Shown: positions 1-64,000 of the stretch, in pieces
Layout: each line of letters starts with the position of its first letter
Position numbering within the stretch: the first letter of the stretch is position 1
IMG/VR virus record: IMGVR_UViG_3300021256_000087
Span: 1 to 64,000 of that record
DNA: 64,000 nucleotides
Reading direction: 5' to 3' (one strand)
Source of the DNA: a virus
Taxonomy: Duplodnaviria; Caudoviricetes
The notes under the pieces: generated by a model
Seen by the model: only the letters and a program-made list of their open reading frames with translations
The model's database searches: none
Told to the model about the DNA's origin: nothing
Program-made: the position numbers and the translations under genes

Positions 1-39
1 TCGCTAATCCGTGTGGGGGTTCGAATCCTCCCTTGGGCG
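1..39 (+). tRNA. 3' part of a tRNA truncated by the window start; isotype undetermined
   Basis: T arm GGGGG-TTCGAAT-CCTCC at 15-31, followed by a 7-nt acceptor strand. Confidence 0.7.
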
Positions 40-46
40 TACAAAT

Positions 47-122
47 GGCAGAGGATAGACGTATCCATATGGAGGAGTGGGGATGCAGCCTCACGAGGTC
101 GGTTCGAATCCGACATCTGCCT
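47..122 (+). tRNA. Atypical tRNA-Cys(GCA)-like gene
   Basis: Acceptor GGCAGA/TCTGCC, T arm GTCGG-TTCGAAT-CCGAC, TGCA at 84-87, U discriminator; D arm and anticodon loop are non-canonical. Confidence 0.55.
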
Positions 123-127
123 ATTTT

Positions 128-200
128 GCTCTCTTAGTTCAGTCGGTAGAACACACGGCTGTTAACCGTGACGTCCTAGGTTCGAGTCCTAGAGGGAGCG
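128..200 (+). tRNA. tRNA-Asn(GUU)
   Basis: Full cloverleaf: GCTCTCT/AGGGAGC acceptor, CACGG-CTGTTAA-CCGTG anticodon arm, CTAGG-TTCGAGT-CCTAG T arm; CCA not encoded. Confidence 0.95.
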
Positions 201-375
201 CGGATCCTAAGCTGGATCAGTGTATACGAGGGCACAGCTGAAATGCCTAGTCCTACCAGCGGGTGCGAGCTAATCCGCAAACGAAAGCCGGTCACACTCC
301 TTGACTGAGTGCCGCGCGTATTGAGGCAGAAGGTCTTATAAAAGATTTTTCGACTGCAAAAAGTGATACGCATGG
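201..375 (+). ncRNA. Candidate structured RNA of unknown class
   Basis: Six adjacent hairpins (203-218, 231-247, 259-278, 290-306, 310-328, 332-347) in a GC-richer non-coding gap. Confidence 0.4.
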
Positions 376-385
376 AGGAAATGAG

Positions 386-670
386 GTGAATATGATGGAA
401 GATAGATATAAAAATTTCAAAGAATTAGATCCCCCAGTCCCTTTTGATGAGTATTTTAAGAATCGAAATTATGAATTAGTTCAAGTTCATATGATAGATC
501 CTGAGACAAAATTTGTTATTGGGTTCGTTGGTCAATTTAGTTGGCAAAATAATAAACTTACTCCTTTGGATGGGGATTATTATAATTCTGATATGAAAGT
601 TTTAAAATATGATTATTTTGTATACGAAGGAAAGATTTGTTTAGATGTATTAGTAGGGGATGATTGGTAA
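386..670 (+). CDS. Hypothetical phage protein
   Basis: 94-aa ORF with RBS (GAGG), overlapping the next gene. Confidence 0.7.
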   Translation: MNMMEDRYKNFKELDPPVPFDEYFKNRNYELVQVHMIDPETKFVIGFVGQFSWQNNKLTPLDGDYYNSDMKVLKYDYFVYEGKICLDVLVGDDW

Positions 671-1272
671 TGATTACGTTATATATTGGAAAGTCTGGAG
701 CCGGTAAAGACACCTTTCTCAAGAAGCAAGTAGCATTAGGGGTTACTCCTATAGTGTCTTACACCACGCGTCCAATGCGTGAAGGTGAAGTAGATGGAGT
801 TGATTATCATTTTGTTTCTTTGGTAAGATTCCTTGAAATGCTTGATCATGGGCAATTAGCTGAATGGAGAAAATATGATACACTAATCAATAATTTACCG
901 GCCACATGGTATTATGGTTCTCCGTGGCTTAATAAATATAAAGATTATGTAGGAGTTGTTACTCCAGAAGGTGCTAAAAATTATATTAAACTATATGGCG
1001 CAGAGAATATCGAAATAGTCTATGTCATAGCAGATGATGACATCAGAGAAGAGAGGGCCAGAATACGAGAATCACTTAGTATCGAAGAGTGGAATGCTAC
1101 AGTTAAGCCTGAGTGGGACAGACGACTTAAAGCAGACGCGGAAGATTTTTCTGATGAAGTTATTCAAGATTTGGCCAACGCTCTTGGACATAAGATTACC
1201 GTAATGTTTAATAATAGTTACCCTGACAGAGTAACATTTTCATGGATCTATCCACTTGACAAAATAACATGA
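664..1272 (+). CDS. gmk: Guanylate kinase-like protein
   Basis: P-loop GKSGAGKDT and the GK motif SYTTRPMREGEVDGVDYHFVS. Confidence 0.85.
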   Translation: MVMITLYIGKSGAGKDTFLKKQVALGVTPIVSYTTRPMREGEVDGVDYHFVSLVRFLEMLDHGQLAEWRKYDTLINNLPATWYYGSPWLNKYKDYVGVVTPEGAKNYIKLYGAENIEIVYVIADDDIREERARIRESLSIEEWNATVKPEWDRRLKADAEDFSDEVIQDLANALGHKITVMFNNSYPDRVTFSWIYPLDKIT

Positions 1273-1284
1273 ATATGTTAATGT
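1256..1284 (+). promoter_or_regulatory. SigmaA-type promoter for the RNA cluster
   Basis: TTGACA (1256-1261), 17-bp spacer, TG-n-TAATGT (1279-1284). Confidence 0.7.
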
Positions 1285-1291
1285 ATTATTA

Positions 1292-1373
1292 GGTCGTTCG
1301 GGCGACCATAAATAGACTTCTAAGCCCGAAGCGTTTACGATTTTGCTGATCTCAGGAAAATCGTAAGGCAAGT
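1292..1373 (+). ncRNA. Pistol self-cleaving ribozyme
   Basis: P1 GGTCG/CGACC; loop TTCGGG pseudoknots with CCCGAA (1325-1330); TAAATAG linker; P2 ACTT/AAGT; TAAG; GCG (1331-1333); P3 1335-1344/1357-1366; predicted cut G1368/C1369. Confidence 0.85.
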
Positions 1374-1518
1374 ACGGTGGAACAGAGGTCGCGAACTCTG
1401 ATGGAATAGTAGTATGGGATTGCTACTATTCGTCCTAAAGATAAGACGATCTAATGTGATAATCCTATCGTCTTATCGGTGGTAGTAGAAGGCCTAAAGA
1501 TGTCAACGGCTACCACCT
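1374..1518 (+). ncRNA. Structured RNA between the pistol cut site and tRNA-Gln
   Basis: Stems 1383-1400, 1404-1431 (11 bp), 1440-1477 (11 bp), 1478-1517 (8 bp). Confidence 0.5.
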
Positions 1519-1523
1519 TATTT

Positions 1524-1594
1524 GGCGGATTAGTTCATTAGTAGAACAGGAGCCTTTGAAGCTCATGAGAGAGGGGCAGAACCTCTATCCGCTG
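1524..1594 (+). tRNA. tRNA-Gln(UUG) with non-canonical T and D loops
   Basis: GGCGGAT/ATCCGCT acceptor, GTTC/GAAC D stem, CT-TTG-AA loop, T arm AGAGG-GGCAGAA-CCTCT. Confidence 0.85.
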
Positions 1595-1656
1595 CTACTT
1601 TTACTGCTGAGGGTAAATCAGCGGCGCAAAGTGGGATGGGCGATATCATCCCGTAT

Positions 1657-1834
1657 ATCTCGGTGGCGGAATGGGTAAACGTAAATACAAATTCATGGGG
1701 ATCCAGCAGTTAACGGTTGGCTGTCATGCGAGGGTTGAGACTACGTGCCGAAAAAGCGGGAGCAGGAGGAGTCCATTAAACTCAAACCATGAAGAAAAAG
1801 ACAGTATGTAAGGTTCGAATCCTTACCCGAGATA
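1657..1834 (+). ncRNA. tRNA-scaffolded RNA with a 125-nt structured insert replacing the anticodon/variable arm
   Basis: ATCTCGG/CCGAGAT acceptor, Leu-type D arm GCG-GAATGGGTAAA-CGT, T arm GTAAGG-TTCGAAT-CCTTAC; insert 1683-1807. Confidence 0.7.
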
Positions 1835-2085
1835 TTGACCGAAACGGGCGAGAGAAGAGTAAGTCGTGTAAAGTCACGTTTCTTCGAAACAGAGACAGGA
1901 ACAAAGACGAATTCGCCTCCTGCAGTAGGTCATATGGAAGATGACTTCCCGAGAAGCACACTCGTAAAAATGCTTTATATGCCGGTGAAGTGGGATCCGC
2001 GATGGGAAGCGGTGAACATGGAGGTTTACAAAGGTGGCAACTTACCATAACCCATCTTAGCTTCGGCGAAAGAAAGTTGCTTAAT
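1835..2085 (+). ncRNA. Candidate multi-stem ncRNA with possible loop-loop pairing
   Basis: Nested stems TGACC/GGTCA, GGCGA/TCGCC, TCGT/ACGA, GTTTC/GAAAC; GCAACTT/AAGTTGC; loop GATGGG (2001-2006) complementary to CCCATC (2051-2056). Confidence 0.45.
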
Positions 2086-2169
2086 GGGAATATAGCTTAG
2101 TGGTAAAGCAGCGGTGCGCACCCTCAGAACAACGAGAGCAAGACTCAGGTTCGATTCCTGATGTTCCCT
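2086..2169 (+). ncRNA. tRNA-like RNA lacking a canonical anticodon arm
   Basis: GGGAATA/TGTTCCC acceptor, GCTT-AGTGGTA-AAGC D arm, TCAGG-TTCGATT-CCTGA T arm; middle is two mini-hairpins. Confidence 0.65.
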
Positions 2170-2200
2170 TTTAACAAAATAAAGAAAGGGGTGATTAAGA

Positions 2201-2647
2201 GTGGATTATATGAAGCCGATGGTATTAGAGGTCGAAGATCTTGCTGAGGGAATCTATGCAGCAAGCGGAGAAAACATTGAAGAGAATAATGATAGAGAAG
2301 ATCAGTGCTGGACTATTGATATCACAAAGGATCAAGTTATTGCACACGAAGGTATTGCGAAGTTTAGAATCAAGGCGACACATCCTAACGCTGTTCATAT
2401 CTCTAGAGCCACAACGGTAGTTATTACTTTTAATCAGATAATAACCAGTGCAAGATTTGAAGGATTCGATGCGTCAATTTCCGGTGCTACGGTTACTCTT
2501 GTAAGACAGTCTCATGGTAATGCTTATAATAGTCTTGATGAATATAATAGTTTACTTGAAGTAACTTGTAAGGATCCGGACGCTTTAACCACAGTATCAT
2601 ATACCATTGATTGTACGAAGGATTACAATGTACAAGGTGGTATCTAA
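2201..2647 (+). CDS. Hypothetical protein with a leader-like N-terminus (YMKP...LAEGIYAASG)
   Basis: 148-aa ORF with RBS AAGAAAGGGG; beta-rich C-terminal part with Cys residues. Confidence 0.75.
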   Translation: MDYMKPMVLEVEDLAEGIYAASGENIEENNDREDQCWTIDITKDQVIAHEGIAKFRIKATHPNAVHISRATTVVITFNQIITSARFEGFDASISGATVTLVRQSHGNAYNSLDEYNSLLEVTCKDPDALTTVSYTIDCTKDYNVQGGI

Positions 2648-2721
2648 CGCGGAGTGGACTGGAGCGGAGCCAGCACGGTCTCATAAGCCGTACAACGCGG
2701 GTTCGAATCCCGCCTCCGCTA
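2648..2721 (+). tRNA. tRNA-Met(CAU), initiator-like
   Basis: C1:U72 mismatch, ACGGT-CTCATAA-GCCGT arm, GCGGG-TTCGAAT-CCCGC T arm; fMet/Met/Ile2 identity uncertain. Confidence 0.85.
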
Positions 2722-2854
2722 TTTAGGAAGCGTTTGTTGTGAAAGGCAACTTGTTGGCGCACAGCAATAAGTGCGTATAGTGTGAGATAGAGTTAGAGTT
2801 CTCAGGGGCAGCGCTGGAATCGCTCATGCATTACCACCCATAAAAACTCACAAT

Positions 2855-2938
2855 GCTACCATGTCGGAATGGGTAGACGACTCGGACTTAAAATCCGATG
2901 TGAGAAATCACGTGCGAGTTCAAGTCTCGCTGGTAGCA
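2855..2938 (+). tRNA. tRNA-Leu(UAA)
   Basis: GCTACCA/TGGTAGC acceptor, TCGGA-CTTAAAA-TCCGA arm, long variable arm, GCGAG-TTCAAGT-CTCGC T arm. Confidence 0.95.
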
Positions 2939-3057
2939 TTTGATATTAGATTGCAACTAATATCAACGGATTATTACAGAGATAATCACAATGAGTCTAC
3001 TAGTTAAAATTCTTGATGCGCACAAGATACTCGTGATGAAGGGTATAATAATTCGTC

Positions 3058-3129
3058 AGGGATATGGTGTAATGGATAGCACGCTCTCGGCTGAAGAGGG
3101 AAGTTTAGGTTCGATTCCTAATGTTCCAA
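3058..3129 (+). tRNA. tRNA-Gln(CUG)-like with G32/G33
   Basis: GTGT/GCAC D stem, CTCTC-GGCTGAA-GAGGG arm, TTAGG-TTCGATT-CCTAA T arm, A1:A72 mismatch. Confidence 0.6.
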
Positions 3130-3304
3130 GAGGTTTGGTAGCACCAAACTGATCTGAGTACGAGCAGGAAAGCTCAGTGAGAATAACAAAGCCTGTGATA
3201 GTTGGCAGCGGCCGGCGGCTGCAGCGTAATGAGACCGGATTTAGTATCTTCTATCATGGGAGACTGCACAAATTAACATTATAACAAACTTATTGAGGTA
3301 ATAC

Positions 3305-3502
3305 ATGAAAAGATATAAAGCAATCTTTGATCTACCTGACAATATCATACCACCTAATCTGGTGGGCTTTCAAATTCCAATCGTAGAAACAACTCCTAAT
3401 GGTACTCAAGTCGTACCACAGACTTTTACCGCACCTCTTATGTCTATAGCATATTTTGAAATAGAGGATGGCACTTATGTGGAGGTGATTAAAAATGTAT
3501 GA
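3305..3502 (+). CDS. Hypothetical protein
   Basis: 65-aa ORF with RBS GAGG. Confidence 0.65.
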   Translation: MKRYKAIFDLPDNIIPPNLVGFQIPIVETTPNGTQVVPQTFTAPLMSIAYFEIEDGTYVEVIKNV

Positions 3503-3674
3503 ATGTTTTCATTGTGGGCACCGTGCTGTAGTCTGGGACTCTGATTTCAGTTTTGAAGACTTCTGTTATGAGGGAGAAGGTATAGTACATATTTGTCATT
3601 GTGCGAATTGTGGGGCGGAAATTGAGTATAGGATTCCTATACCGGATGAGGAAGAGGATCAAGATGACACGTGA
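3495..3674 (+). CDS. Small zinc-ribbon protein (not in ORF track)
   Basis: MYECFHCG...CHCANCGAE, 59 aa, RBS GGAGGTG, overlaps neighbours. Confidence 0.75.
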   Translation: MYECFHCGHRAVVWDSDFSFEDFCYEGEGIVHICHCANCGAEIEYRIPIPDEEEDQDDT

Positions 3675-3873
3675 GAAATCATTAGAAATCATAAAAGAAA
3701 TAGCGGCGAATTATATATCAGGTGATCATAAATATAAGACCGTTGAAATCATAGAAGCCATTGATACTTATATAGATACAATTGATCAGCTCAAGAAAGC
3801 ACGTAAGGCTGCGCGTAGATATAAGCGTATGTATTTACAAATGAAAAATAGTGAAAAAATAGTGGAGGAATAA
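3664..3873 (+). CDS. Hypothetical protein
   Basis: ATG at 3664 (MTREKSLEII...) within track ORF 3601..3873; coupled overlap. Confidence 0.65.
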   Translation: MTREKSLEIIKEIAANYISGDHKYKTVEIIEAIDTYIDTIDQLKKARKAARRYKRMYLQMKNSEKIVEE

Positions 3874-3875
3874 TT

Positions 3876-4046
3876 ATGACTAAGAACAGAACAAACTATA
3901 ACCCTACACCCGTATACAACAGAAAGTGGGCACGTACAGTAATCCGCAATCAGATCATTAAGCGTAATGGTTATCACAATGTGAGCAAGGCTATGAGCGA
4001 TATGTTCAAGAGTATGCATAACAGAGAGGAAGAGACTAATGATTAA
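3876..4046 (+). CDS. Small basic hypothetical protein (not in ORF track)
   Basis: MTKNRTNY...EEETND, 56 aa, RBS GGAGG. Confidence 0.6.
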   Translation: MTKNRTNYNPTPVYNRKWARTVIRNQIIKRNGYHNVSKAMSDMFKSMHNREEETND

Positions 4047-4686
4047 GGTCGAGAATATTGATGTGTGTGGATTTGAACATGCTATTCGCGGGATGAGAAA
4101 TCCTATGAACAGTTGGGATAATAGCGACAGCGAATATAGAAAAGGTATAGATGGAATGTCTATTGATGCTTCAATGGCAAACAATTATCAGATTGGCAAA
4201 TATGATTTAGATCTTATGAAAAGATTATATAAGGCAGGAACAGAGCATAGAAAATATCTCCGTCAGATATTTGTATCAATGGACATAACCGCACCACTGT
4301 ATTGGTGGAAAGAGTTTGACACTTATAAGGTGGGAATAGTGTCTAATTCGTGTTCTACCATGCACAAGATTCATGCCAAAGAGTTTGAGTTGGATGATTT
4401 TAGTCATGAGCATTTATTGCGGTCAGCACTTGATAATTTATCAGGAACTATTGAAACATTAAATAAGTACCGTGTGGTTTACCTTGAGAGTAAGGATAAA
4501 GCGTATTGGTGGCAGATGATACAGTTACTTCCATCATCTTATAATCAGAAACGGACAATAACAATGAACTATGAAAATGTGATGAGCATTATTCATCAGA
4601 GATCCGGACACAAGCTGGATGAGTGGAACGAATTTGTGGAGATCCTTAAAAATCTTCCCTATGTTAAAGAAATTATGGGGGATTAA
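4039..4686 (+). CDS. thyX: Flavin-dependent thymidylate synthase (ThyX)-like, divergent phage type
   Basis: Motifs EHRKYLRQI, APLYWWKEFDTYKVG, SCSTMHK, LLPSSYNQKRT; the classic RHR motif is not intact. Confidence 0.65.
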   Translation: MIKVENIDVCGFEHAIRGMRNPMNSWDNSDSEYRKGIDGMSIDASMANNYQIGKYDLDLMKRLYKAGTEHRKYLRQIFVSMDITAPLYWWKEFDTYKVGIVSNSCSTMHKIHAKEFELDDFSHEHLLRSALDNLSGTIETLNKYRVVYLESKDKAYWWQMIQLLPSSYNQKRTITMNYENVMSIIHQRSGHKLDEWNEFVEILKNLPYVKEIMGD

Positions 4687-4688
4687 AT

Positions 4689-4889
4689 ATGGCAGAAAAA
4701 ACATATACTATCACTCAAGAAGAAAAAGATATGCTGGAGTATTTTAAAGAGAATCACTCTGATGAATATGAAATGTATTGCAATTTTCTTGAATATTTTA
4801 GTAAAGAGCAGTTGGCTTTGATGTTAGTAGAAAAAATGGAAGAAAATAATGTTTTTGAAAAGATGATAAAGAGGGTTTCAAGAAAATGA
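4689..4889 (+). CDS. Hypothetical protein
   Basis: 66-aa ORF in a tightly packed operon. Confidence 0.6.
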   Translation: MAEKTYTITQEEKDMLEYFKENHSDEYEMYCNFLEYFSKEQLALMLVEKMEENNVFEKMIKRVSRK

Positions 4890-5167
4890 CACATGAATTA
4901 AAGATACGGCAATGTTTTGCCGACGCAATAGTTAGAGGTGATAAGACCTTTGAGATCCGTGAAAATGATAGAGGATTTCAGAAGGGCGACTTAATTAAGT
5001 TCAAAGTAGTATCCGACAATCCTCTCGGCCTAGCTCCCGAAGGACACTTCATAGAAAAACCAGTGTACATAATAACATATGTACTCTCCGGTTGGGGACT
5101 AAAGGATAATTATGTAGCACTTGGAATTAAACAGGCTACTCAAGAAGAGGAGATAGCAGGGCGATGA
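4886..5167 (+). CDS. DUF3850/ASCH-like protein
   Basis: HELKI...GDKTFEIRENDRGFQKGD...ITYVLSGWGLKDNYVALGI. Confidence 0.8.
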   Translation: MTHELKIRQCFADAIVRGDKTFEIRENDRGFQKGDLIKFKVVSDNPLGLAPEGHFIEKPVYIITYVLSGWGLKDNYVALGIKQATQEEEIAGR

Positions 5168-5364
5168 AACATACAATAACATTTTACACAGATGACAATG
5201 AAGTCAAGGAAATAAGAGATATTAGAGTAACATTTTTCGATCAGGATGGAAGAGTGTATTGTCAGAATTATAAACAGAGCAATAGGGTTGATGAAGTTAA
5301 CAATATAAATTCAAGGATATCACAAAGGATTGAGGAGTTGAATAATGGTAAATCTAATCACTAG
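5164..5364 (+). CDS. Hypothetical protein
   Basis: 66-aa ORF, ATGA overlap. Confidence 0.55.
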   Translation: MKHTITFYTDDNEVKEIRDIRVTFFDQDGRVYCQNYKQSNRVDEVNNINSRISQRIEELNNGKSNH

Positions 5365-5659
5365 AGGGCGGCAGCGAGGTAAGACACATGACCTTATTAT
5401 CGCCAGTGTAATAACCGGTTATCCTATTGTCTGCATGGACGAAGGACGTGCGAATTATACTAAACGAACGGCGGAAGCGATGGGGTATAAAATACCCGAT
5501 CCTATCAGTGCAGAAAGACTTAAGCATTGGAAAGGTATGTATGAAAATGTATTAGTAGACGATCTGGAGTACTGGCTATCCAATGCCCTTGATTCCTACT
5601 TTGGTACGCATGTGGTCGCTGCAACAATTAGCACCAAAGAGGATAAAATATGCAAATAG
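5345..5659 (+). CDS. Minimal P-loop protein
   Basis: Walker A-like RGRQRGKT and Walker B-like VLVDD in only 104 aa. Confidence 0.6.
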   Translation: MVNLITRGRQRGKTHDLIIASVITGYPIVCMDEGRANYTKRTAEAMGYKIPDPISAERLKHWKGMYENVLVDDLEYWLSNALDSYFGTHVVAATISTKEDKICK

Positions 5660-5847
5660 AATATGAAATAGCCGAAAGTGAGATTGCAATTACAGGGCTG
5701 TTACAAGTAATATTTATCATGCTGAAGTTACATAATGTGATTAATTGGACATGGCCAGTGGTACTAATTCCTTTATGGATTAATTTAGGACTAATATTTA
5801 TAGTAGCCGCCATCTGGATATTCATTATTACTTCAGAAAAGCGTTGA
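5650..5847 (+). CDS. Small membrane protein
   Basis: Two hydrophobic segments, INWTWPVVLIPLWI motif. Confidence 0.65.
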   Translation: MQIEYEIAESEIAITGLLQVIFIMLKLHNVINWTWPVVLIPLWINLGLIFIVAAIWIFIITSEKR

Positions 5848-5897
5848 TATAAACCATCATTTTGACGGCAATGACTTGTCTTCAGAATGATGGTTTA
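5848..5897 (+). terminator. Inverted repeat / intrinsic terminator
   Basis: ATAAACCATCATTTTGA ... TCAGAATGATGGTTTAT. Confidence 0.65.
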
Positions 5898-5905
5898 TGT
5901 TGTAC

Positions 5906-5934
5906 TTGACAAAATAATATATATAGAATAATAT
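5906..5934 (+). promoter_or_regulatory. SigmaA-type promoter of the DNA polymerase operon
   Basis: TTGACA-17 bp-TAATAT; shares ACTTGACAAAATAA with the promoter at 1256. Confidence 0.7.
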
Positions 5935-5980
5935 AATTGAGAGGGAAAATATATAATTCTATATAATTTCGAGGTGGCGT

Positions 5981-8900
5981 ATGAAAGAGTATTTTAATTA
6001 TCATAGACATACACATATATCAAATATATTTACAATAGATTCTACGACTAAAAATGCGCAGTATGTTCAAAGATCATTAGAGCTTGGACACACTGCTCTT
6101 TCAACGTGTGAACATGGTTCTTTTGGGGATATCTTTGAGTGCCGTACCTTATGTGATAACAATAATCTTAGGTGCGTCCCTGTTTCAGAATTTTATATTG
6201 TAAAAGATTCAGATCCTGAACTTAAAGATAAAAGAAATTATCATATAATTATTGCTCCCCGAACAAATGAGGCTCGTAAGAAATGTAATTACATCTCTTC
6301 TGAAGCCAATATGAGGGGGTATTACTATAAACCTAGGATAGATGTACAACATCTCCTTGAATTAGATCCTCAAGATGTGTACATTACAACGTCATGCGTG
6401 GGTGGAATCCTAAGAGACGAAGACGGCATTAATGACATATTCTTGCCTCTATATAAACACTTCGGAGATAATTTATTTCTTGAAGTCCAGAACCATTTAG
6501 ATCCTAAACAAATTGACATAAATAAAAAAGTGCTTGAACTTAGAGATAAATATGGGCTCAAAATTATTGCAGCCAATGATTCTCATTACATAGATGAAGA
6601 GGGCAGACTCCAGAGAGATGAACTTCTCCGTGGTAAAGGTATGGTCTATACGGAAGAAACCGGATTCATTCTTGATTACCCAGATTATAATACTATGTTT
6701 GAACGTTTTGAAAAGCAAGAAGTTCTTTCTGAATCTCGTATAGAAGAAGCCATTGCTAATACGATGATATTGGCTCAATCGGAAGAAATACAGTTGGATC
6801 ATTCTATTAAAATGCCAACTATAGATCCTGATCTTTCTCCTTTGCAGCGTGTAAATAAACTTAAGAAGTTAGTTAATCATAGATTTACTCAAATAGTTAA
6901 AGATGAGCATATTGAAGGGGAGGAGTTTGAGAAATATAAAGAAGGTATCCGCTATGAGATGAAGATTATTGAAGATACAAATGAAGAAATTCATACTGCG
7001 GATTACTTCTTACTCAACACTAAACTCGTCGATCTCGCTGTGAACAAATACGGTGGAGTACTTACTCGTGGAGGAAGAGGTTCGTGCGCATCGTTTTATA
7101 TTAATAAGATTTGCGGTATGACACAGCTGGATAGATTTAAAATTAATCTTCCAATATTCCCTGATAGATTTGCTTCTACAGCTCGTCTGCTTGAAAATAG
7201 AGCACTGCCGGACATTGATTACAATGTAGAATCTCAGGAACCTTTTGTTAAAGCGGCTCGTGAATTACTTGGGGAACATGGATGTTATCCTATGTATAGT
7301 GCGGGTAATATGCAACTTAAAGAGGCATTTAAAAATCTCTGCAGGAGTAAAGGCATTCCTTTTGAGACTAGTAATCAGATCAGCTCAGAGATTGATAAAT
7401 ATAGAAACGATCCTAAATGGAAAGATTTAATTGCCGAAGCTGAGAAATATATGGGTGTGATCATATCTGCATCTGTACATCCTTGTGCACACCTTTTAAG
7501 TAATGAAGATATTAGGTATGAATACGGTGTTTTAAGATTCGGTGATTCATTGTGTGTTCTTATTACTTCAGCAGAAGCAGACGAATATAAAGTATTGAAA
7601 GATGATTTTCTTATCGTCGAGGTCTGGCATTTAATAGCAGAGACTTTCAAAATGGCCGGAGTTCCTATTCTTCCGGCAATGAAATTATTAGATAATATCA
7701 AAGATGATGATAGGATTTGGAAATTATTAGCCGACGGAATGACTTGCACTCTTAATCAAGTGGATTCACAAAACGGAACACAACAAGAAATGAAATATGG
7801 AGTAAAGAGTTTTGAAGACGGAGCTCTCATTGCCGCCGCTATACGTCCTTCGTTTGATTCTTGGAGGACTAAATTCCTTAATCATGAAGAATACACAACG
7901 GGATCTAAACAGTTAGATGAAGTATTGGTATCGACCGGTGGATATATATTATTTCAAGAAAACCTTATGGAATACTTCCAATGGCTTGGTATCACACCGG
8001 CAGAATCTATAGGATTAATAAAGAAAATAAGTAAGAAGAAGATCAAGCCTCAGGATTTTGCCAAGCTCGAGAATAGAATTCGAAAAGTTTGGATTGAAAA
8101 AACAGGATCCGAAGATATGTTTAATGAAACTTGGGGCATGATTCAAAGTTGTATTAGCTATGGATTCTGCAGCGCTCATGCTGCTGCAACATCACTAGAC
8201 ATGTGCTATGGTGCTTACCTTAAAGTAAATTATCCTTTGGAATATTATACAGTATGTTTTAATACTTATGCGAATAATACCGATAAGACAGCTCGACTGA
8301 CAAATGAACTGAATTATTTTGGAATTAATTTACAAGGAATCAAATTTAGATATTCCACAAAGGATTATAGTTTTGATAAAAATACCAATACTATATATAA
8401 AGGCGTAGCGTCACTACCTTTCTTATCTGATAAAGTGTCTCAAGAATTATATGGTCTTCGTGACAATCAGTATGAAGATTTTATTGATGTTCTTGAGGAT
8501 GTAGCAACCAGTACATCCGCAGACAGTCGTCAGATTAAGATCCTTATATCATTGGACTACTTCTCAGAGTTTGGTGAGATAAATAACTTACTCGATATCT
8601 ATGATAAGTGGTCAGAGTGGCGCAAGAAGAAAACAATAAAGAAAGAATCAGCTGCTGAAATTCTATTCACTTCTGATATTGTTAGTAAGTATGCAGATAA
8701 AATTACAGCAAAGCAGTATTCTGGAGTTAAGATGATACCAATGCTTAAGGATTGGGTAAAGATTCGCCAAGATATACCTACCACATTATTTGATAAGATG
8801 GATTATGAAGCTGAGTGCCTCGGGTACGTAACGACTACAGATCCCACTATAAAATCTGATTACTGGTACGTAGTTACGGTTGAAGGATTTAGTAAGAATA

Positions 8901-9151
8901 TACTAACTCTTTATCAAGTCTGCGATGGTACGGCGAAAAAGATTAAGATAGATAAACACTATACTGTTAAAGAGGGTGATATTATCCACGTACTCGAATA
9001 TTCTGAAGCTCCTAAGTGGCGTAAATGCGGAGAGGATCCAGTCACTCATAAGCCCAAGTTTGAAAAGACTGGAGAGACAGAACGTATTATCAGTAAGATT
9101 GCTCCTGTAACTAGACATAAAAGAGTACTTGACATAGCAACAGAAATGTGA
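5981..9151 (+). CDS. dnaE: DNA polymerase III alpha subunit-like (family C) phage polymerase
   Basis: N-terminal PHP domain (HRHT, AANDSHY), RGGRGSCAS, PDIDY, HPCAHLL, LKDDFL; 1056 aa, no intein visible. Confidence 0.92.
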   Translation: MKEYFNYHRHTHISNIFTIDSTTKNAQYVQRSLELGHTALSTCEHGSFGDIFECRTLCDNNNLRCVPVSEFYIVKDSDPELKDKRNYHIIIAPRTNEARKKCNYISSEANMRGYYYKPRIDVQHLLELDPQDVYITTSCVGGILRDEDGINDIFLPLYKHFGDNLFLEVQNHLDPKQIDINKKVLELRDKYGLKIIAANDSHYIDEEGRLQRDELLRGKGMVYTEETGFILDYPDYNTMFERFEKQEVLSESRIEEAIANTMILAQSEEIQLDHSIKMPTIDPDLSPLQRVNKLKKLVNHRFTQIVKDEHIEGEEFEKYKEGIRYEMKIIEDTNEEIHTADYFLLNTKLVDLAVNKYGGVLTRGGRGSCASFYINKICGMTQLDRFKINLPIFPDRFASTARLLENRALPDIDYNVESQEPFVKAARELLGEHGCYPMYSAGNMQLKEAFKNLCRSKGIPFETSNQISSEIDKYRNDPKWKDLIAEAEKYMGVIISASVHPCAHLLSNEDIRYEYGVLRFGDSLCVLITSAEADEYKVLKDDFLIVEVWHLIAETFKMAGVPILPAMKLLDNIKDDDRIWKLLADGMTCTLNQVDSQNGTQQEMKYGVKSFEDGALIAAAIRPSFDSWRTKFLNHEEYTTGSKQLDEVLVSTGGYILFQENLMEYFQWLGITPAESIGLIKKISKKKIKPQDFAKLENRIRKVWIEKTGSEDMFNETWGMIQSCISYGFCSAHAAATSLDMCYGAYLKVNYPLEYYTVCFNTYANNTDKTARLTNELNYFGINLQGIKFRYSTKDYSFDKNTNTIYKGVASLPFLSDKVSQELYGLRDNQYEDFIDVLEDVATSTSADSRQIKILISLDYFSEFGEINNLLDIYDKWSEWRKKKTIKKESAAEILFTSDIVSKYADKITAKQYSGVKMIPMLKDWVKIRQDIPTTLFDKMDYEAECLGYVTTTDPTIKSDYWYVVTVEGFSKNILTLYQVCDGTAKKIKIDKHYTVKEGDIIHVLEYSEAPKWRKCGEDPVTHKPKFEKTGETERIISKIAPVTRHKRVLDIATEM

Positions 9152-9157
9152 TATAGT
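9129..9157 (+). promoter_or_regulatory. SigmaA-type promoter with extended -10
   Basis: TTGACA-17 bp-TATAGT preceded by TG. Confidence 0.75.
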
Positions 9158-9174
9158 AAATAGAAGGAGAAATT

Positions 9175-9519
9175 ATGTCCGAAGATCGCAACTGCCCCAA
9201 TTGTGGGGCGCCATATGATGTGAAATTAAGCAAATGCCCTTATTGTGGAACAAGTTATTTTGATCTAAGTTGTTTACAAATAGGAGATAAACCTTTTTAC
9301 TTAAAGATTAAGGATCCCGCAAGAGGCATTATATTCACACAAAAATGCTATTTGAAAAACGTGGATGTCTCAATAGAATCTCATGATACATATGCTGATA
9401 GTCCATTTGGATGCAAATCATTTGCTATGTGCACTAGTCGCGATTTGACAATAGATTTAAGTCTTGAAGCTGTTGCTGAAAATGACAAACTTATGACAGT
9501 TATAAAGGAGGATACATGA
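9175..9519 (+). CDS. Zinc-ribbon protein
   Basis: CPNCG...CPYCG at the N-terminus. Confidence 0.7.
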   Translation: MSEDRNCPNCGAPYDVKLSKCPYCGTSYFDLSCLQIGDKPFYLKIKDPARGIIFTQKCYLKNVDVSIESHDTYADSPFGCKSFAMCTSRDLTIDLSLEAVAENDKLMTVIKEDT

Positions 9520-10166
9520 AACCAATTAGTGAATATAATTTTAGAGAGATCGTAGGTCATTTCGTCATAATGAATTCGCAAACAATTCCGTTCCAAAATT
9601 CTAATACTGGGAAAGTTATAGCGTATTGCTACATTGATCCTACCGCCGGAATATCCTTTAATCTTTATGGAGATTTTGAGGATAACAATATAATTCCTTA
9701 CAAGCACGAAGATTCTTTAATGATCCTCAGGTATTTTGAGAAAATAGAATTAGATGTTTACAAAGGAATTTGTACCGATGATATGATGAATTATGCTAAA
9801 ACTATTGATGAGGCATATACCCCTGAGTGGGGAAATATACTTAACGAAGAATCCTTAGATAAATATAGAGATAAAGTTTATCCTTACGATATGTTAATGT
9901 TGGTGGCATCATTAGTTGATAACAATCTTAAGCTTGAATCTTTATGGGTACATCCTACGTATTATGATGAAGGGAAGACATCAATTATGTGCCGTACAAT
10001 AGAAGAGGGGGCATACATAAAGGAAGGGACTGATGTTGCTATAATGTCCAATAAAGTATTAGGAGGGAATGAATTAATGGATCTCCCTGACATGATTGGT
10101 GTCACTCCCGAATTAATAACTTATATCTTTCGAAAAATTAATAAAGGAGAAATAAATGAAAAATAA
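9516..10166 (+). CDS. Hypothetical protein
   Basis: 216-aa ORF with RBS AAGGAGG. Confidence 0.75.
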   Translation: MKPISEYNFREIVGHFVIMNSQTIPFQNSNTGKVIAYCYIDPTAGISFNLYGDFEDNNIIPYKHEDSLMILRYFEKIELDVYKGICTDDMMNYAKTIDEAYTPEWGNILNEESLDKYRDKVYPYDMLMLVASLVDNNLKLESLWVHPTYYDEGKTSIMCRTIEEGAYIKEGTDVAIMSNKVLGGNELMDLPDMIGVTPELITYIFRKINKGEINEK

Positions 10167-11763
10167 AGGATACAAACATAAGTTTAACAAGAACAGAAAA
10201 ACTAATGAACCACAGTACCACTTGGCACCCGAGGCTCTTGAAGAGTTGAGTAACGGCCTTGGAGAAGATGAAGATGTCGAGGAGCTTGTCGCTTTAGCGC
10301 ATCAGCACACAGAGATCGTTGGAGCAAATCCGGCAAATAACTTTATATTCTCTCCGTTGGTAGATGTAATTATACCCAGTCCAAACTACAACCCTAGATC
10401 CACCGCAGCTCAGTATGGTGTAACTCATAATAAAATTGACAGAATTACAATACATCATATGGCCGGTAACTTATCGGTAGAAACGTGCGGTAGAATATTT
10501 GCAGATCCCAATAGAAAGGGATCATCAAGCTACGGAATCGATACTGACGGGCGCAAGGCCGGTTATGTTGGTGAAGAAAACAGACCGTGGACTTCGAGCT
10601 CTAAATATAATGATTTCAGAGCGATTACGATAGAGGTGGCAAATGATACTCTAGACCCCACATGGACAGTATCCGAGGCTGCTCTTAAGTCACTGTATGA
10701 ATTACTTGTGGACATATGTAAACGTAATGGTATCCCTAAGTTGATTTATTCCGATAATAAGGACGACAGGATTAATCAGAGGAATGGTTGTAATGTGACT
10801 TTCCACTCGGACTTTGCTCCTACAGCATGTTGTGGCCCCTATCTTAAGGGTATTATGACCGATATATGTACGGTGGTTAATAATCTCCTTGAGGCAGATG
10901 ACATTCCCACACCTACGCCACAGCCCACACCAACACCTACTCCTCAGCCTGTTCCAGTTCCTACTCCTGCACTTCCTTCAGGAACACCTGACCCATACGC
11001 TGATTACTCAAAAGCATTTTGGGATTTCTTCAGAACGTTAGGAATGCCTGAGTATGGAGTGGCCGGACTGATAGGAAATATATCTATGGAGAGTGCAATA
11101 AGACCTAACAATCTTCAGAATAGTTTTGAGAAAAAGTTGGGTATGAATGATCAACAGTATACTGCCGCAGTTGATAACGGCACTTATAAGAACTTTGTAA
11201 AGGATGGCGCTGGCTATGGTTTGGCACAGTGGACATATTACACAAGAAAACAGGGGCTTCTTGATTTCGCAAAACAGTGTAAAATGTCAATTTGCGATAT
11301 TAATCTTCAGCTCACATACCTTACTCAGGAACTTCAGACTAAGTATAAGGGAGCGTGGGATGGATTATTCGCTGCCAAGTCAGTTCTTGAGGCAAGTAAT
11401 ATAGTTCTTCTGCAGTTCGAAAGACCCGCAGATCAGAGTGTAGCTAACCAGCAGAAGAGAGCACAGTGTTGCCAAGGATATTACGATAGGTTTAAGGGTA
11501 CTGCAATTACTACCTTGTTCCCTATAACTGTTAATAAAACATCGGTCGCAATAGAGACGCAGCCTGTAAATACTATAATTCCTTATCCTGTAAAAGTTAC
11601 AGCACAAGTACTTAATGTACGCACCGGCGCCGGTACGAATTATCCTGTAAAGACTACCATTAGAAAAGGCGGTGTTTATACAATAGTAGATGAGAGGAAT
11701 GGTTGGGGCAAGCTTAAAAGCGGCGCCGGTTGGATTGATTTAAAATATACAAAAAGAATTTGA
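10156..11763 (+). CDS. Modular endolysin: amidase_2 + PT linker + phage tail lysozyme-like + SH3
   Basis: ITIHHMAG...AITIEVAN...HSDFAPTACCG; PTPTPQP linker; GNISMES...GYGLAQWT...FERPA; LNVRTGAG...GWGKLKSGAGWI. Confidence 0.88.
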   Translation: MKNKGYKHKFNKNRKTNEPQYHLAPEALEELSNGLGEDEDVEELVALAHQHTEIVGANPANNFIFSPLVDVIIPSPNYNPRSTAAQYGVTHNKIDRITIHHMAGNLSVETCGRIFADPNRKGSSSYGIDTDGRKAGYVGEENRPWTSSSKYNDFRAITIEVANDTLDPTWTVSEAALKSLYELLVDICKRNGIPKLIYSDNKDDRINQRNGCNVTFHSDFAPTACCGPYLKGIMTDICTVVNNLLEADDIPTPTPQPTPTPTPQPVPVPTPALPSGTPDPYADYSKAFWDFFRTLGMPEYGVAGLIGNISMESAIRPNNLQNSFEKKLGMNDQQYTAAVDNGTYKNFVKDGAGYGLAQWTYYTRKQGLLDFAKQCKMSICDINLQLTYLTQELQTKYKGAWDGLFAAKSVLEASNIVLLQFERPADQSVANQQKRAQCCQGYYDRFKGTAITTLFPITVNKTSVAIETQPVNTIIPYPVKVTAQVLNVRTGAGTNYPVKTTIRKGGVYTIVDERNGWGKLKSGAGWIDLKYTKRI

Positions 11764-11769
11764 CAGCAC

Positions 11770-11798
11770 TTGACATAGTACCAATTATATGATATTAT
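11770..11798 (+). promoter_or_regulatory. SigmaA-type promoter with extended -10
   Basis: TTGACA-17 bp-TATTAT preceded by TG. Confidence 0.7.
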
Positions 11799-11804
11799 AA
11801 TAGT

Positions 11805-11925
11805 GTCGGAGGACGTGGACATCAGATATAAAAAGTTGGTTACAATCAGATAACAAAGTTAGGAAGCTTATTCCCTTATCGAATCTGAGTCCGTAAGAAT
11901 AGGGCGGGTGGCGACTCGCCCTATT
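11805..11925 (+). ncRNA. Candidate sRNA or structured leader
   Basis: Follows the promoter; stem 11817-11827/11883-11892; strong hairpin 11898-11925. Confidence 0.4.
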
Positions 11926-11987
11926 AATGTCTATAAAAATAAACCGTAGCACGGTTATTATATATATCGATAAGAAAGGAGGATTAT

Positions 11988-12578
11988 ATGTCAGAATTTT
12001 CAGGCAAATGTGACGTGTGTGATTGCTACGGCGACCGCAGCAATGAGTACCTTCAAAACAGTAGATTCTTTATTTCCGGTAATGACGGAAGAGATCATCA
12101 GTTAGTCATTAATAATCAAAAAGATCTCGCTAAATATTATCCTTATCTCGTTAGCGCTGCCGGAGCTGATAAAAATAAAGCTTTTGTACACATATCAAGT
12201 CGATGCTTTATTGATAGTGAAGAGGAAGAATTCATTATGGGTACATATAATGAAATCCTTAGATATTACAAACAATGTAAACGAAAAAAGATCCCGTGTA
12301 CTATTGAAGATCTTCATAAAAAGAAACATATTATTGGATGGTGCAGAGAAGAGCTCGACGACTGGGAACTTGAACTTGCTAATCGTATATTAAAGGATGG
12401 CGAGAAGGCTTCAATCGAAGGTATTCACCGTCCTATGCATGAGTATTATCGCAAAAGATGGTATGAATATTTAATCGAAATTGGATACAGTGAATACGAA
12501 GCAAAGCTTTGGGTATACGGATGGAGGAGGACTTGGGATGAGCGCGAAAAGAAGGAAGGCGAGAGCGAAGATATCTGA
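11988..12578 (+). CDS. Hypothetical phage protein
   Basis: 196-aa ORF with RBS AAGGAGG. Confidence 0.8.
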   Translation: MSEFSGKCDVCDCYGDRSNEYLQNSRFFISGNDGRDHQLVINNQKDLAKYYPYLVSAAGADKNKAFVHISSRCFIDSEEEEFIMGTYNEILRYYKQCKRKKIPCTIEDLHKKKHIIGWCREELDDWELELANRILKDGEKASIEGIHRPMHEYYRKRWYEYLIEIGYSEYEAKLWVYGWRRTWDEREKKEGESEDI

Positions 12579-13188
12579 ACTTATCAAAAATAAAAAGCTA
12601 GTAAAGAAGTATGGAAACTGGATTCGGGTCAGATGGTGGGATCGTAAAAAGGGATTTTATAAATATGCTGATAATTACTTAAATGAATACGACGCATTTG
12701 ATAGCGGCTGGGGTATGCTCTGGCATATGATGATTGCCGATCTTGCACCTCTTATGCGCAAGTATAATCTGCAAGACAAGTTTTTCTTTGAGCAGATTAA
12801 AGAAAAGTACGGAGAGATCCGAGCATATCATAATGGAGCGCCTGATGAAATAGATAACATAATCAATGCATACTCAGTTATTTCACGCAATGTATGTCAA
12901 TGGTGCGGACGCCCTGATAGCGCTATCAGCAAAGGATATTGGGTGGATTGCCAGTGTGAACAGTGCTTTGATAAGTATTGGAAGGATAGTGAAAAAGAAC
13001 ATCCTTCTTACAAAGAGCAATACGACACCGAGCCTGAACATTGTAGGATATCGGACATTCGTAAAGTGACACGATTTAGTAAAGATGGTAATGAAACGAT
13101 TGAATACGACATAAAGGATATAGCGGATAGATACAGGAGTAAATGGAATAATAAACACAAGGAGGTTCCTATGAATGGTAGTAGATAA
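12538..13188 (+). CDS. Conserved phage protein with QIKEKYG and CxxC motifs
   Basis: FEQIKEKYGEIRAY...CQWCG...CQCEQC; ATG 12538 follows GGAGGAGG. Confidence 0.7.
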   Translation: MSAKRRKARAKISELIKNKKLVKKYGNWIRVRWWDRKKGFYKYADNYLNEYDAFDSGWGMLWHMMIADLAPLMRKYNLQDKFFFEQIKEKYGEIRAYHNGAPDEIDNIINAYSVISRNVCQWCGRPDSAISKGYWVDCQCEQCFDKYWKDSEKEHPSYKEQYDTEPEHCRISDIRKVTRFSKDGNETIEYDIKDIADRYRSKWNNKHKEVPMNGSR

Positions 13189-15460
13189 AAGAGATGGTAG
13201 GCAGCAAGAGTTTGATCAAAAGAAAATAATTAATGCTATGGTTAAGGCTTATGAAGCAGAACGCGGTGAGGTAGACGAAGAATTTAAACAGTTTGCCGAG
13301 CAAGTCGCCGAGAGCATTGAAAAGCTGGTTAAGTCTTCATGGGAAGTTAAGGATCATAAGGTGTTATCAGTCGAAGATATTCAGGACGTAATCGAGAACA
13401 AACTTATGGCGTCAAGATATAAGGATGTGGCAAAGAAATATATTCTGTATCGAAATAGAAGAACGCGTTCTAGAGAATATAATGCAGACTTTATGAAAGA
13501 AGTTACTCGTAAACTTAAAGCCGACACCGTTGATAATCAAAATGCCAATGTAGACGAGAGGTCTTTTGGTGGGCGTAAAGGTGAGGCAGAAAGCGTATTA
13601 ATGAAGAAGTACGCTCTCGATAATTGCGTATCGGAACTTGCGAGAAGAAGGCATTTAAATAATGAGATTTATATTCATGATCTCGATAACTATGCTGTGG
13701 GTATGCACAATTGTTTGACAATCCCTTTTGACGATATCCTTGCTAAGGGTTTCAACACCAGACAGACAGATGTGCGTCCGGCAAACAGTGTTAATACAGC
13801 GTTTCAATTAGTTGCCGTAGTTTTTCAGTTGCAGTCTCTTCAGCAATTTGGCGGAGTTTCCGCGAGCCATTTGGACTGGACTATGGTTCCATATGTAAGA
13901 AAGAGTTTTTACAAGCACTATAAAGATGCCCTAGTTTACATAGAAGATCTGGGTTTGGAAGACTATGAAAATGGATATATAACAAATGATTTATCTATAG
14001 AAGCAGAAATATATAAGAGGTTTCCTAAAGCGTATCGATATGCGCTGGATATGACTGAGAAAGAAACAAAACAAGCAGTTGAAGGAATGTATCACAATCT
14101 TAATACTCTTCAGTCTAGATCCGGAAATCAGTTGCCATTCACCTCAATTAACTATGGTACATGCACATTACCCGAGGGCAGAATGATTACTAAAGCTCTT
14201 CTTGAAGGAAGCATTAAGGGTGTGGGTAAATTTCATAAGACAAGTATTTTCCCCTGTGGTATATTCCAGTGCATGGAAGGTGTTAATAGGAAAGAAGGAG
14301 ATCCTAATTATGATCTCTTTAAGCTTGCTCTTGAGTCTACAGCAAAGAGATTATACCCCAACTATGCAAATATAGATTGGAGTGGGAATGCTGGATACGA
14401 TCCTAATGATCCTAGAACTTTCTTTAGCACCATGGGATGTAGAACTGCCAACGGATACGATATTAACGGTTTTGGTCAACTCAAAGATGGAAGAGGAAAT
14501 ATCTGCCCTGTAACTATCATTATGCCAACAATAGCTATGGAAGCAGTAACTGTTAGTAGCGAACAAAAAAAGAATGAAAATAACTTTAGTTACTGTGAAG
14601 TTAATAAAGAACTGGCTATTAATAATTTTATGAGATTACTTGACGAAATGATTCATGACGCCAAAGATATGCTTATAGAACGCTTTGAATATATTTGTTC
14701 ACAAGATCCATCCTCTGCAAAGTTTATGTATGAGAATGGTACTATGGCTGGGTATATTCCTGAAGAAGGAATCCGTTCTGCCCTTAAGCATGGAACTCTT
14801 GCCATAGGGCAAATAGGTCTCGCTGAGACGCTGCAGATCCTTATTGGTTGTGATCATACAACAGAGAAAGGAATGGAATTGGCTAAGCGTATTGAACAGC
14901 TATTCAAAGATCGCTGCGCTGAATTTAAAGAAGAGTATAAACTTAACTTCGGTGTGTATATGACCCCCGCTGAAAATCTTTGCTATACAAGTATGAAGAA
15001 GTTTCAGGCTAAGTACGGTAAGATTCCCAATGTTTCTGATAGAGATTACTTTACCAACTCGATTCACGTCCCTGTATGGAAAGAGATATCTCCATTTGAG
15101 AAGATTGATATTGAAAGTCAATTAACAGGATATAGTTCAGCTGGATGTATTACTTATGTCGAGTTCGATGCAGCAGTGATTGATAATATACCAGCACTTG
15201 AAACTGTAGTGAACTATGCTATGGATCATGACATACCTTATTTCGCCGTCAATGTTCCTAATGATTTATGCAGAGATTGTGGATTCACCGGTCTTATAGA
15301 TGATGCATGTCCTCAGTGCGGCGGTAAACATATTGATAGATTACGTAGGGTCACAGGCTATTTAACCGGAGACTATAAAACAGCATTTAATCTTGGAAAA
15401 CAAAAAGAAGTCGAGGACAGATATAAACATAGTCAAAAAATGAGAGGATATAAAACATGA
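13175..15460 (+). CDS. nrdD: Anaerobic (class III) ribonucleoside-triphosphate reductase
   Basis: ATP cone (VDKRDG), IYIHDLD...HNCL, MGCRT, YMTPAENLC, YFTNSIHVP, Zn ribbon CRDCG/CPQCG, RRVTGYL glycyl-radical motif. Confidence 0.95.
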   Translation: MVVDKRDGRQQEFDQKKIINAMVKAYEAERGEVDEEFKQFAEQVAESIEKLVKSSWEVKDHKVLSVEDIQDVIENKLMASRYKDVAKKYILYRNRRTRSREYNADFMKEVTRKLKADTVDNQNANVDERSFGGRKGEAESVLMKKYALDNCVSELARRRHLNNEIYIHDLDNYAVGMHNCLTIPFDDILAKGFNTRQTDVRPANSVNTAFQLVAVVFQLQSLQQFGGVSASHLDWTMVPYVRKSFYKHYKDALVYIEDLGLEDYENGYITNDLSIEAEIYKRFPKAYRYALDMTEKETKQAVEGMYHNLNTLQSRSGNQLPFTSINYGTCTLPEGRMITKALLEGSIKGVGKFHKTSIFPCGIFQCMEGVNRKEGDPNYDLFKLALESTAKRLYPNYANIDWSGNAGYDPNDPRTFFSTMGCRTANGYDINGFGQLKDGRGNICPVTIIMPTIAMEAVTVSSEQKKNENNFSYCEVNKELAINNFMRLLDEMIHDAKDMLIERFEYICSQDPSSAKFMYENGTMAGYIPEEGIRSALKHGTLAIGQIGLAETLQILIGCDHTTEKGMELAKRIEQLFKDRCAEFKEEYKLNFGVYMTPAENLCYTSMKKFQAKYGKIPNVSDRDYFTNSIHVPVWKEISPFEKIDIESQLTGYSSAGCITYVEFDAAVIDNIPALETVVNYAMDHDIPYFAVNVPNDLCRDCGFTGLIDDACPQCGGKHIDRLRRVTGYLTGDYKTAFNLGKQKEVEDRYKHSQKMRGYKT

Positions 15461-15666
15461 AACTTAAGCCATGTCCACTATGCGGCGGCAAAGCAGAGAT
15501 AATGATAGACGTAGGATGTGACGGACGATGTACATATGACGATTGGCTCATCCGCTGTTCTGAATGTGATCTTCAACTACATCGTGCCGCAGATAATTAT
15601 TATGGCAGAGACGCATATACACAAGAAGAAGCTATAGCTGATTGGAATAAGCGAACAGGAGAATAA
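15457..15666 (+). CDS. Lar-family (restriction alleviation-like) zinc finger protein
   Basis: LKPCPLCGG...IRCSEC...AIADWNKR. Confidence 0.75.
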   Translation: MKLKPCPLCGGKAEIMIDVGCDGRCTYDDWLIRCSECDLQLHRAADNYYGRDAYTQEEAIADWNKRTGE

Positions 15667-15668
15667 GT

Positions 15669-16016
15669 ATGAACTCATTAGAAGGTTATGAATCGCCAGT
15701 AAAAGTATATCAGTCTGAATTACAAACGACCATAGAGGATAAAGTTCTGCATGTCGCTCAGAGCATAGATATAGATATAGACAAAAAAGAACTTCTTAAG
15801 GCACTTGCATATGATCGTGACCAGTATAAAAAGGGATATGAGGCCGGATATAACGAGGCGTATCGTGAGGTACATGATCAGTTTTTTAACTTCGCTGCGA
15901 ACATGCGACCAGCTACACCCGAAGAGCGACAAAGTTGTAAAGAATATCTTGACAAGATAAGCACTCCTACGGGAATAAATATTTGGAATTTGTTTAAAAA
16001 TAGCGGATTAGAATAG
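15669..16016 (+). CDS. Hypothetical protein
   Basis: 115 aa, LAYDRDQYKKGYEAGY motif. Confidence 0.7.
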   Translation: MNSLEGYESPVKVYQSELQTTIEDKVLHVAQSIDIDIDKKELLKALAYDRDQYKKGYEAGYNEAYREVHDQFFNFAANMRPATPEERQSCKEYLDKISTPTGINIWNLFKNSGLE

Positions 16017-16028
16017 GAGGACGGGAAT

Positions 16029-16487
16029 ATGTCTGAGAAAATAGAACAGTATCAAAAGGAATTAGATGATCTTGCCGAATCAATAAAGACCTATGATGAA
16101 AAGTGGGCTGAGGCTGGCCGCGATTATAGTAATGAAATTATGAATTATCTAAAAAAGGCTCGTGATTATGTTGACGTAGTCTACGATAAAGGCCTGAATG
16201 ATGCGTGGGAGTGTGTAAAGAAAATCGTTAACATGGAGTGGGACACAAGGCACGAGGTTCTAAACGATCCTAGCATGACGTTATATAGTTTGCTTTCAAA
16301 CGTCACTCCAAAAAGGGCTATTAAGATGGTTGAGAGGTACGAAGAAGATAAGAACCGTGTTACCCGCCGTAGCATCATAAAGACTAAACTCGATGAAATC
16401 AAAGATATGTTCGAAGATCCTGCAACAAATAAAGAATTAATAAAAATATTAGAGGAAGAAGGTGATACCGATGAAACTAGCATTTGA
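16029..16487 (+). CDS. Hypothetical protein
   Basis: 152-aa helical ORF with RBS AGGAGG. Confidence 0.7.
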   Translation: MSEKIEQYQKELDDLAESIKTYDEKWAEAGRDYSNEIMNYLKKARDYVDVVYDKGLNDAWECVKKIVNMEWDTRHEVLNDPSMTLYSLLSNVTPKRAIKMVERYEEDKNRVTRRSIIKTKLDEIKDMFEDPATNKELIKILEEEGDTDETSI

Positions 16488-16872
16488 AAAAGGCGGGAAA
16501 AGAATTATTACGGATCCCGTAATTCCATTACTTCCAGTGGAATTTGAACCGTCTACTATAGAGGAAGCTTTTGAATACATTAAATCTAAGAAGAAGAGTA
16601 AATACTATTCAATAGATTTCGAATTCAATAAGGTTCCAGTGATGGCTATAGATTTTGGATCATATTCAGAATTCTGTTATTTATGGGATTTAACAGAAGA
16701 AGATAAGAAAGAATTTTTGACGCCTGACAAAGAAGATCCGGCACCCGATAGTGAAGAGGTGGCGAAAAGGAGATTTGCATATAATATCTTAAGTGAATTA
16801 AAGAAGCGCAGAACTATCTCTTATGAAGAGGCTGTAGCAATCAGCAAGATACTTAAGATAGGCGGAGAATAA
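16471..16872 (+). CDS. Hypothetical protein
   Basis: Last ORF of the + strand block. Confidence 0.65.
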   Translation: MKLAFEKGGKRIITDPVIPLLPVEFEPSTIEEAFEYIKSKKKSKYYSIDFEFNKVPVMAIDFGSYSEFCYLWDLTEEDKKEFLTPDKEDPAPDSEEVAKRRFAYNILSELKKRRTISYEEAVAISKILKIGGE

Positions 16873-16970
16873 CGTAGAACGCCTCATAACGCGTTTTAAT
16901 ATGTCGTGCAGTAAAACTTATTACCATTATATGCAATGCTCCTTCTTGGGCAAAATACGAGGTCTCAGAC

Positions 16971-17010
16971 AAAAAATGCCGTACCCAGATATGTTCTGGA
17001 TACGGCATTA
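16971..17010. terminator. Terminator between the convergent early and late blocks
   Basis: ATGCCGTA-CCCAGA...TCTGGA-TACGGCAT hairpin flanked by an A-run. Confidence 0.7.
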
Positions 17011-17024
17011 CCTTATAATCACTT

Positions 17025-17924
17025 TCAAAATACCTTCTTTAAAAACAATTTAATCTTTGTCTTCATTTTATTCATAAAGGTTAAAAAAGGACATTCTATT
17101 TCCTTTCCATCCCCATAAAATTTTTCCATATATTGTTGGAACTTCATTTCCATTGTATTATCTACGGCGGCATAAGCATCTTGCATCCAAGGATATTCTT
17201 CGGGGATCCAGCATGAACCATTTATGCCGTATTCCCCTCCCCATGAATTTTTTACAAGCCACCATAGCTTTCCAGATTTATCTGTTTTCCATCCGTACAC
17301 GGCAAGAGCATGTCCGCCATCACTCATATAATCAATGGCAGGATTATAATTCACATAACCTTCCTTATCAGGATTATAGAAGCATGGAAACACCTGAATA
17401 CCAATTAATACGGCTCCGGTATTCATAATTGCTTGTTGTACTTCCTTACGGTTGCCACATTGATAATAACCATTAATTGCAAATGGTTTGGCCTTTTTCA
17501 TCCACTCTGCTTTATTCTCATTATATTTTGGCCTGAGCTCTGCCAATTTCCCGAAGTCAGGAAAATCGTGAAAGAGTATTGATCCATTCTTACCATTTCT
17601 CATAGGCGTTTTAAGATACATACCTTCCATGGATTCTTCTTCAGGGCGATTACAATAAGTGAATGCAGGACTGAGTGGAGCAGTAAGTTCGCTTTGTCCC
17701 TTTTCTCTTTCTTGCACATACCTAATAAAGTTATACGCACATGCAGCACACATCATACTACTACCCTGATCATACGTGAATTCAGAATCTTTTGTCTGAT
17801 AATTATCCGGTATTCCCTTCGGGGAAACTGCGAATACTGTATCTTTAAATTTCCAATCACGATGATCATAAGGATCTACGAGCGCACGGTTGGTGCGCCC
17901 GTATTTTTCCCTAAAGTCTGTCAT
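17025..17924 (-). CDS. Papain-like cysteine peptidase (C1 family)
   Basis: DQGSSMMCAAC (Gln/Cys), GGHALAV (His), VKNSWG (Asn). Confidence 0.88.
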   Translation of the reverse strand: MTDFREKYGRTNRALVDPYDHRDWKFKDTVFAVSPKGIPDNYQTKDSEFTYDQGSSMMCAACAYNFIRYVQEREKGQSELTAPLSPAFTYCNRPEEESMEGMYLKTPMRNGKNGSILFHDFPDFGKLAELRPKYNENKAEWMKKAKPFAINGYYQCGNRKEVQQAIMNTGAVLIGIQVFPCFYNPDKEGYVNYNPAIDYMSDGGHALAVYGWKTDKSGKLWWLVKNSWGGEYGINGSCWIPEEYPWMQDAYAAVDNTMEMKFQQYMEKFYGDGKEIECPFLTFMNKMKTKIKLFLKKVF

Positions 17925-18235
17925 CTTAAAGCCTTTCTAAGCCTTGCTTCTACATCTACCGCAGAAGTTCCTACTGCTTCAGAATCGGATGTCTTATCGT
18001 CCTTCTTAAGTGCTTCAAGTATAATCAGCACTGCTTCTGTAATAAGTTTAATAGCCTTCTCACTTACTCCATGCTTCATCACTTCAATAGCAAGAGCAAT
18101 AATTGCAATAGTAATAGACATCCATGTAGCATTAACCCCAGAGGCTTGAAGGTTCACAAGTATTGCGCTAATGGCTCCGAGTATAATGAGTATATCTGCA
18201 GTATGTGCTTTAATCCAATCAAATATTTTCTTCAT
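17921..18235 (-). CDS. Putative holin
   Basis: 104 aa, two hydrophobic segments, charged C-terminus. Confidence 0.6.
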   Translation of the reverse strand: MKKIFDWIKAHTADILIILGAISAILVNLQASGVNATWMSITIAIIALAIEVMKHGVSEKAIKLITEAVLIILEALKKDDKTSDSEAVGTSAVDVEARLRKALR

Positions 18236-18236
18236 A

Positions 18237-18554
18237 TCAGTCGTCCTTTCTTTTTAGTTCTTGTTTGATCTCCTCTATATCTTTTTCTATAAGTGATTGT
18301 TTGGTCTCACACTTATACATACGCTCAATAACGGAATTGTGTTTCTTCACTTCATCAGTAAGATTCCTAATCCGTTCATCAGTAAGTGCCATAGCCTTAC
18401 CGGTTTCAGCACTAAATTTATTAAACGTCTCCCTTTGTTCATCCCTAATCTTATTCATCTGAGATATCGTATTAATGACTCCTACGATTATTGCAGATGC
18501 AGCACCGATAATTCCTGTAATAATACTTCCTACGACTGGATCCACGAGATGCAC
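18237..18554 (-). CDS. Putative holin (XhlA-like)
   Basis: N-terminal TM then coiled coil LTDEVKKHNSVIERMY. Confidence 0.65.
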   Translation of the reverse strand: MHLVDPVVGSIITGIIGAASAIIVGVINTISQMNKIRDEQRETFNKFSAETGKAMALTDERIRNLTDEVKKHNSVIERMYKCETKQSLIEKDIEEIKQELKRKDD

Positions 18555-18608
18555 CTCCTTTCTGAAATTATGTATAAAAATAGGAGAGTGTTTCCACCCT
18601 CCGTATTT

Positions 18609-18929
18609 TTATTTAATTCTTTCATACATCCCCACTATTTCGTCGGGAGATATGTCCGTGCTTTTAATCATGTTCATCATGTCATCATACTTTTGTTCAG
18701 AAAGATTACTCTTACGTTCGAAATATGTTTCAACAAAGCTCTTGATCATATAACCAAGCGATGTGCCAAGTATTATCGTACACACATTGTTAGATAATGA
18801 TTCTAACGTGTCAGCTATGCCAGTCTTAAGTAACTGGATTGTAGCAAGCACATAGCTCCATGAAATCCATATTACCGCACAAACCGTAAGCCACTTCACA
18901 AAACTTTTTGTAAATTGTATAAATTTCAT
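18609..18929 (-). CDS. Two-TM membrane protein of the lysis module
   Basis: ATG 18929 after AGGAGG; two hydrophobic helices. Confidence 0.6.
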   Translation of the reverse strand: MKFIQFTKSFVKWLTVCAVIWISWSYVLATIQLLKTGIADTLESLSNNVCTIILGTSLGYMIKSFVETYFERKSNLSEQKYDDMMNMIKSTDISPDEIVGMYERIK

Positions 18930-18940
18930 ATATGCCTCCT

Positions 18941-21900
18941 TTACGATACTGCCCAAGTAGGCCAAGGGGTAGGTACATTATAGAACGCATAGTTTCTATT
19001 AACACTTGTCATCGTTTTTATCGAGCTCCAGTTGTCAAGAACGGCTGCATCTGTAATAGAAGAACAACCATGGAACATATAAACCATATTAGTGAGACTT
19101 TGTATATTCCAATTTTTGATAGGATCGACAGAAAGAAGCGACGAACATCCTTGAAACATATCTGACATATTAGTGCAATTTGCTACGTACCAATATTCAA
19201 TTGCTGATATATCCACGAGAGCAGTACATCCATAAAACAGATATGCAAGGCTTGAACATCGAGCAACGTTAAATCCTGCAAGACCATTTAAATTTATCAA
19301 TGAAGAACATCCATAAAAAGCATTAGAGATATTAGTAAGTTGCGCAGTGATCCAATTTTGTAAAGCACTAAACGATGTTATACTATTACAATTATAAAAT
19401 AAATTACTTACATTAGTAACTTGATAAGGATTCCAACCAGATATTGCACTAAGATCTGTTAGTGAGGTACATCCGTAGAACACGGAAGCAAGTTGATTCA
19501 TTCCAGAAATATCAATCACTTGAAGCCCATTTAAAGATGTCAAAGAGGAGCAGCCTTGAAACATATAATTTATATTAGAAGATGTAAATGTTGTATTTGC
19601 TAATCCACTAACATCCGTCAGCGATGAACAGTTTGCAAATAATGACGTACCATTCTTAATTGTACATCCATCTAGCCCATCAAGATTTATTAGAGCAGAA
19701 CATCCATTAAAACTTGTGCTTGTAGAAAATTTACATCCCTCTAATCCCGATAAAGACGTCAGAGCCGTGCAGTTTTTCAAATTAACTTCGACTTGTTTTG
19801 TCGTAGATATTTTTCCAGATAATACACTTATCGACGACAATAACGTACAACCTTCAAATGAATAATAAATACATGCCGATAAATCCCAATTACTTAAAAA
19901 TGATAAATTTGATATCTTAGTGGTTGGCATTTGTATTTCGGTAAACATACTATTCCAATTTGCAAGTGAAGAATAATCTGTAGCCGGTATATTATCAAAC
20001 GCTCTCGCAAAGGTCGCTCCACTAAGGGGCCAAATTATTCTAGCTAATCCTGATAAATTTGTGAGATATGAGCAATTAGAAAATGTCGATTCTAAATTTT
20101 TTACACGCAACCCCTCATCCGGAATGAAATCAACATTAGTGATTGCAGTATTACTCAGAAAGCTACTTAGCTCGATTGGGTTCATCCCCATATTTTCTTT
20201 TAATTTAGTGAATAACACTTTTAATCTATCTACATTTGATAAACTCGTACAACCATAAAACAATGATGTCAATGAACGATTTGTTGTGCCTTGCGCCGGA
20301 CTCGTATTGAAATAATCAAGATTTGAAATATCAGTTAATGCAGCGCAATTGCGAAACACACTTGAACTTCCGAGGCTTATTCTAATTTTGGGAGCCGTTA
20401 TGACTTGAGTGTTCTGAAACATACGGCTATAATTATAATACGCCCATTGTTGGTTTACACGCGAACCGCTTTTATAATAATAATTGTAATGTATTCCTAT
20501 CGACCATTTGTTTACAACTGATACGTTCACTAAAGAAGTGCACATATTAAACATATCGCTAGGGTCAAAAGGATCACTTATTACAATCATTTCAGATATA
20601 TCTGTCAGCCTAGAACTATTCTGTAATGAAAATTTTCTTAATCCAAATGGTAGTCCAGATATTTTCACTATATTGTTACTCGGAGTCGATTCTACTCTTG
20701 TATAGGCAGTTACACTATTTGATATAGAATTAAGAGGATATACAAACAAATAGTTATCAGGATACAAACGACATTGTATTGTCGTACTTGTGGTGGAAGT
20801 ATATGTTCCCGAACTTGAATTCCAAGTGTAATCGTAAGGCGATCCAACTACAGAATATGAATTACCATGATCTTCTACAATTATCTTTTGTTTATAATCA
20901 TATCCGCCTACTGTAATCTTCAATGTATGCGTTCCAACAGTATCGAAAACTTGACCTTCGGTAACTAATTCATCGTCCAAATATACTTCGTTTAAATTAA
21001 GACCGCTCATGGTCATCATCTGATATTGAGTATAAGCGGATCCAAGAGGGACATGAGTATGACAAAAGAAAATAGGACTTCCATTTGGAGCCACCCATTC
21101 GTCAGCGTCGTCATTTATAATAGCTTGTTCGAAATCATTGTGAGTGGTGCCGTAGTGTATAATTACATTTGAAGGTTCCTCGTTCCACCCTAACTCGCTA
21201 TAATTAAGAGCGTCTGTATATATTTCTCCAGTTGTAATATTCATGGTGCGACGTGAGTCCAATATAAACGTTGAGGGTATCCAAACTATTTTTGTATAGT
21301 CCAAACCGTAGTTTGCCATATATGCCCATTGATCAGATGTATAATCCGCATTTAATGTATTTACTGAAGAGTAATCTACGTATTTTGCCTTACCGGTTTT
21401 TGTATTTACATCCACATCTGTGCAGATTTTATTTGGCATATTAACACGTGTCGCTGTTAATCCGTTAAACAATTGATTTCCGTTATTTATATTTAACTCA
21501 GCGTTGCTCCAGTCTAATAATTCAACGGCGGTATTTTCAAATATTCGGATATTACTATACACACTCAAATCAAAAGTATTGTTGGTAATATCTGGCAATA
21601 TCAATGTGTGAATTTTAGCATTCCCAAATATACACAAGGGATAGATAAACATCATAATTGCCTTATAAAAATGAAAACTAGAAAGATCTAGTGTACCGTC
21701 TGTAATAAAATTATTAAACATACCAGATACATTATATCCTTCTGGAAAAGTATTGTTATTTGAGAATCTTAAATCATGAATATTTGCATAGGAAAATAAC
21801 GTTTCCCACGTACCGTGTTCTGCATTTCCATACGGAGCATTGGATGCATTGGCTCCCAAATCCCAATCTGATATATCTAATATATTTGTATTAAGACCAC

Positions 21901-22819
21901 TAAATAATGATTTTTGATAAGAAGTATTTGGTTCAATAGCTTCGGGCAACTGAAAATGAAATCCTCTTAAATCTAGATTGGGAACTGTCATATTGCTAAA
22001 TAGTCCTGAGATATCTTTGACATTAGAAACATCTAATGTATTAGGAAATACGAATGTTTGTAATGACGTGCCCGCAAACATATAACTCATATCTTCAACA
22101 TTAGACGTATCAAATCCTGAAACGTCTATTTCGTCTAGTGAAGTATTTCGGAACATATTTTGCATATTCACTACATTAGAGGTATCAAATCCAGAATAAT
22201 CTATTTCATCATAAGAGGTATTGTAAAATATATTGCCTATATCTTCCACCAAAGATGTGTCAAAATGAGACAAGTCTAATGTAGTTCCCGAAGTACCTTG
22301 AAACATACCATGCATGTTAGTGACAAGAGACGTATTAAAATTTGATATATCTATATTTGCTTCAACATTTTTAAACATGTTACTCATATTTGTAACTTTA
22401 GATGTATCAAAGCTACTTATGTCTAATTGTTCGACGGAACTATCACAGAACATATTTTCCATTGTCTCTACCTTAGACGTATCAAAATGAGACAAATCTA
22501 ATTCCGTAGCCTTACTACTGTTAAACATAAAACTCATATCTGTAACCTTAGAGGTATTAAACACGTCAAGTCCTAATATAGTTTCAGACATACAATTATC
22601 GAACATGGATCGCATAGTTGTAACTTTTGATGTATTAAAATTTCTTAAATCTAAAGTCTCAGGTAGTTGATAATTTGCCCCCGAAAACATATTACTCATA
22701 TCAATACAATTATCGGTACGTATATAAGGTATTACTTTATATCTCCATGTTAGGTGATTATAACCCTCGAGCGTGATTTTATTACTTCCAGTATGAGAAG
22801 GAATATATACTTGTCCCAT
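18941..22819 (-). CDS. DUF285/BspA-type leucine-rich repeat protein, probable tail adhesin
   Basis: Two blocks of ~25-aa repeats (LDLSHFDTSKVETMENMF; LTDLSAISGWN...MF.GC); lies after the tail genes. Confidence 0.8.
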   Translation of the reverse strand: MGQVYIPSHTGSNKITLEGYNHLTWRYKVIPYIRTDNCIDMSNMFSGANYQLPETLDLRNFNTSKVTTMRSMFDNCMSETILGLDVFNTSKVTDMSFMFNSSKATELDLSHFDTSKVETMENMFCDSSVEQLDISSFDTSKVTNMSNMFKNVEANIDISNFNTSLVTNMHGMFQGTSGTTLDLSHFDTSLVEDIGNIFYNTSYDEIDYSGFDTSNVVNMQNMFRNTSLDEIDVSGFDTSNVEDMSYMFAGTSLQTFVFPNTLDVSNVKDISGLFSNMTVPNLDLRGFHFQLPEAIEPNTSYQKSLFSGLNTNILDISDWDLGANASNAPYGNAEHGTWETLFSYANIHDLRFSNNNTFPEGYNVSGMFNNFITDGTLDLSSFHFYKAIMMFIYPLCIFGNAKIHTLILPDITNNTFDLSVYSNIRIFENTAVELLDWSNAELNINNGNQLFNGLTATRVNMPNKICTDVDVNTKTGKAKYVDYSSVNTLNADYTSDQWAYMANYGLDYTKIVWIPSTFILDSRRTMNITTGEIYTDALNYSELGWNEEPSNVIIHYGTTHNDFEQAIINDDADEWVAPNGSPIFFCHTHVPLGSAYTQYQMMTMSGLNLNEVYLDDELVTEGQVFDTVGTHTLKITVGGYDYKQKIIVEDHGNSYSVVGSPYDYTWNSSSGTYTSTTSTTIQCRLYPDNYLFVYPLNSISNSVTAYTRVESTPSNNIVKISGLPFGLRKFSLQNSSRLTDISEMIVISDPFDPSDMFNMCTSLVNVSVVNKWSIGIHYNYYYKSGSRVNQQWAYYNYSRMFQNTQVITAPKIRISLGSSSVFRNCAALTDISNLDYFNTSPAQGTTNRSLTSLFYGCTSLSNVDRLKVLFTKLKENMGMNPIELSSFLSNTAITNVDFIPDEGLRVKNLESTFSNCSYLTNLSGLARIIWPLSGATFARAFDNIPATDYSSLANWNSMFTEIQMPTTKISNLSFLSNWDLSACIYYSFEGCTLLSSISVLSGKISTTKQVEVNLKNCTALTSLSGLEGCKFSTSTSFNGCSALINLDGLDGCTIKNGTSLFANCSSLTDVSGLANTTFTSSNINYMFQGCSSLTSLNGLQVIDISGMNQLASVFYGCTSLTDLSAISGWNPYQVTNVSNLFYNCNSITSFSALQNWITAQLTNISNAFYGCSSLINLNGLAGFNVARCSSLAYLFYGCTALVDISAIEYWYVANCTNMSDMFQGCSSLLSVDPIKNWNIQSLTNMVYMFHGCSSITDAAVLDNWSSIKTMTSVNRNYAFYNVPTPWPTWAVS

Positions 22820-22820
22820 T

Positions 22821-24980
22821 TTAATCACCTCCTATCGCTTGTAAGAAATCATCATGAGTACTATTAAGATGTAGCCGATATCCATAAGGTTCTGCTTTAG
22901 TATATATGTGTGAAAATTTCCATCCTTGCTCTTCAACGCTGATAGCATTTGTATAAATATCTATGATACATCCCTCATTCGCACCTCCATAAAACATGGT
23001 ATTATCATATCCAATGGGATTGTATAATGTATTAGGAATATAAGCTATTTTATTGACGCTAGTGCTTGAATATTCGCTTATTAACATACAGTTTGTTATA
23101 TCGTCTCTCGATCTAGGTATAACCCATCCGTCGAAGTCAACTGATCCCGCGAATCCAGATATTCCATATATATAAGTCACATTGGATAAATCCCAATTTC
23201 TTATATCAAGATTCCCGTTTAAAGAACTAGCGATGCCATTTATTCTAGTAAGATTATCAGTATCCAAATTACTAAGGTTAAAATTTCCTGTGCAATTTTG
23301 CAATAAATACGAAATACTTTGGAGTTGACCAACGTTCCAATTACTTAAATCATAAGACCCATATGTGCTATAAAATAAATATTCCATTTCTTGAACATCT
23401 GATACATCGATTTTGTCTAAGTTATATAAGACCGGAGAATGGCCACTGTATCCATAACAAAAATAACTCATTTTGTTCGAAAATTTTATTCCCGTATTGG
23501 GGAAATATATCGCTCCAAGAGAACATCCGTATCCCATGAATCCATAAGAATATGTACAGACACCATCAACAACCAATCCTCTCATATCTAAATACGTATC
23601 GTTCCAATCGGATCCATAATATGTACAATATATAAAATTGTTTAATCTGCCAGAATTTCCCATATGCAACACTGAATTCTCAAACGTTATCTGAACAGGA
23701 TAAGAACCAGATATAAAATTAGAAAAATCGCTAGCGTAAATCGTACTGTTTTTAATTAGATATGATGTCGTGCCAAGATCAGAAGCTTGAGGGGATATAA
23801 AATATCCTAAGCGATTTACTGCTGTGGGAAATGTTAACTCCAAAATATGATTAATTGCTTTATCATAATATGTCAATCCAAATTGGCTGTAACTCGTAAT
23901 ATTTGGAGATAAAGAAGTTTTTAAATGCATTTCAGGAGTTTGGCATCCATAAAAGGGGTAATGACTATATGAAGTTTCTCCTGAGAAATCTAATGTAGAA
24001 AAATCAGTTTCTCCTAAAACAGTATTATAAAACATGTTATCTCCGTTCGAGATAATAACATCTTCAAAACAAGACAAATCCAATCCACTATCCGGCATTT
24101 TTATATATGCAAACATATAAGAAGTATCTAAGCCCGATGATTCCATTTTCATATTATCAAAGACAAAATTAGGTTCAATATCGTTATTCATCCATTGATA
24201 AAACATATACGATGCATTTACAATAGATGGAAATACGCAATCGGATAAATCAATTGTTACTTGCACCGATTCATTTGAAAGGGGGCCCGCCGAATTATTG
24301 AACATACCATACGCATTTTGCAGCAATGTAAAAGATACTCCTGATAAATCTATGGTAGGAATACTGCTTGAATAAAACATTTGTGCCGCATTTACAACAT
24401 TCGAAAAATCTAATGTATTTAATCCTGTGACAATAGGAATGCGAGCAGAATTAAACATATTACTTACATCTGTGATAGTTGAAATATCAAACCCAGTTAA
24501 ATCTAACGATGGGAGAGAAGCATTGTAAAACATGCCCGCAAGGCTTGTTAAATTTGACACGTCCAATGTAGCCAATCTAAGACCTTGGACTATATTCGCC
24601 CCATTAAACATATTTGCCGGAAGACTATAGAATTGGGCTCCTGTAAAATCAACCGAGTTAAATGTTCCGCTCAATAAATTTATCGCTGTAGTTTGAGCAC
24701 CAATAACTAATCCATCAAGAGACAAATCTCCTCCGGTAACATTTTGGAACATATAATTCATATTAGTTACAGATTCACTATTTATTTCACTTAGATCAAA
24801 ATCATAGGCCTTAGAATAACTAAATAAATAACTCCAGTCTTCGGCGTTATCCATCGTGGAGAAATCTGTATTTTTTATAAATTCTTCTTCCCACCTATCA
24901 CCTCTTTCTCCTATTTCAAGGCCATATTGTGGAATAAGACTTTTTCTTTCAATAGGAGGGCGTATATAAATAACTCCCAT
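22821..24980 (-). CDS. Second DUF285/BspA-type LRR protein
   Basis: Repeats such as LDVSNLTSLAGMFY, FDISTITDVSNMFN, WNVGQLQSISYL. Confidence 0.75.
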   Translation of the reverse strand: MGVIYIRPPIERKSLIPQYGLEIGERGDRWEEEFIKNTDFSTMDNAEDWSYLFSYSKAYDFDLSEINSESVTNMNYMFQNVTGGDLSLDGLVIGAQTTAINLLSGTFNSVDFTGAQFYSLPANMFNGANIVQGLRLATLDVSNLTSLAGMFYNASLPSLDLTGFDISTITDVSNMFNSARIPIVTGLNTLDFSNVVNAAQMFYSSSIPTIDLSGVSFTLLQNAYGMFNNSAGPLSNESVQVTIDLSDCVFPSIVNASYMFYQWMNNDIEPNFVFDNMKMESSGLDTSYMFAYIKMPDSGLDLSCFEDVIISNGDNMFYNTVLGETDFSTLDFSGETSYSHYPFYGCQTPEMHLKTSLSPNITSYSQFGLTYYDKAINHILELTFPTAVNRLGYFISPQASDLGTTSYLIKNSTIYASDFSNFISGSYPVQITFENSVLHMGNSGRLNNFIYCTYYGSDWNDTYLDMRGLVVDGVCTYSYGFMGYGCSLGAIYFPNTGIKFSNKMSYFCYGYSGHSPVLYNLDKIDVSDVQEMEYLFYSTYGSYDLSNWNVGQLQSISYLLQNCTGNFNLSNLDTDNLTRINGIASSLNGNLDIRNWDLSNVTYIYGISGFAGSVDFDGWVIPRSRDDITNCMLISEYSSTSVNKIAYIPNTLYNPIGYDNTMFYGGANEGCIIDIYTNAISVEEQGWKFSHIYTKAEPYGYRLHLNSTHDDFLQAIGGD

Positions 24981-24981
24981 A

Positions 24982-25542
24982 TTAATACCCCCTCATAAGC
25001 GCCACTGAAAATGTAATGGGTGGTTTATTTTCTAATGCATACCAAGTTATGGTTCCATCTCCGGTTATACCATAATCTAATCTACTCGCTGCTTGTCCAA
25101 TAGTTATATTATCCGAAGGCGTATTAGATGGAACATATCCTAAATATATCATTTTATCTAAAGATGTAATCCCAGCAACATTTACTGTATTAGTGTACGG
25201 TGCAACGTTTGACCATCCGCTTGCCGGTATTGTGACGTTTATAATCGCAAAGTTTGCAAGGATACCACTTACTGTACCGTCTGCATATTCAGATATATCT
25301 GTGTTACCTATTTTCGTGTTTGTTTGAGCTACTTTATTATCAACAGCAAGTATTGCACCGCTTGGAGTTCCGTCTCCAAGTGACGAAATATTGTTGTCTC
25401 CATTAATCTGTCTTGTTAAATTTCCTACAGTTATATTTCTTGTTCCATATGTGGAAGAATCCAGTGTTAACTCTTCATCCGAGTAAGCCGTATTAATATC
25501 TGTATGATCTTTAAGTCTACGTGTTTCTATATCAACGGGCAT
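24982..25542 (-). CDS. Tail/baseplate accessory protein
   Basis: Position after Tal; IPASGWSNVAPYTNTVNVAGIT motif typical of phage tail proteins. Confidence 0.55.
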   Translation of the reverse strand: MPVDIETRRLKDHTDINTAYSDEELTLDSSTYGTRNITVGNLTRQINGDNNISSLGDGTPSGAILAVDNKVAQTNTKIGNTDISEYADGTVSGILANFAIINVTIPASGWSNVAPYTNTVNVAGITSLDKMIYLGYVPSNTPSDNITIGQAASRLDYGITGDGTITWYALENKPPITFSVALMRGY

Positions 25543-25575
25543 ATCAATTCCTCCTTTCTATAAAATAGGGAGGAG

Positions 25576-25791
25576 TCACTCGGACTCCTCCTCCTTGTCA
25601 GGTGCTTGATCTTCTTGTTGAAATTCTTTTACAACAGAAGAATTAAGTTGTGCATAATAAGTTTTTTCCACCTTCCACTGAAGATCATTTACGATTAAGT
25701 TAATAACCCCAATAGGAAGATTAGAATCGTTTATATCTTTAACGAGCTGCTGTTTAAGATTTTCTATTACTATATTTACATTGTTTTCCAT
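25576..25791 (-). CDS. Hypothetical protein
   Basis: 71-aa ORF in the tail module. Confidence 0.6.
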   Translation of the reverse strand: MENNVNIVIENLKQQLVKDINDSNLPIGVINLIVNDLQWKVEKTYYAQLNSSVVKEFQQEDQAPDKEEESE

Positions 25792-25808
25792 ATTTTCTTT
25801 TTACTCCT

Positions 25809-28800
25809 TTATTGACTTACATTATCAATTCCTAAAACAAATATTCTTTTAGTGGGAACATCAGTAACTATATGTCCAACTTGATTCCAATTTCCAGCAC
25901 CAGAAGGTTGAGAAGCCGAAATAGCAATATTCTTAGTGCTGGATTCTTGCCATAAATAAGGTCGATCTGTTGGGTTTAAAGCTTTAGCTACACTAATAGT
26001 TTGCCATTTTAATGTACCGCTAGGAAGATTACCTTGGCTATCTTTAATCTGGTTGACCGTTATGGTTCCGTTAACATCAAGATTTTGTGCATTAATAGAT
26101 TCGTGTACTGTTAATGTTCCGGTCGTCAAATCCTCGATATTTGCTTTATCAGCAGTCAAAGTTCCTATATTAGCTGTTACCGCACTGAGCTGACCTTGAA
26201 TGTTTAAATTCATAAGGTTCATTGCTTCAATAGTCGCATACCCAGCAATAGTAACATTTTCAAAGTTACCACCGGTCGCCGTTATATTCGAGAATGTTGC
26301 AGTACCATCGTTATAGATTCCCCATTTAACGTTATTATTAATAGAACACACCATACTACCAGTATTATATAACGTTACATTACCACTAGTGCCTGAAAGA
26401 GACGTTTGTCCGATATTCCATCCGCCTATCGTACCATCTGTGGCCGTGAGAGTGCCGCTATTAGTAACACGAAAAGTGCCATTACCATTATTAATTTCCC
26501 CATTTATTTGAGCACCCGTACAAGTCATTAATCCACTTTCGTTGACTGAGAATGCGGTTCCGCTAGACCCTACTACACTTATAGATCCACCCGTAATAGC
26601 TGCGCCGGTAATTGTTCCGCCACTCGTAACACCATTCTCCAAGGTAATGTCTCTTGCAGTAACCTTACCTTCTGGCGTAACGACAAAGTTATTACCATTA
26701 GTTATAGATGAAGCACTGATAGTACCTCCATTAAGTGAGAGAAGGTTGCCATCATATGTCAACTTGTTTCCTCCGAAACTGAACGTTCCATTATTTAAAT
26801 TAATATGGCTCCCTGTGTTTCCAATTGCTGAGTAATTACTTGAATATATATCTCCTCCAATAATACTCGAACCGCTTATATGTCCTGCTTGTACAAACTC
26901 TGCCGTAAGACCATAATCAGATGCGATCTTATAAGCATCATCATTAGGATCATAATAAGTATAATCATGTTTTCCAAGTGCAGCCGACGCCGTTTCCCAA
27001 TTATTCTTTGTGAATACAAGAATGTTATGCGTAATTCTTAATTGCTCTGGACTATAAGTTTCGGTATCTGGATCGTAACTTTTAGCATATATTCCATTTT
27101 CTCCAAAAGTAATTTCTTCATCAACATTATTCTTGACATTTGTCAGCGCGGACAATAACCCAGTTTCAACAAATTTACCTATCGTTGTATTTGCCTTTTC
27201 TCCAGCAGATGCTTGATTAGTGGTATATCCATAAGATCCAGATATTGATTTAGCTGAATTTAATATACTCTCTACATCTGTCATGATGTTTCCAATTTTA
27301 GTTACGTTGGAAAATTCTACATTAATTTTATTAAAATCACTAAAATCTATAGAATAAGAAACCAGCCTTAATCTAAATAATTGGTCATCTGCTATTACTC
27401 TAATCCAGTTTCCAAGAACAAATTTATCTTTATACACTTCATATCCGGTGGTTGGTATTAAATTATAAAGATTACATTTAACACTATATTGAGGAGTGGT
27501 CGCTTTTAAAAGTTCCCTATTGGCGGCCTCAAGATATTCTCGTGCTTTAGCAAATAGTGCAGCCTTATCGTCAACGCCAGTCGAAATATAATTAGAATTA
27601 GAATATGTCTGCTCTCGTCGATAAGCACAATAGATATTGTATAGTTCTTCTCCTAAATAATTCTTGAAATTTAATATATCTTGGATTTCTCTTTTTCTTG
27701 CTTCTAATGATCCATCTAAGATAATAACGGTTTCATCGTCTTTAGTGATCTTTCCAATGATATTTGTCCAATAATCTACATTTGCAATAGCATAAGGCTC
27801 TCCATATCCATCGGTTCTTTGAGACGGGGAACCGTCAGGTTCTATACCAGATTGCCTTCGACCTATTTCATCCTCGGTCGCTTTTAATTTCGCGTAATAT
27901 GGTTCATATACACTGTCATAAAATTCATCTACTACGTTAGAATGCCCCTCTTGTGTAAGAATATCAATGCACCCAGATAACGCGCTATGAAAAGAACCTA
28001 ACCTTTCGACGGAATAACGAGTAATAGCATATTCAAATTGCGGGGAAGAAAGATTTAATACTTGGAATATATTACCTTCCTTATCATTATATTTAACTAT
28101 ATTTTTTGCTATTTTATCATTGAGATATGTCTCATAATCATCAGTCACCAACACATTAATAGTACGGCTGTATGCGGTATCTTCATTGTTCGAATAATTT
28201 GTAATTAAAAATCTTCCAGTCCATTGACCATAATTATGACCTTCAGAATCTATTCCTTGATATTCAAATGATGCCGGTTGCTCAGTCATATCTACTTGGG
28301 CTTTAACATAACCAGTTTTCACTACCGTTTTTACTAATTGTTCAAGAGCATTGTTTACTGTTTTTACAACAGTGCCATTACTAACACTTGCCAATCCTAA
28401 CGGAGATAATTTATCTGGCGTTATTTTAGAAGCCTGATCTTGCGCTGTGATGGGATCTTGCTCAAAAGATGGCATTAACGAATGAGCGTATTTATTTTGC
28501 TTATAAAGAGCGTCATAATAATCTTCCATTAATTGCGCATATTCTTCTTTATAAGAATCATATAAATCATTATAGGATTCTATTTTACTTACAAGACTAT
28601 CGGGCATATCTACATAATCAAGCTCATTAAACAGATTGATGTATTCTGATCCATTCGGATTTAGACCCACTACGGTAGAAGTCATATAGTCATCTCCCGT
28701 CTCAAGTTTAAATGTATTCTTAATTGAGTCAGTGTCAATAGTTAACTCTATATCGTCAGTAAGATTTTCTTTATTGATAACAACGCGAGTATCTTCTCCG

Positions 28801-29675
28801 AAAAAATTAAGATCAGTGCTCCCACATTCAGAGCAAACCATTCTTTTAAATGCAATAACCCCATCATTACCACATAACCACGCATTATCTGAATCAGTAG
28901 TTATTTTTAAATCTGAGTCTTGAGCATATTCAGTGAGGTCGTAATACCCATGTTCATAATTGGGGTCTTGGCGATGAGAACAATTATTACAAACTACAAG
29001 TAAGTCATAAACGTTAATTATTTTATGAACATTATCGATTAAAAACATTACCTCAAATTCTTCGGCCACATCTTTAGACAAAAAATCCCATACGCTTTTA
29101 TCATTAATTGAAAACTCAGGTCTTCTTTCTAAGGCAGCCACGCTTTCTGGTACATGTCCAATAGAATACTGAGGAATTTTATATAAGGCTCTATGTAATA
29201 AAGATCGACTAGGATCTTCTGGGTCATAAAAAATGGTGCCTTGATATTCGCCCAGTCCCTTTATTCTTCTTTCATTATTTTGTATTTCAATGTCTATAGG
29301 CGTATTAATTTCTAGCCCATATATTTGTGTTTGAGATAACTCTGCTATACCAGCATTAACTCCCACTACACTTTTCTTTCTCTCAACCGTATCATGATCT
29401 GTAATGGTGATTTCAAGATAATCATTCAATTCGGGTATATATATTAATTTGAAATCTACTAGGTCATTCCACAATGGCTCTATTTTTCCGTTCAGTTCAT
29501 AATAAACATCGAAAGATACTTCATTGCCATTTAGCATTTCAGCCTTAAGATTGATCGAAGAAAAATCAACATTTTGAACAGTTCCAATTTGTTTATGATC
29601 TCTGCTACATAAAACAATTGTAAATTTGTCGTATAGGGTTTTTATTGGCCCATAAAAATTATTTGTATTTGCCAT
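25809..29675 (-). CDS. Baseplate hub / tail-associated (Tal-like) protein
   Basis: 1288 aa, directly after Dit; FVLGNWIRV motif, Zn-ribbon insert, Gly/Thr-rich beta-helical C-terminus (GGWNIG). Confidence 0.7.
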   Translation of the reverse strand: MANTNNFYGPIKTLYDKFTIVLCSRDHKQIGTVQNVDFSSINLKAEMLNGNEVSFDVYYELNGKIEPLWNDLVDFKLIYIPELNDYLEITITDHDTVERKKSVVGVNAGIAELSQTQIYGLEINTPIDIEIQNNERRIKGLGEYQGTIFYDPEDPSRSLLHRALYKIPQYSIGHVPESVAALERRPEFSINDKSVWDFLSKDVAEEFEVMFLIDNVHKIINVYDLLVVCNNCSHRQDPNYEHGYYDLTEYAQDSDLKITTDSDNAWLCGNDGVIAFKRMVCSECGSTDLNFFGEDTRVVINKENLTDDIELTIDTDSIKNTFKLETGDDYMTSTVVGLNPNGSEYINLFNELDYVDMPDSLVSKIESYNDLYDSYKEEYAQLMEDYYDALYKQNKYAHSLMPSFEQDPITAQDQASKITPDKLSPLGLASVSNGTVVKTVNNALEQLVKTVVKTGYVKAQVDMTEQPASFEYQGIDSEGHNYGQWTGRFLITNYSNNEDTAYSRTINVLVTDDYETYLNDKIAKNIVKYNDKEGNIFQVLNLSSPQFEYAITRYSVERLGSFHSALSGCIDILTQEGHSNVVDEFYDSVYEPYYAKLKATEDEIGRRQSGIEPDGSPSQRTDGYGEPYAIANVDYWTNIIGKITKDDETVIILDGSLEARKREIQDILNFKNYLGEELYNIYCAYRREQTYSNSNYISTGVDDKAALFAKAREYLEAANRELLKATTPQYSVKCNLYNLIPTTGYEVYKDKFVLGNWIRVIADDQLFRLRLVSYSIDFSDFNKINVEFSNVTKIGNIMTDVESILNSAKSISGSYGYTTNQASAGEKANTTIGKFVETGLLSALTNVKNNVDEEITFGENGIYAKSYDPDTETYSPEQLRITHNILVFTKNNWETASAALGKHDYTYYDPNDDAYKIASDYGLTAEFVQAGHISGSSIIGGDIYSSNYSAIGNTGSHINLNNGTFSFGGNKLTYDGNLLSLNGGTISASSITNGNNFVVTPEGKVTARDITLENGVTSGGTITGAAITGGSISVVGSSGTAFSVNESGLMTCTGAQINGEINNGNGTFRVTNSGTLTATDGTIGGWNIGQTSLSGTSGNVTLYNTGSMVCSINNNVKWGIYNDGTATFSNITATGGNFENVTIAGYATIEAMNLMNLNIQGQLSAVTANIGTLTADKANIEDLTTGTLTVHESINAQNLDVNGTITVNQIKDSQGNLPSGTLKWQTISVAKALNPTDRPYLWQESSTKNIAISASQPSGAGNWNQVGHIVTDVPTKRIFVLGIDNVSQ

Positions 29676-29685
29676 AACACCCTCC

Positions 29686-30519
29686 TTAAATCAATCCAAA
29701 TTTGCTTATTGGTTTGTATGTCATTTCAATTTCTGTATCTGCTAAATTAGCAACAAATATATTTGTCCTATAATCAAGACCGCTTCCCATATTATTCCAT
29801 ATTTTAGGAAAGACATAATTAAAATCATCTTGAATATTTTCATGCGAAACATATGCTGGGAACTGTACGGTTCCGGTTTCACCATCCAAAATTATAGTTT
29901 CACCAGAAGCGCAATTGGCTATAACGGTTAGCTCCTCACGTTTTCGAGTATTATATAATATCAAATGTCCATCGGTATGAATTGTAAAAATACACCGAGG
30001 ATATATAAACCCTTGCTCGTCAGACTTATCTTCGATCGTAACCGTATCAGTACCGGTAACAGTGACCTCATCATAATATCCAAATGGAGCATCAGTGGTC
30101 ATATCAAGTTGAAATCCTATTACATTCCCCATATAAACTATGGGCTGTACATTAAATGTTGCGTTATAATGTACAGTGGGCCATGAAGTATTAGAATAGA
30201 CAGGAACAAAATCTTCATACCGAGGCTGATTAAGCCACCTTAAAATGTTTACAACTTCTTCGTATGTGTAATACCCGCATTTATCACATGGATTTTTAAA
30301 AAATGAAAATTGCTTTTCCACATAAGAATCATAAGTTGATGTGACACTTTTTCTTTTCTTTAACGGCTTTAACTCTATAGGATTTAAATTTAATTCACTA
30401 CCTATATTCACAGGGCCAACAGTATCTCCACCTGATATATCACCAATAACCCCATTAAATTCTGAGAGGCTATGTCCGCAATATATAAAATCTATAAAAT
30501 CATTAACAATAAATTTCAT
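29686..30519 (-). CDS. Distal tail protein (Dit-like)
   Basis: Position after the TMP; FQLDMTTDAPFGY and IYPRC motifs. Confidence 0.7.
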   Translation of the reverse strand: MKFIVNDFIDFIYCGHSLSEFNGVIGDISGGDTVGPVNIGSELNLNPIELKPLKKRKSVTSTYDSYVEKQFSFFKNPCDKCGYYTYEEVVNILRWLNQPRYEDFVPVYSNTSWPTVHYNATFNVQPIVYMGNVIGFQLDMTTDAPFGYYDEVTVTGTDTVTIEDKSDEQGFIYPRCIFTIHTDGHLILYNTRKREELTVIANCASGETIILDGETGTVQFPAYVSHENIQDDFNYVFPKIWNNMGSGLDYRTNIFVANLADTEIEMTYKPISKFGLI

Positions 30520-30821
30520 CCGTCGTCCTCCTTCCCAATACCACATTCTTTCATAAACTTTTCCATTTTCTTTTTATATTCAACGTTGAGTTTTATAAAC
30601 TTCTTACGTTCATCTTCATATTTATTTTTTGCTTCCTGAAGCTCGGTAATCTCGTTAGATACCTTTGTAAGTAATTCATTAAGTTGATATATCAAAGCGT
30701 CGGCCTCTATCTGTTTATCTCTGAGTAACGCCGCATCTATATTATTTTGTTCAAGTTCATTAATTTTTTCTTTTAATGATTTAATGACTTGTTCACGTCT
30801 CTTTAATCTAATGTCCTTCAA
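30516..30821 (-). CDS. Coiled-coil hypothetical protein
   Basis: 101-aa ORF between TMP and Dit. Confidence 0.6.
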   Translation of the reverse strand: MKDIRLKRREQVIKSLKEKINELEQNNIDAALLRDKQIEADALIYQLNELLTKVSNEITELQEAKNKYEDERKKFIKLNVEYKKKMEKFMKECGIGKEDDG

Positions 30822-30887
30822 ATTGATTCCTCCTTTTATTCAAATAGAAACAGTGGGACGGAATTTGACCTCCGCCCCACCTAATTA

Positions 30888-33800
30888 TTAGATAGAGTAT
30901 TTACTCAATTTGCTTTTTCCTAAAGCAGTACCTATAGTTATATTCTGAACCAGCTTTTCGAATTGAGGATCCTTCTTTGCCTTATTAACAAAGTCTTCGT
31001 AACTTGTTACATTGGGCAGTGAGAAGGATACATTCATTCCATTAATTGTGGTTCCAGAAGTAATATTACTTAACGTATTAGCTGGCAGTGTCGCCAGAGG
31101 TTGCATCATCTTAAAGATACTTTGCATCTGCTTTATACGCTCAAGGCTAAGTACTTCTTCACCGGTACGGGCGAGAATAATACCATCCTCTCCAGTACGC
31201 TTAATAGCAGATCCAATTGTACCGCCCTTAGCATAAGCTGCATTTTTTAAAGTATTAGCTTCTTTTATAGCTGCCACTGCTTGAGCATGGTAAAATTGTA
31301 CGTTCGCCAAATAACCTTGCCATTTATCATATACAGCTTGTTTATTTGCTCCGCTCAAAGCAGGAGGTAATGACTTATATTTTTTCTCTTCTGATTTTGC
31401 CAATTGTCTGTATTGTTTTTCTAATTCAATATATTTCTGATACTGCTCTTCGAGTTCTTGTATTTTTCTAATATTAACAGATTTTTTAGATTTTTCTTCT
31501 CCTTCGGAAGGGTCTTCTCCTTGTATTCCATCAGTCGTGACCTGAGGAGAATTATTTGTTCCGTTATTGGATCCATTATTATTCCCATTATTTTGTCCGA
31601 GCTGAGCAATCTGATTTGCAATCTGTGCTGCTTGATTTGCAGAAGAAGTAGCCACTGCATTTGCAAGCGCACTAAGAGCATTCAGTTGATTCTGAGCGTT
31701 GACATTAGCATCGGTGTGCATACCTTCAATCACAGCCTTCACCGCATCAACAGCTCCAACAGCATCGCTAATCTTCATATCGAAATTAATTCCGAAAGAA
31801 GTGTTCTCAAGATCGTACGGAAATTCATCGAGCTCCTGTTGAATACTTTGTTTTATTGTCTCACCACTTGCAGCGGTCTGGTCAATAGCTTGTGCCACCA
31901 GTTTATCGAGATTATCAAGACGATCATCTATGAGTTTCTCAAACGCCTCATACATGTTATCCATCATTTCTTCTTGATCAGAAAGCCACTTATCATACTC
32001 TGTTTGCTGTAAGTCTTCTTCTGCCTTCTTAAGGTCGTCGGCAAGCTGTTGTAAACGAGCACGATTCTCTTCGGAATTATCTCCTCCAAGCGCCGCTAAC
32101 TGTTGCTGATAATTTGTTATAGCTTCAGTTTGCTCTCTGACATTTCTCTCATAATCATAAAGATTCTTTTCAGCCTCTAAAGCTTTCTTACGGTAGTCTA
32201 TAGACTTCTGTAAATAATCAAGGAATGTCTCGTACCCTTGTTTAATTAAATCTCTGATGGCTTGCTTTTCAGAAGAGATACCTTTGATAATATCTCTCCA
32301 CTGATCTATAAGTTCGTTGCGCCTGTCAAGCAACTTCTTATTGTTAGGATCTTTCACAAGATCAGCATTAATCTTTTCTATCTCTTCGGCATAATCCTTG
32401 GCTTGCTCGGTAAGGGTCTGATAACTATTAACGTGCAAACCTTGGACAGAAAGAGCGGCGTCACTCATATTGCCGTTTGCATATAAGTTCTCGCCGATAA
32501 GAGCGTTCTTCTCGAACATCATAGCCTCATCCTGAAGGATGTCGATAAGGAACTCATTCTCTTCAGTAAGGCGACTAACCGAATCTTGAATGTAATCAAA
32601 CTTATCCCATTCAAGTTGTCTAATCTGATCATTATAACCAGCGATATTAGATTGAAGTTCTAAGACTTGATCGTTGACATTTTGAAGACTATCATACATT
32701 CCCCACCACTGTTCGGAACCATACTCAATGTCACCATTGGATACGGCCTCATCAATAGATGCGGCGAGTTGTTGTGCTTCATCTTGAAGTTGACCAAGCT
32801 TATCTTCAGCACCCGCTCTAAGCTGTTCGATTAAAAGCGTAGATTCAAAATATCCTTCTGATTCTATTGTACTCTGTATATGACCAATACGTGTTGCAGC
32901 ATGGTCAATGCTGAGCGCCATCTCTTCGAACTGCTTAGTAATGTAATCAAATCTAGTTTGTGCGAGCTGAGCAATCTCCCCACGCAAATCTTCAACAGCA
33001 TCTGCGGCATCAGTGGATTTATCATAATATTCTTGGAAGTCACTAATTTGCTCTTTGAGTTTTTCGTCAGTAACAGTTTCAATATCCATAAGGCCATTCA
33101 TAACTTTACTACGATACTCAGCACTTAATCCAATTGCATTAGCCTCTGCCATATAGGCCTGTGCGGCTTGCTCTTGGAGAGCGATTTCTTCCTTGAGTTT
33201 CTGATATTTGCCTGATGTAAATTTATCGTAATCAGCATAAATAGCTTCTTGCTGAAGATGTAATCTTTCAGCATAATCATCCGCTTCTTCAAGGGTGTCA
33301 AATATACCTAAGTATTCACCGGTGTTATGATATCTATCAAGTGCCTCATCACTGGTCATCTCATATGGATTACCAAGCTCGTCCCAGTCAATGGTTGGAA
33401 CTAAAACAAATTTACCATCCTCTTCAAAGGATTCACTTAATACAGTTTCTACCCAAGATTCACCGTTTTCTTCTTGCCAAAGCTGAGGTCTATTATACAG
33501 ATCAATATTGCCACGACCAAACTGACCAATCTCGTCATGGAACTCTTCGGTCTTACCCATAAGGGCGTCAATTCTATCGCCCCACTTCTTATATGTTGCA
33601 TCGGCAACCTTACCGAGATTAGTGACAGCACGCTGGATTTTCTTAATCGCGCGCTCAATCCAGTCGAACTTCTGCTTAGAGTCACCGGACTTGTCATTAT
33701 CGACCATGGTATTGGCATCCCATTTTACATCAGGTTTCCAATCCACCTCGACACTACTAATTGCGTTTGCAACTTCATCTCTAAGTTCATTGGCTTCCTT

Positions 33801-36800
33801 TAAATATTGAGAAGCAGTATATGAACCGGATCCTAAATTTTGAGCAACATGTTCAAGATAATCGGCTCTTGCAAGTTTTTCTTCTGCCTTTGCAAGTTCA
33901 AGAGTTCCAACGGTAGCTATTCCAAGAGACTTATACAATTTGATGAGATTATTGACATCTTCCTTAGTCTCAATTGTAATACTATTTGCAAGTATTCTTC
34001 CCTTATAATAGTTTAATAAAGCTTCATTACTGAGAATAAGTTGTATTTGCTCTTCGGTTAAATCACCAATTTCAGCGTCAATATCTATCTCGTTTTTGTT
34101 AGCCTCTTCTTTTGCAGCAGCATAAGTTTCTGCACTATATCCTAATCTTGAGAAAAGAACATCCGCTGCATTCGTTACACCCATTTCGGTTAATGTCTTC
34201 TGAACAAAAAGTGCAGTTTCTCCTGACGCTTGCCCAAGAGCAGGATTTAAACTATCTACAAGTGTAGTAGCCAATCCATTAAATGCATCATGAGCTTCTT
34301 TCTCTGTAGTTGTCGCATCTGATAATGTAAGAATGAAATCATTAATCTGATCTGTAGAGAAGCCTTCAAGACCTTTTTCTTTCAAATCATTATTTAATGA
34401 TTCTACTTGGCTTCTGACACTTTCTAACTGTTCAGACGTTACCTTAGATATATTAAATCCGGAATCGCTCCAAATAGCTTTGTACGCAGTAGCCATAGCA
34501 TCAAACATAGGCTTATACTGAGCTTCCATGTTTTTAAGCATGGTGGATGCGTCAGATGTTTTCTCTAAGCCGGATGTTTCAAGCTTATACATGGCGACCG
34601 CCTCAGCAGCCGACGTAGCTTGTTCTGCTATATTTTTCCATATTGTAAGTTCTTCATCTGTACCTATTCCTAAGGCATCGAAAGAAGATCCTAACATACC
34701 AAATCTACTTGCGGCAGCATCACGATAACTTTGATAATCGTCTTCAAATGTAAGTTGATTATTTTCTTTGAAAAGTCCTTGACTATAAAGCCTATCAAGA
34801 GCTTGAGTATAATCTACTCCCATGGCGTCGAAGGTATCTTTGAGGAGCTTAAGCCATCCTTGTTGATCATTTGAGAATCCTGACAGATCTCCTCCTGTGA
34901 GATAATTTAATATTTGAGTTTTACTCAAACCACTATCTCCAAGCCACTTTCCAACGGCTTCCGCTCTGTCACCTAAATTAGCGCCATTTTCAGTTTGTTT
35001 ATTCCAATACTCATCGAGATGCGCATTCTCAATCTCGTCGGCATATGTTTTAAAGAATGATCTTAACCATTTCTTTGCGCCCTCATCATTAGCATCAGAC
35101 GCAATTTCCCACATTGTCATGAGATTATCTTTAAGAGCTCTTTCTGTTTCTTCTGTGGGATTCTGAAGATTCTCATAGTATGAGTTCATCAAGGATTCAT
35201 ACTCAGAGTAGTGTTCTTTAGCCATTCTGTCTTGGGCCGCAATTAACCACTCATCAAGATATTCCTCTTCATCTTTGCTCATTTGATCAAGAGCGCGCTG
35301 AATAAAATCAGAAGCTGCATCGGTACCTATCCGGCCTTCATATTCTTCTCTGCCCAATTCCATTTGAGCTTGAGTAAGCATTGTTTTGAGTTCATCATAA
35401 TTAGCGGCTTCAAAATCTATCATACCCAATCGCATGGTTTGTAGATTATTATTTTTTAACACCTCTTTAGGTAGGATATCTTTTAAAACATTAAGGGCTA
35501 ATTCTGCAGATACGGTATTTGTAAATATACCTAAATTAGACCCAGTTCTACCATTAAAGACGCCTTCGGCAGTAGAGGCTCTATCGCTTCCAGACCCAAT
35601 TGAACGCCAGTTAAAAGTTGATTCAGATTTTCTAGCAGCTTCTCTATTCTTGAGTATTTGATTCTCAATTAGCAGTTGGTTTTGTTCTTTTAGATCGCTA
35701 TTTGCGTTCTGAATTACAGTACTATAATTTCCATATGTCTCATTAAGTTCTTGTTGAATAGTTATTAATTCGTTCTTAGCATCTCTGATCTGCTCAGTGG
35801 TTGAATTCTCATCTCTAAGAACTCTATTAGCTTCCCCTATACGCTTAGCATAATCATCAAGAGATTTATTTGATTTGGCTGTTTCTTTGGCAAACTCTTT
35901 TGAGGCCTGTTGTGCTTCTTGATATTTCTTAATCGCGTAATTTATCGCTGTGACGACGGCTGTAATTCCTATGGTTACAATTAATCCTTTTATCGCCGGC
36001 TGTAAATCTTTCTTGGCAGATTCGCTTAAAGCATTTTGTGCGTTTTCTAATTTTCTTTCACTATCCGTTAATTTATCGGTTGCACCAGCTAACGTATTCC
36101 AAGCCTCATCCGCATTATCAAATGTTTCCTTTAAATTTTCAGCATCAATATCAGTATCTTGGAAAACTTGATCAAGATCCTTAAAATTTTCTAAGGCTGA
36201 TGTGTAATCAACTTTATCTAAATCATATTGCTGCTGAGCATAATTAGCATTTTGTCTAATCTGGAAATATCTTTGTATTCCACCATTACTTCCCACTAAC
36301 CCAATTCCAGCACCGGCGGTAAGAGTGGGTAATAATCCGACTTTACCAACTATTTCAGTTAATACATTTAACAATTCCGTTAACGCACTTATTGCATTTT
36401 TAACAGCATCTGTGTCAATAAACTCTTGCCAGAAATTCTCACCGGCAGTTTGAAGCTGAGTCATACGTCCCTGAATTGAATCAACTATGTGCGCATTTTC
36501 CTCCATAGCAGATCCTTCAGATTCTTCAATGGATTTAAGAACATTATCAATCTGCTTGTAGTTCTGCAGCATTGCAGCAAGAGCGTTTGATCTATTCTTA
36601 CCAGCAAGTTTTTCAAGCATCGCGGTACGATCGATATCTGACATTTCATCATAGACCTTACCGATACCTTTAATAATATCCGCAAGAGACTTAAAGGTAT
36701 CTTCATCTTCCATGATGTCAAAGCCTTCGTACTTCCCATTTATGCTAGTATAACCCTTGATAAGCTCTCTAAGTTTAGATGTAGATTTTACAACATAATC

Positions 36801-39800
36801 TGTTTCCTCGCCCATTTCCTCAAGTTCGGAAGATGCGCCTCTAATACGGAGAGCGATAGTTCTAAGTGCAGTACCAGTCTTTTCAGGATCCTGAAGGATT
36901 TCATTACCGGCAGTAATAAGAGCGATAGATTCATTAAATGAAGTATTAGATGCCGCAAGTACCGAAGCGGAACGCTGCATTGCATCTCCAATATCAGTAG
37001 CGGAGAGAGCAAAGTGGTTACCTATTTCGTTATACTTATCTACGATTGACATTGCGTCATCAGCCGTAATATTGAACGCTTTCATGGCGGTGATCATCAT
37101 ATCGGTAGCACCCTTGATATCAACACCGTCTCCAACATTTACAAATACACGTGCGTCCTTTGCTAACTCTGTAGCCTCTTTAATAGAGTATCCTAAGCGG
37201 CTCCAGTCTGCAGCCGACTGTATTAAATCAGCATTTGTTGAAGCAACATCGACAGCTGTTGAACGAATTGTATCTCTAAATTCTGAGTATTCTTTCTCAG
37301 TAGCATCAGTAACTTTACGAAGTTCGACCATTGCGGTGTCGAGCTCTTTTATGGTATTAACACCGGTACGAACATAACGAATAATATCGTACAGTGAAAA
37401 ATATCTAGCAATTTGAGCAGTAAACTGTGCCTTTAAACTCTTACCAATTCTAGTAAAAGCATCTACACCATATACGCCTAATTGCTTGTATTTTGAGCCA
37501 AGATCCATAACCTCGGCTTTTATATTATCATATCTTTCTCTATTAATACCTTCAACAACTTCATCGGCCTTTTTGCCTTCTACTCTTAATAATTGTAATT
37601 CATTTACTAAATTATAAATTCTACTTCTATCGTCTGCTGAAACACCTCGTCCTCGTGTGTTGTTTTGTAGTTCGATAGCATCATTTAATAATTTAGAAAC
37701 TTGGGAAGCTTTAACCGTAACATTTTGATCACTCTGTGCTTCTATGAATCTCTTTCTGTAATCTTCAAGACTTCTATAAGCTTTTCTGATGATCGCCTCA
37801 GCACCTTCTCCGGCATTTTCTATATTTAATAATTGTCTTATTAATTCTTTAGCTTGAGCCGATTCTTCGTCAACCGTATTCTCAAATGCTTTTGTATATC
37901 CAAATCCTTGTTGCCTTTTTCGAACCATTGAGTTCGAAATATCTTTTTGGATCTTTCCGATTTGTCTGGCAAGATTAGCCCCGACCTCTTGATATTCGCT
38001 GTTAGATCCTAATATGCTTTCAACAAATTCACTACCAACATCTTTGCCACGAGCATATTCTCTAATAGCATTATATGCCACATTTAATTTTGACGTAAGA
38101 TTATCAATATATCCTTCATCAGCATCGGTATCAAATTTAGCTTCAGCAATAAGTTTACGAAGATTATACGTTCTTTGATATTGCGTATTTATCTCTTTAA
38201 TGTTTTCAATAGTAGAAGAAAGTTCATCACCTTCTTGTACTAATTTAGCATAATCTTCGGCGCTTCTAATATCACCGGCTTTAAAATCCTGCAACCTTCC
38301 AATATGTTCATTCATTCGGACGTTTATAGAATTGATAGTCCCCAAAACGTCATCTCCGATACTATCGCGTATTGCAGCATTCATAAGAGACCGGAGTTCT
38401 TCGATGCGTCTATCAATCACGCCAGTGTCTACAATTTTGACACGGCTACTTGCATTAGTAGATTGCTTGACAAGATCTTTAGCATTATCTATGTATTGCT
38501 GTCCATCTGCTAATGCCTCTTCTACTATAGAAGTATCAGATTCGCCAAATAATACATTTTCTAATCGCTCGACAATACGATCCCTCGCTTCGATAATATT
38601 GCGTGCGTTGCCCATAAACTCTTCGGAATATATTATGCCTTTATCAGTGTTGTTTTTGATATTATCAACAAGTTTATCTCCATTTTCCTCTATATCTTTT
38701 AATATTTTTTCAGCAACAACACGATTGGCTTCTGCGGTAATTTTGTCCAGTTCTATATTTTTCTCTTCATCGGTCGTTAATCTTGAACCTTCAACATAGG
38801 TGCTGAACAGCTTATTAAAACTATCTTTCTGTTTTGAAATACCACGATTATCTCCGGAAAGTCTCTTAGTTTGAATCTTTGCTTGTAATTCTACAAGGTT
38901 ATTGTACGCTGTAAGTTTACCGGCATCTAAACTATTTTTGGCAACTAGCTTTGAATACCTATCATTAAACCTACGCCACTCTTTAAGATCCGCTCTGTTT
39001 GTTGGATTATCATAATTAATTAAATCTTGTTTTAATTTCTTTAAACCCTCGATATCTCGATTTTCTCCGGATCTTATAATAATCCTATCAATTTTATTTA
39101 AGAACTCAACTACCTGATCGTGAGTGATAGCTTTCCGTTCCTCAGCCCCTTCACTATTTTTCGCATCAGCATTAATACTATCCGCCTGAACGTTCACGAC
39201 ATTTGTCTTTAATACTTCTGTATGATTAGTATCAACTATTGTGACATGAGGAGAACTAATTACTATTCCTTCCTCTGTGCCAACAATTTTAGGTTCAGTC
39301 TTAGGTTCATTGGTATCGGATTTCTTTATTGATTTTCTTTCTTTAGGAGGTTCTTTCGGAGGTTCCTGAGACGTTTTAGGCTTTTGCTCAGACTCGGCTT
39401 TATTCTTAAATTTATTATCAGTATATTCTTTACCAAAAGTCCTTCTTATTGCAAGTTTGAATTCATCAATGGCTCTCGCCGCCGTACTAACTTTAGGAAC
39501 TATACTATTCCACAAATCCAATTCTTGGGCGTTACTTATCTTTAATGAATCGAATTGTTTCTCTGTCATTAAACCGGAATCAATAGCTTTTTTACGAGCA
39601 ATAGGAAGCTGAGACTCCAGATATAAGGACTCTATTGCAGAGTCAAAATTCGTCTTTAATTTATCTAAATTTTTCTGAGCAGCGTTATAATCATCTTCTT
39701 CTGCTTTGAATGGATTATGTATCGATTTCATAACATCAGTAAAGATGGTGATTGCCTCACGTATATCAGTCAATAAAGATACTTCCTTGGCGTCTCCCTT

Positions 39801-42800
39801 AGGATCAGGTTCCCCTTCTTTTGCCTTCGCTATATTTTTAGCTAATGCGTTATAAGAGATCCATTCAGAAAGTTTTCCTTTTTCGTCTAATCTAGAAACA
39901 CTAACATCTCCGCCATATTTTGATAATATTCGCGACATAGTGGTATTAATGATATCAGACTGTACAGACTCCAAATTGTCCTCAAAATGCCAAACCATCC
40001 TACCTTCTTCATCTTTGTCGATGCTATCTTTGAATCCCGCATCTCGCAGAGCTTTAATGATTTCACTTGACATTTCATCAAATAATTGAGAATGTGTGAT
40101 TTTAGACCAATCAATATTACTATAATCCATTTTGAGAAGTGTATCACCATGTCCTAAATACTCAATTTTAGATTTTCTCTTGCTAGCAGCATAAAGATCT
40201 GCATAGCTTGGAGCTAAATCGTCAGAAGATCCCCATGGATGCGTATGAAAATATATGCCAGACTTGGAATAAGGGACAACAACAGAGGTTTCGTCTCCTA
40301 CTACAGCTTCCCCACCGAAACCAAATTCATTATCAACATGACCAAATGTTTTCAGCATATCAATAATTATGGCAAGCTCATCTTTATACTCACCATTTAC
40401 CATTCGAGTATTTATCTGACCCACCATAGCAAACATTTGATCTCTACTCATACCTTCAGGTTTTACTGAAAAATCAGTTTTATCCCGCAAATTTTTAGGA
40501 TCAACAGCGTAATGATTTATCTTGTCCTCCAACAAATCCATAGACTTACGAAGCTCTAGATATTCCGCACTTAATTGTTTTTTTTCTTCAATTAATTTAA
40601 GTTCTTCATTGTGTTTTAATTTAGTGAAATCTTTTACCTCATTAAGTTGCGTGTTTAATCTATCTCGATCTTTTACCGCAATATAATCGTCTCTCTTTGT
40701 AATTAGATTATTTCTTTCTCGTTCTAATTTAGATACTTCTTTTTTATCGCGAGTATTATTCTCATCAGAAAGATATTCATTTATCTCGTTTATTCTATTT
40801 ACTAATGTCCTATAATCCTCTGGCGTTATTGCCCGAAGAGATGCTATATATTTTTTAGAAAATTTGCTTAACTTTTGATCTAAACTTTTTATTCTCTGAG
40901 GATTCTCATCGGCAATTTTGGCTTTTGCAAAATATTGATCTATCTCAGACATTCTACCCGATAATTTAGATAATTCTTCTTTTCCAGAAGCAAGGGTTTC
41001 CTTATCTTTCTCTATAATTTGATCAAGATAAGTTTTAATAAATTTCTGAACCAATGTCTTATCGAACGCAGTTACTTTATCGTATTGGTCTTCTGGCAAA
41101 GCCATTAATTTAGCCCAAGTTTCCTCATCATAAAGACCCGCTTCTTTAAGACGCGCAAGTTGAGTTTCTTTAACCGCTTTTTGGGCATTTTCATATTCAA
41201 TCTTTTTTTGCTCTGTAATGGCTTCTTGAACTTCTATCTCTTCATGCAGCGCCTTGATTGAGTTCATTGTCTCTAATTTCTTTTGTTCTTCAAGTTTCGC
41301 TGCTTGTTCTGCTTGTCTTGCCTTTTCTTTATCTCTTTGACGTTGACTTTCAGCTATTCTTTCTTCAGCTTCAACGATCATATCTTCCCGAGTCTTTGGT
41401 TCAACGGAGCCCGACGAAGGTTCTTCCGGTTTTATAGGAACCATCGTAGTATTTCTACCAGATTGTTCATGCGCCCCTGCCATTGTTTGCTGGAATCTTC
41501 TATCCATGGTCGCAACAATATCTTGAACATTGGTAAAATGCTTAAAGTCTATTTTACGATTAGGATCTATCTGAGTAACGTTTGCCAAAGTATTGTACTC
41601 TTTAAGGAAGCGTTGATGGTACACCCAATATGCATATAAATATTTACGCTCTTTTTCCATAGCGTCCATTTTTGCAGCTATTTCTTCTTCTGTGTTCTCC
41701 GACATCGAAGCTGCGTCCAACGGAATCTCTCCTATAAGTTTCTTTTTATATGCTCCTGCTTTATAACCATCAGGCAATTCGGCTTTTAATCGGTCTAATT
41801 CTTCTCTCCACGCTTGATCTTGTTCTGCATAATATAATTGTATTTCATTGAATTTATCAAATGGAATACCGTATGTATTTTCACTATAAGATATTCTTTC
41901 TTTTTTTCTGCTAAATGTTTTCTGAAGAAATAATTCTCGTTCCAGTGATTTCAAATATTCTTCGTCTGGGTCATCCATTCCTCTTACGGTCTCAATTTCG
42001 AGAGCTAATTGTGTAATCCTATCATTTTGATTTTTAATAATATTTCCGACAGTACGACCCTGTAAATAAGAAGTCATTCCCTTTGTTATATCTTTTTGCT
42101 GAGAAAGAGCTTTGACATAACCTTGGGTTTTTTCTAATTCTTTCTTTATTTCCCTAGCACGGGCTTTATTCTCTGCTAAATTATTATATTCATTTTGCAG
42201 CATCTCTCGCGCATTTGGAATAACCGCTCCTTCTTCAGCTGCTTCAGCCATATCTGCCTTTAACCCTTGGATTCTATTTGAAATGTCATTGCTAGTATTA
42301 GCAGCCTTACGAAGAGCTTGCGAAAGATTTTGTTCTTTTATCTGAAGAGTCTCTAATAAAGAATCTGTAAAATCTGTTTGAACAGCATCTATAAATCTTT
42401 GCTCCTCAGGGGAAAGCTCTTCTCCGGCCAAATATTTCGTTAACATATCTCTTGTGGCTACCGCGTCTCGATAAACCGGAGATTTTTCAGGGTCTCTTCC
42501 TGCCTCGGCCAAAGACTCTTCCATTTGTGTAATTTGATCTTGAACGTGATCCAATAATTGATTAACATTATCTTTTAATCCAGTATTAAAATCATCTCTT
42601 CTGTCATACATAACAGAGTGGGGAGTCTCGGTAGCATCGTCTATTTTTCGTAATTCTTCTCCATATTTATCCATTGCGAATCTACGTTGATCTATATCAG
42701 GATATACTCCTTGATACATTTCCTCAACGTCATTTGATTTTATATCGAGATCTATTGTACGTTTTAATTCTTGAGCCGTTTCCGTATTTTCTTTTATAGT

Positions 42801-45800
42801 TTCAGCAAGAGCCTCATTAGAATTTACAACCTTATCCTGACTATTTTCTTCGGCTTTAATTTCTTGGGCAACTTCTTGTATTTTAGCACCTGCATTATCT
42901 ATATTTTCTACACCCTTAATCTCTTGCTCAGTTTCTTGTGTCTTTACAATTGTTTTTTTTGACTCTTTTTCCAGAGAAGCCTTTCGCGCTTCGTCTTCTT
43001 GTCTTCGTATTTCGGCAATACGTTCTTCCTCTTTTCTTCGCGCTGCTGCTTCGGCAACTCTTTCTTCTTCTAATTTTGCCGCCTCAGCATCTTCTTTCTC
43101 TTTAAGCCTTTGCTGCTCTTCGGTTAAAATTATAGAAGGAGAATTATTTAATTTATTTTGTTCGAGAACCCTAGCTCTAGATCCCTCGCGCTCAAGATCA
43201 TCTTTTTCTCTTTGTTCAGCAAGTGTTTGCCGTAGTCTTTCTTTATCATTTTCTGTTGCGTTTTGTCTCCATTCTAGTACTTTTCTCCCCCATTCACTTC
43301 CTACGGTTTGTTGTCTCTGTTCTTTTTTTTCATCAGATTTTTGACTAGTATCCGAAGTGACAAAAATAGAGTCCTCAATTTTATCTAGTATATCTTTGGA
43401 TATTTCTTTATTTATATCTACACCTAATTTATCTCTCTGATGTACTTCAGCTATTAATAATTTAAGATATTCGGTATTTGCCTTAAAAAAGTCTGTAGCA
43501 TCCGAATATTCTATTTTATCACTATCACCTACTGCAATATTGAAATGATCGTTTGTTCCAACAAGACCACTCATTAATGATTTTATATAAGTACGAGGGG
43601 ATTTAAAATTCTCTACTTTTTTATTACCATGTTCTTTTAATGCCAATGCTTTGAGATCGTTAATCACATCACCAGTAATATCTTTTTCTATTGACGCGGT
43701 TATATCATCCGCAAAAATTCTAGCTTTTTCAATCCATTTATGGTTGCTTTCATTATGCAAAACAGAGTTCCCGCTTTTAGGATCTACTATACCGAGAAAA
43801 GATACCCTCCTCGCGGCTTCTTTCCGATCCGCCTCTTTGTTATACGTTGCAGTAATCCCCTTCATGTCAGCCAAAGCTCTGAGTTTAAGCTTATCGTCAT
43901 CAGATACCTCATCTCCAATGAAGAGTCTTTTTCGTATCTTATTCATCTCATTCAAGATTTTATCGTAATCCAGTTGTAATATTTCTTCTCCAAACTTGTA
44001 ACCAGCCTCATAAAATTTATGGATAAAAGATTTAGGGTCTGCTAATTTCTCATCGAATTTTTTTTGTGCTGTTTCATAATCTGTGTCCGTATTTACCGGT
44101 ATTAATTTAACTTCATTTTTATGTTCCGAAATATTATGTAATACATCATCATTTCCGCTTATCTTATCCGCGGCTTCTAATATTTTTTCTGCAGCAGCGT
44201 TAATGTTAGCTGCAGCTTGCTCCATAGTGACAGACGAATCTTTATATCCAGAGAAAGCATCTCTAATATTGTCGTTTATCTCTTCGTTGGCTTTCCATAC
44301 TTCGTTGGTTTTATCATCCACGAAATTATTTCCCCTAAGTGTTGCCGTGCTGAGTTTACCTCCAAATTCAGCCAGAACATCTTCAACAGCATTTCTCACC
44401 GCAGAAGAAATAGCCTTATCTTTTCCTCTAACAGTTTCAAATTCAGTGGTTCCAGTCCGTTCATCTTTTATAATACGGCCACCATTTGCAACCGCCGATT
44501 TAAAGATTCTGTCGATAATTTTATTTTCTAATTCATCAGGGGATATTTTGCTCCAATCAATTCCACCGAAATCCATTTTTAACAAACGTTCTCCGTGTGC
44601 TATATACGCTTCTTTAAGATGAGCTTCTCCCGTGAGCATTAAATCATTTCTGATATGACTCATATAGCTACGGATATCTTGAGCACTGGGCGCAAATGCG
44701 TCATACCCGAGTAACGGATGAGTGTGAAAATTTACTCCCAATCTTTTATTGGAAATCCTAATTTGATCCTCTTCTCCTTTGATTATTTCTTTACCATTAA
44801 ATCCAAATTCGGACACCATTTCGTCCTTAAAATTTTTAACAATATCTTTAATAATCTCAAAATAATCACCGACCTCACCGAGATCTTTATTCATAGATTT
44901 AACAGTCTGAGATAATTTCAAATTTTTTACTTCCTTTTCAGGATCAGCCATAAAATCTAGATTAAGACTATGGAACTTAGACACAACATCATCTACTTCT
45001 TTTATCTTATCTCTTATGAGCTTTTCGATGTCTTCTCCGTAACCGCCATACTTTGTAGTTCTATCTCCAATATAGCTCATAATGTGATCCTTAACTTTAG
45101 CGTATAACCCTTTTCTAGGATCTTTTGCTGTTTTTTCTTCTATGCCAGCTCTTAAAAGAGTGCCCATTATAGCTTCAATTTCACCATCGGTAATTTTATC
45201 TTTTTCGTAATCCCTTCCTTCTCGGCCCAGATATTTGTCAAGATTACCGATCAAAAAATTCAAAACGTCTCGATCAGTTTTTTTGTTATTTCGAGCATCT
45301 TTCGCGGCGAGAGCATATCTTTTTAAATTTATGTTTTTAGCTGCCTTAACAGATTTAAATATTTCTGCGTCGTCAGAAAACAAAGACCCAATATCTAATT
45401 GATTCACTTTAGAAGCGAACTCGTCTAGATTATTTTTTACAGATTTCAATTCATCAAAATAATCAAAAGAAGTTGAAAAGCCTTTCAATAAATCTTTATA
45501 TAGTCCTTTCCAATTTGAATTAAATCGCTCAGCTATAAAAGCTTTTTTAAAAGTACGCTCTATTGCTGAAAGATCTTCTTCAGAAAGCGTATTCTTATCT
45601 TTAACGAGATCTTCTAAATACTTATCAAGATCGACATAAAAATTAGCATGTGACTTTGTGCGATTTTTTTTTAAGTCTTCTATTATAGAACTATCAATCA
45701 AAGGCTCTTCTGTGTAGTTCCTTTTGCTTTTATTATTTTTCTTTGCAGGAGAACTCTTTTGAGGAACAACCTCTTCTACAACTTGAACTTTTTTTACTAC

Positions 45801-45899
45801 CGGCTCTTCTTCCATTTTTTCTATATATTTCTGAATAGCCCGTACTTCTTTTTCGAAATTCTTTTTATTAAGTTTTACGTTAATTTCATAATTGGCCAT
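30888..45899 (-). CDS. Giant tail tape measure protein (~5003 aa) with extra domains
   Basis: TP901-type TMP core (~36500-37400), long coiled coils, C-terminal YAKGG...ARTGEEVL; ATG 45899 after GGAGGTG. Confidence 0.88.
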   Translation of the reverse strand: MANYEINVKLNKKNFEKEVRAIQKYIEKMEEEPVVKKVQVVEEVVPQKSSPAKKNNKSKRNYTEEPLIDSSIIEDLKKNRTKSHANFYVDLDKYLEDLVKDKNTLSEEDLSAIERTFKKAFIAERFNSNWKGLYKDLLKGFSTSFDYFDELKSVKNNLDEFASKVNQLDIGSLFSDDAEIFKSVKAAKNINLKRYALAAKDARNNKKTDRDVLNFLIGNLDKYLGREGRDYEKDKITDGEIEAIMGTLLRAGIEEKTAKDPRKGLYAKVKDHIMSYIGDRTTKYGGYGEDIEKLIRDKIKEVDDVVSKFHSLNLDFMADPEKEVKNLKLSQTVKSMNKDLGEVGDYFEIIKDIVKNFKDEMVSEFGFNGKEIIKGEEDQIRISNKRLGVNFHTHPLLGYDAFAPSAQDIRSYMSHIRNDLMLTGEAHLKEAYIAHGERLLKMDFGGIDWSKISPDELENKIIDRIFKSAVANGGRIIKDERTGTTEFETVRGKDKAISSAVRNAVEDVLAEFGGKLSTATLRGNNFVDDKTNEVWKANEEINDNIRDAFSGYKDSSVTMEQAAANINAAAEKILEAADKISGNDDVLHNISEHKNEVKLIPVNTDTDYETAQKKFDEKLADPKSFIHKFYEAGYKFGEEILQLDYDKILNEMNKIRKRLFIGDEVSDDDKLKLRALADMKGITATYNKEADRKEAARRVSFLGIVDPKSGNSVLHNESNHKWIEKARIFADDITASIEKDITGDVINDLKALALKEHGNKKVENFKSPRTYIKSLMSGLVGTNDHFNIAVGDSDKIEYSDATDFFKANTEYLKLLIAEVHQRDKLGVDINKEISKDILDKIEDSIFVTSDTSQKSDEKKEQRQQTVGSEWGRKVLEWRQNATENDKERLRQTLAEQREKDDLEREGSRARVLEQNKLNNSPSIILTEEQQRLKEKEDAEAAKLEEERVAEAAARRKEEERIAEIRRQEDEARKASLEKESKKTIVKTQETEQEIKGVENIDNAGAKIQEVAQEIKAEENSQDKVVNSNEALAETIKENTETAQELKRTIDLDIKSNDVEEMYQGVYPDIDQRRFAMDKYGEELRKIDDATETPHSVMYDRRDDFNTGLKDNVNQLLDHVQDQITQMEESLAEAGRDPEKSPVYRDAVATRDMLTKYLAGEELSPEEQRFIDAVQTDFTDSLLETLQIKEQNLSQALRKAANTSNDISNRIQGLKADMAEAAEEGAVIPNAREMLQNEYNNLAENKARAREIKKELEKTQGYVKALSQQKDITKGMTSYLQGRTVGNIIKNQNDRITQLALEIETVRGMDDPDEEYLKSLERELFLQKTFSRKKERISYSENTYGIPFDKFNEIQLYYAEQDQAWREELDRLKAELPDGYKAGAYKKKLIGEIPLDAASMSENTEEEIAAKMDAMEKERKYLYAYWVYHQRFLKEYNTLANVTQIDPNRKIDFKHFTNVQDIVATMDRRFQQTMAGAHEQSGRNTTMVPIKPEEPSSGSVEPKTREDMIVEAEERIAESQRQRDKEKARQAEQAAKLEEQKKLETMNSIKALHEEIEVQEAITEQKKIEYENAQKAVKETQLARLKEAGLYDEETWAKLMALPEDQYDKVTAFDKTLVQKFIKTYLDQIIEKDKETLASGKEELSKLSGRMSEIDQYFAKAKIADENPQRIKSLDQKLSKFSKKYIASLRAITPEDYRTLVNRINEINEYLSDENNTRDKKEVSKLERERNNLITKRDDYIAVKDRDRLNTQLNEVKDFTKLKHNEELKLIEEKKQLSAEYLELRKSMDLLEDKINHYAVDPKNLRDKTDFSVKPEGMSRDQMFAMVGQINTRMVNGEYKDELAIIIDMLKTFGHVDNEFGFGGEAVVGDETSVVVPYSKSGIYFHTHPWGSSDDLAPSYADLYAASKRKSKIEYLGHGDTLLKMDYSNIDWSKITHSQLFDEMSSEIIKALRDAGFKDSIDKDEEGRMVWHFEDNLESVQSDIINTTMSRILSKYGGDVSVSRLDEKGKLSEWISYNALAKNIAKAKEGEPDPKGDAKEVSLLTDIREAITIFTDVMKSIHNPFKAEEDDYNAAQKNLDKLKTNFDSAIESLYLESQLPIARKKAIDSGLMTEKQFDSLKISNAQELDLWNSIVPKVSTAARAIDEFKLAIRRTFGKEYTDNKFKNKAESEQKPKTSQEPPKEPPKERKSIKKSDTNEPKTEPKIVGTEEGIVISSPHVTIVDTNHTEVLKTNVVNVQADSINADAKNSEGAEERKAITHDQVVEFLNKIDRIIIRSGENRDIEGLKKLKQDLINYDNPTNRADLKEWRRFNDRYSKLVAKNSLDAGKLTAYNNLVELQAKIQTKRLSGDNRGISKQKDSFNKLFSTYVEGSRLTTDEEKNIELDKITAEANRVVAEKILKDIEENGDKLVDNIKNNTDKGIIYSEEFMGNARNIIEARDRIVERLENVLFGESDTSIVEEALADGQQYIDNAKDLVKQSTNASSRVKIVDTGVIDRRIEELRSLMNAAIRDSIGDDVLGTINSINVRMNEHIGRLQDFKAGDIRSAEDYAKLVQEGDELSSTIENIKEINTQYQRTYNLRKLIAEAKFDTDADEGYIDNLTSKLNVAYNAIREYARGKDVGSEFVESILGSNSEYQEVGANLARQIGKIQKDISNSMVRKRQQGFGYTKAFENTVDEESAQAKELIRQLLNIENAGEGAEAIIRKAYRSLEDYRKRFIEAQSDQNVTVKASQVSKLLNDAIELQNNTRGRGVSADDRSRIYNLVNELQLLRVEGKKADEVVEGINRERYDNIKAEVMDLGSKYKQLGVYGVDAFTRIGKSLKAQFTAQIARYFSLYDIIRYVRTGVNTIKELDTAMVELRKVTDATEKEYSEFRDTIRSTAVDVASTNADLIQSAADWSRLGYSIKEATELAKDARVFVNVGDGVDIKGATDMMITAMKAFNITADDAMSIVDKYNEIGNHFALSATDIGDAMQRSASVLAASNTSFNESIALITAGNEILQDPEKTGTALRTIALRIRGASSELEEMGEETDYVVKSTSKLRELIKGYTSINGKYEGFDIMEDEDTFKSLADIIKGIGKVYDEMSDIDRTAMLEKLAGKNRSNALAAMLQNYKQIDNVLKSIEESEGSAMEENAHIVDSIQGRMTQLQTAGENFWQEFIDTDAVKNAISALTELLNVLTEIVGKVGLLPTLTAGAGIGLVGSNGGIQRYFQIRQNANYAQQQYDLDKVDYTSALENFKDLDQVFQDTDIDAENLKETFDNADEAWNTLAGATDKLTDSERKLENAQNALSESAKKDLQPAIKGLIVTIGITAVVTAINYAIKKYQEAQQASKEFAKETAKSNKSLDDYAKRIGEANRVLRDENSTTEQIRDAKNELITIQQELNETYGNYSTVIQNANSDLKEQNQLLIENQILKNREAARKSESTFNWRSIGSGSDRASTAEGVFNGRTGSNLGIFTNTVSAELALNVLKDILPKEVLKNNNLQTMRLGMIDFEAANYDELKTMLTQAQMELGREEYEGRIGTDAASDFIQRALDQMSKDEEEYLDEWLIAAQDRMAKEHYSEYESLMNSYYENLQNPTEETERALKDNLMTMWEIASDANDEGAKKWLRSFFKTYADEIENAHLDEYWNKQTENGANLGDRAEAVGKWLGDSGLSKTQILNYLTGGDLSGFSNDQQGWLKLLKDTFDAMGVDYTQALDRLYSQGLFKENNQLTFEDDYQSYRDAAASRFGMLGSSFDALGIGTDEELTIWKNIAEQATSAAEAVAMYKLETSGLEKTSDASTMLKNMEAQYKPMFDAMATAYKAIWSDSGFNISKVTSEQLESVRSQVESLNNDLKEKGLEGFSTDQINDFILTLSDATTTEKEAHDAFNGLATTLVDSLNPALGQASGETALFVQKTLTEMGVTNAADVLFSRLGYSAETYAAAKEEANKNEIDIDAEIGDLTEEQIQLILSNEALLNYYKGRILANSITIETKEDVNNLIKLYKSLGIATVGTLELAKAEEKLARADYLEHVAQNLGSGSYTASQYLKEANELRDEVANAISSVEVDWKPDVKWDANTMVDNDKSGDSKQKFDWIERAIKKIQRAVTNLGKVADATYKKWGDRIDALMGKTEEFHDEIGQFGRGNIDLYNRPQLWQEENGESWVETVLSESFEEDGKFVLVPTIDWDELGNPYEMTSDEALDRYHNTGEYLGIFDTLEEADDYAERLHLQQEAIYADYDKFTSGKYQKLKEEIALQEQAAQAYMAEANAIGLSAEYRSKVMNGLMDIETVTDEKLKEQISDFQEYYDKSTDAADAVEDLRGEIAQLAQTRFDYITKQFEEMALSIDHAATRIGHIQSTIESEGYFESTLLIEQLRAGAEDKLGQLQDEAQQLAASIDEAVSNGDIEYGSEQWWGMYDSLQNVNDQVLELQSNIAGYNDQIRQLEWDKFDYIQDSVSRLTEENEFLIDILQDEAMMFEKNALIGENLYANGNMSDAALSVQGLHVNSYQTLTEQAKDYAEEIEKINADLVKDPNNKKLLDRRNELIDQWRDIIKGISSEKQAIRDLIKQGYETFLDYLQKSIDYRKKALEAEKNLYDYERNVREQTEAITNYQQQLAALGGDNSEENRARLQQLADDLKKAEEDLQQTEYDKWLSDQEEMMDNMYEAFEKLIDDRLDNLDKLVAQAIDQTAASGETIKQSIQQELDEFPYDLENTSFGINFDMKISDAVGAVDAVKAVIEGMHTDANVNAQNQLNALSALANAVATSSANQAAQIANQIAQLGQNNGNNNGSNNGTNNSPQVTTDGIQGEDPSEGEEKSKKSVNIRKIQELEEQYQKYIELEKQYRQLAKSEEKKYKSLPPALSGANKQAVYDKWQGYLANVQFYHAQAVAAIKEANTLKNAAYAKGGTIGSAIKRTGEDGIILARTGEEVLSLERIKQMQSIFKMMQPLATLPANTLSNITSGTTINGMNVSFSLPNVTSYEDFVNKAKKDPQFEKLVQNITIGTALGKSKLSKYSI

Positions 45900-45941
45900 A
45901 AAACACCTCCACAAAAATAAAAGAGGCGTCCTTGACACCTC

Positions 45942-46634
45942 TTAACGTTTTTCTTCTATTAACTTTTCTATATCTTTATCTAGATCTTTGGATATCTCTT
46001 TCCATTTGGCATCCAAATGTTTCTTCGTAGTAATTTTCTTATATCGTTTGCCCATTTCCTTAAAGGGCAAGATATCAGAATCAGGGGGTATAATATTCGC
46101 ATCGTATATGTTTTTTAATATCCTTCTTCTACTTGGACGATCTGGATTACCTTTTAAATGATATTTGATATAATATTTTTTCTGACTTTCTTTCGTAGTA
46201 TACCATTTTTCGGAAACTATCTTTTTGTTATATCCAATGATTCCATGATAAAACATCATTTCAAATACTGCATTTTTATCATAGGGTTCTCCTTTATTTT
46301 CGCCCCAACGTGAAAAGATTTCTCCACGTATATTGCTAGACTCTACATTAACCCCTGATTTAAACCAGTCACTCTCCGAAGTATCAATTTGTATTCCACG
46401 ATTATTTCCAATATCATTATAAACATCTGAAGCCTTCAATAAAAACCGCGTTTTATCATAATCTTTACCAGAATTTTTCGCCCAATTAATATAGGCCTCC
46501 ATAAAATCTTCGTAAACTTCTTCGTACGCTTTTTCAATTTCTTCGACAATTTCTTGAGTAAATTGTTTGGCGTATCTTCTGAATTGCGTGTTAAGTACGT
46601 CCTTTATCCTCCCTAACTCCGTTCTCTTCGCCAT
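45942..46634 (-). CDS. Hypothetical tail-region protein
   Basis: 230-aa basic ORF upstream of the TMP. Confidence 0.65.
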   Translation of the reverse strand: MAKRTELGRIKDVLNTQFRRYAKQFTQEIVEEIEKAYEEVYEDFMEAYINWAKNSGKDYDKTRFLLKASDVYNDIGNNRGIQIDTSESDWFKSGVNVESSNIRGEIFSRWGENKGEPYDKNAVFEMMFYHGIIGYNKKIVSEKWYTTKESQKKYYIKYHLKGNPDRPSRRRILKNIYDANIIPPDSDILPFKEMGKRYKKITTKKHLDAKWKEISKDLDKDIEKLIEEKR

Positions 46635-47133
46635 TGGTACTACCTCCATTAATTTGATTCAAGGCCATCTTTTCAACAGCACTTTGCAGTATATTATCCA
46701 AACCCAATATAAGATTTTTTATACGACCTTGAATAGAGTTTACGTTTTCATATTCATCATCATAAATATTGTCTACAATATTCATAAATGTCATAACATC
46801 TTTTTTAGGTAGAGCAGACATAAGTATATCCTCGTATCCCTTTTCAGATAATATATTATAATCCTTTAATGTATCATCAGAAAAAGTTAAGTCCGTATAC
46901 ATTCTAATTAAAGCAAGCACAGTAAGAAAATGTTGTTTATTGGAATCAACCCAAAATATTTTTTGAATCTTTCCTTCCGCATCAACAATATCCTTATAGC
47001 ATGCCATCTCTATAATTTTATGACCTTCAGCAATCTTTTCTTCAAGAGGAACATATTGTCTTGTAATATGTTTCTGTATAACACCCTCTTTATGATCACT
47101 GTTCATTTGTTTAACAAACATTTCTATATTCAT
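46591..47133 (-). CDS. Hypothetical protein, possible tail assembly chaperone
   Basis: 180-aa helical ORF near the TMP; function by position only. Confidence 0.5.
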   Translation of the reverse strand: MNIEMFVKQMNSDHKEGVIQKHITRQYVPLEEKIAEGHKIIEMACYKDIVDAEGKIQKIFWVDSNKQHFLTVLALIRMYTDLTFSDDTLKDYNILSEKGYEDILMSALPKKDVMTFMNIVDNIYDDEYENVNSIQGRIKNLILGLDNILQSAVEKMALNQINGGSTNGEENGVREDKGRT

Positions 47134-47145
47134 GATTATCTCCTT

Positions 47146-47640
47146 TTATTCAAATAAATCATTGCATTCCGATAACCAACCAGCTTCCGCAATGCATATC
47201 GCTTCAGCCTCATCGTCTCCACATTTTATCTTGTATGTTTTATTTACTTTCTTTATTGCTTCCTGTTTAAGTTCTTCACGTTTAAGTTTCGTACCATTCT
47301 TATTACATAGTTTTATTCCGGCTAAACTTCTCCACGCGGATGGAAGCATTTTGGTAAAATTACATTTCATATCTTGACAAACATACATTACAGCTCCAAG
47401 AACATTTGACAACATCTTTGTTGTTTCAATATTTTGTTTATTCCATGAATCCTCTATGTATACAGCAGCGGGGGAATATTCTTTTATAATTGCCCCCAAT
47501 TCGCTCATCATATTCTTGACGCGTTGATCCGCATCATGATTGGATTTCATATTTATTGTATCGTGAAATATAAGTTTACCGTCTTCGATGACAGCAACTC
47601 CAGAACAAGTGGTACTAGCGTCAATGCCCATAACTTTCAT
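47146..47640 (-). CDS. ruvC: RuvC-like Holliday junction resolvase
   Basis: MGIDASTTCSGVAV, VYIED, DDEAEAICIA acidic catalytic pattern. Confidence 0.75.
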   Translation of the reverse strand: MKVMGIDASTTCSGVAVIEDGKLIFHDTINMKSNHDADQRVKNMMSELGAIIKEYSPAAVYIEDSWNKQNIETTKMLSNVLGAVMYVCQDMKCNFTKMLPSAWRSLAGIKLCNKNGTKLKREELKQEAIKKVNKTYKIKCGDDEAEAICIAEAGWLSECNDLFE

Positions 47641-47651
47641 AAGCAATACCT

Positions 47652-47906
47652 TTACTCACGCTGCTTGCACCATCTATCATAAGCATCGCGAGTATCCTCC
47701 CTATTAAATAAAAAGACCATAACTGGTTCATGCGTCTTACGGTCTTCACTAATTTCTATGTCATTAAGTACGACACCATTCCTCAGGTAAAAAATGCTCT
47801 GTTTAATATTGAGTATTCTTACCTGAGAAAATAGTTCATATGTCCTTCCAGTTATCTTACTTGTTTCATATCTTTTTTCGTTCATCCCGTTATTCCTTTC
47901 TATCAT
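47652..47906 (-). CDS. Hypothetical protein
   Basis: 84-aa ORF. Confidence 0.65.
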   Translation of the reverse strand: MIERNNGMNEKRYETSKITGRTYELFSQVRILNIKQSIFYLRNGVVLNDIEISEDRKTHEPVMVFLFNREDTRDAYDRWCKQRE

Positions 47907-48061
47907 CTTTCTACATTTGGATTTATTAACAATTCGATTTGTTGATACATCTCTGTTATAATAAGTTCAATGTTCGGCTGTTCATTTACCAATACCGGTA
48001 CGTATTTCTTATCTCTATTAGCAATAACTAATTGAGGTACTGAAGTAGTTTCTATATTCAT
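47903..48061 (-). CDS. Small hypothetical protein (not in ORF track)
   Basis: MNIETTSVPQ...NPNVER, 52 aa, fills the gap with a coupled overlap. Confidence 0.5.
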   Translation of the reverse strand: MNIETTSVPQLVIANRDKKYVPVLVNEQPNIELIITEMYQQIELLINPNVER

Positions 48062-48073
48062 ATCATCACCTTA

Positions 48074-48397
48074 TTAACTATTATGATAAGCGGTGTTAAT
48101 AATTGAATCTTTTACCATAACCTCTGCAATATCAGATTTAACTACTACCTCTTTAGCTTCAGGGCCATCAACACCTATTAACTGCACCTGAACGACGCCA
48201 GTCTTAAATTTAAGAGTATCTTCTTGCCTTAATGTAACTACTGCAATATTTACTGAATTTATAAATGGTTCCACATCCACAAAAAATGATCCTTGCTTAA
48301 ATCTAAAGAAAAGAGTAGATCCTAAGTCTGAATACTTAATTCCATTTGAAAGTTGAATTGTAAATATAGGAGTAGTGCCTCTTATAAAATCCGCCAT
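48074..48397 (-). CDS. BppU N-terminal-like structural protein
   Basis: IRGTTP...VTLRQEDTLKF..GVVQVQL pattern. Confidence 0.55.
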   Translation of the reverse strand: MADFIRGTTPIFTIQLSNGIKYSDLGSTLFFRFKQGSFFVDVEPFINSVNIAVVTLRQEDTLKFKTGVVQVQLIGVDGPEAKEVVVKSDIAEVMVKDSIINTAYHNS

Positions 48398-48410
48398 ATT
48401 AATCCTCCAC

Positions 48411-48453
48411 AAAAAATGGGATAAGCAATCACAATTGTGAATGTTATCCCATA
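48411..48453 (-). terminator. Intrinsic terminator
   Basis: ATGGGATAA/TTATCCCAT stem followed by a T-run on the - strand. Confidence 0.6.
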
Positions 48454-48456
48454 TAT

Positions 48457-48771
48457 TTAATCATCTTCATTCACAATCTTTGGTTCATTTTTTACTTTAG
48501 GCTCTTTAGCCATAATAGAATCTATCTGCTTTTTAATTTCAGCATTAAATTTCATTCCCTTAGGAATATTAAGAGCCTCAAGTTTTTCGCGCGCCTCTTC
48601 TTTCTTTATATGATTAAAAGTAAAAGAAGATAAAACGTCAAATATTTTATTGCAAAGATCCGTGTCGTATAAATATCTCCACGTCTCTTCCTTATTGCCT
48701 TTGCCACATCTAGGACAATAGACATAGTCGGAACCACAGACTATGCATTTTCTGAATCCCTTTTCTCTCAT
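48457..48771 (-). CDS. Zinc-finger hypothetical protein
   Basis: CIVCG..YVYCPRC. Confidence 0.7.
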   Translation of the reverse strand: MREKGFRKCIVCGSDYVYCPRCGKGNKEETWRYLYDTDLCNKIFDVLSSFTFNHIKKEEAREKLEALNIPKGMKFNAEIKKQIDSIMAKEPKVKNEPKIVNEDD

Positions 48772-48786
48772 CTATTTTCCTCCAAT

Positions 48787-48815
48787 AAATAAGGGGGCGA
48801 AAATATCCGCCCCCT
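48787..48815 (-). terminator. Terminator after the major tail protein gene
   Basis: GGGGGCG/CGCCCCC hairpin. Confidence 0.65.
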
Positions 48816-48829
48816 ACATTTTTCATTTA

Positions 48830-49648
48830 TCAGCCAGCGTTGGTTACAACGGTAGTGACTGCATCCTCATCAGGGAAGTAGATGTAGTAAAGAATCTTAT
48901 CAACGGAATCACAGTAGTCGATCTGAAGGTTTCCGTTGAAGTCAGTCTCAGTGCTCTCTGCATCAAGATTGATGGTGACCGAAGGATCGGGCTGGAAGCT
49001 GGGAATGTAAACATAAGCAGCTCTGTAAGCGTCCTCACAAGGGTCAACAATTGCAACATACAGAGTAAGGTGAATGGTATCAGGGAATGCAGAAGCGGTG
49101 TTGGTAATCTTATAACCAGCCTCAACATCTCTATCATACTTAATCAGATACTTAGTAGGAGCTTCATCAGCGGTAGCAGGAACAGTAACAGTCTTTGCGT
49201 TGGAATCGTATGCGAAAGATACGTCAACAACAGCAGAAGTGCCCTGAACGAGAACCTTACCATTTGCGCCGTTGTTATAAAGACCCATTACGTGAATGGT
49301 TCCAGTCTTAGCATCGGCAACATCAATGGTGGTACCAGCTGCTACAACAGTTATGAAAGGCATCTCAATAGCATTGGTAGCAGATGCAATCTCCATAGGG
49401 CTTCCCGACTGAGCGTTAAGCAGAACGGGAGAGAGCAGAGCAGAAGAAGCGGTAAACGTACCGGACTTGCTCTGATAAATTGTACGGATGATATTTCCGT
49501 TCTTATCAGCGATCTCAATAGGATCAGAGCTGATCTCAATAGAAGCACTGGTAAGCTGATCGAGGGTGTACAGAAGCTCATTCTCGAAGTTCTGAGCTAC
49601 ACCGTAGATAATTTCCTTTACAGCGAAATTTCCAAGATTAAAAGCCAT
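48830..49648 (-). CDS. Major tail tube protein
   Basis: 272 aa, strong codon bias, terminator downstream, beta-rich, position in the tail module. Confidence 0.75.
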   Translation of the reverse strand: MAFNLGNFAVKEIIYGVAQNFENELLYTLDQLTSASIEISSDPIEIADKNGNIIRTIYQSKSGTFTASSALLSPVLLNAQSGSPMEIASATNAIEMPFITVVAAGTTIDVADAKTGTIHVMGLYNNGANGKVLVQGTSAVVDVSFAYDSNAKTVTVPATADEAPTKYLIKYDRDVEAGYKITNTASAFPDTIHLTLYVAIVDPCEDAYRAAYVYIPSFQPDPSVTINLDAESTETDFNGNLQIDYCDSVDKILYYIYFPDEDAVTTVVTNAG

Positions 49649-49667
49649 AATATTTTCCTCCTTGTAA

Positions 49668-50513
49668 TTAGATGTCCTTCATAAAATCATAGCTTGAAGG
49701 ATCTATATCTTTACTATTTACAAAACCCGAATACATACCCTTAAGTATTGCAGTCGCATTCTCGTAAAGTTGAATTCTTTTCAATGAATCAAAAAATTCA
49801 GCCACCCCTATTTGGCGTAACTCTTGCAGAGAATGCTTAGTGCCGGGGTGATTAATATATGCACTGATAAGGGGAACAAAAGAGAAAGAAGAAGATATTC
49901 CCTTTTTCTGTTTTTGTTTTAATTCAACTTGATCTTTATGGATCCAAGCTTCTTTTAACATCTTGTCAGGCGTAACCTCGCGTTCGGGTTTCATATTAAA
50001 AACATTTTGGAGATATTGATGAAAGTACTGATATACGAGTTCTGTTATCTCCGTATCAGTTAACTCGTTGTATAAATATCTTTCTACTTCTCCGTCTTCC
50101 TTTTGCCGTTCATAAACTTCAAAAGAATTAAAATCTATATTGTCAAACAATAAATCGACCACGTCCGATTCTAATTGTTTATACATTAAAATAAACATTT
50201 CAAAATCTGAAATTGTATTCCAATCTATTCCAGCCTCCCACAACATTAACCTAAATTGTGTCGGGTTGCCGACGAGTATACTCAAGTTGCTATAAAATTT
50301 AGATTCACCAATTTGAATTATGTCACCTAATGTTGGAGACTTTACGGTGACCACGCCTTTAACTCCCTCTTCGTCGATTACCAATGGATCCCCGAAGAAT
50401 AACTTTAGTCTGTCAAATTCAAGAGTAGGATATCGCGGAGGTAACTTAGCTTTTACAGGGGATAGTTTCCCCACAACTTTACCCGCGTTTTCCTCTGTTG
50501 TCTTATTTGGCAT
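49668..50513 (-). CDS. Conserved tail-region protein
   Basis: 281-aa ORF between the tail terminator-like gene and the tail tube gene. Confidence 0.6.
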   Translation of the reverse strand: MPNKTTEENAGKVVGKLSPVKAKLPPRYPTLEFDRLKLFFGDPLVIDEEGVKGVVTVKSPTLGDIIQIGESKFYSNLSILVGNPTQFRLMLWEAGIDWNTISDFEMFILMYKQLESDVVDLLFDNIDFNSFEVYERQKEDGEVERYLYNELTDTEITELVYQYFHQYLQNVFNMKPEREVTPDKMLKEAWIHKDQVELKQKQKKGISSSFSFVPLISAYINHPGTKHSLQELRQIGVAEFFDSLKRIQLYENATAILKGMYSGFVNSKDIDPSSYDFMKDI

Positions 50514-51102
50514 ATAGTTTATTTATAATTTGAGGACTACCATTAATAGTTTTGACGAGGTTAGCGTCAGTAATAAATTCAAATGTAAGCGTACGTACAG
50601 CATAATTATCATCTGTCGTATTAGGTACATTAGAGACAAGGTGCGCCTTGCCACCTTTAAAAGGGTAGAAATTAAACTCATGTATAAGTAATGACGCAAT
50701 GAGATCGTGGCGAGCAATGCCAAGTTCGGTTATGGCACCATCTAATTCAGTAGATGTAACAACCGTTTGATTTTTCTGCTCACATAAAATATAAAACAAT
50801 ATCTGTTGAATTTTCATTGCACTATTGTAGCGTTCCAACTCGCTAAAGCGTGTTTCAAAACAAATAAAATTATTTGATTGAACTTGCGTGGGATGAATAA
50901 TGTAGTATGGGAATATTGATCTCCCGTAATATTCATCCGGTTCTGCCTCTGCCTTTTCTAGTTCTTTGTTGTCTAACGCCTTTATTATGTATTTATTACT
51001 TATGAGTTTTTCTTTTATTTCCCTTTTCAATCTTGAGTCATCGTCTTCTACATCATGTACGAGAGATGCGAAATAGGCTGTGTCTTGATCTGTCCATTCC
51101 AT
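50503..51102 (-). CDS. Tail completion/terminator-like protein
   Basis: Position; RHDLIASLL...RTLTF motif. Confidence 0.5.
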   Translation of the reverse strand: MEWTDQDTAYFASLVHDVEDDDSRLKREIKEKLISNKYIIKALDNKELEKAEAEPDEYYGRSIFPYYIIHPTQVQSNNFICFETRFSELERYNSAMKIQQILFYILCEQKNQTVVTSTELDGAITELGIARHDLIASLLIHEFNFYPFKGGKAHLVSNVPNTTDDNYAVRTLTFEFITDANLVKTINGSPQIINKLYAK

Positions 51103-51115
51103 ATCGCTTCCTCCT

Positions 51116-52339
51116 TTACAATCCGCTTATAGATAATGTTAGTGTGCCAACTATAACCACAGGCGATGTTGTATAGGTAATTGTTAAAATCTTACCTATA
51201 TAGGCTGTGTCGTCAGCAAATTTAATACGTACTTGATTTATGTCGAGGCCATCAAAATCCTCTGTAATATGATCGGAAACATCTATACCATCTACAGTAT
51301 AACGCCATGTTCCGGCTTCAGGTGTAATTTGATCATCTCCATCATAAAAGACCGCGGTAATCTTTTTAGAACTACCACCTACTTTAATTGTCTGAGATAC
51401 ACCGGCGAACACTACATCAATATGTTTATTAGAATCAACAATATGTTCATCAAGAAAATCATCCGGCGTATTCTCACCATAATAATCGGCATACATACCT
51501 ATGATAGTAGAAGGGTCTCCTTCTACTTCATATTCGATGTAATCTCGATTTACATCCCATACATCCTGAGCTGCCGTATAGACACCTATACCATGAGGCG
51601 TGGTGCGCGATACCTTAGATATCTGCCATACACGTGGGATGGCACCACTAGCTACATCTATTTTAGTATCTACTATAAGTCTCTGATTATACGTAAGTTT
51701 CGAAGTTACTTCATTCATTGGCAAATAAAATTTGATAACATCATTAGGTGTTTCAAATACCCAGTCCATCCACACTCCAGAGTTGTACGAGTTCTGGTTT
51801 CTTTGGACTCCTGCCATTTGATATTTAGTTCTATTAAATACCCATGTAAATAAATAATTTACACGAAGTATTTCATACGTAGGGAATTGAGCATTGTTGC
51901 TCTGCGCCATACCGACAACTAACCATTTATTATAAACACCCCTATAATCTGGAATGTCTACATATAAGCCGCACGGAAATGTAGCTCCCCATCTCTCTTC
52001 ATAATTTGTTTTATAGTATGTCACTACTCCCAAATCTTGAGAAGGCTTGAACATAATGTGGTAACTTACCGCATCTTTATTCAGAGTCTGTGAGCTGTTT
52101 TCTATATACTTAATTGTAATTGGTACTTTGCCGGCGTCGTCTGCGGGACTTAAGCCCTCAAACTGACGAGGATGCGGATCATGTTCATAGTCGTAGAAAT
52201 ATGCTGTACGAGTCTGCAAATCATCGTACCATGTTTGTTCCATGACCATATCCGATTCAACCTTATGGGCTTCCCCGTTTGTATATGAACCTATCATCTT
52301 TTTATATGTTGATAGGGATGGCAATTCAACCACCTCCAA
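51116..52339 (-). CDS. Head closure / neck protein
   Basis: 407 aa with a C-terminal Ig-like region; position after the adaptor; start may be TTG at 52324. Confidence 0.55.
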   Translation of the reverse strand: MEVVELPSLSTYKKMIGSYTNGEAHKVESDMVMEQTWYDDLQTRTAYFYDYEHDPHPRQFEGLSPADDAGKVPITIKYIENSSQTLNKDAVSYHIMFKPSQDLGVVTYYKTNYEERWGATFPCGLYVDIPDYRGVYNKWLVVGMAQSNNAQFPTYEILRVNYLFTWVFNRTKYQMAGVQRNQNSYNSGVWMDWVFETPNDVIKFYLPMNEVTSKLTYNQRLIVDTKIDVASGAIPRVWQISKVSRTTPHGIGVYTAAQDVWDVNRDYIEYEVEGDPSTIIGMYADYYGENTPDDFLDEHIVDSNKHIDVVFAGVSQTIKVGGSSKKITAVFYDGDDQITPEAGTWRYTVDGIDVSDHITEDFDGLDINQVRIKFADDTAYIGKILTITYTTSPVVIVGTLTLSISGL

Positions 52340-52643
52340 TCTTCAACACTTCACTCCCAGCATCTAATATAAATTTTCTGTATCTTCTATATTCAAAATC
52401 GGGAGATCTAAATTCCTTAAGAGCTTTCGCAAGTTTCTTAGCGATATTAACCATTTCTATTGGATATCCGAATATCTCATTAAGACCATCAAGATCTGAA
52501 AAGATATCTTCAAATGCAGCCTCAACGTCCACATTTGGATATTGTTCTGCCGTGGCGGGATCTACAACAAGCAATAGATAAAAAACTTTTTTCTGTAAAA
52601 GTCTTTTTTCAGTTTCTATTTGTTCGCACGTAAATTTCATCAT
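52326..52643 (-). CDS. Hypothetical neck-region protein
   Basis: 105-aa ORF with coupled overlaps. Confidence 0.55.
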   Translation of the reverse strand: MMKFTCEQIETEKRLLQKKVFYLLLVVDPATAEQYPNVDVEAAFEDIFSDLDGLNEIFGYPIEMVNIAKKLAKALKEFRSPDFEYRRYRKFILDAGSEVLKIGGG

Positions 52644-53104
52644 GTACCAGTGCCTCCTAAATATTTATTGTTGATAAATCCTCGATCCCTGATCATTCGT
52701 CTGACTTCGAGTTCGGTGTCTTCTTCAATACCACGGAGTTCAGCTAAGTGATTACTTTGTGCAAAAAATTTGACTTCCTTACCTGAGAACATTTGAGCCA
52801 ATAGAGACGTTTTACGAACCTGAGGATGTATCCATTCATATACCATTGCTTTTCCTAATAAGTTAATTAGGAAGTCGTCGTCACCTTTTATATCCGGATT
52901 ATTCATCGTGTATATTAATTCAGAATTGTCATCGTCAAGTTCAATAGATAAAAATAATGTTCTAATATACGGTGTACCAATTGCCTTGTGTAAATACTCG
53001 GTCAATTGTTCAGTGGTCACATCCTCGCCTTGTGTTGCGATTTTATAATCAGTTACATTTGATAAGAAACTACCAAATATAATTTCGTAATTTATGGAAG
53101 ACAT
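52640..53104 (-). CDS. Head-tail adaptor-like protein
   Basis: 154 aa, helical, position after the capsid genes. Confidence 0.55.
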   Translation of the reverse strand: MSSINYEIIFGSFLSNVTDYKIATQGEDVTTEQLTEYLHKAIGTPYIRTLFLSIELDDDNSELIYTMNNPDIKGDDDFLINLLGKAMVYEWIHPQVRKTSLLAQMFSGKEVKFFAQSNHLAELRGIEEDTELEVRRMIRDRGFINNKYLGGTGT

Positions 53105-53124
53105 AACTCACCTCCATTTACGAC

Positions 53125-53781
53125 TTACTGCATTTCTGCTACTAATGAGAAATCTACACCAAGAATTCTTTCAAGAGCTTTAATTTTTCTTACGCTATCA
53201 AGTTCACCAGTGGAAATTTTAGTGGAAGCTATATTGATAAGCTGTTCCCTAGCACCCTTAGGAAGAATACTAATCTTATTCTCCATCTCATTGTCGTTCA
53301 TGAGGAGGATATCAGTAAGCTCTCTGATTGTGAATTTTTCCTTATAGAACTTTTTAAGTTCAACAAACTCATCAACAAAGTCCTCGTCCTCAATTATGAA
53401 ATAAGGTTCGTATACATGCCCTGAGTGAGCGCGCACTGCACTGGCAAGATCCTTGTATTCAACTTCTGCTTCTGAACCATAGTCGGGCCATCTATATACC
53501 ATACCGGTAGCCGCCCCAATCATGACAAGTTTTCCGGCAGCTATTGATCTACAAAGGATTGTGTCGTCTGCACGGAATTTCTTCTTCTCAACCACGACAA
53601 CCTTTTCCTCGGCGGAAGCTTTCTCTTCAACGGGAGTATCTTCCTCAACAGGAGCTTTCTCCTCAGCAGGAGCATCTTCCTCAGCCTGAGTTGCCTCTTC
53701 AACGGTTGTTACTTCTTCAACATCTACGGGTTTTGCCTTAGTAGTAGTTTTCTTATCAGTTGTCTTTCTAGTGTAAGCCAT
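53125..53781 (-). CDS. Hypothetical head-region protein with an acidic repeat linker
   Basis: 218 aa directly after the MCP. Confidence 0.65.
   Translation of the reverse strand: MAYTRKTTDKKTTTKAKPVDVEEVTTVEEATQAEEDAPAEEKAPVEEDTPVEEKASAEEKVVVVEKKKFRADDTILCRSIAAGKLVMIGAATGMVYRWPDYGSEAEVEYKDLASAVRAHSGHVYEPYFIIEDEDFVDEFVELKKFYKEKFTIRELTDILLMNDNEMENKISILPKGAREQLINIASTKISTGELDSVRKIKALERILGVDFSLVAEMQ
53593..53682 (-). repeat. Five degenerate 18-bp tandem repeats encoding EE(K/D)AP(A/V)
   Basis: GAGGAAGATGCTCCTGCT, GAGGAGAAAGCTCCTGTT, GAGGAAGATACTCCCGTT, GAAGAGAAAGCTTCCGCC, GAGGAAAAGGTTGTCGTG. Confidence 0.7.
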
Positions 53782-53806
53782 ATTTCATTTCTCCTTTTAT
53801 TCTAAG

Positions 53807-53831
53807 TGGGAGAGCGTATTGCCCTCCCACA
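53807..53831 (-). terminator. Terminator after the major capsid gene
   Basis: GTGGGAG/CTCCCAC hairpin. Confidence 0.6.
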
Positions 53832-53847
53832 ATTTTGTTTATATCAA

Positions 53848-54966
53848 TTACGGAGTGATAGTCCATACGCCAAACTGTCTGTTTGCCTTAACAGCAATAG
53901 CCTGCTCGTACTGAACTTCATACTTGCCGATGTCATCGATACGTCCGTGCTCCTCACCCTTCTCGGTGATCTCATCGAGCTCAGTCTCTCCACGAGTAAC
54001 GAACTCAACGATCTTATAATCATCGCTAGGAAGGATGTAAAGCTTCTTGTCATTCATGAGCTTGGTGGTCAGAGTCTTGTCAGCAAATCTCTGCTCAACT
54101 TCAACAAGAGCAGTTCCCTCATAAGAACCGAGTCTACCCATAGAATCGATAGCATTCTTTTGTGCGTCAGATGCCCACTGAACGTCTGCGAGCGCGGTGA
54201 TCTTTCTAAGAGCATTCTTAGTTCCAAGAATAACTGCAGAACCATAAATGGATCTTACGTTATCAACGATCTCATCGAAATCATCCTTGGTAGCAGCGCC
54301 AAGAGTACCAGTTCCTACGAAACCATTAGTAACACGAAGGCTATTAACGGCGTTGGTAACAGCGCCATAAATAAGGCCCTGATTCTTGATCATGATAGAT
54401 CTAACAAGCATAGCGATAAGCTTGGGGAAGTCTTCCTGACCTACGAGATATCTGTTGATATCAAGACCAACAGCGGCTCCGTAACGTCCCATAGGAAGGG
54501 TGTACTTGGAACCAAGAGCGGGTCTCTGAAGGATAAAGTCGTGATGTGACTTTCCGACAGTAGCGATGGAGAGAATTATATTCTCATCCTCAACATTAAA
54601 CTCGATAGAATCACCAGCGGCGATGTTTCTATAATCAACGAGCTTATTAAACCACTCGGACTCTCTATATCCAGTGTCAAGAGCGTCATCAACGACCTCC
54701 TCAATAAGGTCGAAATATCTGCGCATAGCGCCACTCTGGTATGCTCTCTTAAGATCTCTCTGAGAGAAGCCCTTCTCAAGGCCGATAAAATCAAGAGAGA
54801 ATGCACGAAGCTTATCATTAGCCTCTGCCTTAGAAACTACCTTTCCCTCGTCGTTTACAATCTCGTTTCCACGAGAAAGGTCGAACATAAGGTTCTTGAT
54901 AGCATCTTCATTAGTTTCATGCTTAGCAAATACGCTAAGTTCCTGTTCTGAAAATGTAAGTCTCAT
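53848..54966 (-). CDS. Major capsid protein
   Basis: 372 aa, strong codon bias, follows the protease and decoration genes, terminator downstream. Confidence 0.8.
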   Translation of the reverse strand: MRLTFSEQELSVFAKHETNEDAIKNLMFDLSRGNEIVNDEGKVVSKAEANDKLRAFSLDFIGLEKGFSQRDLKRAYQSGAMRRYFDLIEEVVDDALDTGYRESEWFNKLVDYRNIAAGDSIEFNVEDENIILSIATVGKSHHDFILQRPALGSKYTLPMGRYGAAVGLDINRYLVGQEDFPKLIAMLVRSIMIKNQGLIYGAVTNAVNSLRVTNGFVGTGTLGAATKDDFDEIVDNVRSIYGSAVILGTKNALRKITALADVQWASDAQKNAIDSMGRLGSYEGTALVEVEQRFADKTLTTKLMNDKKLYILPSDDYKIVEFVTRGETELDEITEKGEEHGRIDDIGKYEVQYEQAIAVKANRQFGVWTITP

Positions 54967-54992
54967 AATATATTGTCCTCCTTTCTCTCTAA

Positions 54993-55481
54993 TTAGGGCT
55001 TGGTAACCTTAAGCTTGTTATTAGCAGCAACCTCAACAGTTGCACCCTCAACAAGGTCGGTTGCCTTACTAGTGTTATAAGTAAAGATAGCCTCGGACTC
55101 TTCGACGACATCAAAGAGCTCAAGAATATAACCCTTTACGGTATCATTAGCTGCGTTAAAGAAAACGTCAGGCTGATCTGCATATCTCTCATCCTCAGCG
55201 ATGGGAGAGTTGTAAAGGAATACAGGGGGATTTTCTACATCGATAGCAGTTACCTCGACATACCAATTTCCATTAGCAGCGGCATGAAGCTTGCCCTGAA
55301 AAGCAGTATTGCCAGCGGTAAAATTATAACGATCAAAATCCTTCCATGCGCCAACAGTTCCGATAACTCCATTGTCGGTATCTGCGGCTACAAAAATATT
55401 AAGAGTATGGCCATCCCCGCCACTACGAATCTTAGAGGGGAATGCCACATTGTGCTTAGAAACTGTAACTGAATAAGCCAT
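54993..55481 (-). CDS. Capsid decoration / minor head protein
   Basis: 162 aa between scaffold and MCP; DTDNGVIG motif. Confidence 0.6.
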   Translation of the reverse strand: MAYSVTVSKHNVAFPSKIRSGGDGHTLNIFVAADTDNGVIGTVGAWKDFDRYNFTAGNTAFQGKLHAAANGNWYVEVTAIDVENPPVFLYNSPIAEDERYADQPDVFFNAANDTVKGYILELFDVVEESEAIFTYNTSKATDLVEGATVEVAANNKLKVTKP

Positions 55482-55502
55482 AGTTTTTTCTCCTTTCAAA
55501 AA

Positions 55503-57161
55503 TTATTTATCTGAAAACATATTTCCATATCTACCAGTTCCCTTTGTTGCCTTGAACATTACGGGCTTACGGGTAGTCTGTGCATTCTGTGCTGCAAACT
55601 TAATTGATTTATTTCTAGCTGCCTCAAGCAGAATGGAATCAGCTTTTGCTTTAACTTCATCGACTGACATCTCAAAATGAGTTTCGATTTCAGTAAGCTT
55701 TGAGAACTCTGCGTCCTCACGAACACCGTCATAATCCTCGCGATTAAGGACTTCCATCTTGTCGGGCTCGGTTTCATAATTTTGTAATTTTGTTAACATA
55801 GAATCATATGAGCTACGCATAGAATTAATAGAGGCCTTTTCCTCTTCGGTTACCCAAATAGAAAATACTTCGACTCTATCTCCAACTAATGAATAATTAT
55901 CACCGTTGCGTTCAATGTTCTGCTTGAATGCACGATTAGTACACCATGACTCCATAATTACATAGCCATCATCTTCATATACATCGACAAAATAATAATC
56001 ATTATCTGCTTCTCCATATGTAAGATTTACAAGATCATGAAGAGCTCTGTTCTTTTCGTCAAGACTAAGACCGAAAGTAGCGATCTTATCACCGGTCTGA
56101 ATCGATGCCGTAATATCGGCGACGGGTGCTTCGGGCACGGGGGTACCTTCGGACTCACCACCTTCTTCAGGAGCAGGAGTACCAGCCTCCTCGCCTTCCT
56201 CGGGGTTCTCACCAGATTGCTCGCCTTCCTCGGGAGCCTGTTCTCCGCCTTCACCTTCAATAGGTACTTCGCCGAAAACCTCAGCGAACTTTGCTTCGAG
56301 CTCCTCATCTGAGAGACCTTCGGTTTCGAAAGTTACTTCTTCGGCAGTCTTATTGTATTTCTTGAGAAGTTCATCAAATTTCATAAGACTTTCTGTTCCT
56401 CCTTTCTCTGAATTTTTTATAGACAAACTATGTTGAATCTCTGCGACCTGACGGGAGAGTTCCTCAAGTTTAATCTGCGTATCAGAAAACGAAACTTCAC
56501 TATCACGAATAGTAATATTTGATCCAGCCATTCCAGCCTGTACTTCAGTTCCGTCCTCAAATCTTCCGAGTATAGTTACACCCGTAAAGATAAAATCTGT
56601 AATGTTGAGAATACGTGTCTGAGCATTGTAGTTCATTTCATTAACCGCCATCTCCACACTGACCTGACACTTACCTTCACGGCGTAATATGTCGGCGGCT
56701 TTCGTATATTTCTCAACAATATATCCATCGACCTCTACAAAGTTCTTTTTCTTTTCTTCATCGAACTCAATATGAGGATTACATGATTCGGGTAAATAGC
56801 CTACGATTATTTCATCGTACACAGTTTCACCATTCTCTTTGTGCATATCGTGTGATCTGAATTGATATTCTCCATCGTCATCTTTATAAATAAAACCAAG
56901 AATGGGTTTATTAATTAGAGACGGAAGAGCAGTGTTCATATCCTCGTCGGAGATGTTACACTTATTTACATTCTCTCCGGTATGACATGCTTGCAAGTGT
57001 ACCGGAAGAAGATCTCCGTCAGAAGTTTCATCAAATGTCATGGTCGCATTGGCTACTACCATATACTGAGTATCTTTATCCTTTACACTAAATACAAAAT
57101 CCTTATTCTGTTCATTGAAGAATTGATAGAGGTCGTCGATTGTAAGATATTTTTTCTTCAT
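55503..57161 (-). CDS. Prohead protease-scaffold fusion
   Basis: N-terminal ACHTGENVN...NKPILG...VSVEM...FTGVTILG domain plus an acidic coiled-coil C-terminus. Confidence 0.7.
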   Translation of the reverse strand: MKKKYLTIDDLYQFFNEQNKDFVFSVKDKDTQYMVVANATMTFDETSDGDLLPVHLQACHTGENVNKCNISDEDMNTALPSLINKPILGFIYKDDDGEYQFRSHDMHKENGETVYDEIIVGYLPESCNPHIEFDEEKKKNFVEVDGYIVEKYTKAADILRREGKCQVSVEMAVNEMNYNAQTRILNITDFIFTGVTILGRFEDGTEVQAGMAGSNITIRDSEVSFSDTQIKLEELSRQVAEIQHSLSIKNSEKGGTESLMKFDELLKKYNKTAEEVTFETEGLSDEELEAKFAEVFGEVPIEGEGGEQAPEEGEQSGENPEEGEEAGTPAPEEGGESEGTPVPEAPVADITASIQTGDKIATFGLSLDEKNRALHDLVNLTYGEADNDYYFVDVYEDDGYVIMESWCTNRAFKQNIERNGDNYSLVGDRVEVFSIWVTEEEKASINSMRSSYDSMLTKLQNYETEPDKMEVLNREDYDGVREDAEFSKLTEIETHFEMSVDEVKAKADSILLEAARNKSIKFAAQNAQTTRKPVMFKATKGTGRYGNMFSDK

Positions 57162-57171
57162 CTCTAACACC

Positions 57172-57345
57172 TCACCCATACATAATGTTTGAAAACTCTA
57201 CCTTGTCATTTCTGTCGAAAGTTGTTATGGAGTCGTTCGCAAAAATGTATTCGTTATTGAATTGCGTAATAAGTGTGAATCCTAATTTTGTCAACTTATC
57301 CGCAGTTTCTTTATCTGTAGTTTTTATAAATGCCGGTTTATCCAT
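57172..57345 (-). CDS. Small hypothetical protein
   Basis: MDKPAFIKTTD..., RBS GAGGTG. Confidence 0.55.
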   Translation of the reverse strand: MDKPAFIKTTDKETADKLTKLGFTLITQFNNEYIFANDSITTFDRNDKVEFSNIMYG

Positions 57346-57355
57346 ATTGTTCACC

Positions 57356-58870
57356 TCATTCATTTCTACTGCGTTCACCTGATCCACTAAGTTCATCATC
57401 TGGAATCGTAGGACGTCCGCCTTCACTATCTCCAGTTTGAGTATATGAAGATGATAGAGGTATCATTTTATCAGGTAAACTTAATATATTATTTTCGAGA
57501 ATTTGCATAGCTATAGTCGCCTTCTCAGATATACCATTGAACGTATTATAAGCCAACCTATTGCTGAATCCATATTGACATGACTCAAGTAACGTGGCTT
57601 GTACATCATCCTTCGTGTATATAGAAACTTCAAAGTATTCTACTTTACAAGGATTAGCACAATCATATTTAAGCATACGATTAGTAAATCCCTGAATCTG
57701 TGGCAGAAGAGGAGAGATAGCAAATTCTGTCTCGGCTCTTAGCCATGCTTTAAATGCCGCAGTTGATGTGATCATGTTCGCATTAAGTACAGCACCGCCT
57801 CCGGCAGTACCAAGTAAAGTCTTATCGCTCTGTTCGAGTCTGTCCACATCGTTATCCGTTGCAGCAGATGAGAAGTCTAATACATTGTCCTTATCTACGT
57901 CTGCCGGTATAAGAGCAGCTGCAATATAGTCGGGTAAGTCTTCAAGCATTCTCTCATAATACCCTAGCATTAATTCAGGAGACACTTCGAAATCGTCACT
58001 ACGTTTACTGCCGCTAAGTGTCTTCATAGGTATGAGTAATAATTTATATATACTAAGTTCATCGGCAATAGCCTGCAAATCCGCACGGTCATTGCGTGCT
58101 GCAAGCTCTTGAAAGATTGCCATGAGAGGTGGTAATATATGATCAATATCATCTGTACGGAATTTAAAACATGCCGCATATCTATCATCCATATGTTGCC
58201 ATTTCTCATTGGTTCGATCATACTCTCTATACATAGAAAGAAGAGGATCTCCGAGCCACTCAAGCAGCTCCTGTTGTGAAGCACTCTTAAATTTACTCAT
58301 ATCTACTGCATATGAAAAATCGTGAGAACTGTATATTCCGTCGATTCTACACCACGACGGATCAAGCGGATATAAAACACTTCCGCTGTCATCACGATAG
58401 AATATTCCAAAGAATACATCTTCTCTGAATACCCTGATAAGTGCGGGAAGCATAATTCCCTGTATATCGTATTTATCAAGCCAATTCAGAGTGTCATTAT
58501 ATTGTTTTAATATTTTCTTAGGATTCACTTCTTTTGTAAGACTTATATTGGGCACAACTTGCCTACATCTAAGGTCAAACATATTTGCGTAGAAGTGTAC
58601 TAATCTGAAAAATATTTGAGTTCTATAAAACAAGTAACGAGCCGACGCAATAAGATTAGTTTCATTACTTGCGGGGTTTTTTAAGTATTCCCTAATCAGC
58701 CTTCTATCTTTCCCGATAATGGCTGATATGGTTTGTTTATTTGGATCTTTGATCTTCAATAAGGTATCTTTTGTTTTCTTAAATAACTTATCGTCGAACT
58801 CCATCTTGTCCCTTATTTCTGCTGCTGTACGGGTGTTGCCCGCAGAAGCTTTCTTTGTAGTAGTCGCCAT
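57356..58870 (-). CDS. Portal protein
   Basis: 504 aa, first gene of the head module; YPLDPSWCRI motif. Confidence 0.75.
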   Translation of the reverse strand: MATTTKKASAGNTRTAAEIRDKMEFDDKLFKKTKDTLLKIKDPNKQTISAIIGKDRRLIREYLKNPASNETNLIASARYLFYRTQIFFRLVHFYANMFDLRCRQVVPNISLTKEVNPKKILKQYNDTLNWLDKYDIQGIMLPALIRVFREDVFFGIFYRDDSGSVLYPLDPSWCRIDGIYSSHDFSYAVDMSKFKSASQQELLEWLGDPLLSMYREYDRTNEKWQHMDDRYAACFKFRTDDIDHILPPLMAIFQELAARNDRADLQAIADELSIYKLLLIPMKTLSGSKRSDDFEVSPELMLGYYERMLEDLPDYIAAALIPADVDKDNVLDFSSAATDNDVDRLEQSDKTLLGTAGGGAVLNANMITSTAAFKAWLRAETEFAISPLLPQIQGFTNRMLKYDCANPCKVEYFEVSIYTKDDVQATLLESCQYGFSNRLAYNTFNGISEKATIAMQILENNILSLPDKMIPLSSSYTQTGDSEGGRPTIPDDELSGSGERSRNE

Positions 58871-58900
58871 TGAGACAACATCCCCCTTTCTTCTAAATTA

Positions 58901-59098
58901 TTAACCGCCGATTATATTCCAAGTATCTGTTTCCGCATTGTAATAATATGCATCACCGGTATCAAGTTCGACAAATATACTAAAGTGGGGAGCTATTTCT
59001 TTTGCACCATTGGCCACGGTAGGCTTATCTTCGGTGCTTTCTCCAAATATTTCCCACGTAGATGCGAAAGTTGTATTCTGCTTTTTATTAACTACCAT
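58901..59098 (-). CDS. Small virion-type protein
   Basis: STEDKPT..NG....FVELDTGDAYYY motif; ATG 59098 after GGAGG. Confidence 0.55.
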   Translation of the reverse strand: MVVNKKQNTTFASTWEIFGESTEDKPTVANGAKEIAPHFSIFVELDTGDAYYYNAETDTWNIIGG

Positions 59099-59154
59099 GG
59101 TCAATGCCTCCATTCTTAAAAGAGAGGAGAGCATTAGCTCTCCCCTCAAAACAT

Positions 59155-59511
59155 TTACATCTGTTCGACTTTACGCTTCATCTCTTCGATTTGACGCATC
59201 ATCTGTTCTTTGTCCATATGTCCGCTAGCGCCATCATCACGACTGGTGTAACGTCCCATTGAATCTCTTCCTCTGCGAGCCTGACTATAATCGTCACGAT
59301 AATATCTGCGAGCATTACTATAATCATCGTAGTAGTTGCCAGCATATGATCCACCAGCTTCTTCCATTGCTTCTATAGTTTTAATGTCCTTGATAATATC
59401 AACAGCCTTGTATGCTCTTTCGAGTTCAGTAGGAGAGATATCGTTCTTTTGATTCAATCTTTTAATCTCATCTTTGAGATTATCACAAAGATCATATAAT
59501 TCATCCATCAT
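59155..59511 (-). CDS. Cassette protein 6 (unknown function)
   Basis: 118 aa, RRGRDSMGRYTSR motif. Confidence 0.75.
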   Translation of the reverse strand: MMDELYDLCDNLKDEIKRLNQKNDISPTELERAYKAVDIIKDIKTIEAMEEAGGSYAGNYYDDYSNARRYYRDDYSQARRGRDSMGRYTSRDDGASGHMDKEQMMRQIEEMKRKVEQM

Positions 59512-59529
59512 AATAACTTTCCTCCTCTC

Positions 59530-60006
59530 TTAGGCAATTCGTGTAACAGTAAGATTAGCATTCTGAACAAGTATTGCGGGTGCGGGCACCGTTGCGGGTG
59601 TTGCACTCTCAGAAGTATTCTCAACGCTAACATTCATGCAGCAACATTTAGGAACATCAATTATTGCAGTTGACGTAACATTAAAGAAATTATTCTGAGT
59701 AGGAGGATCTGCAGCTACTGCTGCGGGTGTGACAATTGCCCTACTAGTAAGGATGGGCTCTCCGTCCAGTGCAAGACTTACACTTATTGGCCCAACGGTA
59801 GTTCCAGTGGGAACTGCTATATTGCCGTTAAAGGTGACCTGATATCTAGCGAATCCACAAGGACTGTTAGAAATGCCACGGAGAGTTACAATACCACTTC
59901 CATTCCTGTGATATATCGATCCCTTATTGCAGCCGATACTCGTATTAAGAGTAACGGGCTGATTGGGTTGAACGACCTGATATTCGTTCTTCGTAAACTC
60001 AGCCAT
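59530..60006 (-). CDS. Cassette protein 5, Cys-rich beta-sandwich (BclA-C-like, tentative)
   Basis: 158 aa, YQVTFNGNIA, KCCC motif. Confidence 0.75.
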   Translation of the reverse strand: MAEFTKNEYQVVQPNQPVTLNTSIGCNKGSIYHRNGSGIVTLRGISNSPCGFARYQVTFNGNIAVPTGTTVGPISVSLALDGEPILTSRAIVTPAAVAADPPTQNNFFNVTSTAIIDVPKCCCMNVSVENTSESATPATVPAPAILVQNANLTVTRIA

Positions 60007-60018
60007 AGTCGTACCCCC

Positions 60019-61073
60019 TTAAATTAAAGAGGTACCACCGTTACATCCACATCCGTTACCGCATGTGAATATAGGGGTTCTGCCATATACCGGAGTGCTG
60101 GGCACGGGGCAACTAGAAAGTCTATTATAGAGTTGATCAACCTCATCGCTGAATCCCTGCTGAATGAAAGCATTCTGTGCAGTCTGAGATTCGCGGAGAG
60201 CAGCCATATTGAGCTGACTTCTTAAGTTGTCGTTCTCCCTCTTGTAGCCATCCAGCTCGAGCTGGCAAAGTTTATCGAGGATAGACTGAGTATTTGCAGC
60301 ATTAGCAGATCTGGTAGCACAAGCTTCAGTTGCGATGGTATACTTTACATCGGCAGTAGCTGCTCTATTATCGCAGCAACACTGAGCAAGCTGTGACTGG
60401 ATCGCATTCAGCCCCTGAGTAGAAGCGGTCTGAGCTGCAAAACTTCTCTCCATATCAGCAATCTGATTGGAGAAGAGTTGAGTAGAGATGTCGCCAATAC
60501 CATCTCTTACAGAGGTGATATTGTCATTTATCATAGCGTCTCTATAGGTACCATTTGTATTCGCATTAATTCCTGACTGTCCATTAAGGATCCAAGGGAA
60601 GTCGTTGCCTCCACCGAATCCACCATTTCCCCATCCGTTACCCATGATAGCGAAGAGGAAGAGTATAACCCCAATATGTTATCGCGCAGACTTTTTATTC
60701 CGCGCTTCTTGCGCTTTTATTCGCACAAGTTCAGCATATCTTTTCAACTATTTAATGCATATAATATAAATGTTTGGACGCGTTTTATTCTTTTCTGTTC
60801 GGCTTCAATCAACTATGTTTAAATAGTTGTCGCAGCCTCGTGGGCACATTGTATTCTGTTTCCAGTTTCAGTGCCTATGCGTTGCGCATGACTGTACTTT
60901 TACATACAGCCTTCTGCTCGGATTTGCGTTTCAGCATTCCCGCTTAATTCTGCGATTTAAAGTTGGCAAGTTTTTGTTCACCAACCGTCTCCGCCAAATC
61001 CTGAATTTCCGTAGCCTCCGCCGTACGCGGGAGCAACAGGCATATACATGCCGTTTGAATCTGTAAGTGCCAT
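60019..61073 (-). CDS. Cassette protein 4, spliced: exon 1 61073-60980, exon 2 60671-60019, 248 aa
   Basis: RBS GAAAGGAG and ATG 61073; joining the exons restores ...GFGGDGW-W-VILFLFAIMGNGWG...; Gly-rich TM region, QCCC coiled coil. Confidence 0.85.
60672..60979 (-). mobile_element. Group I intron (IA-like), 308 nt, no homing endonuclease ORF
   Basis: P1 GTTGGT/GCCAAC with U.G at the 5' splice site; terminal G; P3 TCGCAG/CTGCGA; P7 ACGCATA/TATGCT; P8 11-bp CAACTATTTAA/TTAAATAGTTG; P10 AACTT/GGGTT. Confidence 0.9.
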
Positions 61074-61144
61074 AATGATTCTCCTTTCAACAATAAGGTT
61101 TACAGTTATATATCAAAATCACTTATGCGCAATCGTGATTGATA

Positions 61145-61369
61145 TCAAAGCCTAATGCCCATACTGCGGGCTTGTTGAATTAAGTAGTTCAAATTTCCTT
61201 GAGACATACTTCCATTGTTTAGTAAATACTGTATAGCTCCTTCTGGATTGTACATATACTGTTGTGGTATATTTACATTATTCTCCATTAAGAACTGCAT
61301 TGGATTTCCTTTAAATCTTTGAAATTGTCCCATCAATCCCTGTACTCCATATGGATTAGGGTTTTGCAT
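61145..61369 (-). CDS. Cassette protein 3 (Asn/Gln/Met-rich)
   Basis: 74 aa, NP.GAIQYLLNNGSMSQ motif. Confidence 0.7.
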   Translation of the reverse strand: MQNPNPYGVQGLMGQFQRFKGNPMQFLMENNVNIPQQYMYNPEGAIQYLLNNGSMSQGNLNYLIQQARSMGIRL

Positions 61370-61790
61370 TATTTGCTACCTCACTTTTAGAATCATTGTT
61401 TCTCTGCGGGTAATTCTGTTTATTTCTATTGTTCTGAAGCGACAACACAGATGTCTTTAATGAATCCATATCTGACGCTAACTTCTCAACAATAGATGCC
61501 ATATAATCCTTTGTGACATAATTATCTTCTTCCTTTTTAACCTCTTCCCTTTTGATCATGTCGTATATTTCAAATACCGGCGCCTCCAGCTGAGAGAACC
61601 CCTGTGTCTTAATGCACACTATGGGCTGATTCTCAATCTTAAAGGTTACGACATTGCCGAGTCCGACAGGATAGTTACGCGCATACTCAACACTCGATGC
61701 TTCCATAACCCATCTGTTCATGACGGGTTGAGAAGGCATTTGCTGCTGAGCGTAGCCGTAAGGATTTTGTGGATAATTATTCATTGCCAT
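61356..61790 (-). CDS. Cassette protein 2
   Basis: 144 aa, ARNYPVGLGN motif, C-terminal coiled coil. Confidence 0.7.
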   Translation of the reverse strand: MAMNNYPQNPYGYAQQQMPSQPVMNRWVMEASSVEYARNYPVGLGNVVTFKIENQPIVCIKTQGFSQLEAPVFEIYDMIKREEVKKEEDNYVTKDYMASIVEKLASDMDSLKTSVLSLQNNRNKQNYPQRNNDSKSEVANNAKP

Positions 61791-62167
61791 CGGCTCCCTT
61801 CAAAGAAGTAGACTGGGATCTCGTCACCGGAATCCCAAGTATCATAGTAATCACCGTCGATTACACATACAACGTGACTACCAGTTGCCAATAAAAATTT
61901 TCCATAAGGATTATCGTAACAAAAATCTCTAATTGTATAACAATCCGGACACGAGTTCGGGATCACCCTTTTCTTGTATCCAATCATTTTCAGATACGTC
62001 ATCCATACTTCGTTAGAAGAGGGCATGTCATACATTTGTCTACCGAGCTTTGTTATTTGATCATATGTATATTCCCATGATGTATCTGTTAATATAGAGA
62101 TTCCTCTTATGACACAATCCCCAACAAGGTTTTTTATTGGATTAGGATTTTTATAAATATATGCCAT
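61781..62167 (-). CDS. Cassette protein 1, putative C39-like cysteine peptidase fold
   Basis: GDCVIRGI (Cys) ... SHVVCVIDG.YYDTWDS (His/Asp). Confidence 0.6.
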   Translation of the reverse strand: MAYIYKNPNPIKNLVGDCVIRGISILTDTSWEYTYDQITKLGRQMYDMPSSNEVWMTYLKMIGYKKRVIPNSCPDCYTIRDFCYDNPYGKFLLATGSHVVCVIDGDYYDTWDSGDEIPVYFFEGSRWQ

Positions 62168-62188
62168 AAGAATTTCCTTTCAAAATTA

Positions 62189-62212
62189 TAGTGCTGGCTT
62201 TTACACCAGCAC
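62189..62212 (-). terminator. Hairpin terminator upstream of the cassette
   Basis: TAGTGCTGG/CCAGCACTA inverted repeat. Confidence 0.55.
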
Positions 62213-62218
62213 TAATAA

Positions 62219-62506
62219 TTAATCTTCATCATAAACGTAATAGGTTGTACCATTCATCTTCTCGGCTTCACTTAATAAATCATAACGAGCCTTTGATAAA
62301 ACTACCTCATTTGTTATTCCGTCCATTACGTCAATATAATCGGTTTCTACGGTGCCATCGTCAAGCGTCCACTTAAATGTAATGCGGTGTCCGCCTTCGA
62401 TTGTTTCAATGCTGTCAATCGTACAGTTTTTACCCTTAACAGCACCGCCTCCGATCAAACTTTCCTCGGTATATTTCCTAGAAAGTATATATGATACTAT
62501 ATCCAT
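62219..62506 (-). CDS. Hypothetical structural protein
   Basis: 95 aa, AVKGKNCTIDSI motif, RBS AAGGAG. Confidence 0.65.
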   Translation of the reverse strand: MDIVSYILSRKYTEESLIGGGAVKGKNCTIDSIETIEGGHRITFKWTLDDGTVETDYIDVMDGITNEVVLSKARYDLLSEAEKMNGTTYYVYDED

Positions 62507-62548
62507 ATTGTTTCTCCTTATGACGGGTTGTTACAAAATTACAATTAT

Positions 62549-64000
62549 TTATGTGTTCGCATTTTTATTAAAATTAAATATTCTAACTTTTCCAGTAGGA
62601 TTATGCGACTCTAAATCCATATCATTTACAGTTAATCTTATCGCAGTAGGAGAAGCTGAGACATCATGATTATAGTCATCTTTATATTGATCTTCTGCTC
62701 CAATAGCTCCAATATAACTATCTCCGTTATACATTAAACATCCCTTATAGTTATATGCCGCTTCTCCGATACAAGTCGTAGCAATTGTATGCATAACAGG
62801 AGCTTCAATAAGATTAGAAAACCACGTATGAGAAGTAGGATCTTCGGTTATTAGTCCGGTATTAGTATCTAATACTCCGGCAGTCCACGACGTAACATTG
62901 CTAGTAAGGTCTGTTCCACCTGATAAAATAGTAAGGGTAGAATATACTTTAGCAGGATCATATAAATGTATATTTATAGAATAAGTATCAGGAGGTGTTA
63001 TTATAACGTCTCCGTTATAAGGGGTTCTCCCTTTATATCCCAGACTGTTGCCAGATGCATCATACATAAATACATCTACTTCTTGTAAGCTACTTTCAGA
63101 ATTAAATTCTGGTAAATGTATAGCAGATCCAACAGAATGCAGAGCAGATACTGAACCGCCCGGCATTTCTGACCAACCTCCATTATCAATCAACTCCTCA
63201 ACTTTGGTTGAATATTCGTCTTGAGACACATCTACGGTGGCTGCACATATAGCAGTCTGAGATCCACATCTAATGTTTATATTGGCTGTCCCATTTGTTA
63301 TTGGAGTTACCACCCCGTAATCACTAATTTGAATAATAGAGTTATTACTTGAACTATAAAAAACTCTATCGGTAGTATCGGCTGGAGTTAGTGTCATAGA
63401 TAAAGAGAATGGCTCTAAATCACTAATTGTAAGTGTTGCGGGTATGTCAATAGATGTACATGCAACCCGCTCTTTGAGTTGTGAAAATTTCTCATCTACA
63501 TATGTTTGTCTATTATAAATATAATCTTCTATTTGCCATACGTTATTGCCAGTAGCGTTGGGTATATCAGGATAAATGACGACATCTCTGTCATATAATT
63601 CAAGACCAATCAAATCATTAAATTCCTCAGATTTAATGACTAAATTTTCCATAGTCATTATTGTTTGTCTTAATGCTTCATATCTCGCCTTTATCCTAAG
63701 CGGGAATAAATCCCACACTCTCTCAAAAAGATGATTATATTGCTCTTCATAGTCCTGAGGACAAGCATAATTATATGGAACGATATATCTTCCAGAATAA
63801 AAATTTCCGTAAGTGCTATCTAAATCATATGGCGACAAATACCATTTAGTGCCATCATATGTCAACATTATCATATTCTTTCCAAGATTATCTAATGCAT
63901 TGAAAAAATATGCGAAGATATAATAATCAATAATATTATCCACATCGAAGTAATTATTAATGTTATTAATAAAATCAGAATCGGAAGCGTTAATAACAAA
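62549..64000 (-). CDS. CotH kinase-like protein with Ig-like (Big_2) domain, 5' end outside the window
   Basis: Frame open to the window edge; DYYIF..DNLGKNM..KWYLSPYDLDSTYG motif; Big_2-like segment. Confidence 0.7.
   Translation of the reverse strand, partial: FVINASDSDFINNINNYFDVDNIIDYYIFAYFFNALDNLGKNMIMLTYDGTKWYLSPYDLDSTYGNFYSGRYIVPYNYACPQDYEEQYNHLFERVWDLFPLRIKARYEALRQTIMTMENLVIKSEEFNDLIGLELYDRDVVIYPDIPNATGNNVWQIEDYIYNRQTYVDEKFSQLKERVACTSIDIPATLTISDLEPFSLSMTLTPADTTDRVFYSSSNNSIIQISDYGVVTPITNGTANINIRCGSQTAICAATVDVSQDEYSTKVEELIDNGGWSEMPGGSVSALHSVGSAIHLPEFNSESSLQEVDVFMYDASGNSLGYKGRTPYNGDVIITPPDTYSINIHLYDPAKVYSTLTILSGGTDLTSNVTSWTAGVLDTNTGLITEDPTSHTWFSNLIEAPVMHTIATTCIGEAAYNYKGCLMYNGDSYIGAIGAEDQYKDDYNHDVSASPTAIRLTVNDMDLESHNPTGKVRIFNFNKNANT

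Follow-up and report, generated by a model that had tools for sequence, protein, structure and literature searches.

The pistol ribozymes form a class (RF02679) that has been described by Harris et al. (2015, PMC4604425) and is represented by env25 (5K7C/5KTJ; PMC6154101). The chemistry of these ribozymes has been studied in depth. Pistols have been located near phage genes with their function left open (PMC4604425, PMC6765202), and in a 2019 review the biological role of the class is listed as unknown (PMC6765202). The minimal HDV-like theta ribozymes (Kienbeck et al. 2024, PMC10879173), which are small and reside in phage tRNA clusters like the pistol analyzed here, have been proposed to process tRNA precursors without the host nucleases (PMC10879173). 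They belong to another ribozyme class: theta lies directly 3′ of tRNAs, cuts at its own 5′ edge and frees the tRNA 3′ trailer, whereas the cut of a pistol falls close to its 3′ edge, so that the RNA downstream is released with a 5′-hydroxyl (5′-OH). In RiboJ-type engineered insulators, which are synthetic and based on a hammerhead-type satellite ribozyme, the ribozyme follows the transcription start, strips the leader and leaves a defined 5′-OH end; the locus described in this work would be a natural case of such an arrangement, using a pistol.

In this work we have analyzed a phage pistol ribozyme placed at the predicted transcription start (+1) of its own promoter, in a tRNA cluster and before an unclassified conserved RNA, an arrangement for which no parallel was found in the RF02679 literature consulted. 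Full-text literature searches returned no paper linking pistols to tRNA genes; an earlier mention is possible, Weinberg 2015 lying outside their coverage.

The window, by which we mean the whole stretch of DNA analyzed (64,000 nt), is the first 64 kb of an IMG/VR viral record of 83,476 bp from an uncultured phage, linear and with an estimated completeness of 66%. Megablast of positions 1000-3200 against GenBank phages gave no match, and no close relative at the DNA level was found there. Pattern scans of IMG/VR returned three more contigs carrying the locus, designated L080/L121 (69 kb), L119 (123 kb, 97% complete) and L120 (16 kb), with metagenome twins for L080/L121 and L119. The genes around the ribozyme encode a guanylate/dNMP-kinase-like protein (ORF 664-1272), DNA polymerase III alpha, an anaerobic ribonucleotide reductase and an amidase-SH3 lysin. 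We infer that the host is an anaerobic Gram-positive bacterium; comparison of the lysin gave no host identification.

A tRNA-Asn gene (at 128) lies upstream of the pistol and five tRNA or tRNA-like genes lie downstream of it in the window. G001, a nearly complete relative, has all of its seven tRNAs within a stretch of 3 kb, where four precede the ribozyme and three follow; the layout is similar in G002 and G003, and two to four tRNAs stand directly upstream of the ribozyme in G001 and G003. The pistol lies inside the single tRNA/ncRNA gene cluster of the phage. The first-pass annotation was right to assign it to such a cluster and wrong to place it at the head, given the tRNAs on both sides, with tRNA-Asn upstream in the window and further tRNAs preceding it in the relatives.

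The P-loop kinase encoded by ORF 664-1272 was considered as an RNA 5′-kinase and set aside; it matches guanylate/dNMP kinase families and is non-adjacent in L119 and L120. An RNA ligase of 309 amino acids (PF09414, 78.5 bits) is encoded by the phage outside the window (G000 79760-80689, minus strand), and the homologous gene of G001 (L287:1648-3660) is split by an intein carrying a LAGLIDADG endonuclease. No RtcB gene was found in four phage records, G000 and G001 included. Further downstream in the window, positions 1980-2084 match the drum RNA family (RF02958) with 41.1 bits, slightly below the cut-off of 43, and lie directly 5′ of a tRNA-like gene without an anticodon arm at 2086-2169; the latter scores 49.4 bits with the Rfam tRNA model, has a 25-nt insertion in place of the normal anticodon arm and is reported by ARAGORN with an undefined anticodon.

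The pistol itself was recovered by the Rfam search, RF02679 matching positions 1292-1362 of the plus strand with 37.8 bits, over the gathering score of 34.5 (E-value of 0.0025 for the whole window and all families, 7.7e-7 for the single family and the 83-kb record); the relatives score 36.9-43.6 bits. The score is low because the model penalises a long P3: cmscan shortens this helix, giving the range 1292-1362 with three non-canonical pairs, while the alignment made by hand extends to 1373 and has none. A base-by-base check of the latter gave canonical pairs at 26 of 26 positions over P1, the pseudoknot, P2 and P3, and all of the catalytic A, G and GCG positions are present, so that the set of pistol elements which the first-pass annotation had read between 1292 and 1373 was borne out in full.

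The P1 hairpin (1292-1307; GGUCG 1292-1296 with CGACC 1303-1307) is invariant in the relatives and its loop UUCGGG (1297-1302) forms the 5′ strand of the pseudoknot, with six of six Watson-Crick pairs to CCCGAA (1325-1330), its perfect complement. The linker AUAAAUAG (1308-1315) agrees with the Rfam consensus AUAAAuA. It is followed by the 5′ strand of P2, ACUU (1316-1319), all four nucleotides of which pair with AAGU (1370-1373), and by the internal loop CUAAG (1320-1324), in which A1323 and G1324 are by consensus alignment the equivalents of A32 and G33 of env25. Behind the 3′ strand of the pseudoknot comes GCG (1331-1333), where G1331 corresponds to the general base G40 of env25 and is followed by the equivalents of C41 and G42; the catalytic roles of A32/G33 and G40-C41-G42 are taken from PMC6154101. 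The linker adenosines and the UAAG and GCG elements are aligned to upper-case positions of the Rfam consensus. P3 (1334-1367) is a stem of 11 bp (1334-1344 with 1357-1367) with the consensus U-G closing pair U1334-G1367 and a CUG/CAG mini-hairpin at its apex. The two-nt junction G-C (1368-1369) holds the predicted scissile bond G1368/C1369, by homology to G53-U54 of env25, in agreement with the position chosen by the first-pass annotation, and the 3′ strand of P2 (1370-1373) would remain on the 3′ cleavage product.

The architecture and the conserved nucleotides are thus those of the RF02679 class, with which the element shares the 6-bp loop-to-junction pseudoknot, the AAA-containing linker, the U-G-closed P3 and the junction of two nucleotides, and its phage setting agrees with that reported for the class. 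It differs in having a G-C junction instead of the commonest G-U and in the length of P3 (34 nt). The same helices are formed by different sequences in 79-95 other phage pistols, and a search of 1200-2100 that allowed E-values up to 10 gave no match to the HDV family (theta). By sequence and predicted structure the element is a canonical pistol-class ribozyme. The GC junction, which the first-pass annotation had singled out as unusual, is a natural variant and no defect. The GU junction has been reported as modestly conserved, its length being strictly kept while its identity varies (PMC4604425), and among the 49 phage pistols in which the junction could be resolved it reads GU in 28, GC in eight, GA in five, AU in four, GG in two and UC and UA in one each. 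Half of the eight GC cases fall outside the present lineage, and GC occurs in four independent pistol lineages.

Outside the tip of P3 the ribozyme is identical in the alignment at 70 of 70 positions in the three other contigs, all substitutions among the relatives being confined to the apical part of P3 (1345-1356). The surroundings are far less alike: the adjoining downstream RNA is 69-82% identical as against the invariant ribozyme, the corresponding values being 40-55% for the tRNA-like element behind it and, in L119 and L120, 50% for the flank upstream. Such invariance is, as far as aligned sequences can tell, a sign of a constrained, working element under strong purifying selection. Because the ribozyme is invariant within the lineage it offers no covariation there. 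Only three distinct sequences of the lineage exist, and the linkage of the pistol to the RNA downstream could therefore be plain co-inheritance.

In front of the ribozyme a putative sigma-A-type promoter was recognized on the plus strand. It consists of a -35 hexamer TTGACA (1256-1261), invariant in four contigs, and, after a spacer of 17 nt, an extended -10 element TATG-T-TAATGT (1274-1284), that is a TRTG-n motif (TATG-n, 1274-1278) plus the hexamer. The AATATGTTA block of the extended -10 is invariant in all contigs. L119 and L120 have TAGTAT as the -10 hexamer at the same distance, and their spacer has diverged with its 17 nt retained; the -35 and AATATGTTA are kept there although the sequence upstream is a tRNA array in place of the kinase gene. 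Seven nucleotides separate the end of the promoter from P1. The combined promoter score at this fixed distance is 10-11, a value reached by at most 0.6% of random positions. A generic promoter scan did not list 1256-1284 because the -10 hexamer TAATGT agrees with TATAAT at only three of six positions. The promoter is likely real, judging from the invariant -35, the extended -10 and the diverged spacer of equal length, and the TTGACA-17-TAATGT promoter of the first-pass annotation can be retained. Its acceptance puts the predicted transcription start at about 1291-1292, at the first base of the ribozyme or next to it.

The idea that a promoter abuts every pistol was rejected, as 30 other phage pistols score at background and only the present lineage scores high. 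Elsewhere in the window, promoters of the type that stands before the ribozyme (TTGACA-N16-18-TANNNT) were seen on the plus strand at 5906-5934, 9129-9157 and 11770-11798, two of them with an extended -10 of the TRTG type; that at 5906 precedes the DNA polymerase III alpha gene and those at 9129 and 11770 precede other plus-strand genes.

Downstream of the predicted cleavage site, positions 1369-1523 of the plus strand correspond to a conserved structured RNA of 155 nt, the predicted 3′ cleavage product, which folds in prediction into a three-way domain and two long hairpins. RNAalifold applied to the three distinct sequences gave 41 pairs, and at 11 of these both bases have changed in a compensatory way; the z-score of the single-sequence minimum free energy is -4.47. 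This RNA is present downstream of the pistol in all contigs of the lineage. Judged by this pattern of substitutions and by its predicted fold, the stretch is no spacer but a new structured RNA. Its single-stranded parts that remain invariant are the 5′ tail CAAGUACGGU, the loop GUCGCGAA, UCGUCCUAAAG and GUCAACGG; complements to the invariant 5′ tail show no excess elsewhere in the window. No Rfam family corresponded to the RNA even at E up to 10. A covariance model (R1) was run on about 1 Mb of phage loci, and patterns were scanned over IMG/VR, JGI metagenomes and GTDB genomes; no copies were found outside the three contigs already named and their metagenome twins, other pattern matches being attributable to chance.

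The 155-nt RNA is followed on the plus strand by a tRNA-like element with the anticodon UUG (1524-1594), which scores 44 bits with the Rfam tRNA model and has a predicted RNase P site at 1523/1524. ARAGORN rejects it, its D loop (AUUAGUA) is devoid of G18G19 and its T loop (GGCAGAA) gives a non-canonical elbow; for these reasons it has been classed as tRNA-like and not as a tRNA. Comparison of the window with L080 shows 10 compensatory pairs in the cloverleaf. The odd D and T loops are kept in L080 while the stems covary. A UUG-like element follows the 155-nt RNA in the window and in L080, and a different tRNA (CAU) takes its place in L119 and L120. Since the promoter, the pistol and the 155-nt RNA are kept while the next tRNA is swapped, the conserved unit ends before a tRNA-shaped, predicted RNase P signal.

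The adjacency of pistols and tRNAs has been surveyed in a sample of 95 unique phage pistols from 86 loci. A tRNA on the same strand within 1 kb downstream was found for 12 pistols in eight loci, and a tRNA on the opposite strand for none of the 95. Random placement within the same loci gave 2.6 +/- 1.4 pistols with a downstream tRNA and reached 12 in none of 2000 trials; several of the 12 cases are related or multi-copy, so that they represent roughly five independent lineages. Same-strand tRNAs are enriched downstream of phage pistols. A rule that pistols always stand next to tRNAs was rejected, because about one in eight has a tRNA nearby and some seven in eight do not. Some phage pistols precede protein genes. 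In one further locus (L028) a sequence resembling a T arm and 3′ acceptor (GGTTCGATCCCTGG...) was noted 50 nt upstream of the pistol; ARAGORN calls no tRNA there, and the sequence may represent a fragment of a tRNA or what is left of an attachment site.

The clearest of these cases is found in G004, an AT-rich and unrelated fragment of 52 kb, in which six pistols are interleaved with ten tRNAs within 5 kb (positions 2225-7303 of L285, i.e. of G004:C1:11000-22000). Three of them have the predicted cut 7-10 nt before tRNA-Tyr, tRNA-Asp and tRNA-Pro, and the other three are followed by TTTACA-N17/18-TATAAT promoters within about 15 nt. In one unit the order is a promoter, a leader of about 95 nt, the pistol, 7 nt and tRNA-Tyr, a leader-removing layout like that of the present locus. 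The array (L281/L285) resembles the window in that its pistols share the strand of the tRNAs and are interleaved with them, and in the order of promoter, pistol and downstream RNA. It differs in the number of pistols, in the close abutment of half of them on tRNAs and the position of the other half before promoters, and in the absence of the 155-nt RNA, for which the R1 model gave no match in G004. Four pistol copies of the array have a U-U mismatch in the pseudoknot. The array supports the wider suggestion of the first-pass annotation, that pistols would work 5′ of phage tRNA precursors, and it fits a punctuation role too.

From the locus itself we consider it moderately probable that the pistol, which begins at the predicted +1 of the promoter in front of it, sets the 5′-OH end of the 155-nt RNA while RNase P sets the 3′ end. 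The transcription start, the cleavage, the cut by RNase P and any purpose served by the 5′-OH end are what we infer here from sequence. The sigma-A-type promoter would start transcription at about 1291-1292, on the first base of P1 or beside it, and P1, the 6-bp pseudoknot, P2 and P3 would form as the nascent RNA emerges. G1331, the G40 equivalent, would activate the 2′-OH of G1368 and the chain would break between G1368 and C1369. A ribozyme fragment of 77 nt with a 5′-triphosphate and a 2′,3′-cyclic phosphate end would be discarded, and the 155-nt RNA (1369-1523) would be left with a 5′-hydroxyl, its 3′ end resulting from RNase P cleavage just before the tRNA-like element (1524). The pistol would thus be a nuclease-independent maker of 5′ ends and an insulator, since RNA reading through from the gene or the tRNAs upstream would be broken between the same two nucleotides, which would give an identical 5′ end and keep the unit insulated. 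In Bacillus a 5′-OH end is a substrate of RNase J1, as is known from work on the glmS ribozyme, and the 5′-OH could accordingly destabilise the 155-nt RNA rather than protect it.

Read-through RNA may even be the main substrate, as no terminator was found between ORF 664-1272 and the ribozyme. The pistol would then act mainly as a 3′-end maker or stop mark for RNA coming from the kinase-like gene or from the upstream tRNAs, the upstream RNA keeping the compact ribozyme fold and a 2′,3′-cyclic phosphate and being insulated from what follows. The three pistols of the G004 array that are followed closely by promoters are likewise placed at the end of a unit, and a role of bacterial self-cleaving ribozymes in processing polycistronic transcripts has been suggested, as noted in the 2019 review (PMC6765202). 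As the main function this is nevertheless unlikely, because the upstream neighbour varies, being the kinase gene in the window and L080 and tRNA-Leu in L119 and L120, while the 155-nt RNA is constant, and because the conserved promoter abuts P1, so that many transcripts would carry no upstream RNA at all. Such a function is compatible with the making of the 5′ end of the 155-nt RNA, and both could hold.

The first-pass annotation had suggested 5′-side processing of tRNA transcripts; on that reading the pistol would be a tRNA 5′-processing device, the counterpart to theta ribozymes, which have been described only at tRNA 3′ trailers (PMC10879173). The position within the only tRNA cluster of these phages, the enrichment of same-strand tRNAs downstream of phage pistols and the short distance (7-10 nt) to tRNA-Tyr, tRNA-Asp and tRNA-Pro in the G004 array all agree with it, and the array lends the wider idea support. 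At the present locus it is not supported as worded, since the RNA released would be the 155-nt RNA and not a tRNA: 155 nt separate the predicted cut from the tRNA-like element, and a separately conserved RNA occupies this gap. Furthermore, the P2 nucleotides always stay on the product, which therefore has no mature tRNA 5′ end; the tRNA-like element would still need RNase P and the pistol would not replace tRNA 5′ processing here. With only about one in eight phage pistols having a tRNA within 1 kb, we regard a tRNA-processing device as a distinctly improbable account of this pistol. That the element is an inactive relic or a chance look-alike without a processing role is hardly credible, for the Rfam score just 3 bits over the cut-off comes from the penalty on the long P3 while the full alignment holds no mispair, the GC found instead of GU occurs in four independent lineages of a class in which junction identity varies (PMC4604425), and the identity of 70 of 70 positions outside the P3 tip is kept while the neighbouring RNAs differ by 18-60%.

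The preferred explanation, in which the pistol makes the 5′ end of the 155-nt RNA, gives the new RNA family ends that would come from two ribozymes, pistol and RNase P. The order of promoter, +1 ribozyme, structured RNA and tRNA-like RNase P signal has been kept in three diverged phages and so forms a readable context. By its sequence the element adds a new member to the pistol class, and its context is both conserved and informative. Only tentatively do we extend this to pistols at large as a phage system which handles tRNA/ncRNA polycistrons independently of host RNases, a 5′-side counterpart of theta that makes deliberate 5′-OH ends; the G004 array supports such general punctuation in RNA operons. 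If this is true, cuts ahead of tRNAs and structured RNAs would remove triphosphate leaders and separate the units, the 5′-OH could alter RNA stability or feed a phage RNA ligase pathway, and the cargo of the present locus would be a new class of 155-nt RNA with an activity dependent on its 5′-OH end. The locus points to a job for a ribozyme class of unassigned natural role, and together with the G004 array it turns that role into a concrete question: do pistols define the 5′ ends of phage ncRNAs and tRNA precursors?

Follow-up and report, generated by a model that had tools for sequence, protein, structure and literature searches.

The question raised by this locus is whether the two reading frames at positions 60019-61073 of the window (the whole 64,000-nt stretch of viral DNA analysed here) are separate genes, the remains of one gene, or the exons of one gene that is expressed through splicing. 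The first frame (exon 1, Table 1) has an SD-like sequence, GAAAGGAG, at 61088-61081 ahead of its ATG. Read unspliced beyond GGDGW, it meets a TGA at 60980-60978, which spans the 5' splice site. The second frame (exon 2), translated from 60669, reads VILFLFAIMGNGW... as far as its stop at 60019, and no SD-like sequence was found before its internal ATG at 60645. The versions in public protein sets begin at exactly this ATG and are 208 aa long (P0002-P0004), and a separate 31-aa ORF is called from exon 1; this is the truncation by ORF callers that the initial annotation had described. When 60979..60672 was excised in silico by a scripted DNA splice, T and GG were joined into a Trp codon, a frame of 248 codons was obtained, and the predicted ligated junction read ...GACGGTTGGT/GGGTTATACTC.... 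Shifting both cuts by one base in the 3' direction results in the identical mRNA, but places G instead of U at position -1. We prefer the cut given in Table 1 because it alone provides the U at -1 that group I chemistry requires. The initial annotation, made from the sequence before any search, had exon 1 plus one T running into TGA, and every coordinate and number that it gave for this held. It had also described the intron as lacking an ORF, and indeed no ORF of ≥60 aa lies on the intron strand inside it. In our reading, for which confidence is high, a real IA-type group I intron that has an additional P7.1 arm is inserted in a phage gene of PHROG 16490; this intron probably splices, and most likely derives from one with an endonuclease gene.

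Table 1. Features of the interrupted gene and its intron. Position p of the intron is found at window coordinate 60980-p.
Feature	Window coordinates	Strand	Intron positions	Details
Host gene	60019..61073	-		exon 1 + intron + exon 2
Exon 1	60980..61073	-		ATG at 61073; 31 codons (MALTD...GGDGW) + T at 60980, first base of the split Trp codon
Intron	60672..60979	-		308 nt, no ORF; terminal G at 60672
Exon 2	60019..60671	-		starts GGGTTATA; GG finishes the Trp codon, then VILFLFAIM..., 216 codons + stop
P1 hairpin	60961..60986	-	13-19 (guide)	exon GGUUGGU (60986-60980) with guide GCCAACU (60967-60961), 7 bp
P10	60972-60968 with 60671-60667		8-12	AACUU with exon 2 GGGUU; directly beside G13
P3	60830..60955	-	25-30/145-150	encloses P4, P5, P6, P6a, J6/7, P7 5' strand and P7.1
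P4		-	38-41/58-61	
P5		-	44-46/53-55	
P6		-	63-65/92-94	
P6a		-	69-76/83-90	
J6/7		-		GCAA
P7, 5' strand		-	100-104	
P7.1		-	105-109/133-137	5 bp
P7.1, inner helix		-	115-117/122-124	GAAA loop
P8	60745..60829	-	151-161/225-235	11 bp; closes a 63-nt loop (162-224, 60818-60756)
J8/7 and P7, 3' strand	60734..60744	-	236-241 and 242-246	AAAAGA and UAUGC
P9	within 60672..60729	-	251-257/266-272	
P9.1	within 60672..60729	-	275-281/290-296	conserved loop AUAAAAAG
3' tail	up to 60672	-		GAUAACAUAUUG + terminal G at 60672; tail motif common to the intron family

A search with exon 2 matched at least 8000 relatives, and the host protein family is therefore very large. The three closest matches (96-100% identity) were 208-aa truncated calls, and the next ones, at ~78% identity and below, had lengths of 245-295 aa. 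Full-length homologues aligned as ...GGFGGDGWWVILFLFA(L/I)MGNGWGN.... Exon 1, which aligns with the N-termini of the uninterrupted homologues, ends in DGW, exon 2 opens with VILFLFAIM, and the split codon is the second W. The insertion point lies between the first and second base of this second Trp codon, in a conserved DGWW motif. With DGW-W-VILFLFA at the spliced junction, the predicted ligation product corresponds exactly to the ...GGDGWWVILFLFA... of uninterrupted homologues. The nearest uninterrupted allele (L008) carries GGTTGGTGGGTTATACTC, which consists of the last 7 exon-1 bases and the first 11 exon-2 bases of the window, all 18 bases being identical; the intron-less site of this allele is the sequence around GGTTGGTGGGTTATAC. 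The claim that removal of 308 nt restores TGG and a 248-aa protein is thus confirmed by uninterrupted alleles, in their protein as well as their DNA sequences. Furthermore, the PHROG 16490 profile matches exon 2 from profile position 38, which indicates that the called ORF is without ~37 N-terminal residues, or about the size of exon 1. Intron-less alleles in relatives, which had been proposed as a check, were found: the site is uninterrupted in 77 of the 80 best IMG/VR relatives, and the intron is also absent from L008 and from one further allele, L009. A metagenome scan with the 30-nt window-specific ligated junction gave no match, and hence neither a close intron-less allele nor a cDNA-like contig.

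Related introns were collected from IMG/VR by a pattern of two conserved elements, and were present on more than 100 viral contigs among the matches listed (loci L010-L110). The family is marked by GCAACGCAUAG ... CCACGAG and, on the 3' side, by AAGAUAUGCUG ... and a GAUAAC tail. A covariance model was built from 37 relatives, with the window and its near-identical alleles left out. This independent model matched window positions 60985-60828 over its full length, with a score of 147.2 bits (E=2.7e-30) and zero non-canonical pairs. A cmsearch with group I models, also suggested in the initial annotation, did not recover the intron: Rfam RF00028 (Intron_gpI) found no match in the window at the gathering threshold, nor in the 851-nt region at E<=10. 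Since RF00028 also misses four related loci, annotated relatives that lie in gyrA, terminase and tail genes given in pieces, this result speaks about the model and not about the sequence. As Rfam's model for group I introns overlooks this large family, too few of the genes that introns split in uncultured phages of the Firmicutes type are probably being called.

A blastn search showed similarity between the 5' half of the insert and non-coding stretches within split phage genes. Related cores were located in the split gyrA of Bacillus phage vB_BsuM-Goe21 (L002, gyrA_1/gyrA_2), in the terminase region of Listeria phage LIS04 (L001), in the major tail protein gene of Staphylococcus phage vB-SscS-F1 (L003), which is given as two CDS, and in the terminase of the gut phage MT835481 (L004). 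These four introns share 69-77% nucleotide identity with the window over the 5' core and form the same helices with compensatory changes, but they reside in other host genes, use other guides, and in most cases have an ORF; none of the records annotates an intron. In the records of Goe21, vB-SscS-F1 and LIS04, the gene pieces flank a 'hypothetical protein' or an 'endonuclease', and the intron cores explain the splits. Several contigs (L004, L021, L075, L091) contain two family introns within ~1 kb; the pair of L004 is found at 2365-2668 and 1488-1645 in the terminase large subunit gene, with ILIVDEF after one of the 3' splice sites. No match to the family model was detected in the T4, SPO1 and Twort genomes, so kinship with the introns of these phages is at the level of the class and not of the sequence family. 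A match of the model in SPbeta (E=0.67) falls in yopX/yopY and was dismissed as chance.

Family membership bears on one alternative description of the locus, in which a structured non-coding RNA lies between two genes that are independent of each other, and the joined-frame match to homologues is the remnant of an old gene split. Mechanical ORF calls do give a 31-aa and a 208-aa ORF. However, the RNA belongs (E ~3e-30) to a family that occurs inside split terminase, gyrA, tail and polymerase-type genes, its boundaries fall within a codon and restore that codon exactly, and its guide pairs with both flanks; we regard the chance that two separate genes are present as very small.

The group I intron reading predicts a defined fold, and this was examined through covariation. 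For the 5' core, the helices recognised in the window sequence (P3, P4, P5, P6, P6a, and P7.1 with its inner helix) were imposed on 40 non-identical cores. As a result, 94.8% of the cells were paired, and 27 of the 32 pairs had changed on both sides. Pairing fell to 33-40% when the partners were slid by 1-3 columns, and shuffles never reached the observed values. For the 3' half, the helices P8, P9 and P9.1 were tested in 31 ORF-less 3' halves, where 91.2% of the cells were paired (29-47% in slid controls) and 18 of the 19 pairs had changed on both sides. For the two halves together, compensatory changes were present in 45 of the 51 tested pairs, and ~91-95% of the cells were paired, compared with 29-47% when the partners were slid. 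P7.1 and its inner helix both covary, and AAGAUAUGCUG, in the J8/7-P7 region, is invariant in 31 relatives. P7 itself (GCAUA/UAUGC) is invariant in the collected family because the search pattern fixed it, and its support consequently comes from one cross-family comparison: in the second intron of the genome (see below) P7 is GACUA/UAGUC, with two compensatory pairs and the G-C pair kept. G100-C246, which is present and conserved and whose neighbouring P7 pairs covary, is a candidate guanosine-binding pair. At the 5' splice site, P1 contains a U(-1).G13 wobble, the U being that at 60980. The initial annotation had listed the core helices as visible, including P7 with its G-C pair, P7.1, P10 and the U.G pair of P1, and this structural reading proved correct at each point that was tested.

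The P7.1 arm between P7 and P3' assigns the intron, as judged from its sequence, to subgroup IA. Within this subgroup, IA2 is the subtype of over half of the group I introns from viruses that a recent database lists (PMC11835236); a literature search on P7.1a found nothing. A P2 helix is absent from the window intron, unlike many of its relatives. A hairpin AUGCG-CAA-CGCAU appeared in the single-sequence fold, and was rejected because it is unconserved in relatives and the stretch is that of J6/7 and P7. The AUAAC of the 3' tail (window 60678-60682) is complementary to GUUAU of exon 2 (+3 to +7, 60665-60669), and in the fold of the single sequence the two pair as a small hairpin that covers the 3' splice site. 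This hairpin is probably a coincidence, since GAUAAC is kept throughout the family while the exons differ.

By the group I paradigm, the primary transcript would fold into a ribozyme, and free guanosine bound at the P7 G-C pair would attack after the U of the P1 U.G pair. The internal guide would then hold both exons through P1 and P10, the terminal G would enter the site, and the exons would be ligated. Only the spliced mRNA would encode the 248-aa protein, and the unspliced mRNA would stop at the UGA across the 5' splice site.

Four diverged homologues (L101, L199, L163 and L171) were found to have a related intron at the codon position of the window intron, inserted likewise after the first base of the codon following ...GW. 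Over all aligned positions, the uninformative P8 loop included, these introns are ~80-84% identical to that of the window, with which they share the logic of the guide sequence, the GAUAAC...UG tail and the terminal G; each of the four has UG as its last two bases. In contrast to the 308 nt of the window intron, their length is 732-756 nt. The P8 loop of L101, L163 and L171 contains an ORF of 154-157 aa, which in L101 matches HNH_3 and NUMOD4, and L199 has an insert of the same size that ends in the same C-terminal residues. In P1 of L163, exon GGAUGGU pairs with guide GCCAUCU, a compensatory change relative to GGUUGGU/GCCAACU in the window. P10 is GGGUU/AACUU in the window, GGAU/AUCU in L101, GGAUU/AAUCU in L163, and AAUCU/AGAUU in L171. 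That P1 and P10 covary with the exons argues for active splicing. Inside the P8 loop of L101, at 9260-9320 on the minus strand, a promoter-like TTGCAA-17 nt-TATAAT and a GGAGG ribosome-binding site stand ahead of the HNH gene, which suggests that this endonuclease is expressed independently of the host gene.

Because the same-site relatives have an HNH gene, or an insert of equal size, in P8 and the window keeps only 63 nt there, the window intron most likely derives from a mobile intron whose P8 loop encoded an HNH endonuclease, and has since lost that gene. In the simplest history, with loss as the presumed direction of change, a mobile intron would have invaded the gene, and the endonuclease gene would later have disappeared in the window lineage. 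Such an ORF-less intron would persist because it splices and because imprecise loss would destroy the gene. The remaining loop of 63 nt is atypical when compared with the 4-12 nt of most ORF-less family members, and could affect folding. Pairwise alignment of this loop with the L101, L163 and L171 endonuclease genes yielded no information, and the loop is untraceable to an endonuclease gene. The idea that the loop arose as a decayed copy of the P8'-P9 segment of the same intron was also discarded, the local alignment being no better than 137 of 1000 shuffles. Within the 83-kb record (66% complete), HNH_3 has its only match in the other intron; there is no sign of mobilisation in trans.

This other group I intron of the genome lies in a YonO-like RNA polymerase gene (L191:13290-14116 region). 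Its core occupies L191:13290-13514 (genome 77290-77514) on the minus strand and is a weak match to the family model (E=6.8e-5). A 172-aa HNH gene is located upstream of the core, at genome 77493-78011, and its product shares 35% identity with the endonuclease of the same-site intron in L101. As a member of a sister family, the second intron resembles the window intron in the CCACGAG element, the P7.1 arm and the GAUAAC tail, but differs in its HNH gene, its P4-P6 region, and its P7, as noted above.

The initial annotation had suggested, from the retention of an intron without an endonuclease, that splicing might gate expression; nothing specific was found in favour of this, and the same-site HNH introns fit the usual cycle of invasion and subsequent endonuclease loss. 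Conditional splicing that controls the timing or amount of the protein, and for which the intron is kept, has been proposed for phage introns in general (PMC11878797, PMC3984707), and the intron is more conserved among three alleles than the synonymous sites of the exons. However, the ribozyme fold alone predicts conservation of the intron, the great majority of the best IMG/VR relatives (77/80) have no intron at all, and those same-site introns that encode an endonuclease behave as in ordinary homing. We consider it unlikely that the intron owes its retention to a control function.

Comparison with closely related alleles is informative as to whether the intron, here taken to be functional, might have died. 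The locus would then be a relic without splicing, a pseudogene whose products would be no more than a 31-aa peptide, a 208-aa protein lacking its N-terminus, or both. Decay of this kind could be marked by the unusually long P8 loop and the missing endonuclease gene, and gene callers do list the two pieces separately. Against this, both exons are open, and synonymous changes exceed non-synonymous ones: between the window and L006 or L007, the exons show 19 or 26 synonymous versus 8 or 7 non-synonymous codon changes, respectively, and all changes in exon 1 are synonymous. The intron differs at 9 sites from that of L006 and at 5 from that of L007. Differences among the three near-identical alleles preserve helix pairing, and the P9 and P9.1 substitutions of L006/L007 run from U.G to C-G or U-A, from G-C to G.U, and so on. 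All core elements fit the family consensus with zero non-canonical pairs, P1 and P10 match the window allele's own exons, and the internal ATG from which a 208-aa protein would be made is preceded by no SD-like sequence. A dead intron is very unlikely on these grounds. The boundaries, the fold, the family membership, and the occurrence of intron-less and endonuclease-bearing alleles are thereby documented, and we infer that the window intron is spliced.

Group I ribozymes have been described in several phage protein-coding genes, namely T4 td, nrdB and nrdD, SPO1 DNA polymerase, and Twort orf142, and in this respect the window intron is alike (PMC3984707, PMC11878797, PMC11835236). Classic IA phage introns often have an in-frame stop just inside the intron, and occur in ORF-containing and ORF-less forms; an extension of the P7.1 type, as present in the window intron, is typical of subgroup IA (PMC3984707, PMC11878797, PMC11835236). 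Introns that lack an ORF, stop codons in frame shortly after the intron begins, and decay of the endonuclease are likewise covered in reviews (PMC3984707, PMC11878797), and the window intron agrees with their picture. The classic introns of T4, SPO1 and Twort were demonstrated to splice, whereas the window intron is known from its sequence alone. Phage group I introns have been found mainly in genes for DNA polymerase, ribonucleotide reductase, thymidylate synthase and terminase (PMC3984707, PMC11878797). The present host gene is a new one for group I introns; the phage protein that it encodes is very common and has at least 8000 relatives. Intron family, host gene and the series of three allele states add new instances but no new kind of element, and the known working of group I introns is unchanged by the window case. 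Its practical value lies in annotation, where a public 208-aa fragment and a 31-aa ORF stand in for a 248-aa protein, an error that is corrected here. In addition, the intron-less, endonuclease-bearing and endonuclease-less alleles at one site constitute a natural series for the homing cycle.

The host protein belongs to PHROG 16490, for which no function is annotated. It had no match in Pfam, and a search of the ESM Atlas returned hypothetical viral proteins only. Its N-terminus is rich in Gly and aromatic residues, and the protein also has one hydrophobic helix, several long helices, and the motifs CCC and CGCG. AlphaFold, applied to a full-length proxy (P0034, 40 homologues), gave a model with a mean pLDDT of 47, which is too poor for a fold search; in this model a hydrophobic helix extends over 32-42, starting at the intron site, and is followed by long helices. 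One could imagine that the intron with its 63-nt P8 loop was co-opted as a switch for timing or dosing a membrane-anchored Cys-rich coiled-coil protein of a conserved 'spore-coat-like' cluster, with a 31-aa Gly-rich peptide made from the unspliced RNA, but we judge this very unlikely. Genes of the host family always stand beside genes of PHROG 20016, 28802, 3754 and 22984 (window neighbours at 59155-62167; L008 85-1566), and in L008 a GH25/CW_7/LysM endolysin is encoded five genes upstream.
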